Assembly (NCBI GenBank): GCA_028820935.1
Contig: JAPPHZ010000035.1
Coordinates: 50,747-114,746, forward strand
Direction: 5' to 3'
Length of the DNA stretch: 64,000 nt
Origin: a bacterium
Lineage (GTDB): Bacteria > Actinomycetota > Acidimicrobiia > Spongiisociales > Spongiisociaceae
Positions 1-64,000 of the stretch are shown here, piece after piece. A program made the position numbers and the translations under genes. The first letter of the stretch is position 1. Every line of letters starts with the position of its first letter. Under the pieces are notes generated by a model. It had not been told where the DNA came from and did not search any database. It was given only the letters and a program-made list of their open reading frames with translations.

Positions 1-512
1 GCGGTCGCCACCACCACCCCGTCGGCCGGGTAGTTGATGAAGGGCTCCCCGTCTATCGAGATGGCGAGGCGGACTGTCCGCTGGTTCTCCACCTTCTCCA
101 CCACCACGTCGTTGAGGCCGATCGTGGGAGGGGCGCCGTTGATGGAGGCGGCCAGCAACATCCGCTCCGACGTGAGCCACTCGCCGGCCGCCATCCGGTC
201 CAGGAAAGCCGGAAGATCGTCGGGTAGGGCTTCCGCCAGGTAACCCAGGCGGCCGTCGTTGATCCCGCAGACCGGTGCCCCGCTGCCCCTCCCCAGCCGT
301 ACCGCCTTCAGAACCGTTCCGTCGCCTCCGATGGCCACCACGAGGTCGAGGCCGTCCCTCTCGCCGAAGGTGGTCGAGGCCACGCCGATGAGGTCGGCGG
401 CGTCCGGCGCCGCCACCACCTCGACTCCCCGGTCCCCGAGGGCGGCCACGAGGGCCCTCGTCCAGGCCACCGTGTGGCCCTGGCGGATGTGAGGGACCAG
501 CGCGATCCTCAT
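1..512 (-). CDS. nadK: NAD(+) kinase, C-terminus runs off the window (start at 512, ATGA overlap with tlyA stop)
   Basis: Reverse-strand translation gives MRIALVPH...GGDGTVL...ING (the GGDGT ATP-NAD kinase motif). It sits in the conserved tlyA-nadK arrangement. Confidence 0.8.
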   Translation of the reverse strand, partial: MRIALVPHIRQGHTVAWTRALVAALGDRGVEVVAAPDAADLIGVASTTFGERDGLDLVVAIGGDGTVLKAVRLGRGSGAPVCGINDGRLGYLAEALPDDLPAFLDRMAAGEWLTSERMLLAASINGAPPTIGLNDVVVEKVENQRTVRLAISIDGEPFINYPADGVVVAT

Positions 513-1282
513 CGGAGACCCTCCACGGCCCTTTCCAGGTCGATGACCATGGGACCCTGTCGGAACCATCCCAGGACCTCTCGGTTCCCGTTGGCCCCCT
601 CGAGGGGCGAACGGAGGAGGCCGAGCGCCCCCAGGCCGCGTGCCGACAGTCCGGTGACCGTGGTGGCGACAGTCCGGCTCCACAGCGCCGGGTCGCGCAG
701 CACGCCCCGCCGGTCGACCGAGCCGGGTCCGGCCTCGAACTGGGGCTTCACCAGCAGGACGTAGTGGCTGGCGGCGTTCCCGAGACCAACCAGGGCCGGG
801 GCGATCGTCAGCAGAGAGATGAAGGAGACGTCGGCGACCACCACGCCGAAGGGCGCCCCGAGGTGGTCGGCATCGGCGTGCCGGATGTTGGTCCGTTCCA
901 CGACCGTGACCCTCGGGTCGCTGCGGAGGTACTCGTGCATCTGCCCGTATCCCACATCGACGGCGACCACCCGAGCTGCGCCGTATTCCAGGAGGCAGTG
1001 GGTGAAGCCCCCCGTGGAGGCACCCACGTCGACGGCGTCGAGTCCCGCGACGTCGATACCGAACTCCTCCAAGGCGGCCTCAAGCTTGAGCCCGCCCCGG
1101 CTGACATAGCGTGGGGGGGACGCGGCCCAACGCAGCGGGGTGCCCTTACTCACCAGCGTGGCCGGCTTCGGCAGCGGTATGCCGGCCACGATCACCTTCC
1201 CCTCACGGATCGCCCGGGCGGCGGCGCTCCGCGAACCGACCAGCCGGCGCCGGACCATCTCCACGTCCAGTCGCCGCATCAT
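509..1282 (-). CDS. tlyA: TlyA family rRNA 2'-O-methyltransferase / hemolysin A
   Basis: 257 aa. Has an S4-like N-terminus, an FtsJ-like methyltransferase core (VDVGASTGGFT) and a C-terminus typical of TlyA. Confidence 0.9.
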   Translation of the reverse strand: MMRRLDVEMVRRRLVGSRSAAARAIREGKVIVAGIPLPKPATLVSKGTPLRWAASPPRYVSRGGLKLEAALEEFGIDVAGLDAVDVGASTGGFTHCLLEYGAARVVAVDVGYGQMHEYLRSDPRVTVVERTNIRHADADHLGAPFGVVVADVSFISLLTIAPALVGLGNAASHYVLLVKPQFEAGPGSVDRRGVLRDPALWSRTVATTVTGLSARGLGALGLLRSPLEGANGNREVLGWFRQGPMVIDLERAVEGLR

Positions 1283-1533
1283 TCCCCGAGATGGTGGGAC
1301 TCGTGGCCCGAGTCGGCCAGCAGCTCGTCGAGCACCCGGCGAGCCTGCGGGGCGTCAGCGCCCGCCAATCGGGCCTCGAGCAGCTCCGCGAGCGCGGCCG
1401 CCGGACCCGCCACCCGGCCGGCGTCCAACCCCTCGACGGCGCGCACGTAGGACTCGATGGTGGTGTCCGTGGGTGGTTGGTCCTCCGGCTCCGGATGCGT
1501 GGGTCGCTCGCGGGCTTGGCTCATGCTCCTCAT
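1279..1533 (-). CDS. small hypothetical protein upstream of tlyA
   Basis: 84 aa ORF whose stop overlaps the tlyA start by 4 nt. A small conserved hypothetical occupies this position in mycobacterial tlyA loci. No recognisable motif. Confidence 0.4.
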   Translation of the reverse strand: MRSMSQARERPTHPEPEDQPPTDTTIESYVRAVEGLDAGRVAGPAAALAELLEARLAGADAPQARRVLDELLADSGHESHHLGE

Positions 1534-1656
1534 TATTGCGCGTCAGGCCGGGATTGCTACCCCACGCCGGCCGGGACCCTTCCGTGCGTTCGGAGCCGCA
1601 CCCTCCTAGGGTGGTCCGTGCATGGAGGCAGGCACACCCAACCGGAAGCGGGCCGG

Positions 1657-2394
1657 ATGATTCCGATCCGTGACCTGAACCCGGGTCTCAGGCGACCAGT
1701 CGTGTCGCTGCTGCTGATCGCATCGGTGGTGGCGGTCTACTTCCTGGTCCAGCCGGCGGATCCGGTCGATGAGTACGAGTTCCTGGTCCGCCGGGCGGCC
1801 ATCGGGTGCGAGATCAGCACCAACGAGGCGGTCTCCCTGGACGAGATCCGGTCCGAACGGTGCGTCGCCGGAGACGGCCGCTCGGTGTTCCCGGAGAAGT
1901 CGGTGCCGCTCAGCGTGGTGGTCTCCATCTTCCTGCACGGCGGCCTCGCCCACCTGATCGGCAACGTATGGAGCCTCTGGCTGTTCGGCAACAACGTGGA
2001 GGACGCCTACGGCCGGGGCGGCTACCTGCTGCTCTACCTGCTGTCGGGCGTGATGGCCACCTTCGGCTTCGTGGCGCTGAATCCGGATTCCACGGCCCCG
2101 CTGGTGGGCGCCTCGGGCGCCATTGCCGGGGTGATGGGGGCATACTTCGTCCTGTACCCCGGAGCGCGGGTGCTGAGCATCATCGTGCCGGTTCCCCTCC
2201 CCTTCCGCATGCCGGCCGCCCTGTTCCTGCTGCTCTGGCTGGCTGCCCAGTTCCTCCTGGCAGGCGGCACATCGGCAATCGCCTGGGAGGCCCACGTGGC
2301 GGGATTCGTCTTCGGGATGTTCGTGACGTTGATGTTGCGGCGGGGGCTGACCGCGCGCCTGGCCGAGAGAAGGGGTCCGACCCTCTACGCCTGA
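1657..2394 (+). CDS. rhomboid family intramembrane serine protease
   Basis: Contains GASGAIAGVMGAYF (catalytic Ser in GxSG) and LHGGLAHLIGN (catalytic His region), with multiple TM helices. The ATG at 1657 has a GGAAG RBS 9 nt upstream. The longer 1111.. ORF overlaps minus-strand genes and was not used. Confidence 0.85.
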   Translation: MIPIRDLNPGLRRPVVSLLLIASVVAVYFLVQPADPVDEYEFLVRRAAIGCEISTNEAVSLDEIRSERCVAGDGRSVFPEKSVPLSVVVSIFLHGGLAHLIGNVWSLWLFGNNVEDAYGRGGYLLLYLLSGVMATFGFVALNPDSTAPLVGASGAIAGVMGAYFVLYPGARVLSIIVPVPLPFRMPAALFLLLWLAAQFLLAGGTSAIAWEAHVAGFVFGMFVTLMLRRGLTARLAERRGPTLYA

Positions 2395-2456
2395 GTCCTT
2401 CTTCGACCCCGATCACTCGTGGCTGAGGTGTGTGACCGGGACACGGACAATCAGGG

Positions 2457-2867
2457 TCAGAGACCCAGCCGGTCGAGTAGGTCGTACATCGTCGGGGTGA
2501 GTGGCCACGACCTCAGTTCCGCCAGCGGCACGAAGACGACATCGGCGGCGTCGTCCCCGGCGCGGACTTCCCCGCCGGTCACCTTGCCGGTGAAGTCCAC
2601 CAGCACGAAATGGTGCTCGGGGGGCACGGAGTCTCCCAGCGACTCCCCGGCCCAGACCACCTCGCCCAACGCCACCTCGAGACCGGTTTCCTCCCGAACC
2701 TCCCTGACCGCGGCGTCGGTGAGGCGTTCGCCGTAGCGGACCTTGCCCCCCGGTATGGCCCACGAGCCAGCCAGGATGCCCCTGCCGCGCTGGACCAGCA
2801 ACATCCGGCCCTGGTCGACCACCACCACGCCCACACCGACCTGCGGTGATCGGCGGATACTCATCAT
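2457..2867 (-). CDS. NUDIX hydrolase
   Basis: Nudix box GGKVRYGERLTDAAVREVREETGLE (GX5EX7REUXEEXGU). Confidence 0.85.
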   Translation of the reverse strand: MMSIRRSPQVGVGVVVVDQGRMLLVQRGRGILAGSWAIPGGKVRYGERLTDAAVREVREETGLEVALGEVVWAGESLGDSVPPEHHFVLVDFTGKVTGGEVRAGDDAADVVFVPLAELRSWPLTPTMYDLLDRLGL

Positions 2868-3397
2868 TCGGCCGGCGGCCGGTAGTGGGCGCGGATGCGG
2901 CGCCCACCGTCGCCCAGATCGCTGTGATGCATGATGATCGACCGGGCTGCGAAGCCCCCTGCCTCGAAGAAGTTCTTGGCTAGGCGGTGCCCGGGTAGGA
3001 CATGGGAGTCGAAGAGTTGGTGGCCGGTGCTGCGGAACGCTTCCATGAGCGCGTCACGCATCACCTCCCCCACTCCGACGCCTCGGGCCTCCTGCTCCAC
3101 GAAGACCATGCGTATGGCGGCCACCCGCACCCCCGCCTCGTGCGCGAGCAGCGTCCGCGACCCGCCCAGGATGAAGCCGAGCGGGTATCCGTCTATCTCG
3201 CCGAGGTAGATAAGGGTGCCGCTGTCGCCGAGGCAGGCCAGAAACGACTCGTCGACAGGCTCGTCCAAGCCGTCGGCTCGAGGCCACATGGGGTGGATAG
3301 CGGTCATCTCCGCCTCCAGCTTGCGATAGAGGTCGACCAGGAAGACCACGTCCGGGGTATCGGCGGGCCGGGCGGTGACCGAGATGTCCATTGCCAC
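2864..3397 (-). CDS. GNAT family N-acetyltransferase
   Basis: 177 aa with acetyl-CoA-binding-like motifs (VFVEQEARGVGVG). 4-nt overlap with the NUDIX gene. Confidence 0.75.
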   Translation of the reverse strand: MAMDISVTARPADTPDVVFLVDLYRKLEAEMTAIHPMWPRADGLDEPVDESFLACLGDSGTLIYLGEIDGYPLGFILGGSRTLLAHEAGVRVAAIRMVFVEQEARGVGVGEVMRDALMEAFRSTGHQLFDSHVLPGHRLAKNFFEAGGFAARSIIMHHSDLGDGGRRIRAHYRPPAE

Positions 3398-3443
3398 AGA
3401 CGGTAGCGAGGGGGGTACGGGGGCCGTCGCGAGGCGTGCGCTG

Positions 3444-3791
3444 TCAGGCGCAGTCGCGACAGAGGGCGTCGGCAGCGAGTTGCACCTTCTTGAGGCGTAG
3501 GAAGCACGACCGGCAGACGAACTCGTCGCCCCGCATCTGCTCCGCCTCGATGTCGAGGTTCATCTCGGAGCGGCGGATCTCCCGAATCTCGCTGGTCTCG
3601 TCGACCAGCATGGTGGCCGACTCGGTGGCTTCGACGGTCTCCAGCTCCTCGGCCTCGAGGGCGTCGAGTTCGACGGGGCCGTTGCCGTTCTCGTCATCGT
3701 TGTCACCGTCGCCGGCTCGGCCGCCGCCGTTCTCGCTGTCCAGGTCGTTGCCGCCGTCCCGGTCGAACGGGTCTCGGATGGTGTCGTCCAA
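3444..3791 (-). CDS. DUF4193 family protein (acidic N-terminus, C-terminal CxxC...CxxC zinc ribbon)
   Basis: 115 aa. Acidic/Gly-rich N-terminus, then the conserved ...DEFVCRSCFLRLKKVQLA...CRDCA C-terminus typical of actinobacterial DUF4193 proteins. Confidence 0.7.
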   Translation of the reverse strand: MDDTIRDPFDRDGGNDLDSENGGGRAGDGDNDDENGNGPVELDALEAEELETVEATESATMLVDETSEIREIRRSEMNLDIEAEQMRGDEFVCRSCFLRLKKVQLAADALCRDCA

Positions 3792-3863
3792 TCCTCTATT
3801 CCCCCAAGTCTGATCGCGGCGAGAGTATACGCATCCCGACCCGGTCTGCGAACGGCCGATGTC

Positions 3864-4748
3864 TCAGATCATCAATCGGAGGCTTCCGGCCCGGAGCCGG
3901 ACCAGGAGAGGGGTCCGGCCGATGGGTTCCCCGTCCACCTCCACCGGCCACGGTGGGTTGGCCTCGATCCGGGCCTCAGGGGCGACGAAGCGGCGGACAC
4001 CCGGGTCGGCGAGGTGATCGCCGCCTCTGGCCTTCCGCATCAGGGCAGCCACCTCCCTCCTCCGGCTGCTGATGACCTGTATGTCGAGCAACCCGTCGAC
4101 CATGGATGCCCGGGGGGCGATGTTGAAGCCACCCCCGAAGAACTGGGCGTTGGCCGCCACGACGGTGAGGGCCGGGCCGGAGAACTCCCTCCTACCGGCC
4201 TCGACGCGGGCGTCGAGCCTGCGCCAGGACGGCAGGGATGCGGCGACAGCCGCCACGTAGCGAAACGACCCCAGCCGGGCGGGTATGCGCTGGGCGGTCC
4301 TGGCGGCCGCGGCCGTGGCGCCGGCGCTGGCCACGTTGAGGAAATACCTGCGTCCCCACTCCCCCATGGCAAGGCCGACGTCCACCGGATAGGGCGTCCC
4401 TTCGATCAGGCGGGCGGCCGCCCGGTCGAGGTCGGGGCCGATCCCGAAGGTCCGGAGCAGGTCGCAGCCCGTACCCGCCGGGAGGATGCCAAGGAGCGGC
4501 GCCGCACTCCATCCGTGGGCCATGATCTCGTTGAGCACCGCGTTGACCGTCCCGTCTCCCCCCACCGCCACCAAGCGCCGCCGATCAGCGCTCGCGGCTT
4601 CTTTGACGGCGTCTCCCAGCGCGCCCAGCCCGTCCACCTCCAGAACATCCGCGGGTACCGAATGGGACCGGAGAGCGGCCACCGCGTCAGCCTTGGCCGA
4701 CCGGCCCCGGCCGGCGTGCGGGTTGACCAGCACCAGCCAGGGGGTCAT
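3864..4748 (-). CDS. diacylglycerol/lipid kinase family protein (DAGK_cat)
   Basis: LVLVNPHAGRGR...VAVGGDGTVNAV... is the DAGK catalytic-domain signature. Confidence 0.85.
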   Translation of the reverse strand: MTPWLVLVNPHAGRGRSAKADAVAALRSHSVPADVLEVDGLGALGDAVKEAASADRRRLVAVGGDGTVNAVLNEIMAHGWSAAPLLGILPAGTGCDLLRTFGIGPDLDRAAARLIEGTPYPVDVGLAMGEWGRRYFLNVASAGATAAAARTAQRIPARLGSFRYVAAVAASLPSWRRLDARVEAGRREFSGPALTVVAANAQFFGGGFNIAPRASMVDGLLDIQVISSRRREVAALMRKARGGDHLADPGVRRFVAPEARIEANPPWPVEVDGEPIGRTPLLVRLRAGSLRLMI

Positions 4749-6784
4749 ACGACGCCTCCGGCGGTGACGATTCCCCGATCGATGCCCGAGCGGGCCCGGT
4801 TGGCAGCCCGTTCGAGCTCACCCATCCCCAGGACCCGCGCCGCGTCACCGACCTGGCGCAGGAGGTCCAGAACGGACCGGGTGGTACGGACGAAGTCCCC
4901 TGCGGCAAGAGAGCCCTCGTCGAGGAGCTCCTCCAGGTCGATCCGGAGCGCCCAGGCGTATGCGAGCCACGCGAACCCGGGATGGGGGAAGCGGGTCACG
5001 GGCAGGCGATGGCGTTCCTCGGTGGCGGCGAGGTCCTCCGCCAGCTCCACCAGGCGGCTCCAGGCATCCTCGAGGGGCTCGGTGGGCCATCCCTCCGGCT
5101 CGTCGGCGTCCCGTCGGGGCTCGTAGGCGAAGGCAGACAGCAGGGCCGCCAGCTCCGGCGCGCGCAGCCCGGCGAGAATCCCGGCGCGTATCGCTTCCAC
5201 GAGGAGGAGGCCCAGGTCGCTGTATACGACCCGGAGCGCCTGTCCCCCCGGCTCGAGCCTCCAATCCCGGATGTGCCCGCGCTGTTCCAGGAGGCGCCGA
5301 GCCCGGTCGAACCTCTGCAGGAGGGTGCTCCGGCGAGGGCGCGACCTGCGGCCGCTCCCCTTGCCACGGGTCCGGTTGGTAAGCCGCCGGTCCTGGAACT
5401 CGGCGAACGACGCGGCGAGGAGCCGCTCGGCCTGGCGGCGTGAGTAATTCGCCACCAGGTTCACCAGCATGTTGTAGGTGGGGCGGAAGCTGGACCGCAG
5501 GGGATGGCTGCCGAGCCGGGCGATCGATGCCATGCGCTCGAACGGCACGAAGTGCGAATGAAGCACGACCCCGTGGCCCACCGTATCGATACCGCGGCGT
5601 CCGGCCCGGCCTGTCAGCTGGGTGAACTCTCCGGGGAGCAGCAGCTCGTGGCTCTCGCCGGTGAACCTCGACAGGCGGTCGAGCACGACGGTCCGAGCGG
5701 GCATGTTGATGCCCAGCGCCAGGGTCTCGGTGGCGAACACCACCTTGATCAGCCCATCGCAGAAGAGCTGCTCGACCACCTCCTTGAAGGCCGGCACGAG
5801 GCCGGCATGGTGGGCCGCCACTCCCCGCTCGAGCCTGGCCAGCCACCGGTCGTGTCCCAGCGTCCGCAGGTCGGACGAGTCGAGATGGGCGGTTCCCTTC
5901 TCGGCGCGGCGCCGGATCTCGTCCCGTTCGGCGTCGTCAGTGAGCCGGATCCCGGCGGCGACCACCCGGTCGGCGGCTTCGTCGCACCCCGCGCGCGAGA
6001 ACAGGAAGTAGATGGCCGGGAGCAGGTCGAGAAAGGCGAGATGCTCCACCACCGAGGTCCTCCGCGGGGTGGAGAAGCGGCGTCGGCGACCACCCCGCCG
6101 AGCCAGGAGGCGGGGAATGGCGGCGTTGGGCCTCATCCCGCCGGACGCCTCCACGTAGAGCGGTAGGAGATGGACCTCCCGGTCGAAACGGTCCCAGACC
6201 GACCACCACCGTTCGAGCCGTACCGGCCGGTGCTCCTCGACGACCAGCTCGGTGGGACCCCGCCGTGTGCGTAACCAGTCGGTGAACTCGCCCGCGTTGG
6301 AGACGGTCGCCGACAGGCACACCAGCCGGATATGGGATGGAGCGTGGATGATCACCTCCTCCCAGACCGCGCCGCGGAACCGGTCCTGCAGGTAGTGGAC
6401 CTCGTCGAGGACCACCGTGTCGACCATGGACAGGTCCGATCCGGAGTAGATCATGTTGCGCAGTACCTCTGTGGTCATCACCACGACGGGAGCGTCGTGG
6501 TTGATGGTGTTGTCGCCGGTCAGCAACCCGACCCGGTCGCTTCCATGAACGGCGCCGAAGTCCCGGAACTTCTGGTTGGACAGCGCCTTGAGGGGCGTCG
6601 TGTAGAACACGCGGCGCCGGTTGGCCAGGCTCAGGTGGATGGCCGCCTCGGCGATCAGGGTCTTACCGGCGCCGGTGGGAGCCGTCACCACCACCGACCG
6701 GCCCATCTCCACCATCTCGGCGGCCAGCACCTGGTAGGGGTCGGCCGTGAACGGGAGCGACTCGAAGAAGGTGTGAACCCTCAT
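4745..6784 (-). CDS. helY: DEAD/DEAH-box (Ski2-like) RNA helicase HelY
   Basis: Starts MRVHTFFESLPFTADPYQVLAAEMVEMGRSVVVTAPTGAGKT (motif I) and carries DEVH. The C-terminal region resembles the HelY/Ski2 DSHCT domain. The start was chosen at the ATGA overlap with the tatC stop. The 928-aa in-frame upstream extension overlaps tatC and was rejected. Confidence 0.85.
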   Translation of the reverse strand: MRVHTFFESLPFTADPYQVLAAEMVEMGRSVVVTAPTGAGKTLIAEAAIHLSLANRRRVFYTTPLKALSNQKFRDFGAVHGSDRVGLLTGDNTINHDAPVVVMTTEVLRNMIYSGSDLSMVDTVVLDEVHYLQDRFRGAVWEEVIIHAPSHIRLVCLSATVSNAGEFTDWLRTRRGPTELVVEEHRPVRLERWWSVWDRFDREVHLLPLYVEASGGMRPNAAIPRLLARRGGRRRRFSTPRRTSVVEHLAFLDLLPAIYFLFSRAGCDEAADRVVAAGIRLTDDAERDEIRRRAEKGTAHLDSSDLRTLGHDRWLARLERGVAAHHAGLVPAFKEVVEQLFCDGLIKVVFATETLALGINMPARTVVLDRLSRFTGESHELLLPGEFTQLTGRAGRRGIDTVGHGVVLHSHFVPFERMASIARLGSHPLRSSFRPTYNMLVNLVANYSRRQAERLLAASFAEFQDRRLTNRTRGKGSGRRSRPRRSTLLQRFDRARRLLEQRGHIRDWRLEPGGQALRVVYSDLGLLLVEAIRAGILAGLRAPELAALLSAFAYEPRRDADEPEGWPTEPLEDAWSRLVELAEDLAATEERHRLPVTRFPHPGFAWLAYAWALRIDLEELLDEGSLAAGDFVRTTRSVLDLLRQVGDAARVLGMGELERAANRARSGIDRGIVTAGGVV

Positions 6785-7500
6785 TTCTTGAGGGTCAGGC
6801 GGATCAGCCAGATGGTGGCCTCGTAGAACAGGTAGAGCGGGGTCGAGAGCAGCAGGAGCGTCACCGGATCGCCGGTGGGGCTCACCGCGGCCCCTACCAC
6901 GACGATGATGAGTACCGCCCAGCGCCGACCGGCGGCCAACTTGTCGGAACTCACCACGCCGGCCGCAGCCGCGCCGTACAGGAACACGGGGAACTGGAAC
7001 GAGATGCCGAACAGCAGCAGGAAGCGGATCACGAAACGGGTGTAGAGCTCGACCGTCCAGAGATTCTCCAGGTCCTCGAAGATCGACACGAGGAACGCGA
7101 CCGCCCGGGGAAGGCTCCAGTAGGCAAACCCGACGCCGAGGCAGAACAGAGTGACCAGCGCCGCCACCACCGGGAAGGCCCACTTGCGTTCCCTCTGGGT
7201 GAGGCCGGGGTTGATGAAGCACCACGCCTGGTAGGCGATCACGGGGCTGGCCAGGACCGTCCCACCGAAGAGCGCCATCCGCATGGCGATCGAGAACTGG
7301 TCGGTGGGACCGGTCACCACCAGATCCCGCCCTGCCACCTCGCTGTAGGAGTTCTGCAGGAGGTAGAGCATCTGGTTGCGGAAGAAGAAGGCGACCACGG
7401 TGCAGGCGCCGACTGCTATGAAGGTCTTGACCAGACGTGACCGGAGCTCCGTGAGGTGCCCCATCAGCGGCTGGCCGGAGGAATCGGCTCCTTCCGTCAT
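6781..7500 (-). CDS. tatC: twin-arginine translocase subunit TatC
   Basis: 239 aa with 6 TM helices and the typical TatC N-terminus (LTELRSRL). Confidence 0.9.
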   Translation of the reverse strand: MTEGADSSGQPLMGHLTELRSRLVKTFIAVGACTVVAFFFRNQMLYLLQNSYSEVAGRDLVVTGPTDQFSIAMRMALFGGTVLASPVIAYQAWCFINPGLTQRERKWAFPVVAALVTLFCLGVGFAYWSLPRAVAFLVSIFEDLENLWTVELYTRFVIRFLLLFGISFQFPVFLYGAAAAGVVSSDKLAAGRRWAVLIIVVVGAAVSPTGDPVTLLLLSTPLYLFYEATIWLIRLTLKK

Positions 7501-8084
7501 TCGCCCCTGTCCGTTTGCTCGTCGGCTTCACGTCCGGCAGCGGCTTCCCCCAGATCGCCGTCCTCGCCTACAGGCGGGTCGGCGGCCTCCTCGTCCGGGC
7601 CCTCCTCCTGAGTGGGGCTCGGTGCGTCGAGCGGTACCACGTTCCCGGGCATCGGGTCGTCCAGGCCCTTCCACGCTTCGCCGGGCGACACGCCCACCGG
7701 GGGTTCGGGGGCCACCCATCGCGCCTCGGGCGCTTCCGGCGTCTCCGGGACGGGGGTGGCGGCATCAGGCGCGGCCCGGCCGGTTTCCTCGAGGGACTGC
7801 CTGATGTCGCGGTCCACGGCGCCGGCGGCATCGGCGGTCTCGGCCAGCGTCCGCTTCACGTCGCTCACCGGCTCGGCCAGGTCCTCGCGGAGTTCCTTGA
7901 TCGGCTCGCGCAGCGGAGCCACCTCCTTCTCGATCCCCTCGCGAAGGTCTCGGACGGCGTCGCGGAGCTCCCGGACGTACTTGCCCATGGTGCGGGCGAT
8001 CTCGGGCAGGCGGTGCGGACCGAAGACCACCAGGGCTATCACGGCGATGGTGAGTATCTCGAGACCGCTGAACGTGTCGAACAC
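7497..8084 (-). CDS. tatA: twin-arginine translocase subunit TatA/TatB
   Basis: N-terminal TM plus amphipathic helix MFDTFSGLEILTIAVIALVVFGPHRLPEIARTMGKYVREL (the TatA/B signature), followed by a long acidic tail. Confidence 0.8.
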   Translation of the reverse strand: MFDTFSGLEILTIAVIALVVFGPHRLPEIARTMGKYVRELRDAVRDLREGIEKEVAPLREPIKELREDLAEPVSDVKRTLAETADAAGAVDRDIRQSLEETGRAAPDAATPVPETPEAPEARWVAPEPPVGVSPGEAWKGLDDPMPGNVVPLDAPSPTQEEGPDEEAADPPVGEDGDLGEAAAGREADEQTDRGE

Positions 8085-8126
8085 GGTGCCATGCTACCGG
8101 CGCACGCCTACCCGCCCCACGGCGGT

Positions 8127-9074
8127 TCAGGCTCGGGCGGCGTCGTATCGAGCCAGGATTGCTTCGCGCAGGCGCTCGGTCTCCTCCCGGACTTCCGGTC
8201 CCTCGATCAGGCGCGCCTGGTCGCCCAGCCGCAGCAGCAGCCGGGCGCACACCCGCGCATCGGACATGGCAAAGCGGATCACCAGCTCCTCGCCGTTGTC
8301 CTCCAGTATCTCCACCGGGTAGTACTCCGCCACCCACCTGGCGCCGGAACGCAGCGCCAGCCGGGCATAGATCGCGTCAGCGGACGGCGTGTAGTCGACA
8401 TTCGTGGGAGCAGGCGGGCGGGCGGGGGGTTCGAACACCTCCCCCGACGCCTCCACCGACCGGATCCGGTCCACGCGGAACAGGCGCCGGTCACCGGCCA
8501 GACGGCAGTACGCCAGGAGGTACCAGCTTCCCATCGACGCGTGGACCATCAGCGGCTCGATGGCCCGGACGGTGGTCCGGTTGGTGCTCAGGGACAGGTA
8601 GGTGATGGTCAGCACAGTTCCGTCACGGGCCGACCGGCGCAAGGTGTCGAGGTGTCCGGGCTCGGGAGGCAACTCGGCCGCGATGACCGTGGCGGCCTCC
8701 GGGAAGAGGGCGCCGGTCAGCTTCTCGACCGCTCTCGCCAGCGCCTCGTTCCCCTGGGAGGTGCCGGCCACCGCCAGGCCGGCGCTGAGCAGTCCCAAGG
8801 CTTCGTGGGGCGTGAGCCGGAGCGGCCGGGAGAAGTAGTCGGCCATGTCCAGAACCACCTCGTCACCGTCCATGTACGCCACCATCAGGTCACCGGGGCC
8901 GTATCCGGGCAGCCCGCAGCAGAAGAGCAGGTTGAGATCGTCGGCGAGTTGGCGACGGCTCGCGTAGCCGAACCGCTCCATGACCTCGGTGACGGTCGGG
9001 TAGGGGTTGGCCAGCGCCCACGGGACCAGGGCCAGGATCCGGGCCAGCCTCTGCCGGGTCCGAGAGGCGGTCAC
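8127..9074 (-). CDS. pafC: proteasome accessory factor PafC (WYL-domain transcriptional regulator)
   Basis: HTH N-terminus (RLARILALVPWALANP) and a WYL domain (GSWYLLAYCRLAGDRRLFRVDRI). GTG start at 9074 in a GTGA overlap with the pafB stop. The 625-aa ORF that reaches 10004 is an in-frame upstream extension running through pafB in another frame. Confidence 0.8.
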   Translation of the reverse strand: MTASRTRQRLARILALVPWALANPYPTVTEVMERFGYASRRQLADDLNLLFCCGLPGYGPGDLMVAYMDGDEVVLDMADYFSRPLRLTPHEALGLLSAGLAVAGTSQGNEALARAVEKLTGALFPEAATVIAAELPPEPGHLDTLRRSARDGTVLTITYLSLSTNRTTVRAIEPLMVHASMGSWYLLAYCRLAGDRRLFRVDRIRSVEASGEVFEPPARPPAPTNVDYTPSADAIYARLALRSGARWVAEYYPVEILEDNGEELVIRFAMSDARVCARLLLRLGDQARLIEGPEVREETERLREAILARYDAARA

Positions 9075-9994
9075 CGGCCGGCCTCGAGCCGCCTGACCAT
9101 CTCGGCGCGAAGCTCCGGAGGGTCGAGGATCACCGCCCCGTCGTCGAGGTGTATGACCATGTCGATCAACGAGTCGTTCGCGTAGGGGACTTCCAGGATG
9201 GTGCCTCCCTCCTCGGTGTGCCCCACGGCCTCGGCGTCGGGGAACCGGTTCGCGACCCACCAGGCGATGTCGGCATCGCACTCGATCAGCGCGCGTTTCG
9301 GCGCCTGTTGCTCCCAGGGCAGCGACTCCAGGATGTCCCGGGCGCTGTAACCCTCGGGCCGCGGAAAAGCGTCCGGATCGCCCGCCAATTCCAACCGCTC
9401 CGCCCGATCGAGCCGGTAGGTCCTGATGGTGGGGTCCTGGTCCGGCTCGACGCCCGCGAAGTACCAATGGCCCCGCCGGTGGTGCATGCCATAGGCGCAC
9501 AGGGTGCGCGGGCGCCCGTGGTAGACGAACCGGATCGGGCGGCGCTCCAGCACCGCCTGGAAGATCAGCGCCAGGTGCTCGCTGCCCAGACCCAGGTCGG
9601 CGCCCACCGGTGTGTCCGTGTCGGCCAGCCGGGCCCCGCCCAGCTTGAGCAGGCCGTTGGCGCCCGACGGCCAGCCGCCGGAACGCACCATATGCACCGC
9701 GAGGGCCAGCGCGGTCCGTTCCTCGTCGGTGAGCCCCGGTTCGATGGTCCGGTAGTTGCTCTCGGGAACCACGTAGCCCCACTCGACCTCCCAGGCGTCG
9801 GTGGCTTCCTGCGCAAGCTCGATCCCCAGCTCGCGCAGGCTGGCCTTGTCCCGCTCGAACTTGCGATGGAAGGCCTGGTCGGACAGGTTGCCGTACCCGG
9901 CCACCGTGTTCCGGATCTGCTCGGCCGTGACGGGCCGCGGGGAATCGACCAGATAAGCCAGCAGGTTGATCAAGCGCTCGACGACGGTGCTCAT
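9071..9994 (-). CDS. pafB: proteasome accessory factor PafB (WYL-domain transcriptional regulator)
   Basis: HTH (RLINLLAYLVDSPRPVTAEQI) and a WYL-like core (RRGHWYFAGVEPDQDPTIRTYRLDR). It follows pafA, as in the conserved pafABC operon. Confidence 0.8.
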   Translation of the reverse strand: MSTVVERLINLLAYLVDSPRPVTAEQIRNTVAGYGNLSDQAFHRKFERDKASLRELGIELAQEATDAWEVEWGYVVPESNYRTIEPGLTDEERTALALAVHMVRSGGWPSGANGLLKLGGARLADTDTPVGADLGLGSEHLALIFQAVLERRPIRFVYHGRPRTLCAYGMHHRRGHWYFAGVEPDQDPTIRTYRLDRAERLELAGDPDAFPRPEGYSARDILESLPWEQQAPKRALIECDADIAWWVANRFPDAEAVGHTEEGGTILEVPYANDSLIDMVIHLDDGAVILDPPELRAEMVRRLEAGR

Positions 9995-10027
9995 GGTCTG
10001 TCAAATGTACCGATCTCGATACCCTGC

Positions 10028-10117
10028 GGCTAGTAGTAGCTAGGTGCCGGTTGCTAGTTGCTCGTGACTAGTTGTATATAATGACTAGCAACTATAGACT
10101 AGCCGACTAGAGACTAA
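10028..10117. repeat. low-GC CTAG-rich spacer (copy A), between pafB start and pafA stop
   Basis: Sequence ggctagtagtagctaggtgccggTTGCTAgttgctcgtgactagttgTATATAATgactagcaactatagactagccgactagagactaa. It carries 9 CTAG tetramers in about 90 bp, inside a genome where CTAG is otherwise almost absent. Confidence 0.8.
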
Positions 10118-11473
10118 TCATAGGCCGGCGATCAGGCGTTCCACCCGCTCGTCTGAGGCCTTGAAGGGGTCCTTGCATAGCACGGTCCGCTGGGCCTGGT
10201 CGTTCAGCTTCAGGTGGACCCAGTCCACCGTGTAGTCGCGGTTGCGGGCCTTCGCAGCGGCGATGAACCGCCCCCGCAGCCGGGCGCGGGTGGTCTGGGG
10301 GGGCTTCTCCTTGGCGATGGCGATGGCGGCGTCCGTCACGAGGCGGTCCACGACACCCCGCCGGGCCAGCAGGTAGTAGAGGCTCCGCTCCTCCGTCACA
10401 TCGTGGTAGCTGAGGTCCAACAACTGGACCCGGGCGTCGGAGAGCGCCAGGTCGTAGCGGGCCCGGTAACGCTCGATGAGGTGGTACTTGGTAACCCAGT
10501 CGACCTGGCGCTCGAGAGAGAAAGGGTCCTTCTCGAGGCCGGTGAGCAGGTGCTCCCACATCTCGACGGCTCGCTGTACCGAGGGGGGGAAGCCGGGGTT
10601 CCGGGCGTACCGGATGATCCGGTCCAGGTATTCCCACTGGATGTCGAGGGCCGACAGCATCCGGCCGTTGGCAAGGCGTACCGGTTGCCGGCAGGTCGGG
10701 TCCTGGCTGATCTCCCGGATGGCCCGGATGGGGTTGGCCAGGGTCAGGTCCCGGAACATCACGTCGGCTTCGATCATCTCCAGAAGCGCAACGGTTGCGC
10801 CCACCTTGACGTAGGTGGCGTACTCGTTCATGTTGGAGTCGCCGGCGATCACATGGAGTCGCCGGAACCGCTCGGCATCCGCGTGGGGCTCGTCACGCGT
10901 GTTGATGATGGGTCGCGACCGCGTCGTGGCCGAGGAGACCCCTTCCCAGATGTGGTCGGCGCGTTGCGAGATCGAGAAGGTGGGCCCCTTGGCAGTCTGG
11001 AGGAGCTTGCCCGCTCCCGAGAAGATCTGGCGGCTCACCAGGAACGGTATGAGGATCTCCAGCATCTTCTGGAAGTCCGCCTTGCGGAGTACCAGGTAGT
11101 TCTCGTGGCACCCGTAGGAGTTGCCGGCCGAGTCGGTGTTGTTCTTGTAGAGGAAGATGTTCCCCCGGATACCGTCGTTCCGGAGGCGTTGCTCGGCGGA
11201 ACGCTGCAAATCTTCCAGGACCCGCTCGCCGGCCTTGTCGTGGGCTACCAGATCGAGGAGGTCGTCGCACTCCGGTGTGGCGTACTCAGGATGGCTGCCC
11301 ACGTCCAGATAGAGCCGAGCCCCGTTCTCCAGGAACACGTTCGAGGACCGGCCCCACGTCACGACCCCCCGGAACAGGATGCGGGCCACCTCGTCGGGAC
11401 TGAGGCGGCGCTGACCTCGAAGCGTGCACGTGATCCCGAACTCGTTCTCGAGACCGAAGATGCGCCGTTCCAT
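10118..11473 (-). CDS. pafA: Pup--protein ligase PafA
   Basis: 451 aa, [16 protein letters not shown]..., carboxylate-amine ligase fold, paralogous to Dop. Confidence 0.95.
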
Positions 11474-11475
11474 GG

Positions 11476-11580
11476 CCCAATAGGCTAATGACTAGTTTCT
11501 AGTCGCTAGTCAGTATTTACTAGTCAGTAGTTTCTAGGTACTAGCCGTTATCTTATAAGCTTAAACATAACTAGCAACTA
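11476..11580. repeat. low-GC CTAG-rich spacer (copy B), between pafA start and prcA stop
   Basis: Sequence ...aatgactagtttctagtcgctagtcagtatttactagtcagtagtttctaggtactagccgttatcttataagcttaaacataactagcaactagg. On the pafA-sense strand it has TTGCTA, a 16-nt spacer, then TAAGAT, which is promoter-like. Confidence 0.8.
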
Positions 11581-12255
11581 GGAATTCGCTATCTCGCCGA
11601 GTTCTTCCTTGGTCAGGCGGCGGAACCGGCGCGCCGGGCCCTCCCGCGCCAGCAGGGCGCCCTCCCAACCGTCGATGTCGCGGCCCTCGACCTCCCGGAA
11701 CGCGTTGGCGGTGAGGGCCAGAGCCTCGTCCAGGCCGAGGGTGTCCTGGTAGTCCTCCCCCAGCCGGTCGGACAGCTCGTCGGCCTGCCCGCCGATGGCC
11801 GTGTAACCGCGCTTGTCGTACAGCGTGCCGTCGTACGTGACCTTGAACAGGCGGTCCTCGGCAACGGTCCGGCCGACCTCCGCCACCAGCACCTCCACCT
11901 CGAAGGGCTTGGGTCCCTGGACGAATATGTTTCCCAGCGTCTGCGAGAAGGCCGACGCGAGGCTCTTGGCGGTGACGTCGCGGCGCCCGTACTGGTATCC
12001 CTTGATGTCGGCATAGCGGATTCCCGCCACCCGCAATGACTCGAACTCGTTGTACTTGCCCACCCCGGCGAAGGCGATACGGTCGTATATCTCCGAGGTC
12101 TTGGTGAGGGTGCGGCTGGGGTTCTCGGCCAGCAACAGGACCCCCTCCCGAACCTCCAGAGCGGCGATAGACCGGCCTCGGGCAATGCCCTTGCGGGCGT
12201 ACTCGGCGCGGTCCTTGACCAGCTGTTCGGGAGCTACGTAGAACGGAAGGGTCAC
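11578..12255 (-). CDS. prcA: 20S proteasome alpha subunit
   Basis: 225 aa, MTLPFYVAPEQLVKDRAEYARKGIARGRS..., the bacterial PrcA N-terminus. Confidence 0.95.
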   Translation of the reverse strand: MTLPFYVAPEQLVKDRAEYARKGIARGRSIAALEVREGVLLLAENPSRTLTKTSEIYDRIAFAGVGKYNEFESLRVAGIRYADIKGYQYGRRDVTAKSLASAFSQTLGNIFVQGPKPFEVEVLVAEVGRTVAEDRLFKVTYDGTLYDKRGYTAIGGQADELSDRLGEDYQDTLGLDEALALTANAFREVEGRDIDGWEGALLAREGPARRFRRLTKEELGEIANS

Positions 12256-13043
12256 CGGACCACCTCCAAAGCCCGTTCGGCCGCCTCAGCCACTTCGGTC
12301 CGGTCGACTTCCTGGACGCCGTCGGTGGTGACCGTGAACACGTTGGGGTAGATCCCGCGACGCAGGTCGGGACCACCGGTCGCCAGGTCCTGGCCGGCCG
12401 CCGCCACCAGGGCGGCGATGCTGTGGTCGACGGCCTCGGTCCGGTCGGATCCGGGGTTGTACACCGTTCTCAGGTATGCCCTGGCTTCCCGGCTCCCCGA
12501 ACCGGCGGCGCCGAAGTCCCGCTCCTCGTAGCGCCCTCCGATCGCATCGAAGGTGAACACATGCCCGGTCCCGCTCTCGGGCTCGATCCCGCAGAACAGC
12601 GGCACGACTACGAACCCCTGCATGGCCATGGGTAGCTGGGAACGAACCATCCGGGCCAGGTAGGTGGCCTTGCCCTCCAGGCTGAGGCGCACCCCCTCGA
12701 GCTTCTCGTAGTGCTCCAACTCGGTCTGGAAGAGGCGGATCAGCTCGACTCCGAGCCCCGCCGTTCCCGAGATGGCCACGGCCGAGTAGGAATCCGCGGC
12801 GAACACCTTCTGGATGTGGCGATGAGCGATGTCGTATCCGGCGGTCGCCTGGCGATCCCCCACCATCACCACGCCGCCGCCGTAGCGGAGGGCCAGCACG
12901 GTGGTTGCGTCAGGCGGGCGGAAACCGGAGGGCGGGGCGTCCGGGCCCAGTTCCCATTGCGGAGCCAGGTCGAGTGACCTGATCAGTTCGGTGAAGCTGG
13001 CGCCGGGCAGGGGCGCCCCCAGAGGAAGCAGGCTGCCCGTCAC
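12252..13043 (-). CDS. prcB: 20S proteasome beta subunit (propeptide + Thr protease)
   Basis: ...TTVLALRYGGGVVMVGDRQATAG is the Ntn-hydrolase site. GTG start at 13043 in a GTGA overlap with the pup stop. The 339-aa upstream extension overlaps pup and was rejected. Confidence 0.9.
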   Translation of the reverse strand: MTGSLLPLGAPLPGASFTELIRSLDLAPQWELGPDAPPSGFRPPDATTVLALRYGGGVVMVGDRQATAGYDIAHRHIQKVFAADSYSAVAISGTAGLGVELIRLFQTELEHYEKLEGVRLSLEGKATYLARMVRSQLPMAMQGFVVVPLFCGIEPESGTGHVFTFDAIGGRYEERDFGAAGSGSREARAYLRTVYNPGSDRTEAVDHSIAALVAAAGQDLATGGPDLRRGIYPNVFTVTTDGVQEVDRTEVAEAAERALEVVR

Positions 13044-13228
13044 TCGCCGCCCTTTTGCACGTAGTTCTTCACGAACTCCTCGGCGTTCTCCTCGAGCACC
13101 GAATCTATCTCGTCCAGGAGTTCGTCGATCTTGTGTACCCCGCCTTGCGCGGCGACTTGCGGGGATGCCGTAACCGGCTCTGTTACTTCGCCGCGACGGC
13201 GCCGGATCCGCTCTCGTTCCTGTGCCAT
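13040..13228 (-). CDS. pup: prokaryotic ubiquitin-like protein Pup (C-terminal GGE)
   Basis: 62 aa with a good AGGAGG RBS. Sequence MAQERERIRRRRGEVTEPV...KIDELLDEIDSVLEENAEEFVKNYVQKGGE. Because the C-terminus is GGE rather than GGQ, no Dop deamidation is required. Confidence 0.9.
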   Translation of the reverse strand: MAQERERIRRRRGEVTEPVTASPQVAAQGGVHKIDELLDEIDSVLEENAEEFVKNYVQKGGE

Positions 13229-13362
13229 CTTCTCCTCCTAGGACCCCTGGCCGAACCCGGCCATGTTGCAATGCTTCACTTGTCGACCAATCATGCAGGC
13301 GCCGACGACGGGCTTCATAGCGTTCCCGAGCCGACCCTCACCCCTCCGGGAGGATAGGTCTT

Positions 13363-14841
13363 TCAGCACCCTCCGAGAGCGTCCAGGAGCGCGGCTGCGT
13401 CCGGGGCGGAGTCGAGCAGGTCTCCGACCAGAGACTCGTTACCCCGCAAGGGCTCCATCATAGGCACCCGCTTGAGGGAGTCCTCACCCACGTCGAACAC
13501 CAGCGAGTCCCAGTTGGCAGCCACGAGCGCGTCGGGATACTTCTTGACGCATCGTCCCCGGAAGTAGGCGCGGGTTTCGGGAGGTGGTTCCACGGTGGCC
13601 CGCCGCAATTCGGCCTCGTCGAAGATCCTCCGGAGCAGGCCCCGCTCCTCGAGCCGGTATGCCAAGCCCTTGCGGGGATCGGTGTCGTGGTACTGGAGCG
13701 CGGCCATGGCCAGCTTGGGATCGTGCCACTCCAGCTCGTCGCGCCGGCGGAAGGCGCTCAGCATTCGTAACTTGGCGGTCCAGTCGATCCGGTCCGAAGT
13801 GAGCATCGGGTCCCGTTCGAGATCGTTGAGGATGGAACTCCACTCGGTGATGACGTCCGCCCACACCGGTTCCGGATGGTTGGAGGCGGCATACTTCGAC
13901 AGCCACTCGAGGTAGCGGAACTGGAGCTCGAGAGCGGTGGCGGACGAGCCGTCGGCCATTGGCAGGGGCAGGCTGAGGGAGAGGTCGTGGCTCGATTGCC
14001 AGGTAGCCGATACCGGGTCGGCCAGGGCCAGATCGTCGGGCAGGGCACGGTCCTCGATGGCGGCCAGGAGCAGGGCGGTGGTCCCCAGCTTCACGAACGT
14101 CTGGACCTCCGACATGTTGGCGTCGCCGATGATGACGTGGAACCGCCGGTACCGGGCCGGATCGCCGTGGGGCTCGTCCCTGGTGTTGATGATGGGTCTC
14201 TTGAGCGTGGTCTCCAGGCCGACCTCCTCCTCGAAGAAGTCGGCTCGCTGGCTGATCTGGTAACGCACCGGTGGGCGGCCGTTCTCGGAACCGAGCTTTC
14301 CCGAACCGGTGAAGATCTGGCGGGTCACCAGCCACGTGGTGGCGTAGCGGATCAGGTCGGAGAAGGGCAACTCCCTATCCACCAGGTAGTTCTCGTGATG
14401 GCCGTAGGAGTTGCTCTTACCGTCGCTGTTGTTCTTGTGGACGTACATGTACTCGCCGGGCCGGAGGATCTGGTAGGCCTGGTCCACGGCGGTGGCCACC
14501 ACCCGCTCCCCCGCCTTGTCGTACAGGGCGGCCTGCCACGGGTCGACGCACTCGGGGCTGGAGTACTCGGGATGGGCGTGATCGACGTAGAAGCGGGCGC
14601 CGTTGGTCAGAACCACGTTGACCAGACCGGAATCGGGCTCCGCCAGGCCGTGATCCTCGTGACCCCCGCCCCGAGCGTCCCGGCCCGGGGTCTCCTCGTC
14701 GAAGGACCACCGCACCCGGACGCGGCCCCCCTGGTAGGAGTTGACCACCAGCGAGGAGGCGAGGGTAGGGTTGAAGTCCGGTTGGTTGCGAACCGTGATC
14801 CCGTATTCGGTCTCGGTCCCGATGACTTTGGGGGCTGCCAT
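13363..14841 (-). CDS. dop: depupylase/deamidase Dop
   Basis: 492 aa, MAAPKVIGTETEYGITV..., paralog of PafA, located between arc and pup. Confidence 0.95.
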   Translation of the reverse strand: MAAPKVIGTETEYGITVRNQPDFNPTLASSLVVNSYQGGRVRVRWSFDEETPGRDARGGGHEDHGLAEPDSGLVNVVLTNGARFYVDHAHPEYSSPECVDPWQAALYDKAGERVVATAVDQAYQILRPGEYMYVHKNNSDGKSNSYGHHENYLVDRELPFSDLIRYATTWLVTRQIFTGSGKLGSENGRPPVRYQISQRADFFEEEVGLETTLKRPIINTRDEPHGDPARYRRFHVIIGDANMSEVQTFVKLGTTALLLAAIEDRALPDDLALADPVSATWQSSHDLSLSLPLPMADGSSATALELQFRYLEWLSKYAASNHPEPVWADVITEWSSILNDLERDPMLTSDRIDWTAKLRMLSAFRRRDELEWHDPKLAMAALQYHDTDPRKGLAYRLEERGLLRRIFDEAELRRATVEPPPETRAYFRGRCVKKYPDALVAANWDSLVFDVGEDSLKRVPMMEPLRGNESLVGDLLDSAPDAAALLDALGGC

Positions 14842-14843
14842 GC

Positions 14844-16583
14844 TTACAGGTACTGACCTGCGCCGACCGCCTCGATGGTCCTCGACTCGTCCTCCCCCTC
14901 GATGAGGGTGCGGACGTAGACGATCCGCTCCCCCTTCTTCCCGGAGATCTTGGCCCAGTCGTCCGGGTTGGTGGTGTTCGGGAGGTCCTCGTGCTCACGG
15001 AACTCCTGCTTGATGCCGACCAGCAGGTCCTCGGTGCTGATCCCGCCGGAGTCACCGGCTATCCGCCGCTTGATGGCCGCCTTCTTGGCCCGGCGGACGA
15101 TGTTCTCGATCATGGCGCCCGAGGCGAAGTCACGGAAGTAGAGGATTTCCCGGTCACCGTTCTGGTAGGTGACCTCCAGGAAGCGGTTCTCATCGCTCTC
15201 GGCGTACATCCTGTGCACCACCTGGTCGACCATGCTGTCCACCAGGCAGACCGGATCACCGCCCGCCTCCTCGAGGGCGCCGGCGTCGAACGGGAGGTCG
15301 GTACCGAGGTAGATCTTGAAGATCTGGCGGGCCGCCGACGTGTTGGGACGGGCGATCTTGATCTTCACATCCAGCCTTCCGGGGCGGAGAATGGCCGGAT
15401 CGATGAGGTCTTCCCGGTTGGAGGCGCCGATCACGATCACGTTCTTGATCATCTCCACGCCATCGAGTTCCGAGAGAAGCTGCGGGACGATGGTGGACTC
15501 GACGTCGGATGAGATACCCGTGCCGCGGGTCCGGAAGAGGGAGTCCATCTCATCGAAGAAGACGATCACCGGGACGCCTTCGTCAGACTTCTCCCTGGCA
15601 CGCTGGAAGATCAGCCGGATCTGCCGCTCGGTCTCGCCCACGTATTTGTTGAGAAGCTCCGGGCCCTTGATGTTGAGGAAGTAGGACCGGGCGTCGTCGT
15701 GGCCCGTGCGCCTGGCCACCGCGTCGGCCAGGCTGTTGGCCACCGCCTTGGCGATGAGGGTCTTGCCGCATCCGGGTGGCCCGTAGAGGAGGACCCCCTT
15801 GGGCGCCACCAGACCGTATTCCTCGAACAGGTCCCGGTGAACATACGGAAGCTCCACGGCGTCCTTGATCGCTTCGATCTGCTCGTGGAGTCCGCCCACC
15901 TGGGCGTAGGTGACGTCGGGGACTTCCTCGAGCACCAGTTCCTCCACCTCGGGCCGGATCAGCCTCTCGTAGGCGAGGCCGTGCCGGGGGTCGATGCGAA
16001 CGTGGTCCCCGATCCTCAGGAAGACCCGCTGCAGCGGCCCTGCCAACTCCACTACCCGCTCCTCGTCGGCGTGGGCCATCACCAGCAGCCGGTCGTCGGA
16101 GAGGATCTCCTTGATGGTGACGACCTGACCCTGGCGGTCGAAGTCCCTCACCTCCACGATGTTCATCGAATCGTTCACCAGCACCTGCTGGCCCCGCTGG
16201 AGTTCCTTGATCTCGATGGAGGGCTGGGCGTTCACGCGCATCTGGCGCCCCCCGCTGATCACGTCGACGGTGCTGTCGCTGTTGACACCCAGGACCGTGG
16301 CGAACGGATTGGGGGCGGTGGTGAGCTTGTCCACCTCGGCCCGGAGCATGGCGAGCTGTTCCCGGGCCTCCTCCAGTACTGCGGACAGCTTCTCGTTGCG
16401 CTGGCCGGCCAGGGCGAGCTGGGCCTTGGCTTCGGCCAGACGGCTCTCCAGGAGCCGGACCCGGCGCGGGCCGTCCTGGAGGCGACGGCGCAGAACGGAG
16501 ACCTCTTCCTCCAGCGCGTGCACGGTGCCTCGGAGCGCGTTGATCCGGTGCTCGTATTCGTACGGCATCTGTCGATCAGTCAT
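14844..16583 (-). CDS. arc: proteasome-associated AAA ATPase ARC/Mpa
   Basis: N-terminal coiled coil, an inter-domain, then the AAA module [24 protein letters not shown]. The C-terminus ...GAGQYL matches the Mpa GQYL tail. Confidence 0.95.
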
Positions 16584-16612
16584 TCGCCCGCCTGAACATT
16601 GCGGGCAGTATA

Positions 16613-16651
16613 CGAGTGGAAGTCCTCTTCATCCGAGTGGAAGTCCTCTTC
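16613..16651. promoter_or_regulatory. tandem 18-bp direct repeats (21-bp period) plus a -10-like hexamer and hairpin upstream of arc
   Basis: cgagtggaagtcctcttc-at-ccgagtggaagtcctcttc. On the arc-sense strand it reads GAAGAGGACTTCCACTCG x2, immediately followed by TATACT and the hairpin gcccgcaatgttcaggcgggc, which lies about 20 nt before the arc ATG. Confidence 0.5.
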
Positions 16652-16671
16652 TCGAACAATCGCATACCCCC

Positions 16672-17550
16672 TCACGGCGCGGTGACGCATCGGGCTGTGG
16701 TCACGAATCCGGTGTGGCCGACCATCCCGTGATCCGGGCGGACCGAGCGGCCCGCGACGTGCCACGTCCGGAGCAGGATCTCGAAGGTCTCGACATCGAC
16801 GAACCGCCCGCTGGATTCCAGAGTGCTGTGGAACCTGTCGAGCTGTGGAACGGTGGGGACGTAGCCGGCCACCAGACCGCCGGGTCGTAGGGTCTCGGCC
16901 GTGGCCGGGATGACCTGCCAGGGCTCCGCCAGGTCCAGGACGAGGCGATCGTGCTCGACCTCGGCCGCGATCTCACGGACATCACCCACCCGAAGGTCAA
17001 GGTGGTCGGGAATCGATCCGAAATAGCGTTCGATGTTGGCCCGCCCGCGGGCGGCGTGATCCTCGCGGAGCTCGCACGAGATCACCCGGCCGGTCGGGCC
17101 CACCGCCCGGACCAGGGCCAGAGTGGCGGCGCCGGAGCCCGTGCCGGCTTCCACCACGGTGGCGCCGGGGCGGATGTCGGCATACACGAGGATCGGTCCG
17201 AGATCCTTCGGGTACACCACCTGCGGCCCGCGCCGCATCTTGAGTACGTAATCGGCCAGGCGGGGCCGGACACCTATCAAGGGCGCGCCGTTGGAGGATG
17301 TGAACCTGGTCCCCTCAGGCCGGCCGATGATGTCGGCGTGGGCAAGGCTTCCCCGGTGGTACTGGAACATGCCGGTGGAGCGAAGTCGCAAGAGGTACTT
17401 GCGTCCCTTGTCGTCGAGCAGGAGAGCCGGCTCGCCCTCCCCGAACGGGATTCCCGCCGCCACGACGGTCAAAACCCGAGCGAGGCCAGGCTGGCTACCA
17501 AGGTCAGCACCATGCCGGCCACGGTGACCCAGACCACCACCTTCACCCAT
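16672..17550 (-). CDS. trmI: tRNA (adenine58-N1)-methyltransferase TrmI
   Basis: Class I SAM methyltransferase fold (VVEAGTGSGAATLAL) with a TrmI/Gcd14-like N-terminus. It neighbours arc, as Rv2118c does in mycobacteria. Start uncertain: ATG at 17550 or TTG at 17472. Confidence 0.75.
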   Translation of the reverse strand: MGEGGGLGHRGRHGADLGSQPGLARVLTVVAAGIPFGEGEPALLLDDKGRKYLLRLRSTGMFQYHRGSLAHADIIGRPEGTRFTSSNGAPLIGVRPRLADYVLKMRRGPQVVYPKDLGPILVYADIRPGATVVEAGTGSGAATLALVRAVGPTGRVISCELREDHAARGRANIERYFGSIPDHLDLRVGDVREIAAEVEHDRLVLDLAEPWQVIPATAETLRPGGLVAGYVPTVPQLDRFHSTLESSGRFVDVETFEILLRTWHVAGRSVRPDHGMVGHTGFVTTARCVTAP

Positions 17551-17973
17551 GTGGGCGTCCGCCTCATATGCTCCTCTCCTGGTGCTCCGGCGAGGCGTAT
17601 TTTCGAGTCGTCGTCTCCGCACTCCGAACACCTCTCCGCCAATCTAGTGTCATGAGCCCGCCCGAAGAACGCGAAAACCGACGCCCCAGCAAACGGTTGC
17701 TCCGCCCCGGGCCCTCCCCCGCCACCACCTGTCCTTGGCGTGGGGCGTGTTGGGCCATGCCCGGATTGGAGCCGGGTGTCGGCGGGGCGCTCCCATAAGC
17801 CGGTATGTTCCCTGCGGGCCGGGTCGCTCCGATCGGTAACGCTTGCGTCCGGTGTAGGTGCTTGGCGGTCGGCAACGTATCGCGGACGTGTGACACTTTC
17901 AACCGCTTCGTCGCGGCCGGTGAGCCGGGTGTACCTCCTAGCGGCCACGAGGGCATGGCTAGCCTGGGCGGTG

Positions 17974-18207
17974 ATGATCCGGTTCCTGTCCGCTCGTCGC
18001 GGCGCTCGTTACGTTTTCCAGGGCCTTCGAGAAGGCAAGTGGCCGCTCATCCTGGTAGGTCTCACTGTGCTGGTCACCCAGTTCAACAGGCGTTGGAGGC
18101 CCTACCGCTCGCAGGTGGCGACGGTTCGGGTGAAACCTGGTCAGACCGTCGGTCTCAGGGTCTCCCGGCCCGGCGAGGCGCCGGCGACCTTCCGGGTAGA
18201 CAGTTAG
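17974..18207 (+). CDS. possible small membrane protein (hypothetical)
   Basis: 77 aa, MIRFLSARRGARYVFQGLREGKWPLILVGLTVLVTQFN..., with one predicted TM. It lies in a 580-bp gap with no better candidate, but has a weak RBS and no recognisable family. Confidence 0.2.
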   Translation: MIRFLSARRGARYVFQGLREGKWPLILVGLTVLVTQFNRRWRPYRSQVATVRVKPGQTVGLRVSRPGEAPATFRVDS

Positions 18208-18215
18208 CTGGGCAA

Positions 18216-18408
18216 CTACAGCCGGTGGATCTCGATCCGGGCGCCACGGCGCCGGGCGCGCCTCCGTCCGGCCAGGAAGACGATGGCGAGCGCGCCGGCC
18301 CAGGCCAGCGCGTTTCTCATGGCGGCCGAGCGGACGAAGTCGCCGGTGTCGTTGACGGCTTCCTCGATCTGGTGAGCCTTGGCTTCGATATCGTCACGGG
18401 TGATCACA
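18216..18408 (-). CDS. DUF3618-like small protein (partner of the holin-like gene)
   Basis: About 63 aa from a GTG in a GTGA overlap with the upstream gene's stop. Sequence VITRDDIEAKAHQIEEAVND...ALAWAGALAIVFLAGRRR, with a C-terminal TM. Confidence 0.5.
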
Positions 18409-18709
18409 GGGCTCCCCTGGGTCGGTTGGCCAGCCACATCACGAAGAGAGCCAGCAGGCCGGCCAGCGCCGCGCCGATGAAGTAGCCCAGAACACTCCAC
18501 AGCGCGCTGTCAGGAAGCAGGTCCAGGACCAGTCTCAGCCCTGCGATCGAGAGCATCAGCCAACCCGCCGCGAACAGCAGCCCCGCCAGCAGGCTGAACC
18601 CCGCGAAACGCGCCACCCGGCGCAAGGGCGCCACCGTCTCCTGGGCGAGGTACGCCTTCGACATCTCGAGCAGTTCGGATATCAGCTGGGGGATTTCGGC
18701 TTGCTTCAT
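18404..18709 (-). CDS. actinobacterial 'phage holin family'-like two-TM protein
   Basis: 101 aa, MKQAEIPQLISELLEMSKAYLAQETVAPLRRVARFAGFSLLAGLLFAAGWLMLSIAG..., with two TM helices. It resembles the widespread actinobacterial putative holin-X family, which is usually paired with DUF3618. Confidence 0.6.
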   Translation of the reverse strand: MKQAEIPQLISELLEMSKAYLAQETVAPLRRVARFAGFSLLAGLLFAAGWLMLSIAGLRLVLDLLPDSALWSVLGYFIGAALAGLLALFVMWLANRPRGAL

Positions 18710-18823
18710 GGCGTGGTAATCCGGCAGGGGCGCTCAAGCCTAGTGGTCGGTGGGTATTCCTCAAGGAGATCCGGAATCTCGCCTGAGAGCCCCAGGGCCG
18801 TCCGCAACCCGGAGAGGCGGGCT

Positions 18824-19369
18824 TCATCCCAGCAAGGGCTTGTAGGCCTCCAGGAACTGCTGGTATGTGGCGACTCCCGATCTCTGCCGCTCGATCTCGT
18901 CATCGGTCAGCCGCCTCACCGGCTTGGCCGGGATACCCATGGCGAGGGTCCAGGGCGGGATGACCCGTCCCTCCGGCAGCACCGCCCCGGACGCGAGCCA
19001 GGCGCCCTCACCCAGCTCGGAGCCGGTGAGTGCCATAGAGCCGATCCCGACCAGGCAATGGTCTCCGACCCTCACGCTGTGCAGCACCGCGGCGTGTCCC
19101 ACCGTGGTGTCCCTGCCGACCACACACGGGAAGCCGGGGTCGCAATGCACCACCACATTGTCCTGGAGGTTTGATCCCTCCCCCACCACCACCCGGTCCA
19201 GTTCGGCGCGGATAACCACCCCGAACATGACCACGGCGCGGGCTTCGATCACGGCGTTGCCGTAGATGTGAACGCCCGGCGCCACGAAGGAGTCGGGATG
19301 GATGGAGGGGGATCCCAGGACCACCGGTCCCTCGGGCTCCCCGTGGGTTTGATCGACCCGGGACACGAC
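18824..19369 (-). CDS. gamma-class carbonic anhydrase family protein (hexapeptide repeat)
   Basis: Left-handed beta-helix repeats (IHPDSFVAPGVHIYGNAVIEARAVV...) with a His ligand pattern. The start was placed at a GTG downstream of the tRNA; the 19417 ATG would overlap tRNA-Leu. Confidence 0.7.
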   Translation of the reverse strand, partial: VVSRVDQTHGEPEGPVVLGSPSIHPDSFVAPGVHIYGNAVIEARAVVMFGVVIRAELDRVVVGEGSNLQDNVVVHCDPGFPCVVGRDTTVGHAAVLHSVRVGDHCLVGIGSMALTGSELGEGAWLASGAVLPEGRVIPPWTLAMGIPAKPVRRLTDDEIERQRSGVATYQQFLEAYKPLLG

Positions 19370-19388
19370 CGAAGGATACCTCCAGACC

Positions 19389-19475
19389 GGTGTCGGAGAG
19401 AGGACTCGAACCTCCACGCCCTTGCGGGCACTAGGCCCTCAACCTAGCGCGTCTACCAGTTCCGCCACTCCGACC
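19389..19475 (-). tRNA. tRNA-Leu (anticodon GAG)
   Basis: Reverse complement GGTCGGAGTGGCGGAACTGGTAGACGCGCTAGGTTGAGGGCCTAG...GGTTCGAGTCC...CGACACC. Long variable arm, anticodon loop TTGAGGG. Confidence 0.85.
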
Positions 19476-19514
19476 CGAGCGGGGGCACGAGTATACCCAC
19501 CGCGGGTCCTTTGA

Positions 19515-20144
19515 TCAGTCGAGGCCCAGGCGGGCGATCCGGTCAAGTACCCCGGCCCGTTCCGCACCGATGGTGGTGCTGTCGCCATGGCCGGTGTGGA
19601 CGACCGTCTCGTCCGGGAGGACCAGCAGCATGTCGCGGATGCTCCGGAGGATGGTGGGCCGGTCACTGAAGCTCCGCCCGGTAGCGCCCGGGCCCCCTTT
19701 GAACAGGGTGTCACCCGAGAACATCAGCCCGCTCCTGTTGTCCAGGAAGCAGCACGAGCCCGGTGAGTGTCCGGGGGTGTGGATCACATCCAACTCGTGT
19801 CCGGCCACCCGCAGCGTGGCGCCGTGCGCCAGGTCACGGTCCGGGACCTCTTCGGCGTACACCATATCCCAAAGCATCCGGTCGTCGGGGTGGAGCAGGA
19901 TGGGAGCGTCCACGCGATCGCGCAGGGCGACCGCCGAGTTGATGTGGTCGTTGTGGCCGTGAGTTGCCACGATGGAGGACACCCGCCGTCCCGCCACCGC
20001 CTCCACGATCGGGGCGTGGTCATGGCCGGCGTCGATCACCAGCACCTCCCGATCGTCCCCGATCAGCCAGATGTTGTTGGTGACCTCCCACTCCCCGCCG
20101 TCGAGGCGGAACAGCCCGTCGGTCGTTACCAGTTCGATCGGCAT
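19515..20144 (-). CDS. MBL-fold metallo-hydrolase (hydroxyacylglutathione hydrolase-like)
   Basis: HxHxDH motif (ATHGHNDHI) and downstream His/Asp ligands. It neighbours the mycothiol-dependent formaldehyde dehydrogenase, as Rv2260/Rv2259 do. Confidence 0.85.
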   Translation of the reverse strand: MPIELVTTDGLFRLDGGEWEVTNNIWLIGDDREVLVIDAGHDHAPIVEAVAGRRVSSIVATHGHNDHINSAVALRDRVDAPILLHPDDRMLWDMVYAEEVPDRDLAHGATLRVAGHELDVIHTPGHSPGSCCFLDNRSGLMFSGDTLFKGGPGATGRSFSDRPTILRSIRDMLLVLPDETVVHTGHGDSTTIGAERAGVLDRIARLGLD

Positions 20145-20156
20145 GGTCGAGCCCTA

Positions 20157-20260
20157 AGAGGGTGCTGAAAAAGACGAGGATGGGTTGGCCCGCGACGGTC
20201 TCGACGTGGGCCGTTGTTGCCTATTGTGGGGCCAGCTGGACATTTTTCAGTACCCTCTCA
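20157..20260. repeat. inverted-repeat-bounded intergenic element, copy 1
   Basis: AAGAGGGTGCTGAAAAAG...(about 70 nt with internal hairpins)...TTTTTCAGTACCCTCT. The arms pair over 16 bp with one G.T. The right arm abuts the upstream gene's stop codon. Coordinates are approximate to within 1-2 nt. Confidence 0.7.
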
Positions 20261-21343
20261 GAACACCACGACCGAGCGAAGAACCTCGCCGCGCTCCATC
20301 TTGTGGAAGGCCTCCTCGACGTCTCCCACGCCGATCGTCTCGGAGACGAACCGGTCCAGGTCGAGACGGCCCTGGAGGTACAGGTCGATCAGCATGGGGA
20401 AGTCCTTGGAGGGAAGGCAGTCCCCGTACCAACTCGACTTCAGGGCGCCTCCGCGGCCGAACACCTCGATGAACGGCAACTCGAGGGTCATGTCAGGGGC
20501 GGGCACCCCCACGAGCACCACGGTGCCGGCTAGATCACGGGCCTTGAAGGCCTGCTGGTAGACGTGTGGTAGGCCGATCGCCTCGATGGCGACGTCGACC
20601 CCGTTGCCTCCGGTCAGAGCCTTGATGGCATGGACCGGGTCCTCGTCGTTGGAGTTGATGGTGTGGGTGGCCCCGAACTCTGTCGCCCATTCGAGCTTCC
20701 GGTCGTCGATGTCCACCCCGATGATGGTGGTGGCTCCGGCCAGCTTGGCCCCGGCGATGGCGCCGTCGCCCACGCCTCCGCAGCCGAACACCGCCACGCT
20801 GTCGCCCGCGCCCACGCCGCCGGTGTTGATCGCGGCGCCGATGCCGGCCATGACCCCGCAACCGAGCAGGCCGGCCGCCACCGGCGAGGCGGCGGGATCC
20901 ACCTTGGTGCATTGGCCGGCCGCCACGAGGGTGGCATCCGCGAACGCGCCGATGCCGAGGGCAGCCGACAACTCCGTGCCGTCGGCGAGGCTCATCTTCT
21001 GGGAAGCATTGTGGGTGCTGAAACAAATGTTGGGCCGACCCCTCAGGCACGACCGGCACTGGCCGCATACCGCCCGCCAGTTCAGGATGACGAAGTCACC
21101 GGGCTCCACCTCGGTCACCCCGGCACCCACTTCCTCGACCACCCCGGCCGCCTCGTGGCCGAGGAAGAAGGGGAAGTCGTTGTTGATGCCTCCTTCGCGG
21201 TAGTGGAGGTCCGTGTGGCAGACCCCGCAAGCCTGGATGCGGACCACGGCCTCACCGGGACCGGGATCCGGTATGACGATCTCCTCGAGGGTCACCGGCT
21301 CGCCGACTGCCTTCGATACCACACCCTGCACGGTCCGTGGCAT
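20258..21343 (-). CDS. mscR: class III Zn-dependent alcohol dehydrogenase / S-(hydroxymethyl)mycothiol dehydrogenase
   Basis: 361 aa. [12 protein letters not shown], catalytic and structural Zn Cys ligands (CGVCHTD ... CGQCRSC), and a Rossmann GCGGVG. Confidence 0.9.
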
Positions 21344-21412
21344 TTTCTTCTCCTCTGCTGACGTTATCGGGAAGACTAGTTGGATGAGTGTGTCCGGGAC
21401 CGGTCCGGACCT

Positions 21413-22966
21413 CTACGCCCCAGATGGTGTCCAGAGTTCGGTTCCGGGATGGAACTGGCTCCACGCGAACCAGAAGGACTCGTGGGCGGGTATCTCGACT
21501 CCGTCCGGTCCCAGGGCCCGCAGGCCGCCCCCGTCCTTGGTCACAACGATCCCGGAGTGCTCCACCGACCCTCCGCGGTCCAGCGTCGCATGGGCATCAA
21601 CGACGGAAAACGCCACCACGATCGGCTCCGTTCCTACCTCGGAAAGCACACCCAGTACCTTCTCGTGGACCGGCAGGCGGTCGTCCCAGTCCCCTATCGG
21701 GAAGATGGGACCGTGGTCGTCCCGACCCCGCAGGGGATCGTCCGGGTAGGACCGGCCTATCCCACCGTCCTCCGCCACGATGAGAGTGTGCGGATTGGCC
21801 GCCTTCCACTCGCCCCACCGCGAGGTCACCATCGTGGTCTGGGGCAACCGGACGCCCGCCTCCCGGAGAGGACCGCTCACGGCCTGGCCGGTGAAGGTGT
21901 CGAACATGGAACGCGTGTGGTACTCGTACATCATCTTGTTGGAACGTGTAAGGAGCCCGGACGTGCGGAGCTCGAACGTCCCGGCGTCGCCGAGCCGGTC
22001 GCGGACCGAGTCGGGCACCACGTCCGTGAAGTAGGCCTGGGCGGAGCCGCACAGGGTGCAGTACGGAATACCCAATCGCCTTCCCCCGATGGTGATGTTG
22101 ACCATCTCGTGAACTTCCATGATGTTCTTGGGGAACGCCACCGCCTCCCCGTTGACGGTCACCGCGAACACGTATGCCTCGTCGGGGTAGTAGTCGCCCT
22201 CGGAGGCGGGTACCAGTAGGGGATCGTTGAGCGCCGGGATGCAGCCCCTGGGGCACGGCAGGTGCGTCGTGTTGAGTGGGCGATCGTCGATCAGCACCCC
22301 GCCCCACGTGACGTGACGCCAATCGATGAGTGAGTCCTCGTCGGCGAAGAAGGGCGCCCATCCCAACTCGACCAAGGTGTACAACCCGCCCTTCCACGCG
22401 CCGAACCCTGGTGGCGCCGGGGTGTCCCATGCCATCAACTGGTTGGTGGCGTCGCGCCACGGGTTCGGGCCGAGGTCCACGCCCGTCAGTTGGGTGAACG
22501 CGTACTGGAGGCCCGAAGCCTCGGGATGGATGAAGCGCATGAGATCCGCGATGACCCAGGCGACGCGCAGATCACCGGACCGGCCGAGGCGGACGATGGC
22601 ATCGGTGTCCAGCCCGGTGGTCAACGAGTCGAGTACCGCTTGGAGATCGGCTTCTACGTCCACCGCCACGGCGTCCTCTGCTGTAGTGGCCGCCGGTTCA
22701 TCCGTTGATTCGGCCGGCAGCGCCGTGGTTGCGGCGGAGACCTGCTCGGGCGCCGCCTCCGGAGCCTCGCCGGTCGGTTGGTCACGGCCGGACGCGGTCG
22801 TGGATGCCGTCAGGCCGGTCGTGCTGGTGGCCTCGACAGGCTCGGCGACCTCGACCGTTTCGGCCTGCCGGCTCGGCGGTCCCGCGGATCGGATGGCGAC
22901 CAGCAGGGCGAGCCCCGCCAGTAACACCAGACCGATCAGAAGCGCCCGGCGGCGTCCGGGATTCAT
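21413..22966 (-). CDS. DUF3179 domain-containing secreted/membrane-anchored protein
   Basis: N-terminal TM/signal, an Ala/Thr/Glu-rich linker, then a conserved core with ...GIPYCTLCGSAQAYF..., which recalls the DUF3179 YCPLCGSG motif. Confidence 0.65.
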   Translation of the reverse strand: MNPGRRRALLIGLVLLAGLALLVAIRSAGPPSRQAETVEVAEPVEATSTTGLTASTTASGRDQPTGEAPEAAPEQVSAATTALPAESTDEPAATTAEDAVAVDVEADLQAVLDSLTTGLDTDAIVRLGRSGDLRVAWVIADLMRFIHPEASGLQYAFTQLTGVDLGPNPWRDATNQLMAWDTPAPPGFGAWKGGLYTLVELGWAPFFADEDSLIDWRHVTWGGVLIDDRPLNTTHLPCPRGCIPALNDPLLVPASEGDYYPDEAYVFAVTVNGEAVAFPKNIMEVHEMVNITIGGRRLGIPYCTLCGSAQAYFTDVVPDSVRDRLGDAGTFELRTSGLLTRSNKMMYEYHTRSMFDTFTGQAVSGPLREAGVRLPQTTMVTSRWGEWKAANPHTLIVAEDGGIGRSYPDDPLRGRDDHGPIFPIGDWDDRLPVHEKVLGVLSEVGTEPIVVAFSVVDAHATLDRGGSVEHSGIVVTKDGGGLRALGPDGVEIPAHESFWFAWSQFHPGTELWTPSGA

Positions 22967-23043
22967 GCCGCGGTCTCGCCCGGAGGTCCGGTCATCAACT
23001 CGTGCGCCGGCCCGCTTCCGATCGCAGGCCGAGGATCATGAGT

Positions 23044-23283
23044 TCAGCGGCCGAGAAGGATCGCCAGGCTGACGGTCGTGGCCGCGAACAGGACCGCCAC
23101 GAAGACGGTCATGCGATCCAGGTTCCGCTCGGCGAGCGTCGATCCGCCCATCCCGCCTGCCTGCATCCCGCCGCCGAACATGTCGCCAAGCCCACCCTTG
23201 CCGGCATGAAGCAGGATCAGGAAGACCAGGGCAACCGCCACGATGAGATGAAGGACGGTGATGATGGCGATCGCAACAGTCAT
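23044..23283 (-). CDS. secG: preprotein translocase subunit SecG
   Basis: 79 aa, two TM helices, glycine-rich loop LHAGKGGLGDMFGGG. Confidence 0.85.
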   Translation of the reverse strand: MTVAIAIITVLHLIVAVALVFLILLHAGKGGLGDMFGGGMQAGGMGGSTLAERNLDRMTVFVAVLFAATTVSLAILLGR

Positions 23284-23320
23284 TACTTAGTTCCTAGTTG
23301 TTAGTTTCTAGTTTCGAGTT
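23284..23320. repeat. CTAG-rich spacer (copy C); also encodes the C-terminal tail of the four-helix-bundle gene
   Basis: cttagttcctagttgttagtttctagtttcgagtt; the 4HB ORF ends ...TTNSKLETNN* inside it. Confidence 0.75.
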
Positions 23321-23599
23321 GGTGGTGGGCGTCAAGCGAAGCGCCCGCTTGAGCCCGCTGAGCATCCTACCAACCTCGTCGGCACAAACCAGAACATCCT
23401 GAACGTGCTCGTTGTCGGCCATGCCCAGCCGGCTAGCCAAGATCAGAAACGTCTCTGTCTCTGCCAGCGAGCCGCTCGCGATTCCCAGAAACTGGAGGAA
23501 CTCCCTGGCGGAGAGCCGATAGACCATCTCGGCCAACTCGAGGGATTTCTGCCAGACCTCCAAATCCTGATAGCCGCCCGTGATGGTTACTATAGCCAT
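23294..23599 (-). CDS. four-helix-bundle protein (23S rRNA intervening-sequence protein family, TIGR02436-like)
   Basis: YQDLEVWQKSLELAEMVYRL...FLQFLGIASGSLAETETFLILASRLG is the hallmark. Its GC (about 55%) is clearly below that of its neighbours. Confidence 0.8.
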   Translation of the reverse strand: MAIVTITGGYQDLEVWQKSLELAEMVYRLSAREFLQFLGIASGSLAETETFLILASRLGMADNEHVQDVLVCADEVGRMLSGLKRALRLTPTTNSKLETNN

Positions 23600-23661
23600 C
23601 AGTATGTTCTAAGCTATATTGACTAGCAACTAGCAACTAGCAACTAGCAACTAGCAACTAG
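23600..23661. repeat. CTAG-rich spacer (copy D) with a perfect (CAACTAG)x5 tandem
   Basis: tgttctaagctatattgactag(caactag)x5 cc. The last TAG is the gpmA stop codon. TAG occurs every 7 nt on both strands, so all six frames are terminated. Confidence 0.85.
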
Positions 23662-24407
23662 CCGGCCTGTGCGGCAACTGCGGCAGCAGCGGCCTCCGCT
23701 ACTCCCGGATCGCCTAGGTACCGGTCTCCGGCATACTCCAGGTCGTCGTCCAGTTCCACGACCAGGGGGATCCCGGTGGGGATGTTCAGGCGGGTGATCT
23801 CCTCTTCGCCGATCCCTTTCAAGTACTTGAGCAGGGCGCGGATGCTGTTGCCGTGGGCCACGACCAGGACGCGGCGTCCCGCGGACAGGTCGGGCAGGAT
23901 CCCCGCCTCCCAGTAGGGAACCGCGCGGGCGACCACATCGGCCAGGCATTCGGAGACAGGGAGTTCCCCGGTGGCCACGTCCCGGTACCTCCTGTCGAAG
24001 CGGGGATGGCGCGGATCGTCCCTCTCCAGGGCCGGGGGCGGCACCCCATAGCTCCGCCTCCATTGGAAGACCTGATCCGCGCCATGCAGGGCGGCGGTCT
24101 CCTTCTTGTTCAGACCCTGCAAGCCGCCGTAGTGACGCTCGTTGAGCCGCCAACTCCGCCTGACGGGCAACCAGTGCAGGTCCATACGGTCGAGGGCGAT
24201 GTTGGCGGTGTTGATGGCCCGTCGCAGCAGCGAGGTGTGGACGATGTCGAAGGACAGGCCTTCCTCCGCCATCAGCACGCCGGCGGACACCGCTTCCTCC
24301 TCCCCGCCAACGGTGAGCGGTACGTCGGTCCAGCCCGAGAAGCGATTCTCGAGATTCCAGGTGCTCTCACCATGTCGAACCAGGACCAGCTCATTCGGTC
24401 GGCTCAT
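23658..24407 (-). CDS. gpmA: 2,3-bisphosphoglycerate-dependent phosphoglycerate mutase
   Basis: [25 protein letters not shown] (the RHGE phosphohistidine motif). Confidence 0.9.
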
Positions 24408-24425
24408 GCGCGTCCGCTCCCTACT

Positions 24426-24534
24426 AAGAGGGTGCTGAAGAAGCCCTCACAAGGGGTTCGGGCGCTGTCTCATACCTCAGAACAGGTGACTTGCTGCCGG
24501 CGAACCCCGCGAGATTCATCTTCAGTACCCTCTC
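24426..24534. repeat. inverted-repeat-bounded intergenic element, copy 2
   Basis: AAGAGGGTGCTGAAGAAG...(about 75 nt containing an 8-bp GGGGTTCG/CGAACCCC stem)...CTTCAGTACCCTCT. The arm stem carries a compensatory A-T to G-C change relative to copy 1. The right arm overlaps the tpiA stop. Confidence 0.7.
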
Positions 24535-25309
24535 AAGTCCAGTACCTCACGCAGGCCGCCAGCGTCCCCGGGTCGAGAGATGCCCCCCCGATCAGGCCGC
24601 CGTCTATGTCCCGCTTGGCCATGAGCGCGGCCACGTTACCCGGGTTGATCGACCCGCCGTAGATGATCCGCACCTGATCGGCTGCATCCCCGTGCCGTGA
24701 TCGAATGCGGCTCCTTATGTGCGAGATCATCTCTTGGGCAACGGATGGCCGGGCGTGCCGGCCGGTGCCGATGGCCCATACCGGTTCGTACGCAACCACC
24801 AGCCGCGCTACCTGATCGGACGGTATCCTGGCGAGGGCGCCCGAGACCTGCCGGCCTACCGTCTCCTCGGCGCAACCGGCTTCACGTTCGTCCAGGGTCT
24901 CCCCTACCGCAACGATCGGCACGACTCCCTCCGACAGCGCCACCCGAGCCTTCCTGTTGACCATACGGTCGTCCTCGCCGAAGTCCCGGCGGCGCTCCGA
25001 ATGGCCCACTATGACGTAGCTGACGGCCAGCTTGGCCAGCATGCGGACCGATACCTCGCCGGTGTGGGCGCCTTCCTTTGCCCAATGCACGTTCTGCGCC
25101 ACGATGCGGATCGGTAGGTCGTCCATCTGGACCACCGTCTGGACCGAGCGGAGCGAGGTGAAGGAAGGCGCAACCCCGACGTCGACCCGGTCGTAGTCGG
25201 CCGGACCGAGCTGGTAGCTCAGAGCCTGTACCCACTGCATCGCCTCGAAGTAGGTCCCGTGCATCTTCCAGTTGGCCACCATCAGGGGCTTGCGCGCTAC
25301 CGGGCCCAT
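24533..25309 (-). CDS. tpiA: triose-phosphate isomerase
   Basis: ...PLMVANWKMHGT...VAYEPVWAIGTG... Start at the internal M (25309); the upstream extension overlaps pgk. Confidence 0.9.
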   Translation of the reverse strand: MGPVARKPLMVANWKMHGTYFEAMQWVQALSYQLGPADYDRVDVGVAPSFTSLRSVQTVVQMDDLPIRIVAQNVHWAKEGAHTGEVSVRMLAKLAVSYVIVGHSERRRDFGEDDRMVNRKARVALSEGVVPIVAVGETLDEREAGCAEETVGRQVSGALARIPSDQVARLVVAYEPVWAIGTGRHARPSVAQEMISHIRSRIRSRHGDAADQVRIIYGGSINPGNVAALMAKRDIDGGLIGGASLDPGTLAACVRYWT

Positions 25310-26481
25310 CGTTCCAGGCCCTTCACCCCCGGCAGGGTCTTGCCTTCCAGCAACTCGAGCCCGGCCCCGCCGCCTGTCGATAGGTGATCGAGGCCGGCCT
25401 GAAACCCGAGCATTCGCAGTGCGGCCACGGAATCGCCGCCGCCGGCTACCCGGAAGGCACTGGATCGGGCCATCGCGTCCGCCACCGTCGCAGTCCCCGA
25501 CCGGAACGCCTCCCACTCGAACACCCCCATGGGGCCGTTCCAGAAAACCGATCCCGACCCGCCGATGACCTCGGCGAACTGTTCGGCGGTGGCGGGGCCG
25601 ATGTCAAGACCCCAGGTGCCCTCCTCGATGGAACTCATACCCACCGCGGTGGCGCCGGCCTCCTCAGCGAACCGATCGGCGGTGACTATGTCCGAGGGAA
25701 GGACCAGCCTGTCTGCCTCCGGGGTGCTCAGGAGCTCGTTCAGGGAGTCGAAATAGTCCGGCTCGACCAGCGAGTTGCCGACCTCGTAGCCCTCGACGGC
25801 CAGGAAGCTGAAGCACATGCCGCCACCGACGAGCATGGCGTCCACCTTGGGTAGCAGCGCCCGGATCAGCGGAAGCTTGTCCGAGATCTTGGCGCCCCCC
25901 AGCACCACCGTGAACGGTTGGGGCGGGTTGTCCATGAGGGTGCTGAACACGGCAAGCTCGCGTTCTAGCAGCGGCCCTGCCGCCGATCTGAGCAGGGAGG
26001 ACACCCCGGTGGTGGAGGCATGGGCCCGGTGGGCCGAACCGAACGCGTCCAGCACGAAGACGTCGGCCCACTCGGCCAACTCCGACGCGTAATCGGGGTC
26101 ATTGGTGGTCTCGCCGGGATGGAAACGGGTATTCTCGAGCAGCACCACGTCGCCCGGACGGGCCTCTCCGATCAGGCGGCGGGCGTCCTCGCCGACCGAG
26201 TCGGAGGCGTGGACAACCGGGAATCCACCCAGCTCGGACAGTGCCACGGCCACGGGGGCCATCCGCATCCCGTCCACCACGCGGCCCCGGGGCCGTCCCA
26301 GATGGCTGCATAGGATGACCACCGCGCCGGCGTCTCTTAGCCGGCCTATGGCGGGGAGCGCCGCCCGGAGACGAAAGTCATCAGCCACCCGCCCGTCTCG
26401 CAGGGGAACGTTCAGGTCGGACCGGAGCAGCACACGGCGCTCGGACACCGGAAGATCCGCGACGGTCAAGAAACTCTCCAC
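25297..26481 (-). CDS. pgk: phosphoglycerate kinase
   Basis: 394 aa. ...RSDLNVPL... N-terminus and the ...GGGDS... C-terminal motif. Confidence 0.9.
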   Translation of the reverse strand: MESFLTVADLPVSERRVLLRSDLNVPLRDGRVADDFRLRAALPAIGRLRDAGAVVILCSHLGRPRGRVVDGMRMAPVAVALSELGGFPVVHASDSVGEDARRLIGEARPGDVVLLENTRFHPGETTNDPDYASELAEWADVFVLDAFGSAHRAHASTTGVSSLLRSAAGPLLERELAVFSTLMDNPPQPFTVVLGGAKISDKLPLIRALLPKVDAMLVGGGMCFSFLAVEGYEVGNSLVEPDYFDSLNELLSTPEADRLVLPSDIVTADRFAEEAGATAVGMSSIEEGTWGLDIGPATAEQFAEVIGGSGSVFWNGPMGVFEWEAFRSGTATVADAMARSSAFRVAGGGDSVAALRMLGFQAGLDHLSTGGGAGLELLEGKTLPGVKGLERWAR

Positions 26482-26493
26482 CAGTACCCGTTT

Positions 26494-27387
26494 CTACTGC
26501 TCTACATCCCGATGCCGGATGGTGGCGTGATAACCCTGGTCCCCCAGCCACTCCCCCAGCTCCTCGGCGATGGCCACGGAGCGGTGCCGCCCTCCCGTGC
26601 AGCCGATCCCGATGCTCACGTAGGACTTGCCCTCCTCCTGGTAACGGGGGATCAGGAACGAGAGGAGGTCGCGGATCCGCTCCAGGAAGCCACGAGCGTC
26701 GTCCGTGCCGAGCACGAAGGAACGAACCGCCTCATCCCGGCCGGTAAGGAGGCGAAGCCCGGGCGTCCAATGAGGATTCGGGAGGAAACGCACGTCGAAC
26801 ATCAGGTCATTGTCGCGGGGCGTACCGTTCTTGAAGCCGAACGAGGTGACCGCCAGGCGCATGGCGTGCTCATCCACCAGCGCCGAGAGGTGGCTCCCGA
26901 ACCACTCGCGAAGCTGATGGACGTTCGTCTCGCTGGTGTTGATGTACATGTCGGCCCGGAGCCGGAGGTCGACCATCATCTCGCGCTCGGCGGCGATCGC
27001 GTCGGCCAGGGTCGCCAGTCCGAGGGGGTGGGGCCGGCGGTGCTCCTCGTAGCGGCGTATCAGGACGTCGTCGTCGGCGTCCAGAAAGACCAGCGTCATG
27101 CCGATACCGGCCTGCTCCAACTCCTGGATGTGGGTCTCGAGTTCCGTGAGAGGGAAGCCGCCGCGGCTGTCCAGGACCACCGCCAGGTGCCGCCCGCTCG
27201 CGCGCAGGTCGTTCAGTTCGAGAACCTGGCGGAGAAGGAACGGGGGCAGGTTGTCGATCACGTAGAAGCCCAGGTCTTCGAGGACTTTGGCGCCGGTGGA
27301 GCGGCCGGCGCCGGAGAGCCCGGTCAGCACGAGCAACCGGGAACCGGGGCCCGTCGTGGAAGATACCGGGGCGTCGGGCTCAACCAT
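26494..27387 (-). CDS. rapZ: RNase adapter protein RapZ (YvcJ)
   Basis: P-loop LVLTGLSGAGRST and the C-terminal GCTGGRHRS motif. Confidence 0.85.
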   Translation of the reverse strand: MVEPDAPVSSTTGPGSRLLVLTGLSGAGRSTGAKVLEDLGFYVIDNLPPFLLRQVLELNDLRASGRHLAVVLDSRGGFPLTELETHIQELEQAGIGMTLVFLDADDDVLIRRYEEHRRPHPLGLATLADAIAAEREMMVDLRLRADMYINTSETNVHQLREWFGSHLSALVDEHAMRLAVTSFGFKNGTPRDNDLMFDVRFLPNPHWTPGLRLLTGRDEAVRSFVLGTDDARGFLERIRDLLSFLIPRYQEEGKSYVSIGIGCTGGRHRSVAIAEELGEWLGDQGYHATIRHRDVEQ

Positions 27388-29233
27388 GGAGGGTAGCGTA
27401 GAGGTTCTCGGCGACACGCAGCGGCACCACCTCGGCCAGCTGGCTCACGCTGGCCTCCCGCATCTTCTTCACCGAGCCGAACGTCCTGACGAGTGCCTTC
27501 TTGCGAGCGGGTCCGACCCCGTCCACGTCGTCGAGTATGGAGTCGATCATCCGCTTCCCGCGGAGCTGGCGGTGGTACATGAGAGCGAACCGATGGGCCT
27601 CGTCACGGACCCGTTGGAGCAGGTGGAGCGCGGGCTGGTCCCTCGGGATGACGATCGGATCGACCTGACCCGGGACGTAGACCTCCTCCATGCGCTTCGC
27701 CAGTCCTGCCACCGGTATGTCGAGATCGAGCCGGGCGAGGACTTCGACCGCCCTGGCGATCTGCCCGGGCCCCCCGTCGATCAGGACCAGGGAGGGCGGG
27801 TAGGCGAACTTGCCCCGTTCCGATACGGGTTTTTCGAGGTCTGCAAGATAGGCGGTGAAGCGCCGGCGGACGACCTCCTCCATGGAGGAGAAGTCATCCT
27901 GCCCGGTCACGGTCCGGATCCGGAACCTCCGGTAGTCGGACCGCCGGGGAAGTCCGTCCTCCAGAACCACCATCGACGCCACGGTATGGCGCCCCTGGAT
28001 CGTCGAGATGTCGTAGGCCTCGATGCGGAGTGGCGGCTCCGGAAGCACCAACGCGGTCTGGAGGCTGCGCAGGTCGCGGGCCCGGGCGTTGTGGTCCGAC
28101 TGGCGTCTCAGCCTATGCCGCAGGAGAGCCTCGGCAGCGTTGGTCTTGGCGGTCTCCAGCAGGCGGCGCTTGGCGCCCCGCTTGGGAGACCGGAGTGTCA
28201 CCCGAGTGCCGCGCCGCTGTGACAGGAGATCCGACCACGGCTCATCGTCCGGTGGCAGGGCCTCCACCAGGATGAGACGGGGCGGTGGCGAGGACTCGTC
28301 GTAGAGATCCCGGAGGACGGTGGCGGTGACCTGGGAGGGCGTCACGTCCTCGACCTTGTCGATGATCGAGCCCAGCCGTCCCACTATGCGGCCGTTGCGC
28401 ACCTTGAGCACCTGAACCGAGGTCTCGAGGTCGGTCTCGTCCATGGCGATCAGGTCGAAGTCCTCGCGCCGGTCGGTGACCACCTCCTGGCGGGCCACGG
28501 CGCGCCTCACATCCTGAGCCTGGTCGCGCAGGCGGGCGGCGCTCTCGAACTCGAGTCTGTCCGACGCTTCGCGCATCCGGGCTTCTATGCGTTCGATCAG
28601 GTCGTCGGCGCTGCCCGATAGGACCTGCTCCAGGCCGTTCACGTACCCGGTGTACGTATCCGGGTCGACATAGCCCACGCAGGGCGCCGAGCAGCGATCG
28701 ATCTCGTACTCGATGCATGGCCTGCCCTTGAGCTCGTGGCGCCGGAACACCGTATCGGAGCAGGTGCGGATCGGAAGCGACTTGAGCAGCAGGTCCAGGG
28801 TGTTGCGGATGGCATAGGCATGGGCGAAGGGCCCGAAGTACTGGACACCCTTGCGCTTGGCGCCCCGTACAACCCGGGCGCGAGGCCACAGGTCGGACCG
28901 GGTTATGGCCAGGTAGGGGTAGCTCTTGTCGTCTCGCAGCCGGATGTTGAAGCGGGGGCGGTGCTCCTTGATCAGTGAGAACTCCAGGAACAGGGCAGCC
29001 ACCTCACTGTCGACCATGATCCATTCCACGCCGTCGGACGCCTCGATCATGGCCTGGGTCCGGGGAGGCAGATCTCCGGTGAAGTAGGTGGAGACCCGCT
29101 TGCGGAGAGAGTTGGCCTTGCCCACGTAGTTGACCCGGCCATGCCGATCACGGAACAGGTAGGCGCCGGGCGCGTCAGGAATCTCGGCCGGCAGGGGACG
29201 GTTCACGGGCCAGTCTCCATCGGCGTCGAACAA
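27380..29233 (-). CDS. uvrC: excinuclease ABC subunit C
   Basis: GIY-YIG N-terminus (GAYLFRDRHGRVNYVGKA), UvrBC domain, RNase H-like and HhH C-terminus. Confidence 0.9.
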   Translation of the reverse strand: MFDADGDWPVNRPLPAEIPDAPGAYLFRDRHGRVNYVGKANSLRKRVSTYFTGDLPPRTQAMIEASDGVEWIMVDSEVAALFLEFSLIKEHRPRFNIRLRDDKSYPYLAITRSDLWPRARVVRGAKRKGVQYFGPFAHAYAIRNTLDLLLKSLPIRTCSDTVFRRHELKGRPCIEYEIDRCSAPCVGYVDPDTYTGYVNGLEQVLSGSADDLIERIEARMREASDRLEFESAARLRDQAQDVRRAVARQEVVTDRREDFDLIAMDETDLETSVQVLKVRNGRIVGRLGSIIDKVEDVTPSQVTATVLRDLYDESSPPPRLILVEALPPDDEPWSDLLSQRRGTRVTLRSPKRGAKRRLLETAKTNAAEALLRHRLRRQSDHNARARDLRSLQTALVLPEPPLRIEAYDISTIQGRHTVASMVVLEDGLPRRSDYRRFRIRTVTGQDDFSSMEEVVRRRFTAYLADLEKPVSERGKFAYPPSLVLIDGGPGQIARAVEVLARLDLDIPVAGLAKRMEEVYVPGQVDPIVIPRDQPALHLLQRVRDEAHRFALMYHRQLRGKRMIDSILDDVDGVGPARKKALVRTFGSVKKMREASVSQLAEVVPLRVAENLYATLHG

Positions 29234-29237
29234 CCCA

Positions 29238-31364
29238 TCAACCCAACGCGCCGAACCACCGGTCGTGGATCTGCTTGTAGATGCCGGACTCGATGAGGTC
29301 CAGAAGGGCCAGATCGATCCTCTCGCGTAGCGCGGTGTCGTCCTCGCTGACCATCAGCCCGTACTGAACCTTGTCGAACAGCGGGCCGACCGTGGTCACC
29401 GTGCCCTCGCCCCGGTGGGACACGTGGAACTGGAGAACCGGAGCATCGAATACGACCGCATCGACCTCGCCCTGCGCCAACTGATCGTAGGCGTCATCGA
29501 GATTGTGCACCACGACCGGGCCGACACCGATACCGGTCAGGTAGTCGTATCCGGCCGAGTCATGGACGGTAGCGATCCGGTGGCCCGGAAGATCGGCGGG
29601 TCCGTCGATGTTGCTCCGGAGTTCGTTCACCGCCAGCGACGAGGCGATAGCAGCGGTGAAGCTGGCGAATACCAGGGTTCCCAGGGCAATCCAGATCAGG
29701 GCGAACAACCTGCCTAGTCGGCCGCGGGCCACCTTGTCCCCGTAGCCGACCGTACTCATGGTGACGACGGACCAGTAGAACGAGTCCCAGATGCCCCGGC
29801 CGTACGGCACTGCGAAGTCCGGGTTGTGCTTCCGTTCCAGCCACCAGATCAGGTGGGCGGCGACCAGAACGGCAACCGCGAACACCACCAGCAGCCAGGG
29901 CAGGTCCGAACCCCAGATAGCCGACAGGAATACCCCGATGCGGTCCCAAACCGCTTGGGATCCGCTGGTGGGGGTCATGATCGTGAGGCCGGTGTCGAGC
30001 AGGGGTAGCGAGAAGTCGATCGCCTCCTCGCGCGGGCCGGTAATCACCACGCCGCCCAATCCCACGTCGGCCACTCCGCGGCTGATGTCGTCCATCTGCT
30101 TTGCCGCGGTGTCGACCGCGTAGATCTCGACCGTCATGCCGAGGCGCGCGGCGATGAGTTCCACCAAGTCTACCTCGAAGCCGCTGTACGTACCCTGGTT
30201 GTAGATGACGAAGGGCGGAAGGGTACGGGCCGCTACATGGAGCATGCCGCCTGCTGCAGTGTCATCCACGGCGCTGCCATCCAAGGCGATGGCCTCCGGA
30301 TCGGCGGCTTCGATCCACGCGGACACCACGTCCGAGTTCTGTTCCACCCATTGCTCGGCGTGGCGCCGGATGTCCTCCGGATCACCCTGGTCGCGGACCA
30401 TGTGGGCGTTCTGCAGGGAGATGTCCTCGAGAGAGATCACCACCCGTTCGAGCAGCCTGCGAACGGACGGGTTGGCATCGAGGAAGCCGGAGTTGGCCAC
30501 GGCACGGATGTCGTTGGGGGGCCATCCCACCTGGCACGGATCGTTGGCGCATCCCGGTATTCCCGGTATCGATGTGTGGTCGAGAAAGGCCGACTGGTCG
30601 GGAGGGAGGGACGGGAAGGGTGTCTCCAGCCACACCACGTCACGGCCGGGCACCAGCTCGCCGACGGTCCAGTTGGGAGTCCATGTGTAGTACAGGACCG
30701 GCTGCCCGGCCTCGAACCGGGCGATGGTTTCGGCTATCAACGGGGAGTAGTCACCCTGGACCTGTTCGACCGTCCCATCCAGTCCGAACGCCTCAAGATG
30801 GTGGTCGATGATGTGTGAACACGTCCAGCCGGTCTCGCAACCGATCAGGTCGGCCCGGCCGTCGGCGTCGAGGTCGAACAGCGCGGCGACTTCGGGATCG
30901 GCCAGATCTCCGAGGTTGGTGATGCGGTACGCCCCTGCCGTGGCAGCGTCGACGAAGTAGCCCTGGAGTGCCCCCGCGTCGACCTGCGTCCCGATCCGCT
31001 CCACGAGGTCCTCCTCGATGAGGCCGTCGTGGGTGGGGAACCATCCGTTCACCCAGAGATCGACCTCACCGGCGGCCACCGCGCGGTAGAAGTCCGGGTT
31101 CTCCATGGTGACCGGACCTTCCACGCGATACCCCAGGCGCATTAGGAGGAGACGGTAAACCTCGGCCTGGAACCAGCCGGTGTCCCAGGTCGCCCTGGCC
31201 ATGCGCACCGTCTTCGCCTCGACGGGATCCCCATCCGGCTGGCCCGACGCGGGGACGACCGCCATCATGGCCAGCAATGCCAGAGCCGACAGCGAACAGG
31301 CGATCAGGGTGCGGCGCACGATGGTCTCCGGTAGGGACTCCGCCAAGGCTAGCGATGTCTCCAT
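29238..31364 (-). CDS. iGluR-like ligand-gated K+ channel: signal/TM, ProX/OpuAC-like betaine-binding domain, SBP type-3 lobe S1, M1-pore(TVGYGD)-M2, lobe S2
   Basis: The N-terminal ~350 aa are paralogous to the downstream ProX lipoprotein (shared DxDGxGxADxIGCxxGWxC and YxWTPNWT motifs). Then comes an SBP_bac_3-like lobe (GFEVDLVELIAARLG...DFSLP), a TM helix, the pore helix with K+ selectivity filter MSTVGYGD, a second TM, and a second SBP lobe (...VDAVVFDAPVLQF...). This is the GluR0-type topology. Confidence 0.85.
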   Translation of the reverse strand: METSLALAESLPETIVRRTLIACSLSALALLAMMAVVPASGQPDGDPVEAKTVRMARATWDTGWFQAEVYRLLLMRLGYRVEGPVTMENPDFYRAVAAGEVDLWVNGWFPTHDGLIEEDLVERIGTQVDAGALQGYFVDAATAGAYRITNLGDLADPEVAALFDLDADGRADLIGCETGWTCSHIIDHHLEAFGLDGTVEQVQGDYSPLIAETIARFEAGQPVLYYTWTPNWTVGELVPGRDVVWLETPFPSLPPDQSAFLDHTSIPGIPGCANDPCQVGWPPNDIRAVANSGFLDANPSVRRLLERVVISLEDISLQNAHMVRDQGDPEDIRRHAEQWVEQNSDVVSAWIEAADPEAIALDGSAVDDTAAGGMLHVAARTLPPFVIYNQGTYSGFEVDLVELIAARLGMTVEIYAVDTAAKQMDDISRGVADVGLGGVVITGPREEAIDFSLPLLDTGLTIMTPTSGSQAVWDRIGVFLSAIWGSDLPWLLVVFAVAVLVAAHLIWWLERKHNPDFAVPYGRGIWDSFYWSVVTMSTVGYGDKVARGRLGRLFALIWIALGTLVFASFTAAIASSLAVNELRSNIDGPADLPGHRIATVHDSAGYDYLTGIGVGPVVVHNLDDAYDQLAQGEVDAVVFDAPVLQFHVSHRGEGTVTTVGPLFDKVQYGLMVSEDDTALRERIDLALLDLIESGIYKQIHDRWFGALG

Positions 31365-31517
31365 ACGTCCTCATGGAACAAATACCTGGGTTTCTCCGTA
31401 CTCGCGGTCTGCTTGGGCTATAGAGTGAATGGCACAGGGCTCGGCTGTGAATTGCCGTGCACCTGGCTGGCGATTGAAAGGAGGCCCGTATGGTCATGAG
31501 AATCGGGAGGAGGTTCC

Positions 31518-33296
31518 ATGGCTGACAACAAAGGCCACGACCAGGACCTGGACCTCACCGGCATCTCCGAGGCCTACGAGGACTGGGAGAAGGACCAGGA
31601 CCGCCGCCGCGAGGCTGCCATCCGGGAACGTGCACACTTCCAGGGTCTTCAGGTAGACCCCGACATCGACTTCTATCCCGAGGTGGCCGACCGGGAGCCC
31701 GGTGACAAGAACATAGTCAGGTGGGGATTTGACATACATCCCCAGGTGACGTTCTACGCCGCCGGATTCCTGGTGATTTTCATAGCGGCCACCCTGATCT
31801 TCCCGGATCAGGCGGGCGGGGTGTTCAGCGCCATCCTCACCTTCATCAACGAGAAGGTGGGCTGGCTGTACATCATCGCGTTCAACGTCTTCATCGGCGC
31901 CGCGCTCTACTTCGCGTTGGGCAGGTACGGCAAGATACGACTAGGCGGCCCGGGGGCCCTTCCGGAGTTCTCCACACCCGCCTGGTACGCCATGCTGATC
32001 TCGGCCGGTCTCGGCATCGGGTTGATGTTCTGGGGCGTGGCAGAGCCGATCTTCCACCTGACGGCGCCGCCTCCCCTGTTCGACGTGGAACCCTTGTCGA
32101 CGGGCGCGGCCCGGGCATCGCTGGCGACCTCCTACCTCCACTGGGGGATCCATGGGTGGGCGCTGTACGGCCTGGTAGCCCTCGCCCTCGGGTTCTTCGC
32201 CTATAACCGAGGACTACCCCTGACCTTCCGCTCGGTCTTCTACCCGATCCTGGGTCCGAAGATCTACGGCGGATGGGGCAACGCCATCGACATCCTCACC
32301 GTGGTGGCCACCCTCTTCGGTCTGGCTACTTCGCTGGGGTTCGGCGCCTCGCAGGCCGCTGCGGGGCTGAACAAGGTCTTCGGTGTCCCGGACACCCTGT
32401 TGGTCCAGATTCTGCTGATCGCAGGTATCACGGGGCTGGCCACCATCTCGGTTGTGGCCGGCTTGGACGCCGGAGTCAAGCGGCTCAGCGCGCTCAACGT
32501 ATGGCTGGCCGCGGCCTTCCTGGTCTTCGTGCTGGCGGTGGGCCCGACCCTGCTGGTCCTCTCGCTGTACGTGGAGAGCATCGGCGTCTACATCCAGATC
32601 CTTCCGGAGTTCTCGTTCTGGAACGCAGCCCTGCTTGACACGCAGTGGCAGCAGTGGTGGACCATCTTCTACTGGGGATGGTGGATCTCCTGGTCCCCCT
32701 TCGTAGGCATGTTCATCGCCCGGATCTCCAAGGGGCGCTCGGTGCGGGAAATGATCGTCGGTACGATCGTCCTTCCCTGCCTCCTGTGCTTCCTGTGGTT
32801 CGCGGTGTTCGGCGGAGCAGCCATGAACCTGCAGATGACCGGCGAACTGGACGTTGCTACGGCGGTGAACGAAAACGTGGCGACCGCCCTGTTCGTGATG
32901 CTGGAGGCCTTCCCATGGACCTTCTTCGTCTCGATAGTGGGCATCCTGCTACTGGTCTCGTTCTTCGTCACCTCGTCGGACTCGGGATCCCTGGTGGTGG
33001 ACCACCTGACTTCGGGCGGAAAGCTCGACTCGCCCAAACCGCAGCGCGTGTTCTGGGCGTTGATGGAAGGCGCGGTGGCGATCGTGTTGCTGGCCGGAGG
33101 CGGCCTGTCCGCCCTACAGACGGCTGCCGTGGCTACCGGACTGCCCTTCCTCTTCGTGCTGCTGATCATGCTCTGGAGCCTGAAGAAGGCCTTCGACGAG
33201 GAACTCGACCTCTTGGAGAGCCACTACGACGAGGCCATCTTCCAAGCCCAGCACAGCGGCTTGATCGAGCGGCTGGAGAGAGGAGGTGAAGCATGA
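31518..33296 (+). CDS. BCCT family betaine/carnitine/choline transporter
   Basis: 592 aa, 12 TM, BCCT signature region ...RLGGPGALPEFSTPAWYAMLISAGLGIGLMFWGVAEP... A strong GGGAGGAGG RBS. Confidence 0.9.
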   Translation: MADNKGHDQDLDLTGISEAYEDWEKDQDRRREAAIRERAHFQGLQVDPDIDFYPEVADREPGDKNIVRWGFDIHPQVTFYAAGFLVIFIAATLIFPDQAGGVFSAILTFINEKVGWLYIIAFNVFIGAALYFALGRYGKIRLGGPGALPEFSTPAWYAMLISAGLGIGLMFWGVAEPIFHLTAPPPLFDVEPLSTGAARASLATSYLHWGIHGWALYGLVALALGFFAYNRGLPLTFRSVFYPILGPKIYGGWGNAIDILTVVATLFGLATSLGFGASQAAAGLNKVFGVPDTLLVQILLIAGITGLATISVVAGLDAGVKRLSALNVWLAAAFLVFVLAVGPTLLVLSLYVESIGVYIQILPEFSFWNAALLDTQWQQWWTIFYWGWWISWSPFVGMFIARISKGRSVREMIVGTIVLPCLLCFLWFAVFGGAAMNLQMTGELDVATAVNENVATALFVMLEAFPWTFFVSIVGILLLVSFFVTSSDSGSLVVDHLTSGGKLDSPKPQRVFWALMEGAVAIVLLAGGGLSALQTAAVATGLPFLFVLLIMLWSLKKAFDEELDLLESHYDEAIFQAQHSGLIERLERGGEA

Positions 33297-34225
33297 TCAA
33301 GCGATCGAGCACTCTGATCGCCGCGGTCGCGGCCTTCGTGGTGGTGCTCTCGGCCTGCGCCGTGCAGGAAGAGGAGGGCCCCGTGGCGATCGCCCGGGCC
33401 GACTGGAGTTCCGGCTACATGCAGGCCGCCATCTACGCGCAGCTGATCGAGGAGCTCGGGTACGAGGTCACCGATCCGGCGGCCGCCGAGCTCAGGCCTT
33501 ACTCGTTCTATCCGGCTCTTGCGGCCGGCCAGTACGATTTGTGGGCCAACGGCTGGTTCCCACTCCACAATTTCTTCCTGGAGGGAGAAAACGTCACCGG
33601 CCAAGCGGTCGATCTACCCATCGAGCCGGTGGGCTGGCAGGTCAGGGGCGGCGGCGGCGAAGGCATCATGGTCGACAAGGCCACGGCCGACCGGCTGGGC
33701 ATCTCCTCGATGGACGGTGTGGCCGCAAACGCCGGCGTCTTCGACAAGAACGGCAACGGCAAGGCGGACTTCATCGGCTGCAATGTCGGATGGGGATGCC
33801 AGATCGCCTTCAACGAGCAGATCGCCAACGAGAGCTGGGGCGTCGGCGTGGAGCAGATCTCCGGCACCTACGACCAGCTGATCAGAGGCGTCATCGACGA
33901 GATACAGGCCGGCGAGTCGGCGGTGTTCTATGCCTGGACCCCCAACTGGACCAGCACCGTCCTGGTGCCGGGCCAGAATGCCGTGTGGGTGCAGTCCGAC
34001 ATCAACGACATCCGAGCGGTGGCCAACACCGACTTCCTGGATAGGAACCCGGACATCCGCCGCCTTCTCGAGGTGGTGGCGATCCCGTTGGAGGACATCG
34101 CGGCGCAGAACGCCAGAATGGCCGCCGGGGAGTACTCCGAGGCTGACATCGAGGCTGACGCCGAGGCTTGGATCGCCGACAACCGGGACCAGGTCGATGA
34201 CTGGCTGGCAACGGCACGCGGCTGA
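33293..34225 (+). CDS. glycine betaine/proline betaine-binding lipoprotein (ProX/OpuAC family)
   Basis: Lipoprotein signal with lipobox (VVLSAC), then a ProX-like substrate-binding fold. ATGA overlap with the BCCT stop. Confidence 0.85.
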   Translation: MIKRSSTLIAAVAAFVVVLSACAVQEEEGPVAIARADWSSGYMQAAIYAQLIEELGYEVTDPAAAELRPYSFYPALAAGQYDLWANGWFPLHNFFLEGENVTGQAVDLPIEPVGWQVRGGGGEGIMVDKATADRLGISSMDGVAANAGVFDKNGNGKADFIGCNVGWGCQIAFNEQIANESWGVGVEQISGTYDQLIRGVIDEIQAGESAVFYAWTPNWTSTVLVPGQNAVWVQSDINDIRAVANTDFLDRNPDIRRLLEVVAIPLEDIAAQNARMAAGEYSEADIEADAEAWIADNRDQVDDWLATARG

Positions 34226-34258
34226 TCAGTCGAGACAGACAAGCAAGAACAGTTAGGA

Positions 34259-34301
34259 AGACCCGGCTCCTCACCGATTCGAGAGGAGCCGGGTCTTCGC
34301 G
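34259..34301. terminator. bidirectional intrinsic-terminator-like hairpin between convergent genes
   Basis: gacccggctcctc-accgattc-gaggagccgggtc, a perfect 13-bp stem, followed by TCTTCG/T-poor tracts. Confidence 0.45.
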
Positions 34302-34327
34302 TAGCGGGGACGAAGTCTCGGGCCCGG

Positions 34328-35053
34328 CTACGCCCGGAGCCAGCGGAGCGCCATGAGATGGGGGATGTCCCCGTGCTTGGCGAGGATCGGATCCCTGGCG
34401 GCGGCCCGAGGGCCCACCCCGTGCTCCAGCACCTTCTCGAGGGACCACCCGGCCGTGGCAGCCTGGGTGAGCAGGGTTCCGATCGGTCGGTGGATGAACT
34501 CGACCGCCCGGTCTCCGGCCGGCTCCCGGGTTCGGCCCTCGCTCAGGTAGTCCCCGAACCTCCAGAACAACTCGCCGTCGGTCGGGTCGATCACCGGACC
34601 GGACCCGGGAGCCGTGTAGAGGGGGTGGTTGATGACGATCACCAGCGATCCGCCGGCGCGGGTGACCCTCGCGGTCTCGGCGAAGAAGCGCCGTGCGCTC
34701 GCGAAGTGTTCGAGCGCTAGCACCACGTAGGCACCGTCAACCGCGGCGTCGCTCACGCAGCCCAGGTCGGGCAGGCGGTGGATGAAGACGGGGTGGCCCC
34801 GGGCAGCGATGCCGGCCAGCTCGAGATTGGTGTCGACGCCGATGGCTCTGGCGTCCCGCGCCGCCAACAGATCCTGGATGCGACCGTCCCCGCATCCGAG
34901 GTCGAGGAGGATCTTGCCCCGCACCGGCCCGAGCACTTCGAGGAAGAGGGGTATTACCTCCTCCCGGTAAGCGGGATCATCTACTTCGACCAGCCACCAA
35001 TCGGCCAGCTCGTCCCAATCACCGGACCCGCGCAATGGTGGACGCGTGGCCAT
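34328..35053 (-). CDS. class I SAM-dependent methyltransferase
   Basis: Motif I ILLDLGCGDGR and motif II/III spacing typical of small-molecule methyltransferases. Confidence 0.8.
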   Translation of the reverse strand: MATRPPLRGSGDWDELADWWLVEVDDPAYREEVIPLFLEVLGPVRGKILLDLGCGDGRIQDLLAARDARAIGVDTNLELAGIAARGHPVFIHRLPDLGCVSDAAVDGAYVVLALEHFASARRFFAETARVTRAGGSLVIVINHPLYTAPGSGPVIDPTDGELFWRFGDYLSEGRTREPAGDRAVEFIHRPIGTLLTQAATAGWSLEKVLEHGVGPRAAARDPILAKHGDIPHLMALRWLRA

Positions 35054-35083
35054 GGCCTCAATCAGCCGCCACGCGTACCAACA

Positions 35084-37903
35084 CTAAGGCAGCACATCCC
35101 GCAAGAACTTGCCGGTGTAGGACTCGGGCACGGCGGCCACCTGCTCGGGGGTTCCGGAGGCCACGATCCGTCCGCCCTCGTCTCCGCCTTCCGGGCCGAG
35201 GTCGATGATCCAGTCGGCGGAACGCACCACGTCCAGGTTGTGCTCGATCACCACCACCGTGTTGCCGGTGTCCACCAGGCGATGGAGTACCTCCAGGAGC
35301 TTGCGCGTGTCCTCGAAGTGGAGCCCGGTGGTGGGCTCGTCCAGGATGTAGAAGGTGTTGCCGGTGGCCCGCTTGCCCAACTCGGACGCCAGCTTCACCC
35401 GCTGGGCCTCCCCGCCCGAGAGGGTCGGGGCGGGCTGGCCGAGGCGGATGTAACCGAGGCCGACATCGCAGATGGTCTGGGCGATCCGGGCAATCGGAGG
35501 CTGCGCCTCGAAGAACGAAAGCGCCTCCTCGGCGGGCATGTTCAGGACGTCGGCGATCGACCGGCCCTTCCACAGCACCTCCAGGGTGTCCCGGTTGTAG
35601 CGCCGGCCCTCGCAGACCTCGCACAGCACGTAGACGTCCGGCAGGAAGTGCATCTCGATCCTGATGTTGCCGTCGCCCCGGCACGCCTCGCAGCGCCCGC
35701 CCTTGACGTTGAACGAGAACCGCCCCGGCATGTAGCCGCGGGCCCGGGACTCCGGTGTGGAGGAGAACAGCTTGCGGATCCGGTCGAACACCTTCGTGTA
35801 CGTGGCGGCGTTGGAGCGCGGGGTGCGGCCGATGGGCGACTGGTCGATGTTGATCACCTTGTCGAGGTGCTCGACCCCTTCGATGCGGCGATGCCGCCCG
35901 GGAACGGCCCGCGACCGGTACAGCCGGCTATGGAGGCCTTTCGACAGGATTTCCTGGACCAGGGAGGACTTGCCGCTACCGGACACCCCCGTCACGGCGA
36001 TCAGCTTCCCCAGGGGGAGGTCCACGTCGAGGTCGCGCAGGTTGTTCTCGGCGGCCCCGATCACCCTGAGCGACCGCCCGTCCCCGTTGCGGCGCTGTTC
36101 GGGTGTGGGGATGCGACGCCGGCCGGCCATGTAGGCGCCGGTCAGCGACTCCGGCTCGGCCACGAGGTCGGAGAGGTCCCCCTGGGCCACCACGTGCCCG
36201 CCCCGCTCCCCTGCTCCCGGGCCCAGGTCGACCACATGGTCGGCGGTCCGGATGGTCTCCTCGTCGTGCTCGACCACGATCAGGGTGTTCCCGAGGTCGC
36301 GGAGCCGCAGCAGTGTCTCGAGCAACCGCCGGTTGTCCCGCTGGTGGAGCCCGATGGAGGGTTCGTCGAGCACGTAGAGGACGCCCACCAGTCCGGAGCC
36401 GATCTGGGTTGCCAGGCGGATGCGTTGCGCCTCGCCTCCGGAGAGGCTGGCGGCGCCCCGGTAGAGGGTCAGGTACTCGAGACCCACGTCGAGGAGGAAG
36501 CTGAGGCGCTCCCGGATCTCCTTGAGTACCGGGCCGGCAATGGTCGCATCCCGTTCGCCGAGCTCGAGCCGGTCGAGGGCTTCGAGCGTGCCCCGGATCG
36601 ACCGGTCGCAGACCTCGAAGATGTTCAACCCCCCCACGGTGACGGCCACCGACACCGGGTTGAGGCGAGCGCCGGAGCAGGTCGGGCAGGGCACCTTGCG
36701 CATGTACTCCTCGTACACCGACCGGGCGTGATCCGACTCGGTCTGCTCGTGGCGCCTTCGCAGTACCGGGATCACCCCTTCGTACTTGGCGCGGTAGCGC
36801 CGCCTCCGACCGAACCGGTTGGTGAAGGACACCTGGATCTTCAGGTCTCCGGTGCCGTACAGCACGGCCTGCCGGTGCTCGAGGTCAAGGTCGCAGAACG
36901 GGGTGTCGACATCGAAGCCCAGCGTCCTGGCCAAGCCCTTGAGGAGATGCTGGTAGTAGCGGTTGCTGTTGGTAGCCCATGGTGCGAGCGCGCCGTCCGC
37001 TATGGAGCGCTCGTCGTCGGGCACGACCAGGCGGGGATCCACCTCGAACCTGGTACCGATGCCTGAGCAGGCTTCGCAGGCGCCGTAGGGGCTGTTGAAG
37101 GAGAACGACCGGGGCTCCAGTTGGTCGAACGAGATACCGCAGCTGTCGCAGGAGAGATGCTGGCTGAAGGTCAGCTCGGACCCGCCGATGATGTCGATCA
37201 CCGCGGTGCCGCCCGTCAGTCCCAGAGCGGTCTCCAGAGATTCGGTGAGTCGCCTGGTGCCGCCCCGCCCGGCTACCAGCCGGTCCACCACCACCTCGAT
37301 CGTGTGGGTGTAGTAGCGGTCGAGACGGATGGATTCGGCCAGGTCCATTATCTCGCCGTCGACCCGGGCCCGGCTGAAACCCTGGCGGGACAGGTCCCGG
37401 AACAACTCCTCGTACTCTCCCTTCCGTCCCCGCACGATCGGCGCCAGCACCTGGAAGCGGGTGCCCTCCTCAAGCTCGGTTATCCGGTCGACGATCTGCT
37501 GCGGGGTCTGGCGCTCCACCACCTTCCCGCACCGGGGGCAGTGGGGCGTACCGATGCGGGCGTAGAGCAGGCGGAGGTAGTCGTGGATCTCGGTGACGGT
37601 GCCCACCGTGGAACGCGGGTTCCGGCTGGCGGTCTTCTGGTCGATCGAGATGGCGGGTGACAGGCCTTCGATGAAGTCCACATCGGGTTTGTCCATCTGG
37701 CCCAGGAACTGGCGGGCATAGGCCGACAGGCTCTCAACGTAGCGGCGCTGGCCCTCTGCGTAGATGGTGTCGAACGCCAGGCTGGACTTACCCGAACCGG
37801 ACAGGCCCGTGAACACGATAAACCTCTCGCGGGGCAGCTCGATGGAGATGTCCTGGAGGTTGTGCTCGCGTGCTCCGCGAACGATGAGCTTGTCTCTGGT
37901 CAT
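35084..37903 (-). CDS. uvrA: excinuclease ABC subunit A
   Basis: 939 aa, two ABC modules ([28 protein letters not shown]...; [10 protein letters not shown]) and zinc fingers. Confidence 0.95.
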
Positions 37904-38027
37904 GAAGCCCGGACGGTTCGGCGCAGGGGAAGCGGGACACCAGGCATTCTAGTGGTTGCCCGTGACCACCCACCGGCGCCGGGTGACAGGCGATGTGTCG
38001 CTTCACCCCCCCCGTCAGACCCGTTGG

Positions 38028-40046
38028 CTACCTGGTTACCTCGCTCAGTTCCTTCATCTCTCGTTTGAGCTCGGCCACCTCGTCCCGGAGCCGGGCGGCG
38101 TACTCGAAGCGGAGCTCCCGGGCGGCTTCCCTCATCTCGTCCTCGAGGCTCTGGATCAGACGCCCCAGGTCCTCGCCCGCCAGCTCCACCGGCGAGCTCA
38201 CCTCCATCGAGCCCAGGCTCCTGTCCCGGCGGCGCGATGACGACGGGCTTGACGACACCAGCTCGAGGATGTCGGACACCTTCTTGCGGATGGTCTGGGG
38301 ATCGATGCCGTGCTCCTCGTTGTAGCGCACCTGAAGGTACCGGCGGCGGTTGGTCTCCCCGATGGCGGCCCTCATCGAATCGGTCAGATCGTCCGCGTAC
38401 ATGATCACGCGTCCCGAGACATTGCGGGCGGCCCTGCCGATGATCTGGATCAGGCTGGTCTCGGAGCGGAGGAAGCCTTCCTTGTCGGCATCCAGGATCG
38501 CCACCAGGGACACCTCGGGCAGGTCGAGTCCCTCCCGGAGCAGGTTGATGCCGACCAGCACGTCGTAGTCCCCCAACCGCAGGTCGCGTAGCAACTGGAC
38601 CCGCTCGAGGGTGTCGATCTCGGAGTGGAGGTAGCGGGCCCGGACCCCCATCTCCAGCAGGTAGTCGGTCAGATCCTCGGACATCTTCTTGGTCAGCGTG
38701 GTGACCAGTATCCGGTTGCCCAGCACGGCCTGGTCCCGGATCTCCCCGATCAGATCGTCGATCTGGCCCTTGGCGGGCCTGACCACCACCTCGGGATCGA
38801 CGAGCCCGGTGGGACGGACTATCTGCTCGACGATGTTGTCGGACTGCCTGCGCTCGAAGGGGCCGGGCGTGGCCGACATGAAGATCACCTGGCCGGTCTT
38901 CTCCAGCCACTCGTCGAAGCGCAGCGGCCGGTTGTCGAGCGCCGAAGGCAGGCGGAAACCGTGCTCCACCAGCACGTCCTTCCGGCTTCGATCCCCCTCG
39001 TACTGGCCGTGGAGCTGCGGGATGGCCACGTGGCTCTCGTCGATGATGGTCAGGAAGTCGTCCGGGAAGTAGTCCAGCAACGTGTAGGGCGCCTCCCCCG
39101 GCTCCCTGCCGTCGATATGGCGGCTGTAGTTCTCGATCCCGGAGCAGAACCCCACCTCGCGGATCATCTCCAGGTCGTAGGTGGTACGCATGCGGAGCCG
39201 CTGGGCCTCGAGCAGCTTTCCCTGCTGCTCCAGTTCCGCCAGCCTCTCCCGCAGCTCTGCCTGGATACCCACCATCGCCCGCTCCATGCGTTCATCCGAA
39301 GCGGCATAGTGCGTGGCCGGGAATACCCACAGCTCCTTCATCTCGTCGATGATCTCACCTGTCACGGGGTTGATGCGGACGATCCGGTCCACCTCATCGC
39401 CGAAGTACTCCACCCGGGCGATGGTCTCCTCGTAGGCGGGAAAGACCTCGAGGGTGTCGCCCCTGACCCGGAAACGCCCCCGTACCAGGTTCACCTCGTT
39501 GCGCTGGTACTGGATGTCCACCAGCCGGCGGATGGCCTGGTGGAGCGGGAACTCGACGCCCCGGATCAGCCGCAGGACCTGCCCGGCGTACTCGTCGGGA
39601 CTGCCCAGGCCGTAGATGCACGACACGCTGGCCACGATCACCACATCGTCCCGGAACAGCAGCGACGAGGTGGCGGCGTGACGGAGCCGGTCGATCTCGT
39701 CATTGATGGTGGCGTCCTTCTCGATGTAGGTGTCGGTCTGGGGGATGTAGGCCTCCGGCTGGTAGTAGTCGTAGTAGGAGACGAAGTACTCGACCCGGTT
39801 GCCGGGGAAGAACTGGCGGAACTCCGAGGCCAACTGCGCTGCGAGGGCCTTGTTGGGAGCGATCACCAGGGCAGGGCGTTGGGCCCGCTCGATGGTCCAG
39901 GCGATGGTGGCGGACTTCCCGGAGCCGGTAATGCCCAGCAGGGTCTGGAACGCGTTGCCACGCTCCACCCCTTGGGCGAGCGCGGTAATGGCGGCAGGTT
40001 GATCACCGGCCGGGTTGAAGTCGGAAACAACTGCGAAATCCGCCAC
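38028..40046 (-). CDS. uvrB: excinuclease ABC subunit B
   Basis: 672 aa. GITGSGKS helicase motif I, beta-hairpin region, C-terminal UVR domain. Confidence 0.95.
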
Positions 40047-40177
40047 GCCGCTCGATCATAGGAGGGTGGGGTGACAACCGGCTGGAGGAGGTACTGCGAG
40101 GGATCAGCAACAGACGCCTGGTGCGGGGACGGCGCCCGGATGGTCTATCGTTCGGCGCCGGCGAGACTCGAGGGACG

Positions 40178-41230
40178 ATGCCCGACTACGGCGACATGCA
40201 CGGATGGCACAGCGAGGAGTTCGTCGAACGTCCTGACTCCGATCTCCCCGCCTACATGGGGGCCACCACGTTCGCCAAGCTGCCCCTGGTAACGGACATC
40301 GGCCAGATCGCCCACCTGGCCCCTGACGCGGTCATCGTCGGCGCGCCGCTCGATGACGGCACCACCTACCGGCCGGGGGCGAGATTCGGGCCCAGGGCCA
40401 TACGGACGGGTAACAACAACTACAGCGTGTTCCACTCCCTCCAACTCGGCGTGGACCTCTTCGATGTACTGGACGTGGTCGACGCCGGTGACGCCAACAT
40501 CGAACCGGTGTGGCTGGAACGTGGCTACGCGATGATCTACCGGAAGGTGCGCGACCTGGCCGCGACGGGTGCGGTGCCGATCGTCCTCGGAGGCGACCAC
40601 GGCATCACCTGGCCGTCGGCCACCGCCATCGCGGAGGTGAACGATCCGGCGCGGATCGGGATGGTCCACTTCGACGCCCACGCCGACACCGGCGAGGTCT
40701 TCGGACCGATCGCGAACCACGGATCCCCGATGCGGAAGCTCCTCGAGTCGGACGCCATCGCCGGGCCTAACTTCGTCCAGGTGGGGCTCCGGGGTTACTG
40801 GCCGGACGGGGAGACCCTGGCCTGGATGGAGGAGAAGGGCTTCCGGTCGCACTTCATCACCGAGATCGAGGAGCATGGCGCCGAGGCGGTGGTAGACCGG
40901 GCGATCGACGAGGCATTGGACGGGGCGGACGCCGTGTACCTGAGCGTGGACATCGACGTTCTCGACCCCGCTTACGCCCCGGGGACGGGAACGGCCGAGC
41001 CAGGCGGGATGAGTACCCGCGAGCTGCTGCGGGCGGTCCGCCGGATAGTGGGCGCGGTCGAGTTGGCGGGCATGGACGTGGTGGAGGTCTCCCCGCCCTT
41101 CGACCATGCCGACCTGACGGCGATGGCGGCCAACCGTGTGGTGATGGAGGCCCTCTCCGCGCTGGCCGTCAAGAAACGGTCGGGCGCAGGGGTCCGGAGA
41201 TCTACCGGCCGGCTCGGGGACGGGTCCTGA
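40178..41230 (+). CDS. agmatinase/ureohydrolase family (arginase fold)
   Basis: Mn-binding motifs GGDHGIT, DAHADT and SVDIDVLDPAYAPGTGT. Start taken at the internal M (MPDYGD...). Confidence 0.8.
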   Translation: MPDYGDMHGWHSEEFVERPDSDLPAYMGATTFAKLPLVTDIGQIAHLAPDAVIVGAPLDDGTTYRPGARFGPRAIRTGNNNYSVFHSLQLGVDLFDVLDVVDAGDANIEPVWLERGYAMIYRKVRDLAATGAVPIVLGGDHGITWPSATAIAEVNDPARIGMVHFDAHADTGEVFGPIANHGSPMRKLLESDAIAGPNFVQVGLRGYWPDGETLAWMEEKGFRSHFITEIEEHGAEAVVDRAIDEALDGADAVYLSVDIDVLDPAYAPGTGTAEPGGMSTRELLRAVRRIVGAVELAGMDVVEVSPPFDHADLTAMAANRVVMEALSALAVKKRSGAGVRRSTGRLGDGS

Positions 41231-41795
41231 TTCGTGCCAGGGCGTCGTCGAGCGCCCTGGCCAGATGCTCCTGCGTGCCCTCGTTGTCGATGACGTAGTC
41301 GGCCGCTTCCAGCCATTCCTCGCGGCTGGGCTGCGCGGCTACGCGAGCCGCGATCTCCCCGTCCGACATGCCCCGCTCCCGTAGCCGCTCTTTTCTGAGT
41401 TCGAGGGGCGCTTCGACTATCACCCAGATCCAGTCGCCACCGGCCAACTCGGCCAGTATCGGGACCTCCAAGGCCAACGGACGGTCTCCCACCTGGCGAG
41501 CCCAGGCGGCGACGCCCTGGCGGATGGCCGGGTGGGTGATCGCCTCGAGTTCGGCGAGCTGGTCCCGGTCGCGGAAGACGATCCTTGCCAGCGCACGCCG
41601 ATCGATCGTCCCACCGGTCACGGCCGCCGGCCACCGCTCGGCCACCCGTCGGGCCACCGGATGGTCTCCCTCAAGGATCGAATGGCCCACCCGGTCGGCG
41701 TCCAGAACCGCGAAGCCCCGCTCGACCAGCAACCCCCCTGCCTGTGACTTTCCGGAACCGATGCCCCCGCCGATGACCAACCGCAGTGGCTTCAT
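41202..41795 (-). CDS. coaE: dephospho-CoA kinase
   Basis: P-loop IGGGIGSGKS. Position between uvrB and rpsA, as in mycobacteria. Confidence 0.85.
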   Translation of the reverse strand: MKPLRLVIGGGIGSGKSQAGGLLVERGFAVLDADRVGHSILEGDHPVARRVAERWPAAVTGGTIDRRALARIVFRDRDQLAELEAITHPAIRQGVAAWARQVGDRPLALEVPILAELAGGDWIWVIVEAPLELRKERLRERGMSDGEIAARVAAQPSREEWLEAADYVIDNEGTQEHLARALDDALARIRTRPRAGR

Positions 41796-41813
41796 GAGCG
41801 GCCTCGCCTGGGG

Positions 41814-43232
41814 TTACCGGCGGCCGATCCCCCGCTCCTTCAGCTCCTGCAGGATCGCTTCCAGGGAGGCATCCACGTCAAAGGAGGGCTGCTTCTCTTC
41901 TGGGGTATCCGCTCGCTCGAACTCGGACACGGCGGGACGCCGGCGCCGAGGAGGACGGTGGCCCGACTGCCGGGCGCTGAACTCGGGTAGGGCCTGCTTG
42001 ATGGAGAAGCTCACCCGGCGGCGGCCCTCGTCCATCTCGGTCAGCTTGACCTTGACCCGCTGGCCGATGGAGAGTTCCAACTCGGGGGACTCGACCCGGT
42101 GCATGGCGATCTCCGAGACGTGGACCAGACCCTCGACGCCGTCTCCGACCGCCACGAAGGCCCCGAAGGGCACCGTCTTGATCACCTCGCCCTCGAGCAC
42201 GGTTCCGACCTCGTGCTGGCGGCTGAACGCCTGCCACGGATCGGCGGTGGTCTGCTTGATGGAAAGCGATATCCGTTCCCGGTTGCGGTCGATCTCGAGG
42301 ACCTTGACGGTTACCTTCTGGCCGACCTTGACCACCTCCGACGGGTGGTTGACGTGCTTCCAACTCAACTCGGAGACGTGCACCAGGCCGTCCATCCCGC
42401 CTAGGTCCACGAAGGCCCCGAAATTCACCACGGACGAGACCGAACCGGTGCGGGTCTCTCCCACCGTGAGGTTGCTCAGGAACGCGCCCCTTTGCTCGGC
42501 CTGGGCCTCTTCCAGGTAGGCCCGCCGGGATAGCACCACGTTGTTGCGGTTGCGATCCAGCTCGATGACCTTGGCCTCGATGTCCTCGCCCACGAACGGG
42601 TCGAGATCACGAACCCGGCGGAGATCGACCAGGGAGGCGGGCAGGAAGCCCCGCAACCCGATGTCCACGATCAACCCGCCCTTGACCACTTCGATCACCG
42701 TACCCCGGACGGTGCCCTTGTTCTCCTTGACCGCCTCTATCTGACCCCAGACCCGTTCGTAGAGGGCTCGCTTCTTGGACAGGATCAGACGGCCGTGCTC
42801 GTCCTCCTTGTCGATGACCAGCACCTCGATCTTCTGGCCGATCGAGACGATCTGGTCGGGCGTGACGTTCTTGCGGATCGACAGTTCCTTGAGCGGAACG
42901 ACGCCCTCGGACTTGTAGCCGATATCGACCAAGACCTCATCCTGGCCCATGCTGACCACGTGTCCTTCGAGGATGTCGCCCTCTTTGAACTCGAGAACGG
43001 TCTCGGCGATGGCGGCTTCGAAATCCTCGGGGCCGAGGTCGTCCGGAAGGGAGCTGACGCTACGAGCCTTGATGGCGGGCGGCCCCATGACGGGGTTGTT
43101 GTCATCCGGATTGGCGACCATCTCGGTCGGCACCACGACCGGCGGTAGGGATACCGGTGCGTGGATGGTTGGTTCCGGCGTGGGAGGGCCGGTGTCCTGA
43201 GCGTTTTCTGTCTTATCGGAGGTAGGTTCCAT
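41814..43232 (-). CDS. rpsA: 30S ribosomal protein S1
   Basis: Four S1 repeats with near-identity to actinobacterial RpsA (...VGQKVTVKVLEIDRNRERISLSIKQ...). The annotated ATG at 43232 gives a ~45-aa N-terminal extension. An internal ATG at 43121 (MVANPDD...) is an alternative start. Confidence 0.9.
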   Translation of the reverse strand: MEPTSDKTENAQDTGPPTPEPTIHAPVSLPPVVVPTEMVANPDDNNPVMGPPAIKARSVSSLPDDLGPEDFEAAIAETVLEFKEGDILEGHVVSMGQDEVLVDIGYKSEGVVPLKELSIRKNVTPDQIVSIGQKIEVLVIDKEDEHGRLILSKKRALYERVWGQIEAVKENKGTVRGTVIEVVKGGLIVDIGLRGFLPASLVDLRRVRDLDPFVGEDIEAKVIELDRNRNNVVLSRRAYLEEAQAEQRGAFLSNLTVGETRTGSVSSVVNFGAFVDLGGMDGLVHVSELSWKHVNHPSEVVKVGQKVTVKVLEIDRNRERISLSIKQTTADPWQAFSRQHEVGTVLEGEVIKTVPFGAFVAVGDGVEGLVHVSEIAMHRVESPELELSIGQRVKVKLTEMDEGRRRVSFSIKQALPEFSARQSGHRPPRRRRPAVSEFERADTPEEKQPSFDVDASLEAILQELKERGIGRR

Positions 43233-43453
43233 CTTTCCTATTTCTCTGCGGGAAGGTCCTGGACTGGGTTACGAGCCGCGACGGATCACGTCTCGCCAAA
43301 GCTGATCGTGTCGGTGTGGTTGGTTGTGGACCTCCAGGCAGGAAGAGCGTCTCCGCTATGCGTCGCCGGTGACGGAGCGCGCCGAAGAATAACACCTCCC
43401 CGGCCGGCCCGGCGGGCGCGTCCTAGGAGGTTATCCGCCCGCCGTCCGCCTCG

Positions 43454-46111
43454 CTACTCCTTCACGGAGGCGAGGTCCGGTCCGATTCCCACGTCGACGG
43501 TGAGCGGTACGGCGAGTTCGACCACCCCCTCCATCATCTCGCGGACGAGGCGCACGGTGGGCTCGACAGCATCCTCTCGGACCTCGAACACTAGCTCGTC
43601 ATGGATCTGGAGCAGCATCCTCGCCTGGTCGGGAGCCAGATGCCTGTCGAGTTCGATCATTGCGATCTTGATGACATCGGCGGCGGAACCCTGAACGGGT
43701 GCGTTCAGGGCCATCCGCTCCCCCATCTGCCGGGTCCGCCAGTTGCCCGACAGCAGCTCGGGAAGGTACCGGCGGCGCCCGAACAGCGTGGTGGTGTAGC
43801 CGACCTTTCGTGCCTCCCGCACCACCTCCCTGAGGTAGTGGCGCACGTCGGGGAACTGCCGGAAGTAGGTGTCCATGTGCTCCTGGGCCTCCGCCCGTCC
43901 GATCTTCAGCCGGTCGGCGAGGCCGTAGGCCTCCATCCCGTAGAGGAGGCCGAAGTTGATCGCCTTTGCCCGGCGCCTGGTATCGGCCGTGACCGTGGCG
44001 GCAGTGAGCCCGAACACGCGCGCCGCCGTGGCGGTGTGGATGTCCTCACCGGCCAAGAACGCATCCAGCAGGCCGGGATCCTCGGAAAGGTGGGCCAGGA
44101 TCCGGAGCTCGATCTGGGAGTAGTCGGCCACGACGAAACGGAATCCCTCGGCGGCGACGAAGGCTCGCCGGATGGTGCGGCCCAGCTCGGAGCGGACCGG
44201 GATGTTCTGGAGGTTGGGCCGGTCCGAGGACAGTCGCCCTGTGGAGGCGCCCGTCTGGTTGAACCGGGCGTGGATCCGCTGATCGGGTCCGATCAACGGC
44301 AGGTAGCCCTTGACGTAGGTGCTCCGTAGCTTCTCCACCTCGCGGTAACGAAGGACGAGCCCGACGATGGGATGGGCTTCCTTCAGCTTCTCGAGCACCG
44401 AGGCATCGGTGCTGGGTGTTCCCCGGGAGGTCTTCTTCACCACGCGCAGCCCGAGGTCGCCGAAGAGCACCTTTCCGAATTGCTGGCTGGACTTGATGTT
44501 GAACTTCCGACCGGCCTGTTCGTGTATCTCGGTCTCCAACCCGGCGAGTTCGGCCCCGAGGCCTGCACCCATCTGCTCGAGGTAGCTGCTGTCCACCGCG
44601 ATCCCGTGCTGCTCCATCCGGGCCAGCACCCGCACCAGGGGCAGCTCCATCTCTCGTAGCAGGGTCAACTGGTCCCGATCCGCCAGCTCCGCCTCCATAA
44701 CGGCCTGCAGGTCGCGGACCGCCATGGCTCTGGCCCCGGCCGCCTCCAGGTCCGGGCCTCCACCGAAGTCGAAGGTGGCCTGGCCGTCATCGGCTGCCCC
44801 GCTCTCCGTGGCGGTCAGGTCGGCCGCCAGGAAGCGGGAGGCCAGGTCCTCCAGCTTCTCCGATCGACCGGCCGGGCCGATGATGTATCCCGCCAGTTCA
44901 GGATCGAACTCCAGCCCGTCCAGTTCGTAGCCGGTCCGGTGCAACTTCTGCGCCAGTTTCTTCGACTTGTAGGCGGAGTGCGGCACGCCGGGATCGGCCA
45001 GAGCGGGCGCGAGATCATCCAGGAGCGACGCGGGCACGTAGTAGGCCGTCCCGGCCATGGGTTCGGACCCGCCCGGCGCCGCCTCTCCGAGAAGGGGGAC
45101 GACCATCAGCCCGATCAACTCGCCCGACTCGTGAACCGGCTCCACGGCCAGGCCTGCCGCGCCTGCCAGCGTTGCGGCCTCGGTGGCCGACTGCACCACG
45201 CGTACCTCCACCTCGACGGCCGTCTCGGCCACCGGAGAAGTGCCGCCCTCCTGATCCGTCAAGCGAGTCCAGAGCGTGGCGAACTCCAGCCGGTCGAAGA
45301 CCGCTTGTACCGACGGCCAGTCAAGGTCTCTCCGGCGGAGCCGGTCCTCATCGACTTCGAGGTCCAGGTCGTCGACCAGCGCCATCAGCTCGCGGTTGAG
45401 CAGGACCTGTTCCCTGTGGGCGGTGAGGTTGCTACGCAGCCTCGGAGGAAAGGTCTCGACATGCGAGAGGACGCCCTCCAGGTCGTCGAACTCCGACAGG
45501 AGCCGAGCGGCGGTCTTCTCCCCCACCCCCGGAACACCGGGCAGGTTGTCGGACGTGTCGCCGCGCAGGGCTGCGTAGTCCAGATACTGCCCCGGCCGTA
45601 CCCCGTACTTGCCCTCGACCCACTCCGGATCCACCATCACCGTGTCGGAGATCCCCCGGCGGGTGTAGATCACCCTCACGGTCGGGGACACCAGCTGGAA
45701 GCTGTCACGGTCTCCCGTGACTACCAGCACCTGCCAGCCGAGGTCGGTCACCATCTTCACGATGGTCGCGATCACATCGTCGGCCTCGAAACCGGGGCGT
45801 TCCATCTGGAGGATCCCCATGGCCTCCAGCACCTCACGGATCAGGGGGAGCTGGCTGCGGAACAGGTCCGGCGTCGACGCTCTTTGGGCCTTGTAGTCGG
45901 CGTAGCGCTCGGTGCGGAAGGTGGACCTCCCCACGTCCCACGCCACCGCCATACCGTCGGGCCGGTGCTCGCCGAGCAGCTTGATCAGCATCGAGGTGAA
46001 GCCGAACGCGGCGTTGGTCACCAGGCCGGAACTGGTGGCGAGGTCGGGAGGAAGGGCGTAGAAGGCGCGGTAGGCGAGACTATGGCCGTCCACGAGGGCC
46101 AGGGTGGGCAT
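43454..46111 (-). CDS. polA: DNA polymerase I
   Basis: 5'-3' exonuclease, inactive proofreading region and polymerase domain (...[15 protein letters not shown]...). Start at [20 protein letters not shown] (46111). The 60-nt upstream extension would overlap tRNA-Leu. Confidence 0.9.
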
Positions 46112-46130
46112 GCGATGATCGTAGCCGTAG

Positions 46131-46214
46131 TACCGGGAATGGGACTCGAACCCATACGCCCTTGCGGGCACCGGATTTTGAGTCCGGCGCGTCTACCAAT
46201 TCCGCCATCCCGGC
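46131..46214 (-). tRNA. tRNA-Leu (anticodon CAA)
   Basis: Reverse complement GCCGGGATGGCGGAATTGGTAGACGCGCCGGACTCAAAATCCGG...GGTTCGAGTCCCATTCCCGGTA. Long variable arm. Confidence 0.85.
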
Positions 46215-46365
46215 GAGCGGGCGCCGATCTTACCCCGACGCGCCACCTTGCAGGAGGGTATCCCCATCGCCGTGGGGTTCGCTCGCTAGCCTGCAACTCC
46301 CGGACCGGGTGAGTTCGCCTACCCGCGAACCCCGGAGAAACCGCTCTCGAGCACCGTCGCAGGTC

Positions 46366-48150
46366 ATGGATCAATCTCGCATACGCAACGTCGCGATCAT
46401 CGCTCACATCGACCACGGCAAGTCGACACTGGCCGATCGATTCCTGGAGATCTGCGGGGCCGTAGAAGCACGCCGGATGCGCGCCCAGTACCTCGACAAC
46501 ATGGAACTGGAGCGCGAGCGCGGTATCACCATCAAACTCCAGAGCGTCCGCCTGGAGTACGGACCCTGGCGGATCAACCTGATCGACACGCCCGGCCATG
46601 TCGACTTCGGCTACGAGGTGTCCCGCTCGCTGGCGGCATGCGAGGGGGTGATCCTCCTGGTGGACGCCGCCCAGGGCATCGAGGCCCAGACCCTGGCCAA
46701 CTGCACGCTGGCCCTTGAGCACGATCTGGCCGTGGTGCCGGTTCTCAACAAGGTGGACCTACCCGCCGCCGATCCCGACCGGGTGGCCGAGGAGATCGAA
46801 CAGGTCTTGGGCATCGCGGCCGAGGAGGTGCTCGCGGTCTCGGCCAAGACCGGCGAGGGTGTTACCGGGCTGCTCGACGCGGTTTGCCGGCGCGTACCGC
46901 CCCCGGAGGACGATCCCGATGCCGAGCTGGCCGCCCTGGTGTTCGACTCGCATTTCGACAACTACCGGGGCGTGATCAGCTCGATCAGGGTCGTGCGGGG
47001 CACGCTCCGCTCCGGCTCGCGTGTGCATTTCATGCAGACCGGCGCTGTCTACAACGTCCAGGAGATCGGGGTACGCACCCCGTCAGCCGCTCCCGTGGAG
47101 CAGCTGGGTCCGGGGGAGGTGGGATACCTCATATCGGGGGTCAAGAACACTGCGGAGGCCCGCCCCGGCGAGACCGTGACCGACGCCGCCCGTCCCGCCT
47201 CCACCCCCCTACCCGGATATCGTGAACCGAAGCCCATGGTGTTCTGCGGGCTCTATCCCCTTGATGGCGACGAGTACCCCGAACTGCGGGATGCCCTCGA
47301 CCGGCTGCGCCTCAACGACTCCAGCTTCACCTACGAGCCGGAGACCTCCACCGCTCTCGGTTTCGGCTACCGGTGCGGCTTCCTGGGCCTGTTGCACATG
47401 GAGATCATCACCCAGCGCCTCGCGCGCGAGTTCGCCCTTGACATCATCACCACCAAGCCGTCGGTGGAGTACCGGGTGCGGACCGCGGCCGGGAACGAGG
47501 TACCCGTCGACAACCCCGCCAAGATGCCCCCGGCCGGCGAGGTGGTGGCCATCGCGGAGCCGATACTGGCCGCGAGCATCATCAGCCCGGCCCGCTACAC
47601 GGGACGCCTAATGGACCTCTGCCAGGGCCGCCGGGGACGCATCAAGGGCATGGAGTACCTGTCTCCCGAGCGGGTCGAACTGCGTTACCGTGTCCCGCTC
47701 GCCGAGGTGGTGACCGACTTCTACGACCAGCTGAAGAGCCGGACCAGGGGCTACGCCAGCCTGGACTACGAGCCCGACGGGTACGAGGACGCCGACCTGG
47801 TGAAGGTGGACATCCTGCTGCATCACGACCCGGTCGACGCCTTCAGCGCCATCGTCCACCGGGAAGCCTCCTATCCCTACGGGCGCCGGATGACCGAGAA
47901 GCTCAGGGAGCTGATCCCCCGCCAGCAGTTCGACGTGCCGATCCAGGCCGCCATCGGCAGCAGGATCATCGCCCGCGAGACCGTGAAGGCCTACCGCAAG
48001 GACGTCACTGCCAAACTCTACGGGGGCGACGTGACCCGCAAGCGCAAGCTGCTACAGCGCCAGAAGGCCGGCAAGCGGAGGATGAAGGCGATCGGAAGCG
48101 TCGATGTCCCACCCGAGGCCTTCATCTCGGTGATGAGGATGACTTCCTAG
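46366..48150 (+). CDS. lepA: elongation factor 4 (LepA)
   Basis: [28 protein letters not shown] (G1 motif) and LepA-specific C-terminus. The upstream 68 in-frame codons overlap the tRNA and were rejected. Confidence 0.95.
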
Positions 48151-48212
48151 TTGCTAGTTCCTAGTTGCTAGTCATAATCAATAAACGCCGGTGAGTATTG
48201 ACTAAACCCTAG
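48146..48212. repeat. CTAG-rich spacer (copy E) between convergent lepA and trpA
   Basis: cctagttgctagttcctagttgctagtcataatcaataaacgccggtgagtattgactaaaccctagg; the first TAG is the lepA stop. Confidence 0.8.
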
Positions 48213-49000
48213 GAAAGGGCGACCGTCAGGGCGCGGGTAGCGGAGGCTATCTCTGGGATCGGATCGTCCGATGCCAGCGCCCGGCGCACCAGGGCGGACC
48301 CGACGATGATGCCGTCCACGTGGGGCGCCAGGGCGGCCGCCTGCTCGGGAGTTCCTATGCCCACGCCCATCACCAAAGGCGTCCCGGTCACGGCCCTGAT
48401 CCGCTCCGCGAGGCGGCGGGGGACGTCCGACACCTCGTCCCGCTCCCCGGTCACCCCCATCGCTGCCACACCGTAGATGAACACCGGGTCGCGGGCGGCG
48501 ATCCTGGCGAGGCGCTCGTCATGCGTGGTGGGCGCGGCGAACAGCACCAGGCCGATGCCCGCCCCCTCGGTCGCCTCGATCACCGGCCCGGCCTCCTCGA
48601 GGGGCAGGTCGGCGACGATCAGCCCCGCGGCTCCGGCATCGGCGGCCCGGCGCGCGAACTCGACCGGGCCGACCCGGAACACCGGGTTGGCGTAGGACAT
48701 CGCCAGCGAGGGCCGGCCGGTGGCCTCCACGACCCGGCGGAGGACATCGAACCCGCCGCCGAGCGTCATGCCCTGCTCGATCGCCCGCTGGCTCGCCACC
48801 TGGATGGTGGGGCCGTCCATGAGCGGGTCGCTGTAGGGGATACCGACCTCGAAGGCGTCGGCGCCGGCTTCCGCCATCGCGATGAACGTCTCGACCGTCT
48901 CTCCCGGGCTGGGAAGTCCGGCGGTCATGAAGGGCAGGAAGGCGGTGCGACCCTCCCTCCTCACGTCGGCGAACAGCCGGTCGAGGCCCTTGCGGCTCAT
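48209..49000 (-). CDS. trpA: tryptophan synthase alpha chain
   Basis: 263 aa TIM barrel, ...FLPFMTAGLPSP...GADAFEVGIPYSDPLMDGPTIQ. Confidence 0.9.
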   Translation of the reverse strand: MSRKGLDRLFADVRREGRTAFLPFMTAGLPSPGETVETFIAMAEAGADAFEVGIPYSDPLMDGPTIQVASQRAIEQGMTLGGGFDVLRRVVEATGRPSLAMSYANPVFRVGPVEFARRAADAGAAGLIVADLPLEEAGPVIEATEGAGIGLVLFAAPTTHDERLARIAARDPVFIYGVAAMGVTGERDEVSDVPRRLAERIRAVTGTPLVMGVGIGTPEQAAALAPHVDGIIVGSALVRRALASDDPIPEIASATRALTVALS

Positions 49001-49004
49001 CAGA

Positions 49005-50213
49005 TCACCTCATCCCGATCTTGGCGGCGATCATCTCGACGTCCTTGTCGCCGCGCCCGGAGAGGTTGATCAGGACGGTGCGGTCCCGCAGGGCATCGGC
49101 TTCCTTGGCCACCCAGGCCACCGCGTGGGCCGACTCGAGGGCGGGAATGATCCCCTCGGTGCGGGAGAGCAGGTCGACTCCTCCCAGGGCCTCCTCGTCG
49201 GTTATGGATACGTACCGGGCCAGACCCGTGTCGGCGAAGTAAGCGTGCTCGGGCCCCACTCCCGGATAGTCGAGGCCGGCCGAGATCGAATGCGCCTCCA
49301 GCACCTGGCCCTCGTCGTCCTGGAGCATGTAGGTACGGGCGCCGTGGAGGATGCCGGGCGAACCGGCCCCTATCGATGCGCCGTGCCGGCCGGTCTCGAT
49401 ACCGTGACCCGCCGCCTCCACGCCGACCAACTCCACCTTTTCGAGACCGGCGAACGGGAAGAACATGCCGATGGCGTTGGACCCCCCGCCCACGCAGGCC
49501 ACGACCACGTCGGGCATCTCCCCCTCGAGTTGGGCGATGCTCTCCTCGCCGATCACCTTCTGGAACTCCCGGACGATCCACGGGAAGGGATGGGGGCCGA
49601 CGACCGACCCGATTATGTAATGCGTGGTCTCCACCGTGCGTACCCAGTCGCGCATGGCCTCGTTGACGGCGTCCTTCAGGGTGCCGGCTCCCGATGTGAC
49701 CGGGACCACGTCGGTCCCGAGCATGCGCATCCTCTGCACGTTGAGGGCCTGGCGCTCGATGTCCTTCTCGCCCATGTAGACCAGGCACTCCAGGCCCGCG
49801 TAGGCGGCGGCGGTGGCGGTGGCGACCCCGTGCTGGCCGGCGCCCGTCTCGGCTATGAGCCGGGACTTGCCCATGCGGTTGGTGAGAAGGGCCTGGCCCA
49901 GGGCGTTATTGATCTTGTGGGCGCCGGTGTGGGCCAGGTCCTCCCGCTTGAGGAGGACGCGCACGCCGAGCTCCTGCGACAGATGGTCGGCGGAGCGGAG
50001 GGGGGTGGGCCGGCCCGTGTAGCTGGCCAGCAGGTCATGGAACGCGCTGACGAAGCCCGGGTCGATCCACGCTTCGGCGAACTCGGAGGCCAACTCCTCC
50101 AGGGCGGGCATCAGGGTCTCGGGAGCGAACATGCCGCCGTAGTCGCCGAACCTGCCCCGTTCGTCAGGCCGGTCCAACCTGGGACCCGGACCCGTCGCGG
50201 CGGTTACCGTCAT
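49005..50213 (-). CDS. trpB: tryptophan synthase beta chain
   Basis: PLP motif ...[21 protein letters not shown]. Start at MTVTAATG (ATGA overlap with trpF). The upstream extension was rejected. Confidence 0.9.
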
Positions 50214-50824
50214 GGATTCTCCTCCACCCGTTTGGCGTTCCTCACGAAGCTGCGGATCCTGGAGGGATCCTTCACCCCGGGCGCAGACTCTAGGCCGGAC
50301 GAGGCGTCGACGCCCCATGGACGATGACGGGCCACCGCGTCCGCGACGTTCGAGGGGTTCAGACCGCCCGCCAGCACGTACCGGCTGCCCGGAGGCGGGA
50401 GCCACTCCGGAGCGACCCCGCGGCCCGTACCGCCCAGGTCGTTCGGCGAGTACCCGTCGAGGAGGGCGGTGCAGCCGGGCGGGATGGTCCCCAGGTCCAC
50501 GGGGCCCCGCACGCGGTGCGGCCGGAGCACGAAGGCCCCGGCCGTGGCCGCCACGCGGGCGGCCTCGGGCGCGTGGTCACCGTAGGGCTGCACACCGGCG
50601 GCGCCCACCCGGTCCAGCAGTTCCACGAGTTCGTGGGGACGGGCGTCGAGGGTAAGGATCACCGCGGGCACACGGGACATGGAGGCCAGGCGGGCGGCGT
50701 CGTCCACCTCCAGGTACCGGGGCGTCCCTGGGATGAGGTTCAGTCCCAGCGCGTCGGCACCGGCGTCGGCCGCCGCCTCCACGTCACCGGCGGTGCGCAT
50801 ACCGCAGACCTTCACCCAGGTCAT
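50210..50824 (-). CDS. trpF: phosphoribosylanthranilate isomerase
   Basis: [29 protein letters not shown] is the TrpF N-terminus. Confidence 0.8.
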
Positions 50825-51588
50825 GCCGCCCCCTTGAGCCCGGAGATGGCCGCGGCGGGATCCGCCGATCTTGACAGGTACTCCCCCACCAGTATGGCGT
50901 CGTATCCGGCGGCTCTGAGCCGGGCCGCGTCCTCCGGACCCTGCACGCCGCTCTCGGCAATCCGGACGTCGACGCCGGCCAGCAACGGCGCTATCTCCTC
51001 CGAGGTGGCCAGGTCCACGTCGAAGGTCCGCAGGTCCCGGTTGTTGACCCCCACCACCCTGGCGCCGGCGCCCAGTGCCCGGATGGCCTCCTCCCGGCTG
51101 TGGACCTCGACCAGGGCGGCGAGCCCCGCTTCATCGGCGGCGCCGAGCAGCCGGGCGAGGAGAACATCGTCGAGGATCGCCACGATCAGGAGCAGCGCAT
51201 CGGCGCCCATGGCTCTGGCCTCCCAGACGTGGGCGGTATCGAGGGTGAAGTCCTTCCGGAGCGCCGGCAACGATGTCGCGGACCGGGCGGCCCGGAGGTC
51301 GTCCGGGGTTCCTACGAAGTGATCCGGCTCGGTCAGCACCGACATCGCGGACGCCCCGCCCGCCTCGAAGGCCACGGCCCGCTCGGAGGGGTCCATACCG
51401 GCGTTGATCACCCCTTTCGAGGGCGACGCCCTCTTGAACTCGGCGATGATCGACAGTCCGGGACCGCCCAGCGCGCCTGTGAAGTCCCGCGGCGGGGGCA
51501 GGCCGGCAGCTGTCTCGCGCAGCTGATCCTGGCGCGCCGTCACCTCGGGCAGGCGGCGGCGCACCGAGGCGAGAACCTTGTCCAGCAT
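50821..51588 (-). CDS. trpC: indole-3-glycerol phosphate synthase
   Basis: ...IIAEFKRASPSKG...VNNRDLRTF... Confidence 0.9.
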   Translation of the reverse strand: MLDKVLASVRRRLPEVTARQDQLRETAAGLPPPRDFTGALGGPGLSIIAEFKRASPSKGVINAGMDPSERAVAFEAGGASAMSVLTEPDHFVGTPDDLRAARSATSLPALRKDFTLDTAHVWEARAMGADALLLIVAILDDVLLARLLGAADEAGLAALVEVHSREEAIRALGAGARVVGVNNRDLRTFDVDLATSEEIAPLLAGVDVRIAESGVQGPEDAARLRAAGYDAILVGEYLSRSADPAAAISGLKGAA

Positions 51589-51681
51589 CGGCCGAAGGCT
51601 ACTCGCACTGGTGGGTGTACAGGTATAGCGCAGAGCGCCCTGGGGGCCGTCCCGGCGCTGCGCTCCGGGTGAGCCGGAGCG

Positions 51682-52623
51682 CTATCCGGTCCCGCCGGTC
51701 ATGGGCAGCAGGTGGACTTCCGCTTCGATCTGCGCGCCCTGCCAGGTCACGGTGACCCGGCTTCCGGGTGGGGCTTCGCGGCGGATCAGGGCCAGGGCGA
51801 TCGGAGCGTGCAGCACCGGGCTCTCCCCCACGGTCGCCAGCTCTCCCACCACTCTCTCCCCGTGGGTTACCCGGGCGCCCACCGGCGGCATGACCGGTTC
51901 GAGCATCCTCAATCCCCGGAGATGGCGGTTGACCCGGCCCCGGCTGTCGATGCGGGCCACCAGTTCCTGCCCCAGGAAGCAGCCCTTGGTGAACGAGACC
52001 GCCTCGGGAACCAGGCCGGTCTCCTGCGGGATGGTTTTGGCGTTGACGTCGATCCCCATCCTGGGTTCTCCGGCCTCGATCCGCAAGGCGTCGACAACGC
52101 GGTGGCCGATCGGGACGGCGCCGAGTTCCTCCAGCGCCTCCGGACCCAGGCCGGCGATCAGGCGGCGCCGCACCGGCTGCTCTCGCAGTTCGGCGGCCAG
52201 CACCCCCTGCTCGTCCCGCCAGCCGCGCGGCGCCCCGGGGACACGGTCGCCGGGTCCCCACACGTCGAGCACCGGCCGGTCATCCCCGCTGAACTCGACA
52301 TCGACGCGCAGGCGCCAGCGCGAGAGCGAGGTGATGACCGGCACCTGGCGGGCCGCGTCGGTGATGATCCCCACCCGGTCCTCGTCGCGCAGGACCCAGA
52401 GCAGGGCGTCGAGCTTCCCCCTGGGTTCCAGGAGGAAGGACCTGGCCGCCTGCCCGGGGGCGAGCGCCTCGATGTCCTGGCTGAGGATGCCTTGCAGGTA
52501 GGGGATGGCATCCGGTCCGACCGCCCAGAACAGGCCGAGTGTGTCAGTGGCGAATCCTGCGACGCTCCGGGCATGCGCATACCCGGCCCTGAAGTCGTCG
52601 GGCTCGCCGGACAAGGTAATCAA
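51682..52623 (-). CDS. folate-binding YgfZ/GcvT-like protein
   Basis: 313 aa with the aminomethyltransferase fold and the YgfZ-type KGCFLGQE motif (TKGCFLGQELVARI). Confidence 0.7.
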   Translation of the reverse strand: MITLSGEPDDFRAGYAHARSVAGFATDTLGLFWAVGPDAIPYLQGILSQDIEALAPGQAARSFLLEPRGKLDALLWVLRDEDRVGIITDAARQVPVITSLSRWRLRVDVEFSGDDRPVLDVWGPGDRVPGAPRGWRDEQGVLAAELREQPVRRRLIAGLGPEALEELGAVPIGHRVVDALRIEAGEPRMGIDVNAKTIPQETGLVPEAVSFTKGCFLGQELVARIDSRGRVNRHLRGLRMLEPVMPPVGARVTHGERVVGELATVGESPVLHAPIALALIRREAPPGSRVTVTWQGAQIEAEVHLLPMTGGTG

Positions 52624-54098
52624 AGCAGATCGGCCCCCGCCACGGCCGCCAGAGCCGCGGCCGCCTTGTCCTCGGTCTCCTGGAATTCCGCCGCCGGATC
52701 GGAGTCGGCCACCAGTCCGGCGCCCACCTGGACCCAGGCGGTGCCGCCCGCGATCACGACGGTCCGCAGGCAGATGGCGGTGTCCACGTTGCCGCTGAAG
52801 TCCATGTAGCCGGCGGCGCCGGCATAAGGGCCTCGGGCCACCGGCTCCATCTCATCGATGATCTCCATGGCCCGCACCTTGGGCGCCCCCGAAACGGTGC
52901 CATGGGGGAACACCGCCCGGACCACGTCGACCGGCCCCAGCCCGTCACGGAGCCGTCCCGACACGCCCGACACCAGATGCATGACGTGCGAGTAGCGCTC
53001 CACCACCATCAGGTCGTCCACGGTCACCGTGCCGTAGTCGCACACCCGGCCCAGATCGTTGCGGGCTAGGTCGATGAGCATGACGTGTTCGGCCCGCTCC
53101 TTCGGGTCGGCCAGCATCTCCTGCTCCAAGGCCAGGTCCTCCTCCTCGGACACACCGCGCCTCCGGGTGCCGGCGATGGGACGGGAGAACACGGTGCCGT
53201 TCCTGACCCTGGTCATCAGCTCGGGCGACGCACCCACCACGGTGACCTCCGGGTGCCTCAAGTAGAAGAGAAAGGGCGAGGGGTTGATGAGGCGCAGGGC
53301 ACGGTAGAGGCCGAACGGATCGCCCGCGAAAGGCGCTGCAATACGGCGGCTCAGCACCACCTGGTAGGCGTCGCCCTCCCGGATGTAGTCCTTGACCGTG
53401 AGGACGGCCCGCTCGAACTCCTCGCGGTCCAGCGTGGAGGCGATGGGCAGGTCGGGCCGGGCGGAGCGGTCGGGCCGGGCGGCCGGGCGGTAGCGAAGGG
53501 CCGTACCGAGCCGTTCCGCGGCTTCGTGGAGCCGGGTCACCGCGTCGTCATACGCGGCGTCGAGGTCGTCCTCGAGGTCGATGAAGACATTGCGAACCAG
53601 ATGCAGCGTCTGACGGGGATGGTCGAGCGCCGCCAGGCTCCCGACGAACTGCCACATCATCTCGGGCAGGCCACGGTCGTCGGGCGGCCGGTCGGGGAGC
53701 CGTTCGATGTACCGCACCGCGTCATAGGAGAGGTACCCGACCGCGCCGGAGTGCAAAGGTGGAAGATCGTCCATCGGCTCGGTGGCGTAGCGGGCCAGCA
53801 GCCCTTCGAGGACCGTCAGCGGATCCCCATCCGGTATCCGGACCCGGGCATCGTCGGCATGGCAGGCCCCGTCCCGGCTGGTGAGAGTGAAGACCGGGTC
53901 CCATCCGAGGAACGACCAGTGCGCCCAACGCTCCCCTCCCTCGAGGGACTCGAGGAGGAAGCCGGGCGCATCGCCGACCAGCTTGCCGAAGGCGCTGACC
54001 GGGGTCTCCCGATCGGACAGCAGGGTGATCCTGACCGGGACCACCGAGGCATGCTCGGCCAGGCGGCGGAAGTCAGCCGGGCTCGGAGTGACTTTCAT
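52620..54098 (-). CDS. trpE: anthranilate synthase component I
   Basis: 492 aa chorismate-binding enzyme, ...LLESLEGGERWAHWSF... and the C-terminal ...GAGAGLVADSDP... Confidence 0.9.
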   Translation of the reverse strand: MKVTPSPADFRRLAEHASVVPVRITLLSDRETPVSAFGKLVGDAPGFLLESLEGGERWAHWSFLGWDPVFTLTSRDGACHADDARVRIPDGDPLTVLEGLLARYATEPMDDLPPLHSGAVGYLSYDAVRYIERLPDRPPDDRGLPEMMWQFVGSLAALDHPRQTLHLVRNVFIDLEDDLDAAYDDAVTRLHEAAERLGTALRYRPAARPDRSARPDLPIASTLDREEFERAVLTVKDYIREGDAYQVVLSRRIAAPFAGDPFGLYRALRLINPSPFLFYLRHPEVTVVGASPELMTRVRNGTVFSRPIAGTRRRGVSEEEDLALEQEMLADPKERAEHVMLIDLARNDLGRVCDYGTVTVDDLMVVERYSHVMHLVSGVSGRLRDGLGPVDVVRAVFPHGTVSGAPKVRAMEIIDEMEPVARGPYAGAAGYMDFSGNVDTAICLRTVVIAGGTAWVQVGAGLVADSDPAAEFQETEDKAAAALAAVAGADLL

Positions 54099-54206
54099 GG
54101 GTCCACGTTACCGAGGGAGCTACCGGACCGGAAGCCCGGAGGGGCGTGCCCGAGCCATCGATCAGGCCATGGCGTTGCTGCGGGCGTCGTCGAGGGAGGC
54201 GAGGCC

Positions 54207-55082
54207 TCAACCGAGCACGACCACCGGCATGCCGATCGGCGCCCACTCGTACAGGAACTCCGCCTTGTCGGCTCTCTGCCGCACGCATCCCGCCGACAGG
54301 GATAGGCCCAACTGGTCGAGCGTCTGCACAGGCTCCCCGTTGCTCCGGAGAGGTATGGCATGGAACCCGATCCGCCAACCGTTCAAGCCCCACGCGAAAC
54401 GCACCATGTCGTTCATGCTGCCGCCCCTGTATCCGTAGGCGATCGGCGATTTGGAATAGACCTCGTAATGACCGGCGGGAGGATTCCGGTACATACCGCT
54501 GACCGGGTAGCTATCCACGAGCGTGCCGTCGGCCTCGACCAGCCACATCATCATCTTCTCGCCACGCCGGTCGTAGACCGCGTGCCTGCGGCCGCCGAGG
54601 CCCACGTCCGGCGCCGTGAGCCCGGCCGACCAGAGCAACTGCGCATCGTTGAGGCGGATCGTTGCTCCGCCGTCCCGGGGCAGCGCAAGCTCGGCGCCGT
54701 CGAAACCGTCCGTGCCGGAACGCCAGACCGGCCCACCTCCGAGCCGGGGCGCCGAGTACATGACGAGGTCGCCTTCGGGCTGCATGACGATGCGGTCGCC
54801 TCCCAAGCCGGCGGTACCTGCCGACCAGACTTCCTCGACACCCCAATAGGGAGTGAGGTCGCGATACAGGACGAGGTTGCCGCCCCAGAGGAAGGCCAAC
54901 CGGTAGGAACCGTCGGGGGACAGGAGGGATTGACCGCGCAGCAGAACGTCGCCGGGTCCGAGCGAGTCTCGGAGGGATAGGGGTGCCCGCCCGCCGTCGC
55001 CGCTCGTCTGGGCGAGCACGCCGGGAACAGGGAGAAGAAGGGTCGCCAGGACCGCTATGGCGCCGACTCGGATCCGCATCAT
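54207..55082 (-). CDS. secreted L,D-transpeptidase (YkuD domain) with N-terminal bulb-type (B-)lectin-like domain
   Basis: Signal peptide. Repeated ...PDGSYRLAFLWGGNLVLY.../...MQPEGDLVMYS.../...LNDAQLLWSAG... elements resemble the QxDxNxVxY beta-prism II lectin repeats. C-terminal YkuD domain with the catalytic Cys in SAGCVRQ. Confidence 0.7.
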   Translation of the reverse strand: MMRIRVGAIAVLATLLLPVPGVLAQTSGDGGRAPLSLRDSLGPGDVLLRGQSLLSPDGSYRLAFLWGGNLVLYRDLTPYWGVEEVWSAGTAGLGGDRIVMQPEGDLVMYSAPRLGGGPVWRSGTDGFDGAELALPRDGGATIRLNDAQLLWSAGLTAPDVGLGGRRHAVYDRRGEKMMMWLVEADGTLVDSYPVSGMYRNPPAGHYEVYSKSPIAYGYRGGSMNDMVRFAWGLNGWRIGFHAIPLRSNGEPVQTLDQLGLSLSAGCVRQRADKAEFLYEWAPIGMPVVVLG

Positions 55083-55154
55083 ACGGGACTATAGGTCGAC
55101 GATCGGCCAAGTCGATACATTAAGGCTGGTGGAGGAGGTTTCTACGTCCCGGGA

Positions 55155-55475
55155 TCAGTCGGGCGGGTCGAGGTTTCTCCTCGTGGCCTCGGCGGCCATC
55201 TCCCTGGCCAGGTCGCTCAGCCAGCCGCGGAAGCCGTCCTTGTCAAGCGTCATCCGGGCCTTGTTGGCCTGGATCGCCGCCCGTTGCTCGGTTAGGAAGG
55301 CATCCACCTCCCAGCCGGGTAGGTTCTCGGCCGCCTCGATCAGGCGGCTGGCGCCCTCGATCATCCGGAACGCACCGTAGATGGGTTTCTCATCGAGATG
55401 GAGCCGGGCGCAGGTCACCAGGTACAGCACGAAGTCGAACAGGAACTCCCGGGGATCGATCTCCTGGTTGCTCAT
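55155..55475 (-). CDS. hypothetical protein (about 106 aa)
   Basis: MSNQEIDPREFLFDFVLYLVTCARLHLDEKPIYGAFRMIEGASRLIEAAENLPGWEVDAFL... ATGA overlap with the nitroreductase stop. No family recognised. Confidence 0.45.
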   Translation of the reverse strand: MSNQEIDPREFLFDFVLYLVTCARLHLDEKPIYGAFRMIEGASRLIEAAENLPGWEVDAFLTEQRAAIQANKARMTLDKDGFRGWLSDLAREMAAEATRRNLDPPD

Positions 55476-56005
55476 GGTGATGCCGTCCACGGCTGATCGA
55501 ACCGGTCGGCATGAACGGAGGGCTGGAAACCCTTCAGCGGCTTGGACGGGTTGGAGACCGGTACTCCCACCGCCATCAACACCTCCGGGCGCACGTGCTC
55601 CGGGAGGCCCAGGATGGCCTGGACCACTTCTTCGCTCCAGCTGGTGACCTTGCAGACGCCGATACCGAGCGCGGGCGCGGCGATGGCCATGAATGCGGCG
55701 GACGCACCCGCATCCAGCCTGCTCACCACCTCCACCCCGCGTACGCCGGACTCCTCCTCCGACCGCTTCAGATCGCTGCAGACGGCTATGGCGGCCGGGG
55801 CGTTGTTCACGAATCCCGGGCAGGCCTGACGCAGGGTGTGGACGATCCGCGGATCGGTGATCACGATCAGGTGGCGGATCCCCGGGCGGGCCACCTGGGC
55901 TCGACCGGCGGCGTAGACCAGACGATCGAGGGTGGCGCGGTCGGGCGGTTCGGGCAGGAAGTCTCGGTGCATGCGGCGCCGTCGCATCGCCTCGAACACC
56001 GCCAT
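55472..56005 (-). CDS. nitroreductase family protein
   Basis: ...MRRRRMHRDFLPEPPDRATLDRLVYAAGRA... is the FMN nitroreductase N-terminal signature. Confidence 0.8.
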   Translation of the reverse strand: MAVFEAMRRRRMHRDFLPEPPDRATLDRLVYAAGRAQVARPGIRHLIVITDPRIVHTLRQACPGFVNNAPAAIAVCSDLKRSEEESGVRGVEVVSRLDAGASAAFMAIAAPALGIGVCKVTSWSEEVVQAILGLPEHVRPEVLMAVGVPVSNPSKPLKGFQPSVHADRFDQPWTASP

Positions 56006-56107
56006 CGGAGCGCTCAATCCCTGTTCCTTCCCCCGCCGCGGCCACGCACCGGGCGGATCACAATGAAACAACCCCCGTCCCCATCAACGGGAACGAGGGC
56101 CGTACCG

Positions 56108-56184
<77 letters not shown>

Positions 56185-56270
56185 CCGTAGGGAGCCAGTT
56201 TAGCGCGGCGGGCGCCTACCGGCAATAGGCAATAGGGGGTCGCTCCGGGTGACCGCCGGCGATAGCACGT

Positions 56271-56441
56271 TCATTGGAGCACGGCGATGATGATGGCGGC
56301 GGCACTCGCAACCAGACCGGTCATCCACCCCACGATCCAGCGGGTCTGTTCGGAGAAGCGCCTCTCCATGTCGGCGTGGAGACGCGACATGGCAGCGTCC
56401 AGCCGGTCGAAGCTCACGTACTTCTCGGTAACCGGTGTCAC
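56271..56441 (-). CDS. possible small tail-anchored membrane peptide (56 aa)
   Basis: GTG start; VTPVTEKYVSFDRLDAAMSRLHADMERRFSEQTRWIVGWMTGLVASAAAIIIAVLQ. No family recognised. The upstream sequence contains a degenerate CTAG-family motif. Confidence 0.2.
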   Translation of the reverse strand: MTPVTEKYVSFDRLDAAMSRLHADMERRFSEQTRWIVGWMTGLVASAAAIIIAVLQ

Positions 56442-56627
56442 TTCTCCGATCTCCTCTTCGTCGTTCGTCGGGAGAAGCTACTCCCCTACTCTATCATGAC
56501 TAAACAACTGTAGCGTCGTCCACGGACGGGTGTGATCGGCATTCACCCTCCTCACCTATAGCAGGGTCGGTTAGGTCCTCGACGAGTACGATCGGAGCGG
56601 TCGCCGACCGATGCACGGAGGTCATCA

Positions 56628-58049
56628 ATGAGCCAGGCTTCTCCATCTGATCGCACCGTATGCGACCTCCTGCTCGAGGGTGGGGTGGTGATCACGCTGG
56701 ACGGGGTGCGGCGGGTGCTTGATCACGGCGCCGTGGCCGTCGCCGGTGGGAAGATCACGGAGGTCGGCTCCGCCGCCGACCTGCGGCACTTGCGGGAGAC
56801 GGCCGGGAAGGTCATCGACTGCCGCGGCAAGGTGGTCCTCCCCGGGCTGACTGACGGCCACACCCACCTGTTCCAGTCGCTGGGCCGGGGACTCGGCGAC
56901 GGCATGACGCTGGTGCCCTGGCTGCAGAGGTTCATGCTGCCTTACTCGAAGGCGATCACAAGGGAGATGAGCGTGGCGGCGGTCCGGCTCGGCGCGCTCC
57001 AGGCCGCCCTATCCGGCACCACGATGGTGGTGGACAACCACTATGCACCCACCGACACCGAGACCATCCTGGCAGTCGCTGACGCGGTGGAGGAGGTGGG
57101 AATCAGAGGTGCCATCGCCCGGGGGATCTTCGGGGAAATGAACCCGGGCGGAGAGCTGATGGGGGTGGATCCGGACCTGTTCACCTGGACCAACCAGGAG
57201 GAGATCGCGATCACCGCCGAATGCATGGCCGAGCGTCCGCGCGGCGGCCGGGTCGAGGTCTGGCCGTGCCCGGAGAACATCGTGTACGTTTGGCCGGAGC
57301 TGATCGAGGCCTCCGCGGAGATGGCTGCGGCCGCCGGGGTCGGCTGGCACATGCACTGCTCCGAGGTGCAGGACGAGATCTCGTTCTTCATGGAGGTGCA
57401 CGGAACCCGCCCCGTGGCGTGGCTGGCCGACCGGGGGCTGCTGAGCCGCCACACCACGCTCGCTCATGCCGTATGGCTGGATCCTGACGAGGTGGCGGCC
57501 ATGGGCGCCTCCAGCGCCGCCGCCGTGCACAACCCGATCTCCAACCAGTACCTGGCCTCGGGCGTGCTCCACCTGGAGCCGCTGCTGTCGGCGGGCGCAA
57601 CCGTCGCCCTGGGTAGCGACGGGGTAGCGGTCGCCGGGCAGGACATCTTCGAGGCCATGAAGGCAGGCATGCTGATGCACCGGGTGGCCAGCCTCGACTC
57701 CACCGCCACCACGGTGGAGCAGTTCCTCGAACTGGGTACGCTCGGCGGAGCGGCCATGACCGGTCTGCACGCCGGATCGCTGGAACCGGGCCGGGCGGCC
57801 GACCTGGTGGTGGTGGACGTGTCCGGCGTCCGGCACACGCCATGGAGCCGTCCGGTGGCGTCGGTGGTCCACTCCGGCAGCGCGGCCGAGGTCGACACGG
57901 TGATCGTGGCCGGTGAGATCATCGTGGAGGATGGGCGCTCCACCAGGGTGGACGAGGCCGAGGTGAGGGCGATGGCGGCCGAGGCAGCTGCGCAGCTTTT
58001 CGGCAAGGCGCGGCTGAGCGAACTCGCCAGCGACTGGATTGGTTTCTAG
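56628..58049 (+). CDS. amidohydrolase family protein (MTA/SAH-deaminase/chlorohydrolase-like)
   Basis: Metal-binding ...LPGLTDGHTHLFQS... (HxH) and a downstream His/Asp in the TIM barrel. 473 aa. Confidence 0.85.
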   Translation: MSQASPSDRTVCDLLLEGGVVITLDGVRRVLDHGAVAVAGGKITEVGSAADLRHLRETAGKVIDCRGKVVLPGLTDGHTHLFQSLGRGLGDGMTLVPWLQRFMLPYSKAITREMSVAAVRLGALQAALSGTTMVVDNHYAPTDTETILAVADAVEEVGIRGAIARGIFGEMNPGGELMGVDPDLFTWTNQEEIAITAECMAERPRGGRVEVWPCPENIVYVWPELIEASAEMAAAAGVGWHMHCSEVQDEISFFMEVHGTRPVAWLADRGLLSRHTTLAHAVWLDPDEVAAMGASSAAAVHNPISNQYLASGVLHLEPLLSAGATVALGSDGVAVAGQDIFEAMKAGMLMHRVASLDSTATTVEQFLELGTLGGAAMTGLHAGSLEPGRAADLVVVDVSGVRHTPWSRPVASVVHSGSAAEVDTVIVAGEIIVEDGRSTRVDEAEVRAMAAEAAAQLFGKARLSELASDWIGF

Positions 58050-58088
58050 TCGATAGTTGCAACTAACAACTACCAACTACCAACTAGA
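58045..58088. repeat. CTAG-rich spacer (copy F) with a CAACTAN 7-mer tandem, between convergent amidohydrolase and ccdA
   Basis: tctagtcgatagttgcaactaacaactaccaactaccaactag. It spans both stop codons. Confidence 0.8.
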
Positions 58089-58836
58089 TCGCGGCCAGGT
58101 CCTCGAGGCCGAGCCGGATCATCCATTCGCTGATCAGGCTCGACAGGTCGGTGATGCGGCCGGTGATGAACAGCCAACCGAAGACGATCATCAGGAGACC
58201 GGACAGGACGTTGATGGTCCGCAGATGCCGCTGGAGGAGCTTGATGCCCGAGTAGAGCTTGGTCACACCGATTCCGGCGGCGATGAACGGCAAACCCATA
58301 CCCATCGAGAACACGAACAGCAGGAGCATCCCCCTGGCGACCGTCTCCTGGGTGGCGGCCTGGGTGAGGATGGCCGCCAGCACCGGACCGATACACGGGG
58401 TCCAGCCGAAACCGAAGGCCATGCCCATCACCAGCGGCGCCCAGCCGCCCAGCTGCGAAGGACGCACGTGGAGCCGCCGCTCCCGGTAGAGGAAGGCCAG
58501 GCGGGGCGACGTGCTGAGCGCCATCAGCACGATGACCAGCCCGAACACGGCGATCAGCCAGCCCGCCGCGGTGGTGATGACGCCCTTGTTGCGGGCGAGC
58601 AGGCCGGCCACCGAAGTAGCCCCCGCTCCGAGGGCCACGAAGACGATGGTGAACCCGATCACGAACATCACCGTGACCCGGAGCATCCGGCCGGTGGAGG
58701 CCTTCCCCTGCTGCAGATCGGCCACCGAGTAGCCCGACATGAGCCCCAGGTATCCGGGCAGTAGAGGCAGCACGCAGGGCGAAACGAAGGAGAGAGCCCC
58801 GAAGACGAGTGCGCTCACGTATCCGGCAGGATCCAT
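58084..58836 (-). CDS. ccdA: cytochrome c biogenesis protein CcdA (DsbD-like thiol:disulfide transporter)
   Basis: Six TM helices. Conserved Cys in ...SFVSPCVLPLLPGYL... and ...GWTPCIGPVL... Confidence 0.85.
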   Translation of the reverse strand: MDPAGYVSALVFGALSFVSPCVLPLLPGYLGLMSGYSVADLQQGKASTGRMLRVTVMFVIGFTIVFVALGAGATSVAGLLARNKGVITTAAGWLIAVFGLVIVLMALSTSPRLAFLYRERRLHVRPSQLGGWAPLVMGMAFGFGWTPCIGPVLAAILTQAATQETVARGMLLLFVFSMGMGLPFIAAGIGVTKLYSGIKLLQRHLRTINVLSGLLMIVFGWLFITGRITDLSSLISEWMIRLGLEDLAAI

Positions 58837-58937
58837 AGTTGCTAGATCCTAGTTGTCAGTTGCTAGTTGCTAGTTCTATGTTGTTAGTTCCTAGTTGTGC
58901 TAGTACCTAGAGACTAGAGACTATCAACTAGAAACTA
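58837..58937. repeat. CTAG-rich spacer (copy G), between ccdA start and fabI stop
   Basis: agttgctagatcctagttgtcagttgctagttgctagttctatgttgttagttcctagttgtgctagtacctagagactagagactatcaactagaaactag. It carries 13 CTAG tetramers in about 100 bp. Confidence 0.8.
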
Positions 58938-59708
58938 GGTAGCGATGGCGTGGAATCCGGCGTCCACATGGATGACCTCGCCGGTCACCTTGGTGGCGAA
59001 GTCCGAGAGCATCACACAGATCATGTTGGCCACCGGGGTGGGATCGGACGTGTCCCAGGTGAGGGGGGCTCGCTCGCTCCAGACATGCTGGAACCGTTCG
59101 AACCCGGGGATGCCCTTGGCCGCCATGGTCGACAGCGGGCCCGCCGACACGGCGTTCACCCGAACGTTGTGGCGCCCCAGGTCGCGGGCCAGGTAGCGGG
59201 TCACCGAGGCCAGGGCGGCCTTGCACACTCCCATCCAGTCGTAGGCGGGCCAGGCCTGGGTGCTGTTGTCGAAGTCGAGGGTCACCAGGGATCCGCCCCC
59301 TGCTTCCTCGAACAGCGGCAACAGGCCCACGGCCAGGGTCTTGTAGGAGAACGCCGAGGTGGTGAAAGCAAGGGAGGCGCTCTCCACGGGCGTGGTCAGG
59401 AAGTTGCCGCCCAGCGCGTCCTCGGGAGCGAAGGCTATGGCGTGCAAGGCCCCGTCCAGGCGCCCCCAGCGTCGCCCCAGCTCGTCGACAAGCTGCTGCA
59501 TGTGAACCGGATCGTTGATGTCGAGCTCGAACACGTCGGGCGGATCCGGCAGGCGGCGGGCTGCCCGTTGGGTGAGACGCATCCCCCGCCCGAATCCGGT
59601 CAGGACTATCTCGGCGCCCTGTTCCTGGGCCACCTTGGCGCTGTGCCAGGCGATCGAACCGTGCGTGAGGACGCCGGTTACCAGCACCCGCTTACCTGTC
59701 AGCAGCAT
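58935..59708 (-). CDS. fabI: enoyl-[acyl-carrier-protein] reductase (NADH) FabI/InhA
   Basis: MLLTGKRVLVTGV... and Tyr/Lys catalytic spacing typical of FabI/InhA. 257 aa. Confidence 0.9.
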   Translation of the reverse strand: MLLTGKRVLVTGVLTHGSIAWHSAKVAQEQGAEIVLTGFGRGMRLTQRAARRLPDPPDVFELDINDPVHMQQLVDELGRRWGRLDGALHAIAFAPEDALGGNFLTTPVESASLAFTTSAFSYKTLAVGLLPLFEEAGGGSLVTLDFDNSTQAWPAYDWMGVCKAALASVTRYLARDLGRHNVRVNAVSAGPLSTMAAKGIPGFERFQHVWSERAPLTWDTSDPTPVANMICVMLSDFATKVTGEVIHVDAGFHAIAT

Positions 59709-59762
59709 GACTCTCCTCCGTAGTTACCCGCCGGGCCCGAGCGCGCCGGCGCCGCAGGGGGC

Positions 59763-61724
59763 TCAGTCCTCGTCAGCAGGGGCCGCGGCAGCCATCTCCG
59801 CGATCTCGGCAACGATATCGGCATTCGCCAGCGTGGTCACGTCCCCCAGCTTCCGCTGCTCGGAGATGTCTCTCAGCAGGCGCCTCATGATCTTGCCCGA
59901 ACGGGTCTTGGGCACGTCAGGCGTGAAGACGATGCTCTTGGGCTTGGCGATCGGGCCGATCGAGCCGGCGACGTGATCCCGCAGCTCGCCTATCAGAGAT
60001 GCGTCGCCCTCGATGGTGCCCCGCAGGCTGACGAAGGCGGCGATTGCCTGGCCGGTGAGCGGATCGGACCGGCCCACCACCGCCGCCTCTGCCACGGACG
60101 GGTGCGAGACGAGGGCCGACTCCACCTCCATGGTGGAGATGTTGTGGCCCGACACGAGCATCACATCGTCCACCCTGCCCAGCAACCACAGATACCCGTC
60201 ATCGTCCAGCTTGGCACCGTCACCGGGGAAGTACAGGCCGTCATAGCGGGACCAGTAGGTGTCGACGTACCGCTGGTCGTCGCCCCAGATGGAGCGAAGC
60301 ATGGAAGGCCAGGTGTTGCGGAGCACCAGGTAGCCGCCCCCTCCCCTGCCGACCGGGCTGCCGGCATCGTCGACCACGTCCGCCTGGATGCCCGGCATCG
60401 GGTTGGTGGCCGATCCAGGCTTGGTGGCGGTGATGCCGGGAAGCGGGGCGATCATGATCGAGCCGGTTTCCGTCTGCCACCACGTGTCCATGACAGGCGC
60501 CTTCCCGCCGCCGATGTGCTCGTGATACCACATCCACGCCTCGGGGTTGATGGGTTCGCCCACCGTGCCGAGCACGCGCAGCGTGGACAGATCGTGGCGC
60601 TGCGGGTACTCCTCGCCCCATTTCATGAAAGCCCGGATGGCGGTGGGTGCGGTGTAGAGCTGGGTCACCTTGTACTTGGCGATGATCGACCACAGCCGGT
60701 CCTTGTCCGGGTAATCGGGCGTCCCCTCGTACATGACCGAGGTGGTCTGGTTGGCCAGAGGCCCGTAGACGATGTAGGTGTGACCGGTCACCCAGCCGAT
60801 GTCGGCGGCGCACCACCAGATGTCCTGGTCGGGCTTGATGTCGAACACGAAGCTGTGCGTCGTGGCCGCGCCCACCAGGTATCCCCCCGTGGTGTGCATG
60901 ATGCCCTTGGGCTTGGCGGTGGTGCCGGATGTGTACAGGATGTACAGCAGGTCCTCGGCGTTCATGACCTCGGGAGCGCACTCGGCGCTCTGGCCGTCCA
61001 CGAGATCGTGCCACCAGATGTCCCGACCCTCCTTCATGGTCACTTCGTTCTCGGTCCGGCGCAGCACCACGCACCGCTCGACCAGGTCGGTCCTCTCCAT
61101 GGCCCGGTCGGCGGCCACCTTCAGATCCACCACCTTCCCCCGGCGCCAGGCGCCGTCGCATGTGATCAGGACCCGGGCGCCGGCATCCTCGACCCGGTCG
61201 TAGATGGCGTCGGACGAGAAGCCGCCGAAGATGACGCTGTGGGCGGCGCCGATGCGGGCACAGGCCAGCATGGCCACCGCCAACTCGGGGACCATGCCCA
61301 TGTAGACGGCCACCCGGTCACCCTTCCGCACACCGATCGAGCGCAGGCCGTTGGCGAACCGGCAAACGTCCTCGTAGAGGTCCTGGTAGGTGATGGCGCG
61401 CTCGTCCCCCGGCTCGCCCTCCCAGTAGTAGGCCACCTTGCCGCCCTGGCCGGCCTCCACGTGGCGGTCGAGGCAGTTGTACGACATGTTGAGCTCGCCG
61501 TCGGTGAACCACTTGAAGAACGGCGGGTTGGAGTCGTCCAGGAGGACGGTGGGCTCCTTGAACCAGGTCACACGGTCGCGGGCCTGCGCCTCCCAGTAGG
61601 CGACCGGGTCGGCGGCCGCTTGCTCATGCAGGCCGGGTCGGGCGTTGGCCTGCCGGGTGAACTCCGGTGACGGCGGGAAGATGCGATCTTCCTGCAATAG
61701 GTTTTCGATAGTGCGCTCGGCCAC
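59763..61724 (-). CDS. acs: acetyl-CoA synthetase
   Basis: 653 aa. AMP-binding motifs (YTSGTTAKPKG) and an Acs-type N-terminus. Confidence 0.95.
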   Translation of the reverse strand: MAERTIENLLQEDRIFPPSPEFTRQANARPGLHEQAAADPVAYWEAQARDRVTWFKEPTVLLDDSNPPFFKWFTDGELNMSYNCLDRHVEAGQGGKVAYYWEGEPGDERAITYQDLYEDVCRFANGLRSIGVRKGDRVAVYMGMVPELAVAMLACARIGAAHSVIFGGFSSDAIYDRVEDAGARVLITCDGAWRRGKVVDLKVAADRAMERTDLVERCVVLRRTENEVTMKEGRDIWWHDLVDGQSAECAPEVMNAEDLLYILYTSGTTAKPKGIMHTTGGYLVGAATTHSFVFDIKPDQDIWWCAADIGWVTGHTYIVYGPLANQTTSVMYEGTPDYPDKDRLWSIIAKYKVTQLYTAPTAIRAFMKWGEEYPQRHDLSTLRVLGTVGEPINPEAWMWYHEHIGGGKAPVMDTWWQTETGSIMIAPLPGITATKPGSATNPMPGIQADVVDDAGSPVGRGGGGYLVLRNTWPSMLRSIWGDDQRYVDTYWSRYDGLYFPGDGAKLDDDGYLWLLGRVDDVMLVSGHNISTMEVESALVSHPSVAEAAVVGRSDPLTGQAIAAFVSLRGTIEGDASLIGELRDHVAGSIGPIAKPKSIVFTPDVPKTRSGKIMRRLLRDISEQRKLGDVTTLANADIVAEIAEMAAAAPADED

Positions 61725-61845
61725 GTCTCCTCGCTTACGATCGGCGTGGGTCGGAGGCTACTCGCGTCGCCGCGCCCTTCGCGCCGGGCCACCATCCGGA
61801 CAAGCCCGCCGGAGCCGTGGGATGCGGGGTGTGCCCGCTTCGATG

Positions 61846-63606
61846 TCAGCGGCCGCCTACGGCAGCGGGCACGCCGGAGGTGGTGGCGGCGTCCAGGGAG
61901 TCCCGGGCGTGGTACGAGGACCGCACCAGCGGGCCCGACTCGATGTGGGCCAGACCGGCCCGCCGGCCGAAGTCGGCGTACTCGGCGAATTCGTCGGGGT
62001 GGACGTAACGGTCCACCGGGCGGTGCCTAACGGTGGGCCGCAGGTACTGACCCACCGTGACCACGTCCACGCCGACCGCCCTGAGGTCGGCGATAGCTCC
62101 CAGAACCTCGTCGCGGACCTCGCCCATCCCCACGATCAATCCCGACTTCACCACACCGTCCGGTCGGTACCACTTCGCCCGGGCCAGGAGCGCCAGGGAG
62201 CGTCCGTACGAGGCGGCGGTCCTCACCTCGCGCTGGAGCCGGAGCACGGTCTCGGTGTTGTGGTTCAGCACCGCCGGCCCCGCTTCCATGACCCGCTCCA
62301 GGTCCGCCCTGACCCCCTTGAAGTCGGGAATCAGCACCTCCACGTCGCACTCCGGCACCCGATTGCGCACCTCCTGTACGGTCCTGGCGAAGACGGTCGA
62401 GCCGCCGTCGGGTAGGTCGTCGCGGTTGACGGACGTGATCACGGCGTGGCGGAGACCCATCGCCGCTATGGCCTCGGCCACCCGGACCGGTTCCTGAAGG
62501 TCGAGTCCTTGAGGGCGGCCCGTGGTGACGTCGCAGAAACCACATGCCCGGGTGCAGACACCACCCAGGATCATGATGGTGGCGGCGCCCTCGCTCCAGC
62601 ACTCGTAGATGTTGGGGCAGCCTGCTTCCTCGCAAACCGTGTGGAGGTCGAGTTCCCGCATCAGCCTTCCCAGTTGCCGGTATTCCGGCCCCAGGCGGGC
62701 GGTCACCTTCATCCACGGCGCCCGGGGCGGCTCGCCCGCCAACCGCTTGCCGATCGTCACCGGCACGGATGCCCGACCCTTGGGGGCGAAGGTCCCCTCG
62801 GCGAGGAGCCGGTCCACCTCGAAGGTTCTGGGCCGGCCCTGCCCCCGGGTGAAGGCGCCCAGTTGGAGGTCGTTCTGCTCGTAACCGAACACCTCCACGA
62901 AGCGCGGGACAAGCAACTCCACGGCCTCCTCGATCGAGATCCTCCTGCCCAGCAACTCCGCCAGGGACGTGACGGGCCGGTCGGTGATGCCGCACGGGTG
63001 CATGTGGCCGAAGTAGCTCATGTCGGGATCGACGTTCAGGGCGAAGCCATGCATGGTGACGCCGCGAGCCACGCGGACCCCGATTGCGGCCACCTTCCCG
63101 CGGTCGGTCCACACTCCGGTGTACCCGGCATCCCGCCAGGCCTCCAGGCCGAGGTCGGACATCGTGCGGATCAGCACCTCCTCCACGGCCCGCACGTAGG
63201 GGACGATCTTGCGCAGGTCGGCCAGGGCCAGGATGGGATAGCCGACCAGCTGGCCGGGGCCGTGGTAGGTGATGTCGCCTCCACGGTCGATGTCGAAACG
63301 CTGCGCGCCGATCCCCGCCAGGCGATCCTCGGGTAGGAGGAGGTGGGAGCCGTCGCCATTCCGACCCACGGTGTAGACGTGGGAGTGTTCCTGCAGGAGC
63401 AGGTAGTCCGATCCGGCCCGGCCGGTCTGCCTACCTTCCCAGAAGGCGCGCTGCAGGTCCCAGGCCTCGTCGTAGGCGAGACGGCCCAACCATCGGGTGC
63501 GCAACCGGGTCGGGTCGGCGGCTACCCGGAACTGCCCATCCGAGTCGACCGGGAGCGGGACCGGTTCCGGTGGTCGTGGTCTGTCTAGGTCAGTTGCTGT
63601 TCCCAA
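61846..63606 (-). CDS. apparent in-frame fusion of octanoyltransferase LipB (N-terminal ~230 aa) and lipoyl synthase LipA (C-terminal ~310 aa)
   Basis: The LipB region has ...YLLLQEHSHVYTVGR...DRGGDITYHGPGQLVGYPIL...; the LipA region has ...PPRAPWMKVTARLGPEY...CEEAGCPNIYECW...CTRACGFC... (radical-SAM and Fe-S cysteines). There is no stop codon and no frame change between the two. Start uncertain: TTG at 63606 or ATG at 63684, the latter overlapping the E2 gene by about 100 nt. Confidence 0.7.
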   Translation of the reverse strand: MGTATDLDRPRPPEPVPLPVDSDGQFRVAADPTRLRTRWLGRLAYDEAWDLQRAFWEGRQTGRAGSDYLLLQEHSHVYTVGRNGDGSHLLLPEDRLAGIGAQRFDIDRGGDITYHGPGQLVGYPILALADLRKIVPYVRAVEEVLIRTMSDLGLEAWRDAGYTGVWTDRGKVAAIGVRVARGVTMHGFALNVDPDMSYFGHMHPCGITDRPVTSLAELLGRRISIEEAVELLVPRFVEVFGYEQNDLQLGAFTRGQGRPRTFEVDRLLAEGTFAPKGRASVPVTIGKRLAGEPPRAPWMKVTARLGPEYRQLGRLMRELDLHTVCEEAGCPNIYECWSEGAATIMILGGVCTRACGFCDVTTGRPQGLDLQEPVRVAEAIAAMGLRHAVITSVNRDDLPDGGSTVFARTVQEVRNRVPECDVEVLIPDFKGVRADLERVMEAGPAVLNHNTETVLRLQREVRTAASYGRSLALLARAKWYRPDGVVKSGLIVGMGEVRDEVLGAIADLRAVGVDVVTVGQYLRPTVRHRPVDRYVHPDEFAEYADFGRRAGLAHIESGPLVRSSYHARDSLDAATTSGVPAAVGGR

Positions 63607-64000
63607 TCCCAGGTCTCCAGGTTGTCCTTGATCCGGCGGAGGAATAGGACCGCGACGGCGCCGTCGAAGGCTCGATGATCCCATGACAGGCCGAGGTAAC
63701 CCAGTGGCCTGATGGCGATGGCGTCCGCGCCATCGGGCGTGGTGACCACCTTGGGTCGCTTGGCGATCCCGTCGGTCGAGAGGATGGCCACGTTGGGAAC
63801 GTTGATGACCGGCGCCGACATGAACGATCCGTAGGGTCCCGGATTGGTGATCGTGAACGTACTGGCGGATACGTCATCCGGACCCACCCGACCGCCGCGT
63901 GCCCGCACCGCCAGGTCACGGACCTTCCTGGCAAGGGCCCTCAGCGAGTAGTCATCCGCCTTCGGGATGGTGACCACCATCAGGCCGTCCTGGTTGAGGT
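63585..64000 (-). CDS. dihydrolipoamide acyltransferase (E2) catalytic-domain C-terminus; 5' part lies beyond the window
   Basis: ...LSTDGIAKRPKVV...LGLSWDHRAFDGAVAVLFL... is the E2 catalytic core with the DHRxxDG motif. Confidence 0.8.
   Translation of the reverse strand, partial: LNQDGLMVVTIPKADDYSLRALARKVRDLAVRARGGRVGPDDVSASTFTITNPGPYGSFMSAPVINVPNVAILSTDGIAKRPKVVTTPDGADAIAIRPLGYLGLSWDHRAFDGAVAVLFLRRIKDNLETWDWEQQLT

Follow-up and report, generated by a model that had tools for sequence, protein, structure and literature searches.

Two intergenic segments in a 64-kb window (the whole stretch of DNA that was analysed here), one between mscR and the gene of an MBL-fold hydrolase and the other between tpiA and gpmA, end in the same 16–18 nt in inverted orientation around unlike interiors. 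This raises the question which kind of element they represent. The first-pass annotation had considered sites akin to integron attC or BIME/REP elements rather than MITEs, or else a structured antisense RNA with a stem under selection. Our analysis gives a different answer. With a probability of about 0.88 these elements are MITEs, approximately 100–110 bp long and non-coding, with TIRs of about 16 bp that belong to one IS5-family clade. They would then be mobile DNA of an ordinary type, and neither a novel RNA nor a novel recombination site. New to the record is this IS5-derived MITE family, MITEs as a kind being already known.

The two full copies and the solo end are located where they had been annotated, and the shared inverted termini of 16–18 nt are present. 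However, the initial tally was incomplete, because a further, decayed copy was found between a tRNA gene (46131–46214, minus strand) and an apparent GTPase start at about 46365 (plus strand), read by eye as lepA. Altogether, two intact copies and two relics are present in the 64 kb (Table 1). From TIR to TIR, copy 1 measures 102 bp and copy 2 measures 107 bp; in direct reading both have TA as their left and CA as their right flank. For copy 1, the strand is assigned by the central CCAGGTCAGAG-like block and coincides with the gene-sense strand. Also the relation to the upstream genes was described correctly: the right arm starts at their stop codon, since on the minus strand the TGA of mscR (20258–20260, offset −4 from AGGGT) and the TGA of tpiA (24533–24535) are each composed of the last element base and the flanking dinucleotide. 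The solo arm CTTTCAGCACCCTCC at 13360–13374 overlaps the dop stop, which is the arm-internal TGA at 13363–13365, and the last Dop residues (GGC*) are therefore encoded by the element. The 12-mer GAGGGTRCTGAA has six exact occurrences in the window; when up to one mismatch is allowed, there are 7 matches versus 0.42 expected, a number reached in 0 of 100 shuffles. The sixth exact occurrence (25936) falls within the coding sequence of pgk, has no flanking element features and is probably a chance match. Comparable matches to the 11-mer core inside apparent coding sequence were seen three times in 0.96 Mb of related DNA.

Table 1. Elements, relics and flanking target nucleotides in the 64-kb window.
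Feature	Position	Strand	Description
MITE copy 1, subfamily A	20157..20258	-	AGAGGGTGCTGAAAAAG...CATTTTTCAGTACCCTCT, inverted repeat to inverted repeat; between mscR stop and start of the MBL-fold hydrolase gene
Left flank TA of copy 1	20155..20156	.	One of the two target duplicates; corresponds to the TA of TAGGGCTCGACC in gene-sense orientation
Right flank CA of copy 1	20259..20260	.	Degenerate second copy of the TA duplication; mscR stop TGA = CA + base 20258 (minus strand)
MITE copy 2, subfamily B	24427..24533	-	AGAGGGTGCTGAAGAAG...CATCTTCAGTACCCTCT; between tpiA stop and gpmA start
Left flank TA of copy 2	24425..24426	.	Pattern as in copy 1 and the family consensus
Right flank CA of copy 2	24534..24535	.	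Degenerate TA; tpiA stop TGA = CA + base 24533 (minus strand)
Truncated copy, one end only	13351..13376	-	GGAGGGTGCTGAAAGAC on the gene-sense strand; nhmmer match confined to HMM positions 3–28
Decayed subfamily-B copy, both arms eroded	46274..46356	-	nhmmer E=3.5e-08, HMM positions 8–89

A multi-copy intergenic family bounded by inverted repeats had been proposed, and it is real. Contigs of one genome per species were searched with the pattern AGGGTRCTGAA-N60-90-TTCAGYACCCT, both 11-mers exact, which yielded at least 120 loci versus a chance expectation of about 8 (a rough estimate). Among the matches listed, the hosts are mostly Acidimicrobiia MAGs, the rest being Acidobacteriota, Chloroflexota and further Actinomycetota, and several MAGs have at least 5–15 loci each with exact arms required. 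Complete genomes rich in these elements include OZ219922/OZ219923 and OZ241858. The matched span AGGGT...ACCCT is 88–112 nt long across 123 copies, which is 4 nt less than the TIR-to-TIR length by the definition used for the window. As both 11-mers were forced to be exact by the search pattern, their invariance is not independent evidence. Past the 11-mer used in the search, terminal conservation extends for another 3–4 nt, with A at each of the first three positions in 99–105 of the 123 copies and G as the most frequent base at the fourth. A typical element end reads CTAG-[G/C]AGGGTGCTGAAAAAG, and the repeat [G/C]AGGGTGCTGAAAAAG is found at both ends.

Clustering of the matches listed gave at least 13 clusters with more than one copy, copy 1 falling into a subfamily of 51 members (A) and copy 2 into one of 11 members (B). 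When the window copies were left out of the build, the subfamily-A HMM still matched 20154–20260 (E=1e-24) and the subfamily-B HMM matched 24424–24532 (E=2.3e-18); the interior of copy 1 is 77–82% identical to copies in other genomes. Thus, the two interiors, initially thought to be unrelated sequence, each match their own conserved subfamily elsewhere, and they are unlike because these are two subfamilies which share only the ends recognised by the transposase. The sole ORF is a frame of 29–31 codons, ATG...TAG in both window copies, which is kept in 3 of 51 and 1 of 11 subfamily copies, and no conserved small ORF was found across these two subfamilies.

Evidence for mobility comes from a strain of the same sample (L203), whose DNA is 95% identical around mscR and whose MscR protein is identical, but which lacks both copies and has intact genes. 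Its empty site 1 reads GTCTTT TAG GGCGGGCTCGACC ATG, i.e. a TAG stop and then the same downstream sequence, whereas the filled allele reads GTGTTC TG[element]TA GGGCTCGACC ATG. The difference between both is the element plus a duplicated TA; the empty allele, too, has TAGGGCTCGACC, which holds the left-flank TA of copy 1, after its stop codon. Copy 1 is furthermore absent from L122 (MscR 89% identical) and from about 25 other orthologues, with a mscR-MBL spacer of 0–15 nt. At site 2 the tpiA-gpmA gap of L203 is 24 nt and copy 2 is absent, but this empty site is less clean: it is not a simple YTAR site, and its region is only 88% identical. The gene order of mscR-MBL, tpiA-gpmA and dop-pup is kept in the element-free relatives.

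The flanks across the family agree with a duplicated target. CTAG is found on each side at 54 of 121 copies, and identical palindromic 4-mers stand on both sides of 30 copies (CTAG on both). Non-palindromic flanks form direct-only repeats 11 times versus inverted-only repeats once, with TTAG..TTAG (five times), CTAA..CTAA and CGAG..CGAG as examples of the former. A target duplication is present, its length of 2 or 4 bp being unsettled: copies ending in GCAGGGT have 4-bp direct repeats, and for those ending in GGAGGGT, among them both copies of the window together with the empty site of L203, a 2-bp TA duplication fits better.

The ends of the elements lead to the IS5 family. ISAtc5 of Acidithiobacillus caldus, annotated with an IS5-like transposase and 1260 bp long, reads GTAG-GAGGCTGCTGAAAAAG...CCGCACCCTC-GTAG, and its transposase has at least 8000 matches at E<=1e-20, listed with PF05598, PF01609 and PF13751. 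Two metagenomic relatives, L208 and L209, are complete elements of 1262 bp which begin CTAG-CAGG[C]TGCTGAAA... and have CTAG (L208) or CTGG (L209) as right flank; a third, L205, has CTAG flanking both ends. The terminal 16 nt of the MITEs match the ends of these four at 13–15 positions, so that even the best IS matches differ at 1–3 of 16 positions, and they come from other phyla. Shared with the window elements are the repeat [G/C]AGG[N]TGCTGAAA[A]A[G/C] and the (C/G)TAG flanks. However, ISAtc5 and its relatives are about 1260 bp long and encode a transposase (PF05598 DUF772, PF01609 DDE_Tnp_1 and PF13751), whereas the window elements have about 105 bp and encode nothing. Moreover, the sources of the sampled ISs are Acidithiobacillus and metagenome contigs without assignment, rather than Acidimicrobiia. 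IS5 of E. coli is a more distant family member. It reads CTAA-GGAAGGTGCGAACAAG...-CTAA, with a 4-bp YTAR duplication (CTAA in the copy read), and its end GGAAGGTGCGAACAAG resembles GAGGGTGCTGAAAAAG but differs by substitutions and one indel.

In summary of these data, the elements are short and without transposase gene, have TIRs, occur in many dispersed copies in many genomes, are flanked by short, TA-centred direct duplications and have filled as well as empty orthologous sites, all of which characterises MITEs; ends like those of full-length IS5-family elements (ISAtc5, L205, L208, L209) characterise an IS5 derivative. A DDE transposase from a full-length IS of the clade, encoded elsewhere, would bind both ends, excise the element and paste it into a YTAR site, mostly CTAG, duplicating 2–4 bp. 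The window and 1.35 Mb of loci yielded neither a full-length IS with exactly these ends nor, by tblastn with the IS5 and ISAtc5 transposases as queries, a transposase gene of the IS5 type. For this lineage we therefore infer the autonomous partner.

Could the transposase be of another type? IS630/Tc1-type transposases duplicate TA, with CTAG preferred, and the copies in the window, like the empty site of L203, are best fitted by a TA duplication. Furthermore, the copies ending in GGAGGGT vary at the outer flank base without being mirrored at the other end, as expected for a 2-bp duplication within NTAN. Nevertheless, we regard a MITE moved by an IS630/Tc1-type enzyme as very unlikely. The terminal 16 nt (the GAGGGTGCTGAA ends, compared with IS5-family ends only) match elements encoding DUF772/DDE_Tnp_1 at 13–15 positions, the copies ending in GCAGGGT have 4-bp direct repeats, and some IS5-family subgroups in ISfinder make 2–4-bp duplications too.

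A second alternative is a structured RNA, the stem of which would be under selection for pairing. It could be an antisense small RNA or a hairpin that acts in cis within the operon mRNA, such as an attenuator, a stabiliser or a processing site. Indeed, each copy has its own hairpin, as had been stated: both are predicted to fold into one long hairpin on either strand, with −48 to −60 kcal/mol and z-scores of −3.6 to −5.6. The copies are located within operons, a central block is common to subfamilies, most subfamily-A copies keep a G.U pair that can form on the plus but not on the minus strand, and between co-directional genes there is a mild excess of one orientation (14 vs 5). Selection on the stem had been deduced from a compensatory A-T to G-C change, but this argument did not withstand the larger data set. 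Within the two subfamilies, one-sided changes exceed two-sided ones at this very pair by 9 to 2; pairing in the 51-copy subfamily is 86.2% of cells, compared to 85.6% after shuffling; and the RNAalifold structure is limited to the terminal stem, its covariation term being −0.03. No covariation beyond inheritance was seen. A search against Rfam 15 gave only three tRNAs in the window at gathering score and nothing at E<=1 in 20000–24700, hence no match for the elements. Some copies have the opposite orientation, and others are found between genes that converge (8) or diverge (4), promoter-like or terminator-like sites were found in neither window copy, and presence differs between close strains, the sister strain L203 lacking both copies with its genes intact. 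An RNA function as the reason for these elements appears thus highly improbable. As MITEs, inserted copies are presumably co-transcribed with the operon, so that its mRNA would contain a strong hairpin, for which the data show no use.

A REPIN or BIME-like origin, in which an inverted REP pair is spread by a RAYT (TnpA-REP) tyrosine transposase via single-strand hairpins, would account for the size of about 100 nt, the long imperfect palindrome, the intergenic location and the high copy number, and the (C/G)TAG flank recalls the GTAG head of REPs. It is hardly credible, since the flank repeats are direct and not inverted (11 vs 1), the ends are the same as in IS5 elements of the DDE type, and filled and empty site differ by the element plus a duplicated TA, whereas REP-type spread leaves no target duplication. 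An integron attC site has R''/L''...L'/R' boxes with a GTTRRRY core at the recombination point and closes the 3' end of a promoterless gene cassette. Such sites are not supported here, as the ends ...CAGCACCCTC[C/T]-TAG and AGGGTGCTGAA have no GTTRRRY at either boundary in direct reading, and the neighbours of the copies are core housekeeping genes (mscR-MBL, tpiA-gpmA, dop-pup), not a cassette array next to intI/attI. The mycobacterial interspersed repeat MIRU consists of tandem units and has a small ORF whose translation is coupled to that of the genes on either side; here the elements are single and the ATG...TAG frame is missing from most family members.

Similar MITEs have been described from other bacteria. 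BrickBuilt of Porphyromonas gingivalis and the ATR repeat of the ATR repeat/ISNme1 pair in Neisseria are short, non-coding and without transposase remnant, and their TIRs are identical or within 1–2 nt to IS5-family elements of the genome (PMC4596501). Their end sequences and hosts differ from those of the window elements, and BrickBuilt carries a minisatellite and has irregular target duplications. The Correia elements of Neisseria and RUP of Streptococcus pneumoniae, too, are about 100–150 bp long. They have inverted ends, duplicate TA and are frequently transcribed as hairpins together with adjacent genes, but their end sequences are different. For Correia elements promoter, IHF-binding and RNase III effects are documented; none were found for the window elements.

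Some MITE lineages may have been co-opted and carry a module under selection, which we consider unlikely. The idea derives from the block CCAGGTCAGAG, shared by several subfamilies at a fixed distance of 46–48 nt from one end, from the extended arms and from the operon-internal stops. The subfamilies sharing this block have otherwise unalignable interiors, most of them also having hairpin arms extended beyond the parent IS ends, and the block is absent from the four IS ends examined. If co-option were true, candidate modules would be a sub-terminal binding site for a host factor or the transposase or, alternatively, an mRNA processing or stability signal uncoupling the neighbouring genes.

The frequent association with stop codons may be explained by the target of the MITEs, as YTAR would tie them to these positions. 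CTAG occurs 66 times in the window versus 194 expected. Since this genome of 67% G+C strongly avoids both CTAG and TA, TAG stops may belong to the small number of YTAR sites at which an insertion is harmless, and this would explain why many copies lie exactly on stops and at operon junctions. After insertion, the upstream gene would stop in the flank (TAG, TAA or TGA) or at the TGA of the arm (GCTGAA). In 68 flanks a gene faces the element, and its stop is located exactly in the flank in 40 of them and at the TGA of the arm in 9; thus, the same arm-internal TGA as in dop ends the facing gene at nine other loci.

The two inverted-repeat-bounded elements between mscR and the MBL-fold hydrolase gene (copy 1) and between tpiA and gpmA (copy 2) belong, with a probability that we put at about 0.88, to a family of non-coding miniature inverted-repeat transposable elements (MITEs) that is derived from IS5-family elements, by mechanism and membership. 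Both copies are present with the shared inverted termini described in the first-pass annotation, and the motif GAGGGTRCTGAA occurs seven times in the window with at most one mismatch, against 0.42 expected; none of 100 shuffles reached seven. Folding of each copy predicts long hairpins on either strand. The solo arm at the end of dop is real as well, and the last three residues of Dop are encoded by the element. Every gene in this region of the window is encoded on the minus strand. An exact 12-mer, GAGGGTGCTGAA, within the pgk coding sequence has no other element features nearby and is probably a chance match; three matches to the 11-mer core likewise lie in apparent coding sequence of other loci (L096, L113, L115).

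Elements, neighbouring genes and repeat arrays in the window (raised dots mark element boundaries)
Feature	Position	Strand	Remarks
Copy 1	20157-20258		Subfamily A; TA·AGAGGGTGCTGAAAAAG...CATTTTTCAGTACCCTCT·CA
Copy 2	24427-24533		Subfamily B; TA·AGAGGGTGCTGAAGAAG...CATCTTCAGTACCCTCT·CA
Solo arm	13360-13374		dop stop codon is the arm-internal TGA
Decayed subfamily-B copy	46274-46356	minus	Found by HMM only, E = 3.5e-08; both arms eroded
tRNA gene	46131-46214		Neighbour of the decayed copy
Apparent GTPase start	about 46365	plus	Neighbour of the decayed copy; taken by eye to be lepA
pup	13040-13228	minus	
dop	13363-14841	minus	
MBL-fold hydrolase gene	19515-20144	minus	
mscR	20258-21343	minus	
101-aa protein gene	23294-23599	minus	Four-helix bundle (TIGR02436; Pfam 23S_rRNA_IVP); between gpmA and secG
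gpmA	23658-24407	minus	
tpiA	24533-25516	minus	ORF as listed, with upstream GTG start
12-mer match	25936-25947	plus	Within pgk
7-nt arrays	10030-10116, 11492-11580, 23287-23320, 23622-23662, 48144-48172, 58060-58086, 58836-58938		CAACTAG / CTAGTTG

The search for further copies that the first-pass annotation had suggested was made with the pattern AGGGTRCTGAA-N60-90-TTCAGYACCCT in one genome per species. It yielded at least 120 loci, where a rough estimate gives about 8 chance matches; the copy set was gathered with both arms exact. The majority of the matches listed come from MAGs of the Acidimicrobiia, many of them named Candidatus Spongiisocius, Spongiisociaceae or Poriferisodalis and others Ilumatobacteraceae, and the names of many element-bearing MAGs suggest an association with sponges. 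The remaining listed loci include Bryobacteraceae/Terriglobia, soil Actinomycetota, Chloroflexota/Dehalococcoidia and a few singletons. Clustering of 123 interiors, from which the arms had been removed beforehand, gave at least 13 multi-copy clusters. Copy 1 is one of the 51 members of subfamily A, its interior being 77–82% identical to copies from other genomes, and copy 2 is one of the 11 members of subfamily B; HMMs built without the window copies found them at E = 1e-24 and E = 2.3e-18, respectively. The earlier impression of conserved ends around unrelated interiors arose because one member each of two subfamilies had been seen. A central block, CCAGGTCAGAG, in many cases with CATCG after it, is located 46–48 nt from one end and is common to subfamilies A, B and at least four others, while the rest of the interiors cannot be aligned. 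At up to three mismatches this block, a motif picked after seeing the data, occurs in 6 of 26 clusters (1.26 expected from shuffles); in four sampled IS ends the match was no better than in shuffles.

A typical element reads CTAG·[G/C]AGGGTGCTGAAAAAG ... CTTTTTCAGCACCCT[C/G]·CTAG, with the end sequence [G/C]AGGGTGCTGAA, and the conservation of the ends extends 3–4 nt past the 11-mer imposed by the search. On each side, CTAG flanks 54 of 121 copies. Identical flanks of non-palindromic 4-mers are direct repeats in 11 cases (for instance, TTAG..TTAG five times, CTAA..CTAA, CGAG..CGAG and CCAG..CCAG) and inverted only in one. The duplication looks like 4 bp for GCAGGGT-ended copies and like 2 bp (TA) for GGAGGGT-ended ones. 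Because of this 2-bp look, mobilisation by an IS630-type rather than an IS5-family transposase remains a minor rival, which we regard as quite improbable. Subgroups of the IS5 family (ISfinder) have target duplications of 2 to 9 bp; therefore, a mixed duplication length is no argument against this family.

The window is 100% identical to scaffold_769 of ENA ERZ23495468 (L202). A second scaffold of the same sample, from a sister strain (L203), encodes an identical MscR protein and has neither element (DNA identity 95% near mscR, 88% near gpmA); the two insertions are polymorphic between close strains. Since MAFFT and a pairwise aligner placed the long gap wrongly, filled and empty sites were compared by direct reading. 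At site 1 the sister strain has ...GTCTTT TAG GGCGGGCTCGACC ATG... and the window has ...GTGTTC TG[ AGAGGGTAC...GCACCCTCT ]TA GGGCTCGACC ATG..., single brackets enclosing the element. As read from these sequences, the difference corresponds to the element plus a duplicated TA, with the mscR stop codon TAG as the insertion point; the TA duplicate on the upstream side together with the first element base would have formed TAA, which is now TGA. At site 2 the tpiA-gpmA spacer of the sister strain has 24 nt and the ancestral target is not cleanly readable. In a locus with 89% MscR identity (L122) and about 25 more metagenomic orthologues the mscR-MBL spacer has 0–15 nt, the element being absent. 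A second presence/absence difference between the strains is seen in the gpmA-secG interval (872-950 in L203), which is about 160 nt shorter in the sister strain, where the 101-aa gene was not called.

A 45-nt query of the consensus end matched the left end of ISAtc5, located on a megaplasmid of Acidithiobacillus caldus and annotated with an IS5-like transposase. This element of 1260 bp reads GTAG·GAGGCTGCTGAAAAAGTCGG ... CCGCACCCTC·GTAG, and its transposase (families PF05598, PF01609 and PF13751) has at least 8000 matches at E ≤ 1e-20. Two loci, L208 and L209, carry complete 1262-bp elements, CTAG·CAGGCTGCTGAAA[A/C]AC ... GTATTTCAGCAGCCTG, with CTAG and CTGG, respectively, as right flank; a third one, L205, has CAGGATGCTGAAAAAC at both ends and is flanked by CTAG. 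When the left ends of the ISs are aligned with the MITE ends, TAG-N-AGG-N-TGCTGAAA is invariant, and because the end sequences agree with all four of these elements, the MITE ends are those of one IS5-family clade, which has given rise to MITE subfamilies across several phyla. The IS5 of E. coli, checked as a reference, reads CTAA·GGAAGGTGCGAACAAG ... ·CTAA. In most subfamilies the palindrome is longer than the repeats of about 16 nt in the sampled ISs. Shared ends, 11 direct flank repeats against one inverted pair, and the empty site in the sister strain contradict the first view of these elements as something other than MITEs. A tblastn search with the IS5 and ISAtc5 transposases found no IS5-type transposase gene in the window and 1.35 Mb of related loci, a scan of viral contigs found no autonomous partner, and the solo arms inspected for one all turned out to be MITEs with mutations or truncations, or coding sequence matched by chance. 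We infer such a partner, a full-length IS supplying the transposase, in this lineage.

The target YTAR has TAR on both strands. In the window CTAG is three-fold under-represented (66 versus 194 expected), and TTAG, CTAA and TTAA at least eight-fold. Facing genes were called by open frame and high third-position G+C, a crude heuristic that makes the following counts approximate: 40 of 68 element-facing gene flanks hold the stop codon exactly (32 TAG, 4 TAA, 4 TGA), and in a further nine the gene stops at the arm-internal TGA (GCTGAA), as dop does. The coincidence with stop codons, noted first at three places, probably results from target choice and from the tolerance of insertions at gene ends.

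That the element is a structured RNA, a cis hairpin or antisense sRNA whose stem is kept by selection on pairing, is very doubtful. From 51 subfamily-A copies RNAalifold predicted the terminal stem only, with a covariation term of -0.03, and 86.2% of the cells paired on the consensus minimum-free-energy structure, versus 85.6% with partners shuffled. The internal helix TTGGCCCG/CGGGCCAA shows two double changes and many breaks. At arm position 12, the pair called compensatory in the first-pass annotation, one-sided changes outnumber two-sided ones in subfamilies A and B (9 versus 2); whole other subfamilies carry only G/G or only C/C, a reflection of differences between founders. Rfam returned three tRNAs only for the window at gathering score and nothing for 20000-24700 at E ≤ 1. 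Oriented by the central block, the elements occupy junctions of co-directional genes in either sense (14 and 5) as well as convergent (8) and divergent (4) junctions, which also speaks against the proposed antisense sRNA. An element-borne promoter or terminator was rejected, as a scan found no such sites overlapping copies 1 and 2; the reverse complement of the central block weakly resembles a -35 hexamer. Both window copies have ATG directly after the first arm and TAG directly after the second (29 and 31 codons, ending in SAPS and the stop). A small-peptide or MIRU-like coupling ORF was dismissed, the frame being kept in 3 of 51 subfamily-A and 1 of 11 subfamily-B copies, with indels varying the copy lengths. 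A hammerhead-like core (CUGANGA in the arm) suits copy 2 and a few others and was discarded, as most copies have CUGAAAA. The attC reading fails, as direct reading found no GTTRRRY core at the element boundaries and the surroundings are operons of housekeeping genes rather than cassette arrays.

Correia and RUP elements are similar to the MITE family of the window in size and in the co-transcription of a hairpin. MITEs derived from the IS5 family have already been described, for instance BrickBuilt of Porphyromonas gingivalis and, in Neisseria, the ATR/ISNme1 pair (PMC4596501), and nothing here is unexpected for specialists of mobile elements. No paper was found that treats MITEs of Acidimicrobiia or the candidate genera named, and the 11-mer appeared in unrelated primer lists only; the kind is known, and the particular family seems undescribed. 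In annotation, these hairpins of about 105 nt are mobile-element repeats to be masked, not small RNAs, attenuators or attC sites. They change gene ends, as in Dop, and stretch tight operon junctions from about 10–25 to about 115–125 nt, by which translational coupling could be affected. They can also serve as presence/absence markers for closely related strains. Some insertions appear to be older than the split of their lineages: near-identical copies in different MAGs (L008 and L040, L009 and L086) also agree in the 12 nt next to either end. One Acidimicrobiia MAG (isolate D_3_bin.12) has two full copies from a single subfamily head to tail, with one CCTAGG junction common to both (L069, 7179-7400), and elsewhere an additional arm is nested beside a full copy (L028, 4386-4520); both arrangements suggest that one element inserted into another's flank.

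Short, apparently intergenic arrays of a tandem 7-nt unit, CAACTAG or CTAGTTG in either orientation, contain about 40 of the 66 CTAG sites of the window. Because of the period of 7 nt, TAG occurs in all three frames of both strands. The unit includes the target of the MITEs and of IS5, and no insertion was seen in any of the arrays. A perfect six-copy array (ACTAGCA) is located at the stop codon of gpmA, and the sister strain has a similar array upstream of secG.

Follow-up and report, generated by a model that had tools for sequence, protein, structure and literature searches.

Proteins of the 23S rRNA intervening-sequence (IVS) family, also called S23p or four-helix-bundle (4HB) proteins, form a very large group with solved structures and without a known function outside diversity-generating retroelements. 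Among the closest described systems is the 23S IVS of Coxiella, which combines an S23p ORF with a 28-bp terminal stem and two to three tandem GACAGAT heptamers, and in which the first repeat is the site of RNase III cleavage (PMC4990558). Excision by RNase III has been demonstrated for Coxiella and other rRNA IVSs (PMC4990558). The ORF of this IVS is decaying, and one strain carries a 176-bp deletion (PMC4990558). Avd of diversity-generating retroelements belongs to the same fold family (PMC10053308). Co-hits of PF05635 and PF22296 in our analysis gave the same placement.

Tandem heptamers also have precedents away from rRNA. Cyanobacterial STRR heptanucleotide repeats, reportedly described by Mazel et al. 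in 1990, are said to be dispersed, intergenic and of unknown function; these intergenic tandem heptamers reportedly occur in Nostoc, Anabaena and Calothrix, genera in which we found array-flanked 4HB genes on plasmids. To our knowledge, no description presents STRRs as inverted pairs around a 4HB gene. Among ring-shaped oligomeric proteins, HutP reads (UAGNNNN)3, which has a heptamer period, and TRAP reads spaced (G/U)AG triplets. The folds of HutP and TRAP are unrelated to the 4HB fold, and the shared feature, NAG triplets at fixed spacing, offers an analogy for how arrays might act rather than a sign of membership. Aklujkar et al. (2009, PMC2700814) described paired sites in Geobacter metallireducens, each with four to five tandem heptanucleotides on either strand and a distance of about 100 bp between the two; these pairs separate neighbouring genes in housekeeping operons, for example proB from proA and moaA from mosC.

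We compared these systems with a 4HB gene located between gpmA and secG in a window of 64,000 nucleotides, the term denoting the whole stretch of DNA analysed (Table 1). Both tpiA and pgk lie upstream of gpmA, and all operon genes are on the minus strand. The earlier note on this DNA had described an interrupted tpiA-secG operon; its view of the 4HB gene as an insertion was borne out, but gpmA is a normal member at this position, given that the order pgk-tpiA-gpmA-secG is usual in about 80 Acidimicrobiia loci. The two heptamer arrays adjoin the host genes exactly, gpmA taking its stop codon from the first unit and the last unit preceding the secG start. In every cassette-bearing relative the gpmA stop is the TAG of the array, whereas cassette-less relatives use TAA or TGA. 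No direct repeat representing a target-site duplication was detected outside the arrays (GCCGGC/TAG... and ...AAGTA/ATGACT). Pfam gene calls in the 20 kb around the cassette contained no transposase, and Rfam placed no rRNA or other family over the cassette, finding only three tRNAs in the window.

Table 1. Coordinates of the 4HB cassette, its host genes and the ORF-less heptamer pairs in the window.
Feature	Position	Strand	Remarks
secG, downstream host gene	23044..23283	-	TIGR00810, 65.3 bits
Downstream arm, degenerate (CAACTAG)n	23284..23326	-	reverse complement of upstream arm
4HB (23S rRNA IVS protein family) ORF	23294..23599	-	101 aa, open from upstream in-frame ATG
Deletion junction, 102-bp in-frame	23504..23510	-	window compared with L003, L004, L005
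AT-rich leader, array to ORF	23579..23619	-	contains imperfect hairpin 23581-23601
Upstream arm, (CTAGTTG)x6, perfect	23620..23662	-	first TAG (23658-23660) terminates gpmA
gpmA, upstream host gene	23658..24407	-	NF010713, 355.6 bits
ORF-less CTAG-heptamer pair, downstream of pafA	10030..10116	.	CTAGTTG-type array, AT-rich loop, CAACTAG-type array; fold z = -0.9
ORF-less CTAG-heptamer pair, upstream of pafA	11492..11581	.	fold z = -1.5
ORF-less CTAG-heptamer array (CTAGTTG/CTAGTTC)x4, then weak complementary arm	48144..48215	.	fold z = -0.8
ORF-less heptamer hairpin (CAACTAN)n, at membrane-protein gene end	58046..58087	.	fold z = -4.1
ORF-less pair, about 9 units (CTAGTTG)n, then (NNACTAG)n	58836..58938	.	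fold z = -3.1

Judged by its sequence, the 101-aa ORF is an internally deleted derivative of a PF05635/TIGR02436 family member. The family assignment proposed earlier passed the HMM check, the ORF scoring 58.8 bits with PF05635, for which the cut-off is 33.8, and 52.9 bits with TIGR02436, for which it is 24; furthermore, a profile built from the orthologues matched PDB 2GSC with E = 2.9e-33. Outside a 34-aa gap, the window protein shares about 91% identity with orthologues of 116-123 aa, and the closest 4HB homologues beyond this clade are found in other phyla. The ORF has 57% GC, compared with 65-68% in its neighbours, so that the earlier note was right to call it lower-GC and slightly too strong in giving 55% against 68-70%; GC3, which the same note had named as a check, followed suit (75% compared with 82-84%). 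The final ~10 codons and the stop codon of the ORF fall within the downstream array, as previously claimed, and the ORF and the two flanking arrays form one unit.

Tandem Repeats Finder reported a period of 7 in both arms, with 5.9 copies at 100% match upstream (23622-23662) and 4.7 copies at 80% match downstream (23288-23320). The arms constitute an inverted repeat (23288-23326 and 23622-23660) of 39 nt with 82% complementarity, and their units, TAGTTGC upstream and GCAACTA-type downstream, conform to the layout of a 4HB cassette between inverted heptamer arrays. The downstream arm encodes C-terminal residues of the ORF with its stop and supplies CTAGGAAC just before the secG ATG. The predicted arm-arm duplex comprises 32 bp at -34.0 kcal/mol, compared with -14.5 ± 4.7 kcal/mol when the downstream arm was shuffled, thereby providing the terminal inverted repeats and long enclosing stem typical of an IVS. 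An MFE fold closed the whole cassette (z = -4.6), the MFE folds overall giving z = -4.9 and -4.6. For each allele, a duplex of 29-33 bp with -30 to -55 kcal/mol was predicted, compared with -13 to -25 kcal/mol for shuffled controls. In four relatives (L006, L007, L009 and L010) both arms have changed to TCAGTGG/CCACTGA, and arms paired across alleles reached only about -22 kcal/mol.

These features are analogous to those of rRNA IVSs with an S23p ORF from Coxiella burnetii and Leptospira (PMC4990558), in which a stem of ~28-30 bp likewise surrounds a homologous ORF. Tandem heptamers also lie just upstream of the Coxiella ORF, and GACAGAT, rotated to CAGATGA, fits YAG followed by four nucleotides; in rRNA IVSs, too, the heptamer copy number varies and the ORF decays by deletion while the RNA arms persist. 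In contrast, rRNA IVSs sit in helix 25 or 45 of the 23S rRNA, whereas the window cassette lies between two protein genes of an mRNA operon, its heptamer arrays form both arms, and these arms also supply the stop codon of the upstream gene because the unit contains CTAG. The Geobacter pairs, with the unit MTYCTGA (reverse complement TCAGRAK), resemble the ORF-less CTAG pairs of the window; conversely, no enclosed ORF has been described for them, and they have been read as IHF/HU-type regulator sites and not linked to 4HB genes (PMC2700814). The context also differs from that of Avd, as the Pfam calls of the 20-kb neighbourhood comprised housekeeping genes only, with neither a reverse transcriptase nor a template/variable repeat pair.

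The window copy is damaged. A 7-nt direct repeat, CGCCAGG, lies at the deletion junction and brackets the deleted segment in the intact relatives, suggesting that the 102 bp were lost by microhomology-mediated deletion. The window protein consequently lacks residues R26-A59 of its orthologues (34 aa), and its HMM match is split into two stretches because of this internal deletion. In the AF2 model of the protein P0003 (pLDDT 93), R26-A59 corresponds to helix 2 (29-54) together with both adjoining loops. Helix 2 carries the most conserved motif of the 4HB family, and a complete four-helix bundle including this motif, Q-x-RRA-x-x-S-I-x-x-N-I-A-E-G, is absent from the window protein. Moreover, the ancestral start codon (23579-23581) has changed from ATG to ACG; the start region reads CATCATGGGC in L003 and L004, CATCGTGGGC in L005 and CATCACGGGC in the window. 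The product of the window copy is most probably inactive. Both arrays have remained intact, and the copy is a decaying, probably inert one whose arms now give gpmA its stop codon. Two candidate elements near the ORF were set aside. The leader hairpin GATGGCTA-TAG-TAGCCATC was not counted as a conserved element because it is perfect in L003 only. The promoter-like TTGCTA...CATACT sequence that the earlier note had placed in the upstream array proved weak: with its 17-nt spacer it matches 8 of 12 consensus positions, it was not reported by a promoter scan, and its -10-like hexamer is poorly conserved in L004 and L005.

The 4HB gene occupies the same gpmA-secG site in at least 10 related genomes, which display a graded series of decay. 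It is intact (123 aa) in L003, L004 and L005; L011 lacks the start codon and differs at residues that are otherwise invariant; L008 and L016 retain just the 3' third; and L006, L007 and L010 hold only remnants. At least six related lineages have a reduced or lost gene. The 4HB gene is absent from L012-L085, which comprise deeper Spongiisociaceae together with further Acidimicrobiia, and in the six deeper relatives read directly (L012-L015, L017 and L018) the gpmA-secG spacer has no heptamer arrays. The cassette is thus an insertion, because deeper relatives have neither gene nor arrays and their gpmA ends in TAA or TGA. This junction comparison, suggested earlier, showed the site to be occupied within the sponge-symbiont clade. 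However, the notion of a mobile or selfish cassette did not hold in the sense of a recent or active insertion, as the gene sits at one site in all these relatives and its divergence between them is similar to that of neighbouring genes. Intact copies showed dN/dS values of 0.18-0.24, indicating that the 4HB protein was formerly under purifying selection.

We then considered 61 non-redundant 4HB loci from other phyla, with inverted heptamer arrays on both sides. Lag 7 was the top periodicity in 55 of the 61 upstream and 54 of the 61 downstream flanks, compared with 30 of 326 random windows; among control windows downstream of stop codons, 4 of 307 attained an equal score. The upstream unit was the reverse complement of the downstream unit, with at most one mismatch, at 26 of 41 loci, compared with 10% of mismatched locus pairs. 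Aligned units yielded Y-A-G-k-G-r-n with 5.6 bits (2.7 ± 0.2 for random units), the heptamer differing by locus around a conserved YAG core, and array size peaked at 4-5 units. Chloroflexota, Acidobacteriota, Cyanobacteriota and many metagenome lineages carry 4HB genes with inverted arrays of other, mostly stop-free units, and cultured Nostoc, Calothrix and Anabaena have plasmids that likewise bear the gene with mirrored heptamers. The association of the repeats with a 4HB passenger, initially drawn from this window, is therefore real and far more general. Across the 61 loci, the matched duplex ranked first in energy over mismatched ones in 26%, a comparison of limited power given how common the CAGTGGN unit class is among them; comparing unit sequences is the better test of mirroring. 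Stem mismatches at 36 loci showed no excess of G·U over A·C (37 vs 32, p = 0.63), so that complementarity may be maintained on the DNA and not through selection acting on the sense RNA. One large sub-group has its cassette embedded in a DNA methylase ORF (PF01555), and in all 25 loci the host frame crosses the cassette with 0 stops, which argues against obligatory RNA excision there; methylase orthologues vary in their in-frame heptamer-hairpin insertions. A search of open-access full text, which is no proof of novelty, returned no paper in which heptamer arrays are connected with the 4HB genes that they flank at sites other than rRNA. Together, these results yield a sequence rule across phyla, namely a 4HB gene between inverted, mirrored, locus-specific heptamers with a YAG core, usually in 4-5 units, and this layout looks like a general, little-described rule.

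Base composition predicts about 194 CTAG sites in the window; 66 occur, of which 39 are grouped in 7 intergenic clusters. The ORF-less CTAG pairs among them belong to the repeat family of the cassette, and three of the five did not fold better than shuffled sequence. Both pafA-flanking pairs are absent from the same spacers in L171, L172 and L173, whose PafA is 94-95% identical; these two pairs, the ones comparable with relatives, appear to be lineage-specific gains. The proposal that the ORF-less pairs are ORF-deleted cassettes was dropped, as local alignments of their loops to the cassette leader did not exceed shuffles.

Collectively, the evidence makes it rather probable that the feature is a degraded IVS-type cassette, an ancestral single insertion that has been inherited and is decaying, with a stem that may be processed by RNase III. 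The cassette would consist of a 4HB (S23p/Avd-like) ORF between an upstream (YAGNNNN)n array and a downstream array of the complementary unit in inverse order, the unit here being CTAGTTG. It may have entered the spacer between gpmA and secG a single time, in the common ancestor of a sponge-associated clade of genus rank (Ca. Spongiisocius, Acidimicrobiia); it would then have been passed down with the operon, been dispensable and been deleted away in several lineages. By analogy with the Coxiella 23S rRNA IVS, the two arrays would pair in the operon transcript and enclose the ORF in a stem of ~30 bp, and this stem would be an RNase III substrate, its cleavage separating the gpmA and secG messages and freeing the 4HB message.

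Compatible with this IVS-type reading is a role of the arrays as putative binding sites of a 4HB ring oligomer, with 4-5 YAG-N4 repeats read on RNA or single-stranded DNA, a role that we regard as conceivable but on balance doubtful. Such binding would compete with arm pairing and would autoregulate or protect the cassette. The Xanthomonas protein is cited as a homopentameric toroid (PMC4990558), the solved homologues 2GSC and 2RLD were each deposited with five chains, and the homologue Avd is an accessory protein of diversity-generating retroelements; similarly, arrays mostly of 4-5 units keep the YAG core constant while the other four positions vary by locus. A site read by the protein is harder to reconcile with arrays that persist, stay homogeneous and even switch unit where the ORF is dead (L006, L007, L009, L010 and the window), and with a sense RNA that shows YAG in the upstream arm only. 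The lack of G·U bias among stem mismatches would also fit a mobile DNA element of foldback- or REPIN-like type, moved or copied by an enzyme encoded elsewhere; the arrays would serve as its terminal inverted repeats and the 4HB gene as its cargo, with the ORF-less pairs as its non-autonomous form. We entertain this account only tentatively. It would accommodate the missing pafA-flanking pairs in close relatives, the single unit family common to arrays in one genome, the differing in-frame hairpin insertions among methylase orthologues and the 8-24 inverted pairs per tandem-repeat class between operon genes of G. metallireducens (PMC2700814). Nevertheless, the gene list around the cassette includes no adjacent transposase or recombinase, no target-site duplication was seen at the cassette or the pafA insertions, the ORF-less pairs of the window are heterogeneous rather than one copied sequence, and the 4HB cassette is fixed at one site across the clade.

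CTAG arrays at five other spacers of the window stand beside ordinary genes, and CTAG at period 7 puts TAG in all six reading frames, which raised the idea that the heptamers are the generic spacer style of this genome (six-frame stops or insulators) and that the 4HB gene landed between them by chance. This idea is highly improbable: it is largely refuted by the periodicity and mirrored-unit results from the 61 loci, 4HB genes of other phyla being bracketed by inverted heptamers of mostly stop-free units, and cassette-less relatives have no arrays in the gpmA-secG spacer. It is also very unlikely that the locus holds an ordinary, functional, vertically inherited operon gene with an active 101-aa product. 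Although the gene has the same position and similar divergence in relatives, a dN/dS of about 0.2 and a frame open from an upstream in-frame ATG, helix 2 with the most conserved family motif is deleted, the ancestral start codon is gone, at least six related lineages have reduced or lost the gene, deeper relatives lack it, and beyond the clade its closest homologues belong to other phyla.

On its own, the window warrants a modest conclusion. Beyond it, we would suggest, with considerable reserve, that PF05635 genes with inverted (YAGNNNN)3-5 arrays may be a widespread, unrecognised class of intervening cassettes in rRNA helices, in operon spacers and in frame within ORFs; a ring-shaped 4HB protein might read its own arrays, and ORF-less pairs (CTAG hairpins, the Geobacter 'global regulator sites' and possibly cyanobacterial STRRs) might be non-autonomous derivatives. 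The sequence rule joins the Coxiella rRNA IVS with standalone operon copies, the Geobacter heptanucleotide families and, probably, the cyanobacterial ones. For annotation, inverted heptamer pairs can flag present or former cassettes.

The allele classes at gpmA-secG conflict with the phylogeny of the genes on either side: L005 and L008 have flanks that are 99% identical, yet they carry different gpmA-secG alleles, indicating that the history of the site includes recombination and not simple vertical descent. A few isolated heptamer arrays without a nearby 4HB gene were observed at other Acidimicrobiia loci (L029, L059, L073 and L080).

The 101-aa ORF between gpmA and secG encodes a protein of the four-helix-bundle (4HB) family, that of the 23S rRNA intervening sequence (IVS) proteins, and scored above the curated thresholds of both PF05635 (58.8 bits; threshold 33.8) and TIGR02436 (52.9 bits; threshold 24). 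Together with the coordinates, the ORF composition (57% GC and 75% GC3, against 65-68% and 82-84% for its neighbours) and the arrays themselves, these scores confirmed an earlier note that had described a lower-GC 4HB gene with CTAG arrays at this position. The genes follow the order pgk, tpiA, gpmA, 4HB ORF and secG, all on the minus strand, and the cassette junctions are exact: the gpmA stop codon is the first TAG of the upstream array, the last residues of the ORF are encoded by the downstream array, and the secG ATG lies 9 nt beyond the end of the latter. CTAG is strongly avoided across the window (66 observed versus ~194 expected), and 39 of the 66 occurrences fall in seven intergenic clusters.

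Coordinates of the 4HB cassette, its host operon and the arrays flanking pafA
Feature	Position	Strand	Remark
pgk	25297-26481	minus	
tpiA	24533-25309	minus	
gpmA	23658-24407	minus	identity unambiguous
Upstream arm	23620-23662		perfect (CTAGTTG)x6, directly 5' of 4HB ORF
4HB ORF	23294-23599	minus	101 aa; PF05635 and TIGR02436
Downstream arm	23284-23326		degenerate (CAACTAG)n, at 3' end of 4HB ORF
secG	23044-23283	minus	identity unambiguous
CTAG heptamer pair flanking pafA	10030-10116		
CTAG heptamer pair flanking pafA	11492-11581		

Relatives were gathered by orthologue look-up and a TpiA scan, with one genome per GTDB species, yielding 80 Acidimicrobiia loci (compared loci carry L numbers). Across these, pgk-tpiA-gpmA-secG was the common order, so gpmA itself is no insertion. 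Only the closest clade had the 4HB gene, in every case in the gpmA-secG spacer; TpiA identity in these genomes was 84% or more, and their records bear the names Ca. Spongiisocius or Spongiisociaceae. In six deeper relatives (L012-L015, L017, L018), both the gene and the heptamer arrays were absent from this spacer, which measured only 91-120 nt in L012, L015 and L018. GpmA ended in ...AVAAQAG in nearly all genomes examined, with one extra residue in L017; its stop codon was TAA or TGA without the cassette and the array's TAG with it. Spacers of 1.2-1.4 kb in L013 and L017 held unrelated insertions, as did the tpiA-gpmA junction of L026, L034, L036, L062, L070 and others (~2-3 kb), indicating that the operon tolerates interruption at these points.

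Within the clade, the cassette forms a decay series at a single site: intact in L003, L004 and L005; deprived of its start codon and substituted at invariant residues in L011; lacking helix 2 in the window; reduced to the 3' third adjoining the gpmA stop in L008 and L016; and barely recognisable in L006, L007 and L010. ORF divergence tracked that of the neighbouring genes, and dN/dS among intact copies was 0.18-0.24. These comparisons fit a history in which a single ancestral insertion would have come under purifying selection for a period before being lost repeatedly. The selfish cassette proposed in the earlier note was right in kind but not in tense: the window feature is an IVS-type cassette of some age that was passed down vertically and has since degraded. 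Its descent was not strictly vertical: pgk-gpmA is 99% identical between L005 and L008 although the former has an intact cassette and the latter only the 3' third, and L008 has the same remnant breakpoint as L016 although the flanking genes of these two are 88% identical, which points to allele exchange by recombination or to a long-maintained polymorphism.

The window copy of the gene is damaged. A single sponge metagenome, through its assemblies and the MAG derived from it, was the sole source of the exact 101-aa protein, and the nearest homologues (116-123 aa, ~91% identical in aligned columns) possess 34 internal residues that this protein lacks. At the DNA level, the deletion comprises 102 bp between two CGCCAGG copies found in intact relatives. 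Mapped onto the AlphaFold model of the orthologous protein P0003 (pLDDT 93; helices 4-24, 29-54, 59-85 and 91-122), the loss of R26-A59 takes out helix 2, both loops and the most conserved family motif. Where L003 and L004 have ATG and L005 has GTG as the ancestral start codon, the window reads ACG, and an in-frame ATG seven codons further upstream is all that keeps its frame open.

The two arms are inverted and co-vary. CTAGTTG is the reverse complement of CAACTAG, and the 39-nt window arms are 82% complementary; when the whole cassette was folded as RNA, they formed the stem that closes it, with z = -4.9 in L003 and -4.6 in the window. Every allele yielded an arm duplex of 29-33 bp at -30 to -55 kcal/mol, compared with -13 to -25 for shuffled controls. 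In L006, L007, L009 and L010, both arms had changed together to TCAGTGG/CCACTGA, and arms taken from different allele classes paired poorly (~-22 kcal/mol). The switched arms in these four loci are still near-perfect (CTGACCA x5-7) around an ORF remnant of ~100 nt, and the downstream array begins at the ORF's own ...GGTAAG/CTGACC (slash at the boundary).

Inverted heptamers with other units also bracket distant 4HB homologues in Chloroflexota (L088), Acidobacteriota (L086) and a 5.4-Mb genome (L090). A family-profile scan of metagenomes contributed 80 further loci, the total non-redundant set being 61. Lag 7 was the strongest periodicity in 55/61 upstream and 54/61 downstream flanks, compared with 30/326 random windows; 20/28 self-matches at this lag were reached by 26 upstream and 31 downstream flanks, compared with 4/307 control windows that follow other stop codons of these loci. 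Clear arrays on both sides were present in 41 loci; their upstream and downstream units were reverse complements with at most one mismatch in 26 and at most two in 37 (10% and 31%, respectively, for mismatched locus pairs). Arrays usually held 3-5 units (mode 4-5), and the aligned units gave the consensus Y-A-G-k-G-r-n (A 90%, G 98%) with 5.6 bits of information, versus 2.7 ± 0.2 for random units. Cultured cyanobacteria show the same layout on their plasmids (Nostoc punctiforme, Calothrix brevissima and Anabaena sp. 90). On this sequence evidence, the arrays appear to belong to the 4HB gene family and not to the window genome, making the repeat-protein link suggested by the earlier note a general property of the family. 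Housekeeping operons recur as context, for example guaB-4HB-guaA (TAGTCGT/ACGACTA; recurrent-context loci L109, L113, L114, L125, L147, L156). A second recurrent context lies between ...DYVLPGDEKAK and M.E..LRNFT (GCGAATA/TATTCGC; L134, L135, L138, L144, L152, L163); both are conserved insertion sites in lineages other than that of the window. On the Anabaena plasmid pANA02 (L177, NC_019429.1 43880-45018) the gene, with CAGGTGA/TCACCTG arms, is flanked by cas6 and cas4 within a CRISPR-Cas locus.

In one sub-group (L086, L090, L091, L093-L099, L101, L102, L104, L108, L110, L112, L115, L117, L119-L121, L124, L127, L133, L148), the whole cassette is embedded in an ORF for a PF01555 DNA methylase at all 25 loci, with the 4HB gene nested in the +1 frame. 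The insert was exactly 498 nt and free of host-frame stops in 25/25, the third frame averaging 9.8 stops; since the ORFs share a median identity of just 69%, selection appears to maintain the open host frame. These ORFs exceed 1000 aa and carry the cassette between ...NLFVIFGEPDI and VHGVDVFHP... (for example L093:1-3228, 4HB at 2492-2860). The L119 and L121 methylases contain extra short in-frame insertions, translating as ...SDQWLVAS...TTNHQPLTT..., that consist of a heptamer array, a loop and a complementary array. Orthologues differ in whether they have these insertions (L093 does not), indicating that ORF-less heptamer hairpins can insert in frame within coding sequence. Such insertions recall Rickettsia palindromic elements.

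The 23S rRNA IVS of Coxiella burnetii offers a close parallel. It contains an S23p ORF of the 4HB family and has terminal inverted repeats that form a 28-bp stem; GACAGAT heptamers (rotation CAGATGA) in two or three tandem copies precede the ORF, and RNase III cleaves at the first of them. This ORF, too, is decaying, one strain having a deletion of 176 bp (PMC4990558). By analogy, the arms would pair with each other on the operon transcript, and RNase III may cut the resulting stem. This RNA-level reading is tempered by the stem mismatches, which include no excess of G·U (37) over A·C (32), and by the open host frame across the 25 methylase-nested cassettes. Both observations keep two alternatives live, namely that arm symmetry is maintained at the DNA level and that the arrays are putative binding sites for the ring-shaped 4HB protein. 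In Geobacter (G. metallireducens), opposite-strand pairs of 4-5 tandem heptanucleotides between operon genes were interpreted as regulator-binding sites, the 4HB family being unmentioned (PMC2700814). In the open-access literature searched, we found no paper that connects heptamer arrays with adjacent non-rRNA 4HB genes; IVS-type elements themselves are already known, and what appears to be new is such an element within an mRNA operon, together with the generalised heptamer-arm rule.

In five further window spacers, an array of the CTAGTTG type precedes one of the CAACTAG type without an intervening ORF. These pairs are heterogeneous. Only 2/5 folded better than shuffled sequence, and their loops showed no significant similarity to the cassette leader. 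The pairs flanking pafA were absent from the compared relatives L171, L172 and L173 (PafA 84-95% identical), which have short, GC-rich, array-free spacers there, and are thus lineage-specific gains; the relatives without them at 94-95% PafA identity include the genome of L004 (L171), which holds an intact cassette. Derivation of the ORF-less pairs from 4HB cassettes is plausible. Other Acidimicrobiia also have long tandem heptamer arrays that stand alone, away from any 4HB gene (L059:8581-8655, GGTATCC x10; L080:5984-6120, GTCGCGG x19; L073:8121-8157, CCAAGTA x4; L029:6272-6304, GCTAGTA x4).

Follow-up and report, generated by a model that had tools for sequence, protein, structure and literature searches.

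Linked genes for a ProX-GluR0 fusion protein, a BCCT transporter and a free binding protein in Acidimicrobiia: a candidate module for sensing and import of betaine-type solutes

Introduction

Why does a prokaryotic glutamate receptor-type K+ channel carry a betaine-binding domain at its N-terminus, and why is its gene found next to the genes of a betaine-type secondary transporter and of a second, free binding protein? This question is raised by three genes located within the 64,000 nucleotides of DNA analysed here (the window, taken as a whole), which originate from a sponge-symbiont bacterium belonging to the monoderm Acidimicrobiia. An original prediction, made from this one locus, had tentatively read the three genes as an integrated unit for the sensing and uptake of compatible solutes, of which no earlier description was known to it. 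In the literature searched we likewise found no publication describing the ProX-GluR0 architecture or the unit, and betaine, OpuAC and ProX are not mentioned in the 2010 survey of prokaryotic glutamate receptors (PMC2950845). The analysis presented here leads us to propose, with a probability of about one half and in the absence of functional data, that the three genes form one module which senses and imports betaine-type solutes, i.e. quaternary or methylated amines.

The channel gene encodes a GluR0-type core with an N-terminal ProX domain

The three open reading frames, encoding the channel on the minus strand, the BCCT transporter and the ProX-type lipoprotein, are present where they had been predicted (Table 1). 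The longest reading frame of the channel gene extends to position 31364 and corresponds to the 708 amino acids originally assumed. However, the GTG codon at 31319 is kept in 15 aligned loci and is preceded by a GGAG sequence 7 nt upstream, and the channel homologues are 690-694 amino acids long, so that the length had to be corrected to 693 amino acids. With this start codon the divergent non-coding stretch between the channel and BCCT genes measures about 198 bp instead of the 150 bp given before, while the divergent orientation itself was correctly recognized. Furthermore, since the host is a monoderm, the ligand-binding domains have to be regarded as extracytoplasmic and not, as initially proposed, as periplasmic.

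Table 1. Coordinates of the genes, protein segments and sequence elements of the locus, counted from the first nucleotide of the window.
Feature	Coordinates	Strand	Basis and remarks
Channel gene, ProX-GluR0 fusion, 693 aa	29238..31319	-	ORF and domain searches; conserved GTG start
Hydrophobic N-terminal segment (signal peptide or anchor in the membrane)	31254..31310	-	aa 19-37 of the 708-aa ORF; hydropathy scan
ProX/OpuAC-type ligand-binding domain	30303..31214	-	aa 51-354; Pfam, NCBIfam, 1R9L alignment
Linker between ProX domain and S1, ~20 residues	30243..30302	-	aa 355-374; poorly conserved
Lobe S1	29961..30242	-	aa 375-468, including invariant Arg445; alignment to Nostoc GluR0 homologue 2PYY
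M1 transmembrane helix	29835..29906	-	aa 487-510; hydropathy, Ion_trans_2 and Lig_chan matches
Pore helix and K+ selectivity filter	29736..29795	-	TVGYGD = aa 538-543, nt 29736-29753; direct reading
M2 transmembrane helix	29625..29714	-	aa 551-580; hydropathy; invariant SFTAAIASSLAV stretch
Lobe S2	29250..29603	-	aa 588-705, Asp640 in FDAP motif; 2PYY alignment; no M4 after it
-10-like element	31343..31353	-	GCTAGCCTTGG with TAnnnT-type hexamer TAGCCT; ~27 nt ahead of the corrected start codon of the channel gene; kept in the divergent loci that were aligned
Upstream ORF, 11 codons (MVMRIGRRFHG)	31490..31525	+	TGA overlaps BCCT codons 2-3 (ATGGCTGA)
BCCT-family secondary transporter, 592 aa	31518..33296	+	PF02028, TIGR00842; Na+-coupled quaternary/methylated-amine type
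ProX-type lipoprotein, 310 aa	33293..34225	+	lipobox LSAC, nt 33347-33358; start overlaps BCCT stop; Trp box intact

The channel protein is composed of a signal or anchor segment, a ProX-type domain and the S1-M1-P(TVGYGD)-M2-S2 core, in this order. The domain searches that had been proposed at the outset returned all of the expected families. SBP_bac_3 is split over residues 380-705 (E 4.7e-25) and surrounds an Ion_trans_2/Lig_chan region at residues 490-593 (Ion_trans_2, residues 496-577, E 2.3e-15; Lig_chan, E 3.8e-10), and Lig_chan-Glu_bd was matched with E 8.9e-8. The Nostoc GluR0 homologue 2PYY is closest to the ligand-binding domain of the channel, and its two alignment stretches flank the pore, i.e. 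the clamshell is interrupted by transmembrane helices and a P-loop. Together with the hydropathy profile, which reveals M1 (about residues 491-509), M2 (about residues 553-577) and no C-terminal transmembrane segment, this establishes the predicted GluR0 topology. The TVGYGD filter, also foreseen in the original prediction, is invariant in 120 of 120 database homologues as well as in all 33 metagenome fusions; one distant fusion clade (P0122/P0134) has a non-K+ pore. In M2 the columns F566-V579 are invariant, and we take the SFTAAIASSLAV stretch within this helix to resemble the SYTANLAAF gating motif of ionotropic glutamate receptors (iGluRs).

The N-terminal domain belongs to the ProX class and is a paralogue of the neighbouring lipoprotein, as had been suggested, the two being 37-38% identical. 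OpuAC (PF04069) matches residues 51-342 with an E value of 3.6e-50 (171 bits, cutoff 21.2), the NCBIfam ProX equivalog NF008334 reaches 340.8 bits (cutoff 215), and E. coli ProX (PDB 1R9L) is matched at 2e-61. In the alignment, W65/W140/W188, H69 and C136/C142 of 1R9L correspond to W108/W180/W228, H112 and C176/C182 of the channel, i.e. the Trp box, together with the histidine and both cysteines of the region that holds the carboxylate, is fully retained. These positions show little or no variation among 63 aligned homologues, in 88 channel proteins derived from the loci (87, 86 and 82 of which have the first, second and third Trp, respectively) and in 33 metagenome fusions of 46-89% identity; the second Trp is replaced in some distant clades (P0125, P0126, P0129). 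The closest stand-alone relative is encoded in a ProV-ProW operon. The fused domain and the lipoprotein belong to one fold family with E. coli ProX of the ProU system and B. subtilis OpuAC (2B4L), and they share with these two the cation-pi Trp box that accommodates glycine betaine and proline betaine. However, E. coli ProX and B. subtilis OpuAC serve ABC importers, whereas in the locus described here one copy is fused to a channel and the other is coupled to a BCCT transporter.

The split SBP_bac_3 clamshell of the channel is also found in GluR0 of Synechocystis PCC 6803, in the Nostoc protein 2PYY and in the 'Group 1' channels (Ger et al. 2010, PMC2950845), and the channel resembles all of these in the TVGYGD filter, the lack of M4 and of a cytoplasmic tail, and the Arg/Asp pair of the ligand-binding site. 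Unlike them, it contains an additional OpuAC/ProX domain of about 300 residues N-terminal to S1 and has different residues in the ligand-binding pocket (see below), and its gene is linked to those of a free binding protein and a BCCT carrier.

Channel, BCCT and binding-protein genes are linked in two distant lineages

The fusion was found in 80 loci of 79 Acidimicrobiia metagenome-assembled genomes, many of them with sponge-derived names, where it falls into about 11 clusters at the 50% identity level. Furthermore, it is present in 38 of 80 metagenome loci. In the NCBI annotation it is simply labelled "ProX". The neighbourhood survey suggested by the original prediction puts the integrated unit, initially deduced from a single locus, on a much broader basis. 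The BCCT and ProX genes adjoin the channel gene in 76 of the 80 genome loci (63 divergent, 7 co-directional and 6 convergent), and a fourth gene order, channel->BCCT->OpuAC, occurs in a clade with 48% identity. The genes flanking this three-gene set vary, uvrA and uvrC being present in only a subset of the loci. In a second lineage (GC 0.46-0.62, about 48-50% identity) the order is BCCT->OpuAC->fusion, or the fusion gene faces an OpuAC-BCCT pair transcribed towards it, and the free substrate-binding protein is of the B. subtilis OpuAC type (2B4L, 9e-61) and non-orthologous. The linkage is an observation made in both of these distant lineages; the functional roles of the linked genes are inferred. 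The ProX-GluR0 fusion is a broad, uncharacterised family, and a reading in terms of betaine and K+ is not valid for all of its members, because the Trp box is altered in some clades and the pore of one clade is not of the K+ type.

The BCCT transporter and its relationship to the free binding protein

The transporter was assigned to the BCCT family with 612 bits for PF02028 and 489.7 bits for TIGR00842 (cutoff 407.55), and the glycine betaine carrier equivalog NF047988 was not reached (538 bits, cutoff 650). Its GLGIG (GxGxG without Asp), HWGIHGWALY and WGWWISW sequences align to TmaT residues, including the W/W/Y of TM4 and the W/W/W of TM8; the marker rules for Na+ coupling and for the substrate-binding aromatic residues were taken from PMC11708041. 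Among the relatives with solved structures, TmaT (505 bits) precedes BetT (365 bits) and BetP (300 bits). As this best relative is specific for trimethylamine, the substrate cannot be fixed by sequence beyond a quaternary or methylated amine. The full-length BCCT domain, the Na+-type GLGIG motif and the aromatic residues in TM4 and TM8 are shared with BetP, BetT and TmaT, from which the system differs by a co-translated binding-protein gene following the BCCT gene. According to its sequence, the C-terminal tail is short and acidic, while that of BetP is long, basic and K+-sensing.

As predicted, the BCCT stop codon and the start codon of the ProX lipoprotein share the sequence ATGA (33293-33296), which is preceded by AGGAGG 7 nt upstream. 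The lipoprotein scores 122 bits for PF04069 and 221 bits for NF008334 (cutoff 215) and retains the Trp box as well as the equivalents of H69 and C136/C142. Among 78 lipoproteins the three Trp positions are occupied by Trp in 78, 78 and 72 cases, respectively, the other 6 having Tyr. We infer that this free binding protein serves the BCCT transporter. Translational coupling of a binding-protein gene to a carrier gene, conserved across taxa and without ABC genes, is also encountered in TRAP, TTT and TAXI-GltS systems, and it was from coupling of this type that TAXI-GltS was deduced (PMC12344293). These carriers are, however, of the elevator type, unlike BCCT, and TAXI-GltS is supported by fused proteins of binding protein and transporter, whereas ten long ProX-containing representatives, taken from a list ordered by their similarity to the ProX domain of the channel and not to the BCCT-linked clade, included no BCCT-OpuAC fusion.

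The absence of such a fusion from these representatives is in line with another explanation, according to which the free ProX/OpuAC protein has no function for the BCCT transporter, but is an orphan working for an ABC importer encoded elsewhere or a partner or buffer of the channel, gene adjacency merely reflecting co-regulation of betaine-related genes. Indeed, none of the BCCT carriers studied to date is known to require a binding protein. The free OpuAC gene of the second lineage overlaps with the channel gene, about 137 nt separate it from the BCCT gene, and in two loci of this lineage a canonical ProX-ProW-ProV operon is located beside the module. We nevertheless consider this explanation unlikely. 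In essentially every Acidimicrobiia locus the BCCT and ProX genes overlap by 4 nt or are separated by a gap of only about 31 nt, three loci contain the BCCT-ProX pair without any channel, the ProX proteins linked to BCCT form a clade of their own, and the analogous TAXI-GltS systems were accepted on similar evidence. Moreover, a scan of the window and of the 80 genome loci detected no conserved ABC partner such as ProV or ProW near the module, the only ABC-ATPase-like ORFs being UvrA homologues and, in one locus, an unrelated 349-aa ORF; an ABC partner encoded at some other site of the genome is not excluded.

The ProX domain and the ligand-binding core of the channel

The linker connecting the ProX domain to S1 has a mean conservation of 0.63 as compared to 0.8-0.9 in the domains, and in an AlphaFold2 monomer model residues 358-372 have pLDDT values below 50. 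The model is poor overall (pLDDT 63.6, pTM 0.39), so that contacts between the domains could not be assessed. We infer that betaine changes the gating of the channel. Alternatively, the fused domain might be no more than a membrane-tethered capture protein that passes betaine on to the BCCT transporter, or to an ABC importer encoded at another site, without influencing the gating of an otherwise ordinary amino acid-gated GluR0. The long and poorly conserved linker would be compatible with this idea, and monoderm bacteria have to anchor their binding proteins, for which the N-terminus of the channel could be used. Fusions between substrate-binding domains and membrane proteins are known, e.g. 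OpuA of L. lactis (PDB 7AHC, among the OpuAC matches), the same ProX subfamily is also fused to unrelated partners such as VWA, WD40, caspase-PEGA, trypsin and another substrate-binding protein, and in Acidimicrobiia a BCCT gene nearly always adjoins the channel gene. On the other hand, the partner in the present family is invariably a GluR0-type channel over 35-100% identity, and the fusion is retained in lineages without a BCCT gene nearby (several distant fusion clades, found in four loci; one genome also has a second channel copy without BCCT). Since the module moreover possesses a separate free binding protein, a second one borne by the channel would be redundant, and we regard mere tethering as clearly improbable.

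In the S1/S2 domain, R445 and D640 align with R75 and D157 of GlnBP, as well as with the Nostoc residues. R445 and D640 are conserved in 33 and 32 of the 33 metagenome fusions (about 46-89% identity), respectively, V417 and T419 are likewise kept, and the former two residues correspond to the pair that binds the alpha-carboxylate and alpha-amino groups of an amino acid, which is thus retained in the channel. Because the pocket differs from that of GluR0 homologues at Val417 (Tyr in the aromatic lid) and Val440 (Ser), the ligand of S1/S2 cannot be assigned. These two changes, and the well-known signalling of binding proteins by docking on membrane sensors (PMC8050422), would also suit a scenario in which the closed, betaine-loaded ProX domain is the real agonist and docks on an S1/S2 domain acting as a mechanical transducer without a small ligand of its own, but the conservation of R445, D640, V417 and T419 would be difficult to account for if no small molecule were bound, and leaves this scenario with very little support.

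A proposed mechanism and comparison with known systems

If the three genes indeed form one betaine-sensing and -importing module, the 693-aa protein would assemble into a tetrameric, K+-selective channel of the GluR0 type with two stacked extracytoplasmic clamshell layers, both tetramer formation and K+ conduction being inferred. As the membrane-proximal S1/S2 domain retains the Arg/Asp pair recognising alpha-amino acids and interrupts the pore as in GluR0, opening of the gate would be brought about by this domain. The ProX domain, distal and attached by its flexible linker of about 20 residues, most likely reports external betaine, its inferred ligand, and modulates gating in a manner similar to that of NMDA receptors, whose amino-terminal domain acts allosterically on gating; for the ProX domain such allostery is an inference. 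The BCCT carrier would import the solute together with Na+, and the free OpuAC-family protein, co-translated with either the transporter or the channel, most likely captures the solute and hands it over to the carrier, although such a hand-off has only been deduced. We propose that a K+ path which opens when betaine is available lets K+ move so as to compensate for the charge that enters with electrogenic Na+/betaine uptake, and that it would also permit the replacement of K+, the primary osmolyte, by a compatible solute. This purpose of the K+ flux is inferred, as is its direction. If the membrane potential is normal and external K+ amounts to about 10 mM, K+ would tend to enter the cell through an open channel and not to leave it; the direction of the flux is uncertain.

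Two stacked extracellular clamshell layers above a pore are also present in eukaryotic iGluRs of the AMPA and NMDA types, and NMDA and plant GLR chains match the channel core at about 1e-17. The channel differs from the eukaryotic receptors in its K+-type pore, in the lack of M4 and in its distal layer, which is of the ProX/OpuAC type and not an LIVBP-like amino-terminal domain, so that the two-layer design would represent an independent acquisition. In Halobacterium salinarum the OpuAC-family protein CosB senses compatible solutes and signals to the transducer CosT (PMC8050422), but whereas the ProX domain is fused to the channel, CosB exists as a protein of its own, whose target is a chemotaxis transducer. 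That a binding protein for compatible solutes can gate a GluR0 pore is documented by an engineered, ectoine-gated GluR0-EhuB channel (bioRxiv 10.1101/2021.01.27.428399), in which EhuB replaces the ligand-binding domain, whereas the protein described here keeps this domain and possesses ProX in addition.

A more far-reaching interpretation, which we put forward only tentatively and with more doubt than confidence, is that of a natural three-component electro-osmotic module in which a GluR-type K+ channel with an independently acquired, distal betaine-sensing layer is mechanistically coupled to the first binding protein-dependent LeuT-fold (BCCT) transporter, thereby matching K+ flux and solute import. 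If this were true, the channel would be a molecular candidate for the K+ movements accompanying betaine uptake, for which, to our knowledge, no route has been assigned.

Sequence elements upstream of the channel and BCCT genes

Within the divergent stretch the conserved GCTAGCCTTGG element upstream of the channel gene is inferred to be a promoter. On the opposite strand the 11-codon upstream ORF is preceded by the Shine-Dalgarno sequence GAAAGGAG, which ends 6 nt upstream of it. Members of the closest clade, about 20 loci, have kept the length of this ORF, its Shine-Dalgarno sequence and its overlap with the BCCT gene, while the encoded peptide is variable.

Results and Discussion

Domain architecture and start codon of the channel

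Pfam analysis of the longest ORF of the channel gene places an OpuAC match at aa 51-342 (E 3.6e-50) and SBP_bac_3 in two pieces over aa 380-705, the pieces being separated by matches to Ion_trans_2, Lig_chan and Lig_chan-Glu_bd. The protein scores 340.8 bits against the NCBIfam ProX equivalog model (cutoff 215). According to its hydropathy profile, it possesses an N-terminal signal or anchor as well as M1 and M2 on either side of a P-loop, which contains TVGYGD at aa 538-543; no TM helix follows M2. The channel is a protein of GluR0 topology with an additional N-terminal ProX domain. Both structural parts of the original prediction, a glutamate-receptor-type channel with a K+ filter whose ligand-binding domain is split around the pore and a ProX-like region at its N-terminus, were borne out.

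The predicted length of 708 aa has to be corrected. While an ORF of this length exists, aligning 15 related loci over their 5' regions identified a GTG at 31319 as the start codon, which is kept across these loci and has a GGAG 7 nt upstream. The resulting product of 693 aa agrees with the lengths of its homologues (690-694 aa), and the longest ORF is too long by 15 codons (window 31317-31364, minus strand). Residue numbers used here refer to the 708-aa ORF.

Features of the module region and RNA matches in the window
Feature	Position	Strand	Remarks
Channel ORF (longest)	29238-31364	minus	708 aa, three-gene region
Conserved GCTAGCCTTGG element	31343-31353	minus	contains TAGCCT (-10-like hexamer)
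Upstream ORF	31490-31525	plus	11 codons, MVMRIGRRFHG; own Shine-Dalgarno sequence
BCCT carrier	31518-33296	plus	612 bits
ProX-type lipoprotein	33293-34225	plus	310 aa, lipobox LSAC
tRNA Leu-GAG	19389-19474	minus	Rfam
tRNA Leu-CAA	46130-46214	minus	Rfam
tRNA Met-CAT	56108-56184	minus	Rfam

An AlphaFold2 monomer model of the channel, calculated from a 63-sequence alignment, reached a pLDDT of 63.6 and a pTM of 0.39, scores so low that contacts between the ProX domain and the S1/S2 ligand-binding domain (LBD) cannot be judged from it. The linker between the two domains comprises about 20 weakly conserved residues.

Binding and pore residues

The ProX domain of the channel was aligned to E. coli ProX (1R9L) at 2e-61. 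Residues W65, W140 and W188 of the E. coli protein correspond to W108, W180 and W228 of the channel, His69 to H112 and the Cys136-Cys142 pair to C176/C182. These E. coli residues are the betaine contacts, the three tryptophans forming a cation-pi box. The corresponding channel residues are invariant or nearly so in 63 aligned homologues, in 88 locus-derived channel proteins and in 33 metagenome fusions of 46-89% identity. The Cys-x4-Cys loop (GCANDPC) was considered as a hallmark of channel-fused ProX and rejected, as many stand-alone and BCCT-linked ProX proteins have it as well. The selectivity filter is intact as predicted, TVGYGD being kept in 120/120 database homologues and 33/33 metagenome fusions.

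The nearest relative of the channel LBD is the Nostoc GluR0 homologue 2PYY. Arg445 and Asp640 of the channel align to R75 and D157 of glutamine-binding protein, its alpha-carboxylate and alpha-amino contacts. Arg445 is kept in all 33 metagenome fusions and Asp640 in 32 of them. The ligand of the LBD cannot be named, since the pocket departs from GluR0 homologues at two positions (Tyr to Val417 and Ser to Val440).

Linkage of channel, BCCT carrier and free binding protein

The genes for BCCT and ProX are found beside the channel gene in 76 of 80 genome loci. Two of the remaining four are cut within BCCT, one reaches the contig end just upstream of the channel, and the last, L016, is a second channel copy without BCCT-ProX in an Acidimicrobiales genome that has the complete set at L060 (both OZ220747.1). 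The genes are arranged divergently in 63 loci, as BCCT->ProX->channel in seven, and with the channel facing ProX<-BCCT in six. The window, for which a match exists in contig JAPPLL010000004.1 of GCA_028819445.1, has housekeeping genes on either side of the module (pgk, rapZ, uvrC, a methyltransferase gene, uvrA and uvrB), and uvrA/uvrC flanks occur in only a subset of the genome loci. BCCT and ProX genes are separated by about 31 nt or overlap by 4 nt; in the window, the lipoprotein ATG overlaps the BCCT stop codon as ATGA, as originally described, with AGGAGG 7 nt upstream.

In a clade of 48% identity the genes follow yet another, fourth order, channel->BCCT->OpuAC, and here as well BCCT and OpuAC overlap by 4 nt. 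In a second lineage of about 48-50% identity the genes are ordered either BCCT->OpuAC->fusion (L110, L113, L115, L118, L123, L130 and L137) or with the fusion facing OpuAC<-BCCT (L128, L129, L139 and L140), and the free binding protein belongs to the OpuAC type of B. subtilis (2B4L, 9e-61) and not to the ProX type. The same three functions thus occur together in two lineages, in other gene orders and with another free binding protein. This is strong evidence that the three genes form a functional module, and the neighbourhood survey supports the proposal of an integrated unit. In Acidimicrobiia MAGs, many with names derived from sponges, the module seems to be a core feature.

The BCCT-ProX pair also occurs without the channel (L088, L098 and L105). 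In the genome loci, UvrA is the only ABC ATPase conserved in the vicinity of the module, and a non-exhaustive search for Rosetta-stone fusions of BCCT and OpuAC among long ProX-containing representatives found none in ten. A canonical ProX-ProW-ProV operon adjoins the set in L110 and L113. In L110 the BCCT-OpuAC-channel set lies between a RACo-type corrinoid-protein activator gene and the convergent ABC operon (371-2341 and 8279-11515), and this region looks like an island for betaine transport and possibly demethylation.

The BCCT carrier and its upstream ORF

In an alignment to TmaT, the BCCT carrier has GLGIG without an Asp and aromatic residues in TM4 and TM8, and the Phe markers for choline or DMSP are missing. 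GxGxG without Asp denotes Na+ coupling, and the TM4/TM8 aromatics denote quaternary-amine substrates (PMC11708041); by motif, the carrier is thus marked as a putative Na+-coupled transporter of the quaternary-amine type. Of the relatives with a solved structure, the trimethylamine-specific TmaT matches it best (505 bits), followed by BetT (365 bits) and BetP (300 bits), and its score of 538 lies under the NCBI glycine-betaine equivalog cutoff of 650. Motifs, relatives and this score together would point to a methylated amine, most plausibly glycine betaine, as the substrate, the identity of which is not settled.

The stop codon of a short upstream ORF overlaps BCCT codons 2-3 (ATGGCTGA). Length, Shine-Dalgarno sequence and overlap are kept in about 20 loci of the closest clade, with a varying peptide sequence; the ORF is missing in the Aldehydirespirator and Poriferisodalis clades. 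It may be a device for translational control or coupling. An Rfam gathering scan of the whole window detected no riboswitch or other known RNA in the divergent region, three tRNAs being the only matches, and consensus scans for promoters and terminators yielded hits at chance level only.

The free ProX lipoprotein and the fused domain

In 78 lipoprotein sequences, the three positions of the Trp box are occupied by Trp in 78, 78 and 72 cases, with Tyr in the remaining six. A segment of about 35 residues with the Cys-x4-Cys loop has been lost from the lipoprotein of the window clade, and E. coli ProX has no Cys-x4-Cys motif either. The segment is present in the ProX domain of the channel and in BCCT-linked ProX proteins of other clades (e.g. 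L013, L022 and L037). A recent duplication of the lipoprotein gene as the source of the fused domain was ruled out: the two are only 37-38% identical, and the fused domain shares 53-55% identity with ABC-linked ProX. Its nearest stand-alone relative is encoded inside a normal ProV-ProW operon. BCCT-linked ProX proteins group by themselves in a rough NJ tree that lacks support values; the fusion domains fall into two groups there, interspersed with stand-alone proteins, a pattern that we take neither for nor against a single origin of the fusion.

Proposed mechanism

Our direct observations concern channel architecture, residue conservation and gene linkage. By inference from GluR0 and iGluRs, the channel would assemble as a tetramer with a K+-selective pore, the gate of which would open upon closing of the S1/S2 clamshell. 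As a further inference, likened to the amino-terminal domain of NMDA receptors, the distal ProX layer on its linker would bind a betaine and modulate gating. An engineered precedent exists in which a compatible-solute binding protein gates the GluR0 pore (bioRxiv 10.1101/2021.01.27.428399), and CosB/CosT is a precedent for signalling by an OpuAC-family protein (PMC8050422). The free binding protein would most likely supply BCCT with solute; TAXI-GltS was proposed from the same kind of evidence (PMC12344293). As for the purpose, K+ movement might offset the charge of Na+/betaine symport and at the same time exchange K+ for compatible solute. The direction of K+ flux would be set by membrane potential and K+ levels, and could equally well be inward.

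If this is true, the two-layer extracellular design of glutamate receptors evolved at least twice, in this case with another class of binding protein, and bacteria offer a simple system in which the modulation of gating by a distal clamshell can be studied. The channel would then be a concrete, testable candidate for tying K+ movement to compatible-solute availability, and a binding-protein-using BCCT would bring a LeuT-fold carrier into the small group of secondary transporters that depend on binding proteins.

The betaine/K+ reading covers the Acidimicrobiia clade together with the second lineage, and not necessarily every family member, because elsewhere clades without BCCT, an altered pore and substituted tryptophans are found. 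No BCCT gene lies near the fusion in several distant clades (L081, L082, L083 and L085), and a residue other than Trp occupies the second position of the Trp box in the cluster representatives P0125, P0126 and P0129. This position is substituted in both of two adjoining K+-type fusion paralogues in L085 (5981-10073; 675 and 690 aa, 8-nt overlap), an arrangement that suggests heteromeric channels. On the low-GC contig L081 (10001-15097), two adjoining genes encode fusions of 1008 aa (two tandem ProX domains) and 689 aa. Since SGREGWGK replaces TVGYGD at the filter position in both, their pore is predicted to be non-K+ or non-conducting. A gene for a cNMP-binding protein lies upstream and shares its last 14 nt with the first fusion gene, and GMC-oxidoreductase, GCV_T and MetH-like genes lie in the vicinity.

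Distribution and annotation

By word-indexed protein search, full-length fusions with 68-100% identity make up at least 120 clusters (90% identity level). Among one-genome-per-species contigs, the best 80 loci all stem from MAGs assigned to Acidimicrobiia or labelled "bacterium" without classification; many of these MAGs bear the names Candidatus Spongiisocius, Poriferisodalis, Poriferisocius or Aldehydirespirator. An exhaustive search of 1.84 billion cluster representatives detected the full-length fusion in about 11 clusters, with identities as low as 35%; the architecture of ten of them was confirmed by Pfam. A metagenome contig scan seeded with the BCCT-linked ProX clade yielded 80 loci, 38 of which carry the fusion; their GC content of 0.46-0.69 indicates more than one lineage.

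Where the 690-708-aa channels (P0001, P0011, P0062 and others) have an NCBI name, it is solely that of ProX substrate-binding proteins. Hundreds of channels bear the name "ProX ABC transporter substrate-binding protein", which hides the ion-channel half. For P0128 the JGI name lists both halves, so automatic annotation has seen them and the sequences are already public. The fusion is public but uncharacterised and mostly misnamed. A literature search that covered few subscription-journal papers turned up neither a glutamate-receptor channel fused to OpuAC/ProX nor a BCCT that is paired with a binding protein, and no matches under the names Poriferisodalis and Spongiisocius; within this scope, there is no sign of an already characterised family with this architecture, in line with the original prediction. 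None of the terms betaine, OpuAC and ProX occurs in a 2010 survey of prokaryotic glutamate receptor channels (PMC2950845).

In P0139, P0146, P0154, P0157 and P0204, the ProX subfamily to which the channel domain belongs is joined to unlike extracytoplasmic partners, namely SBP_bac_11 with VWA, WD40 propellers, caspase with PEGA, a trypsin-like protease and Peripla_BP_6. It seems that ProX is a sensor or adaptor module that has been reused widely.
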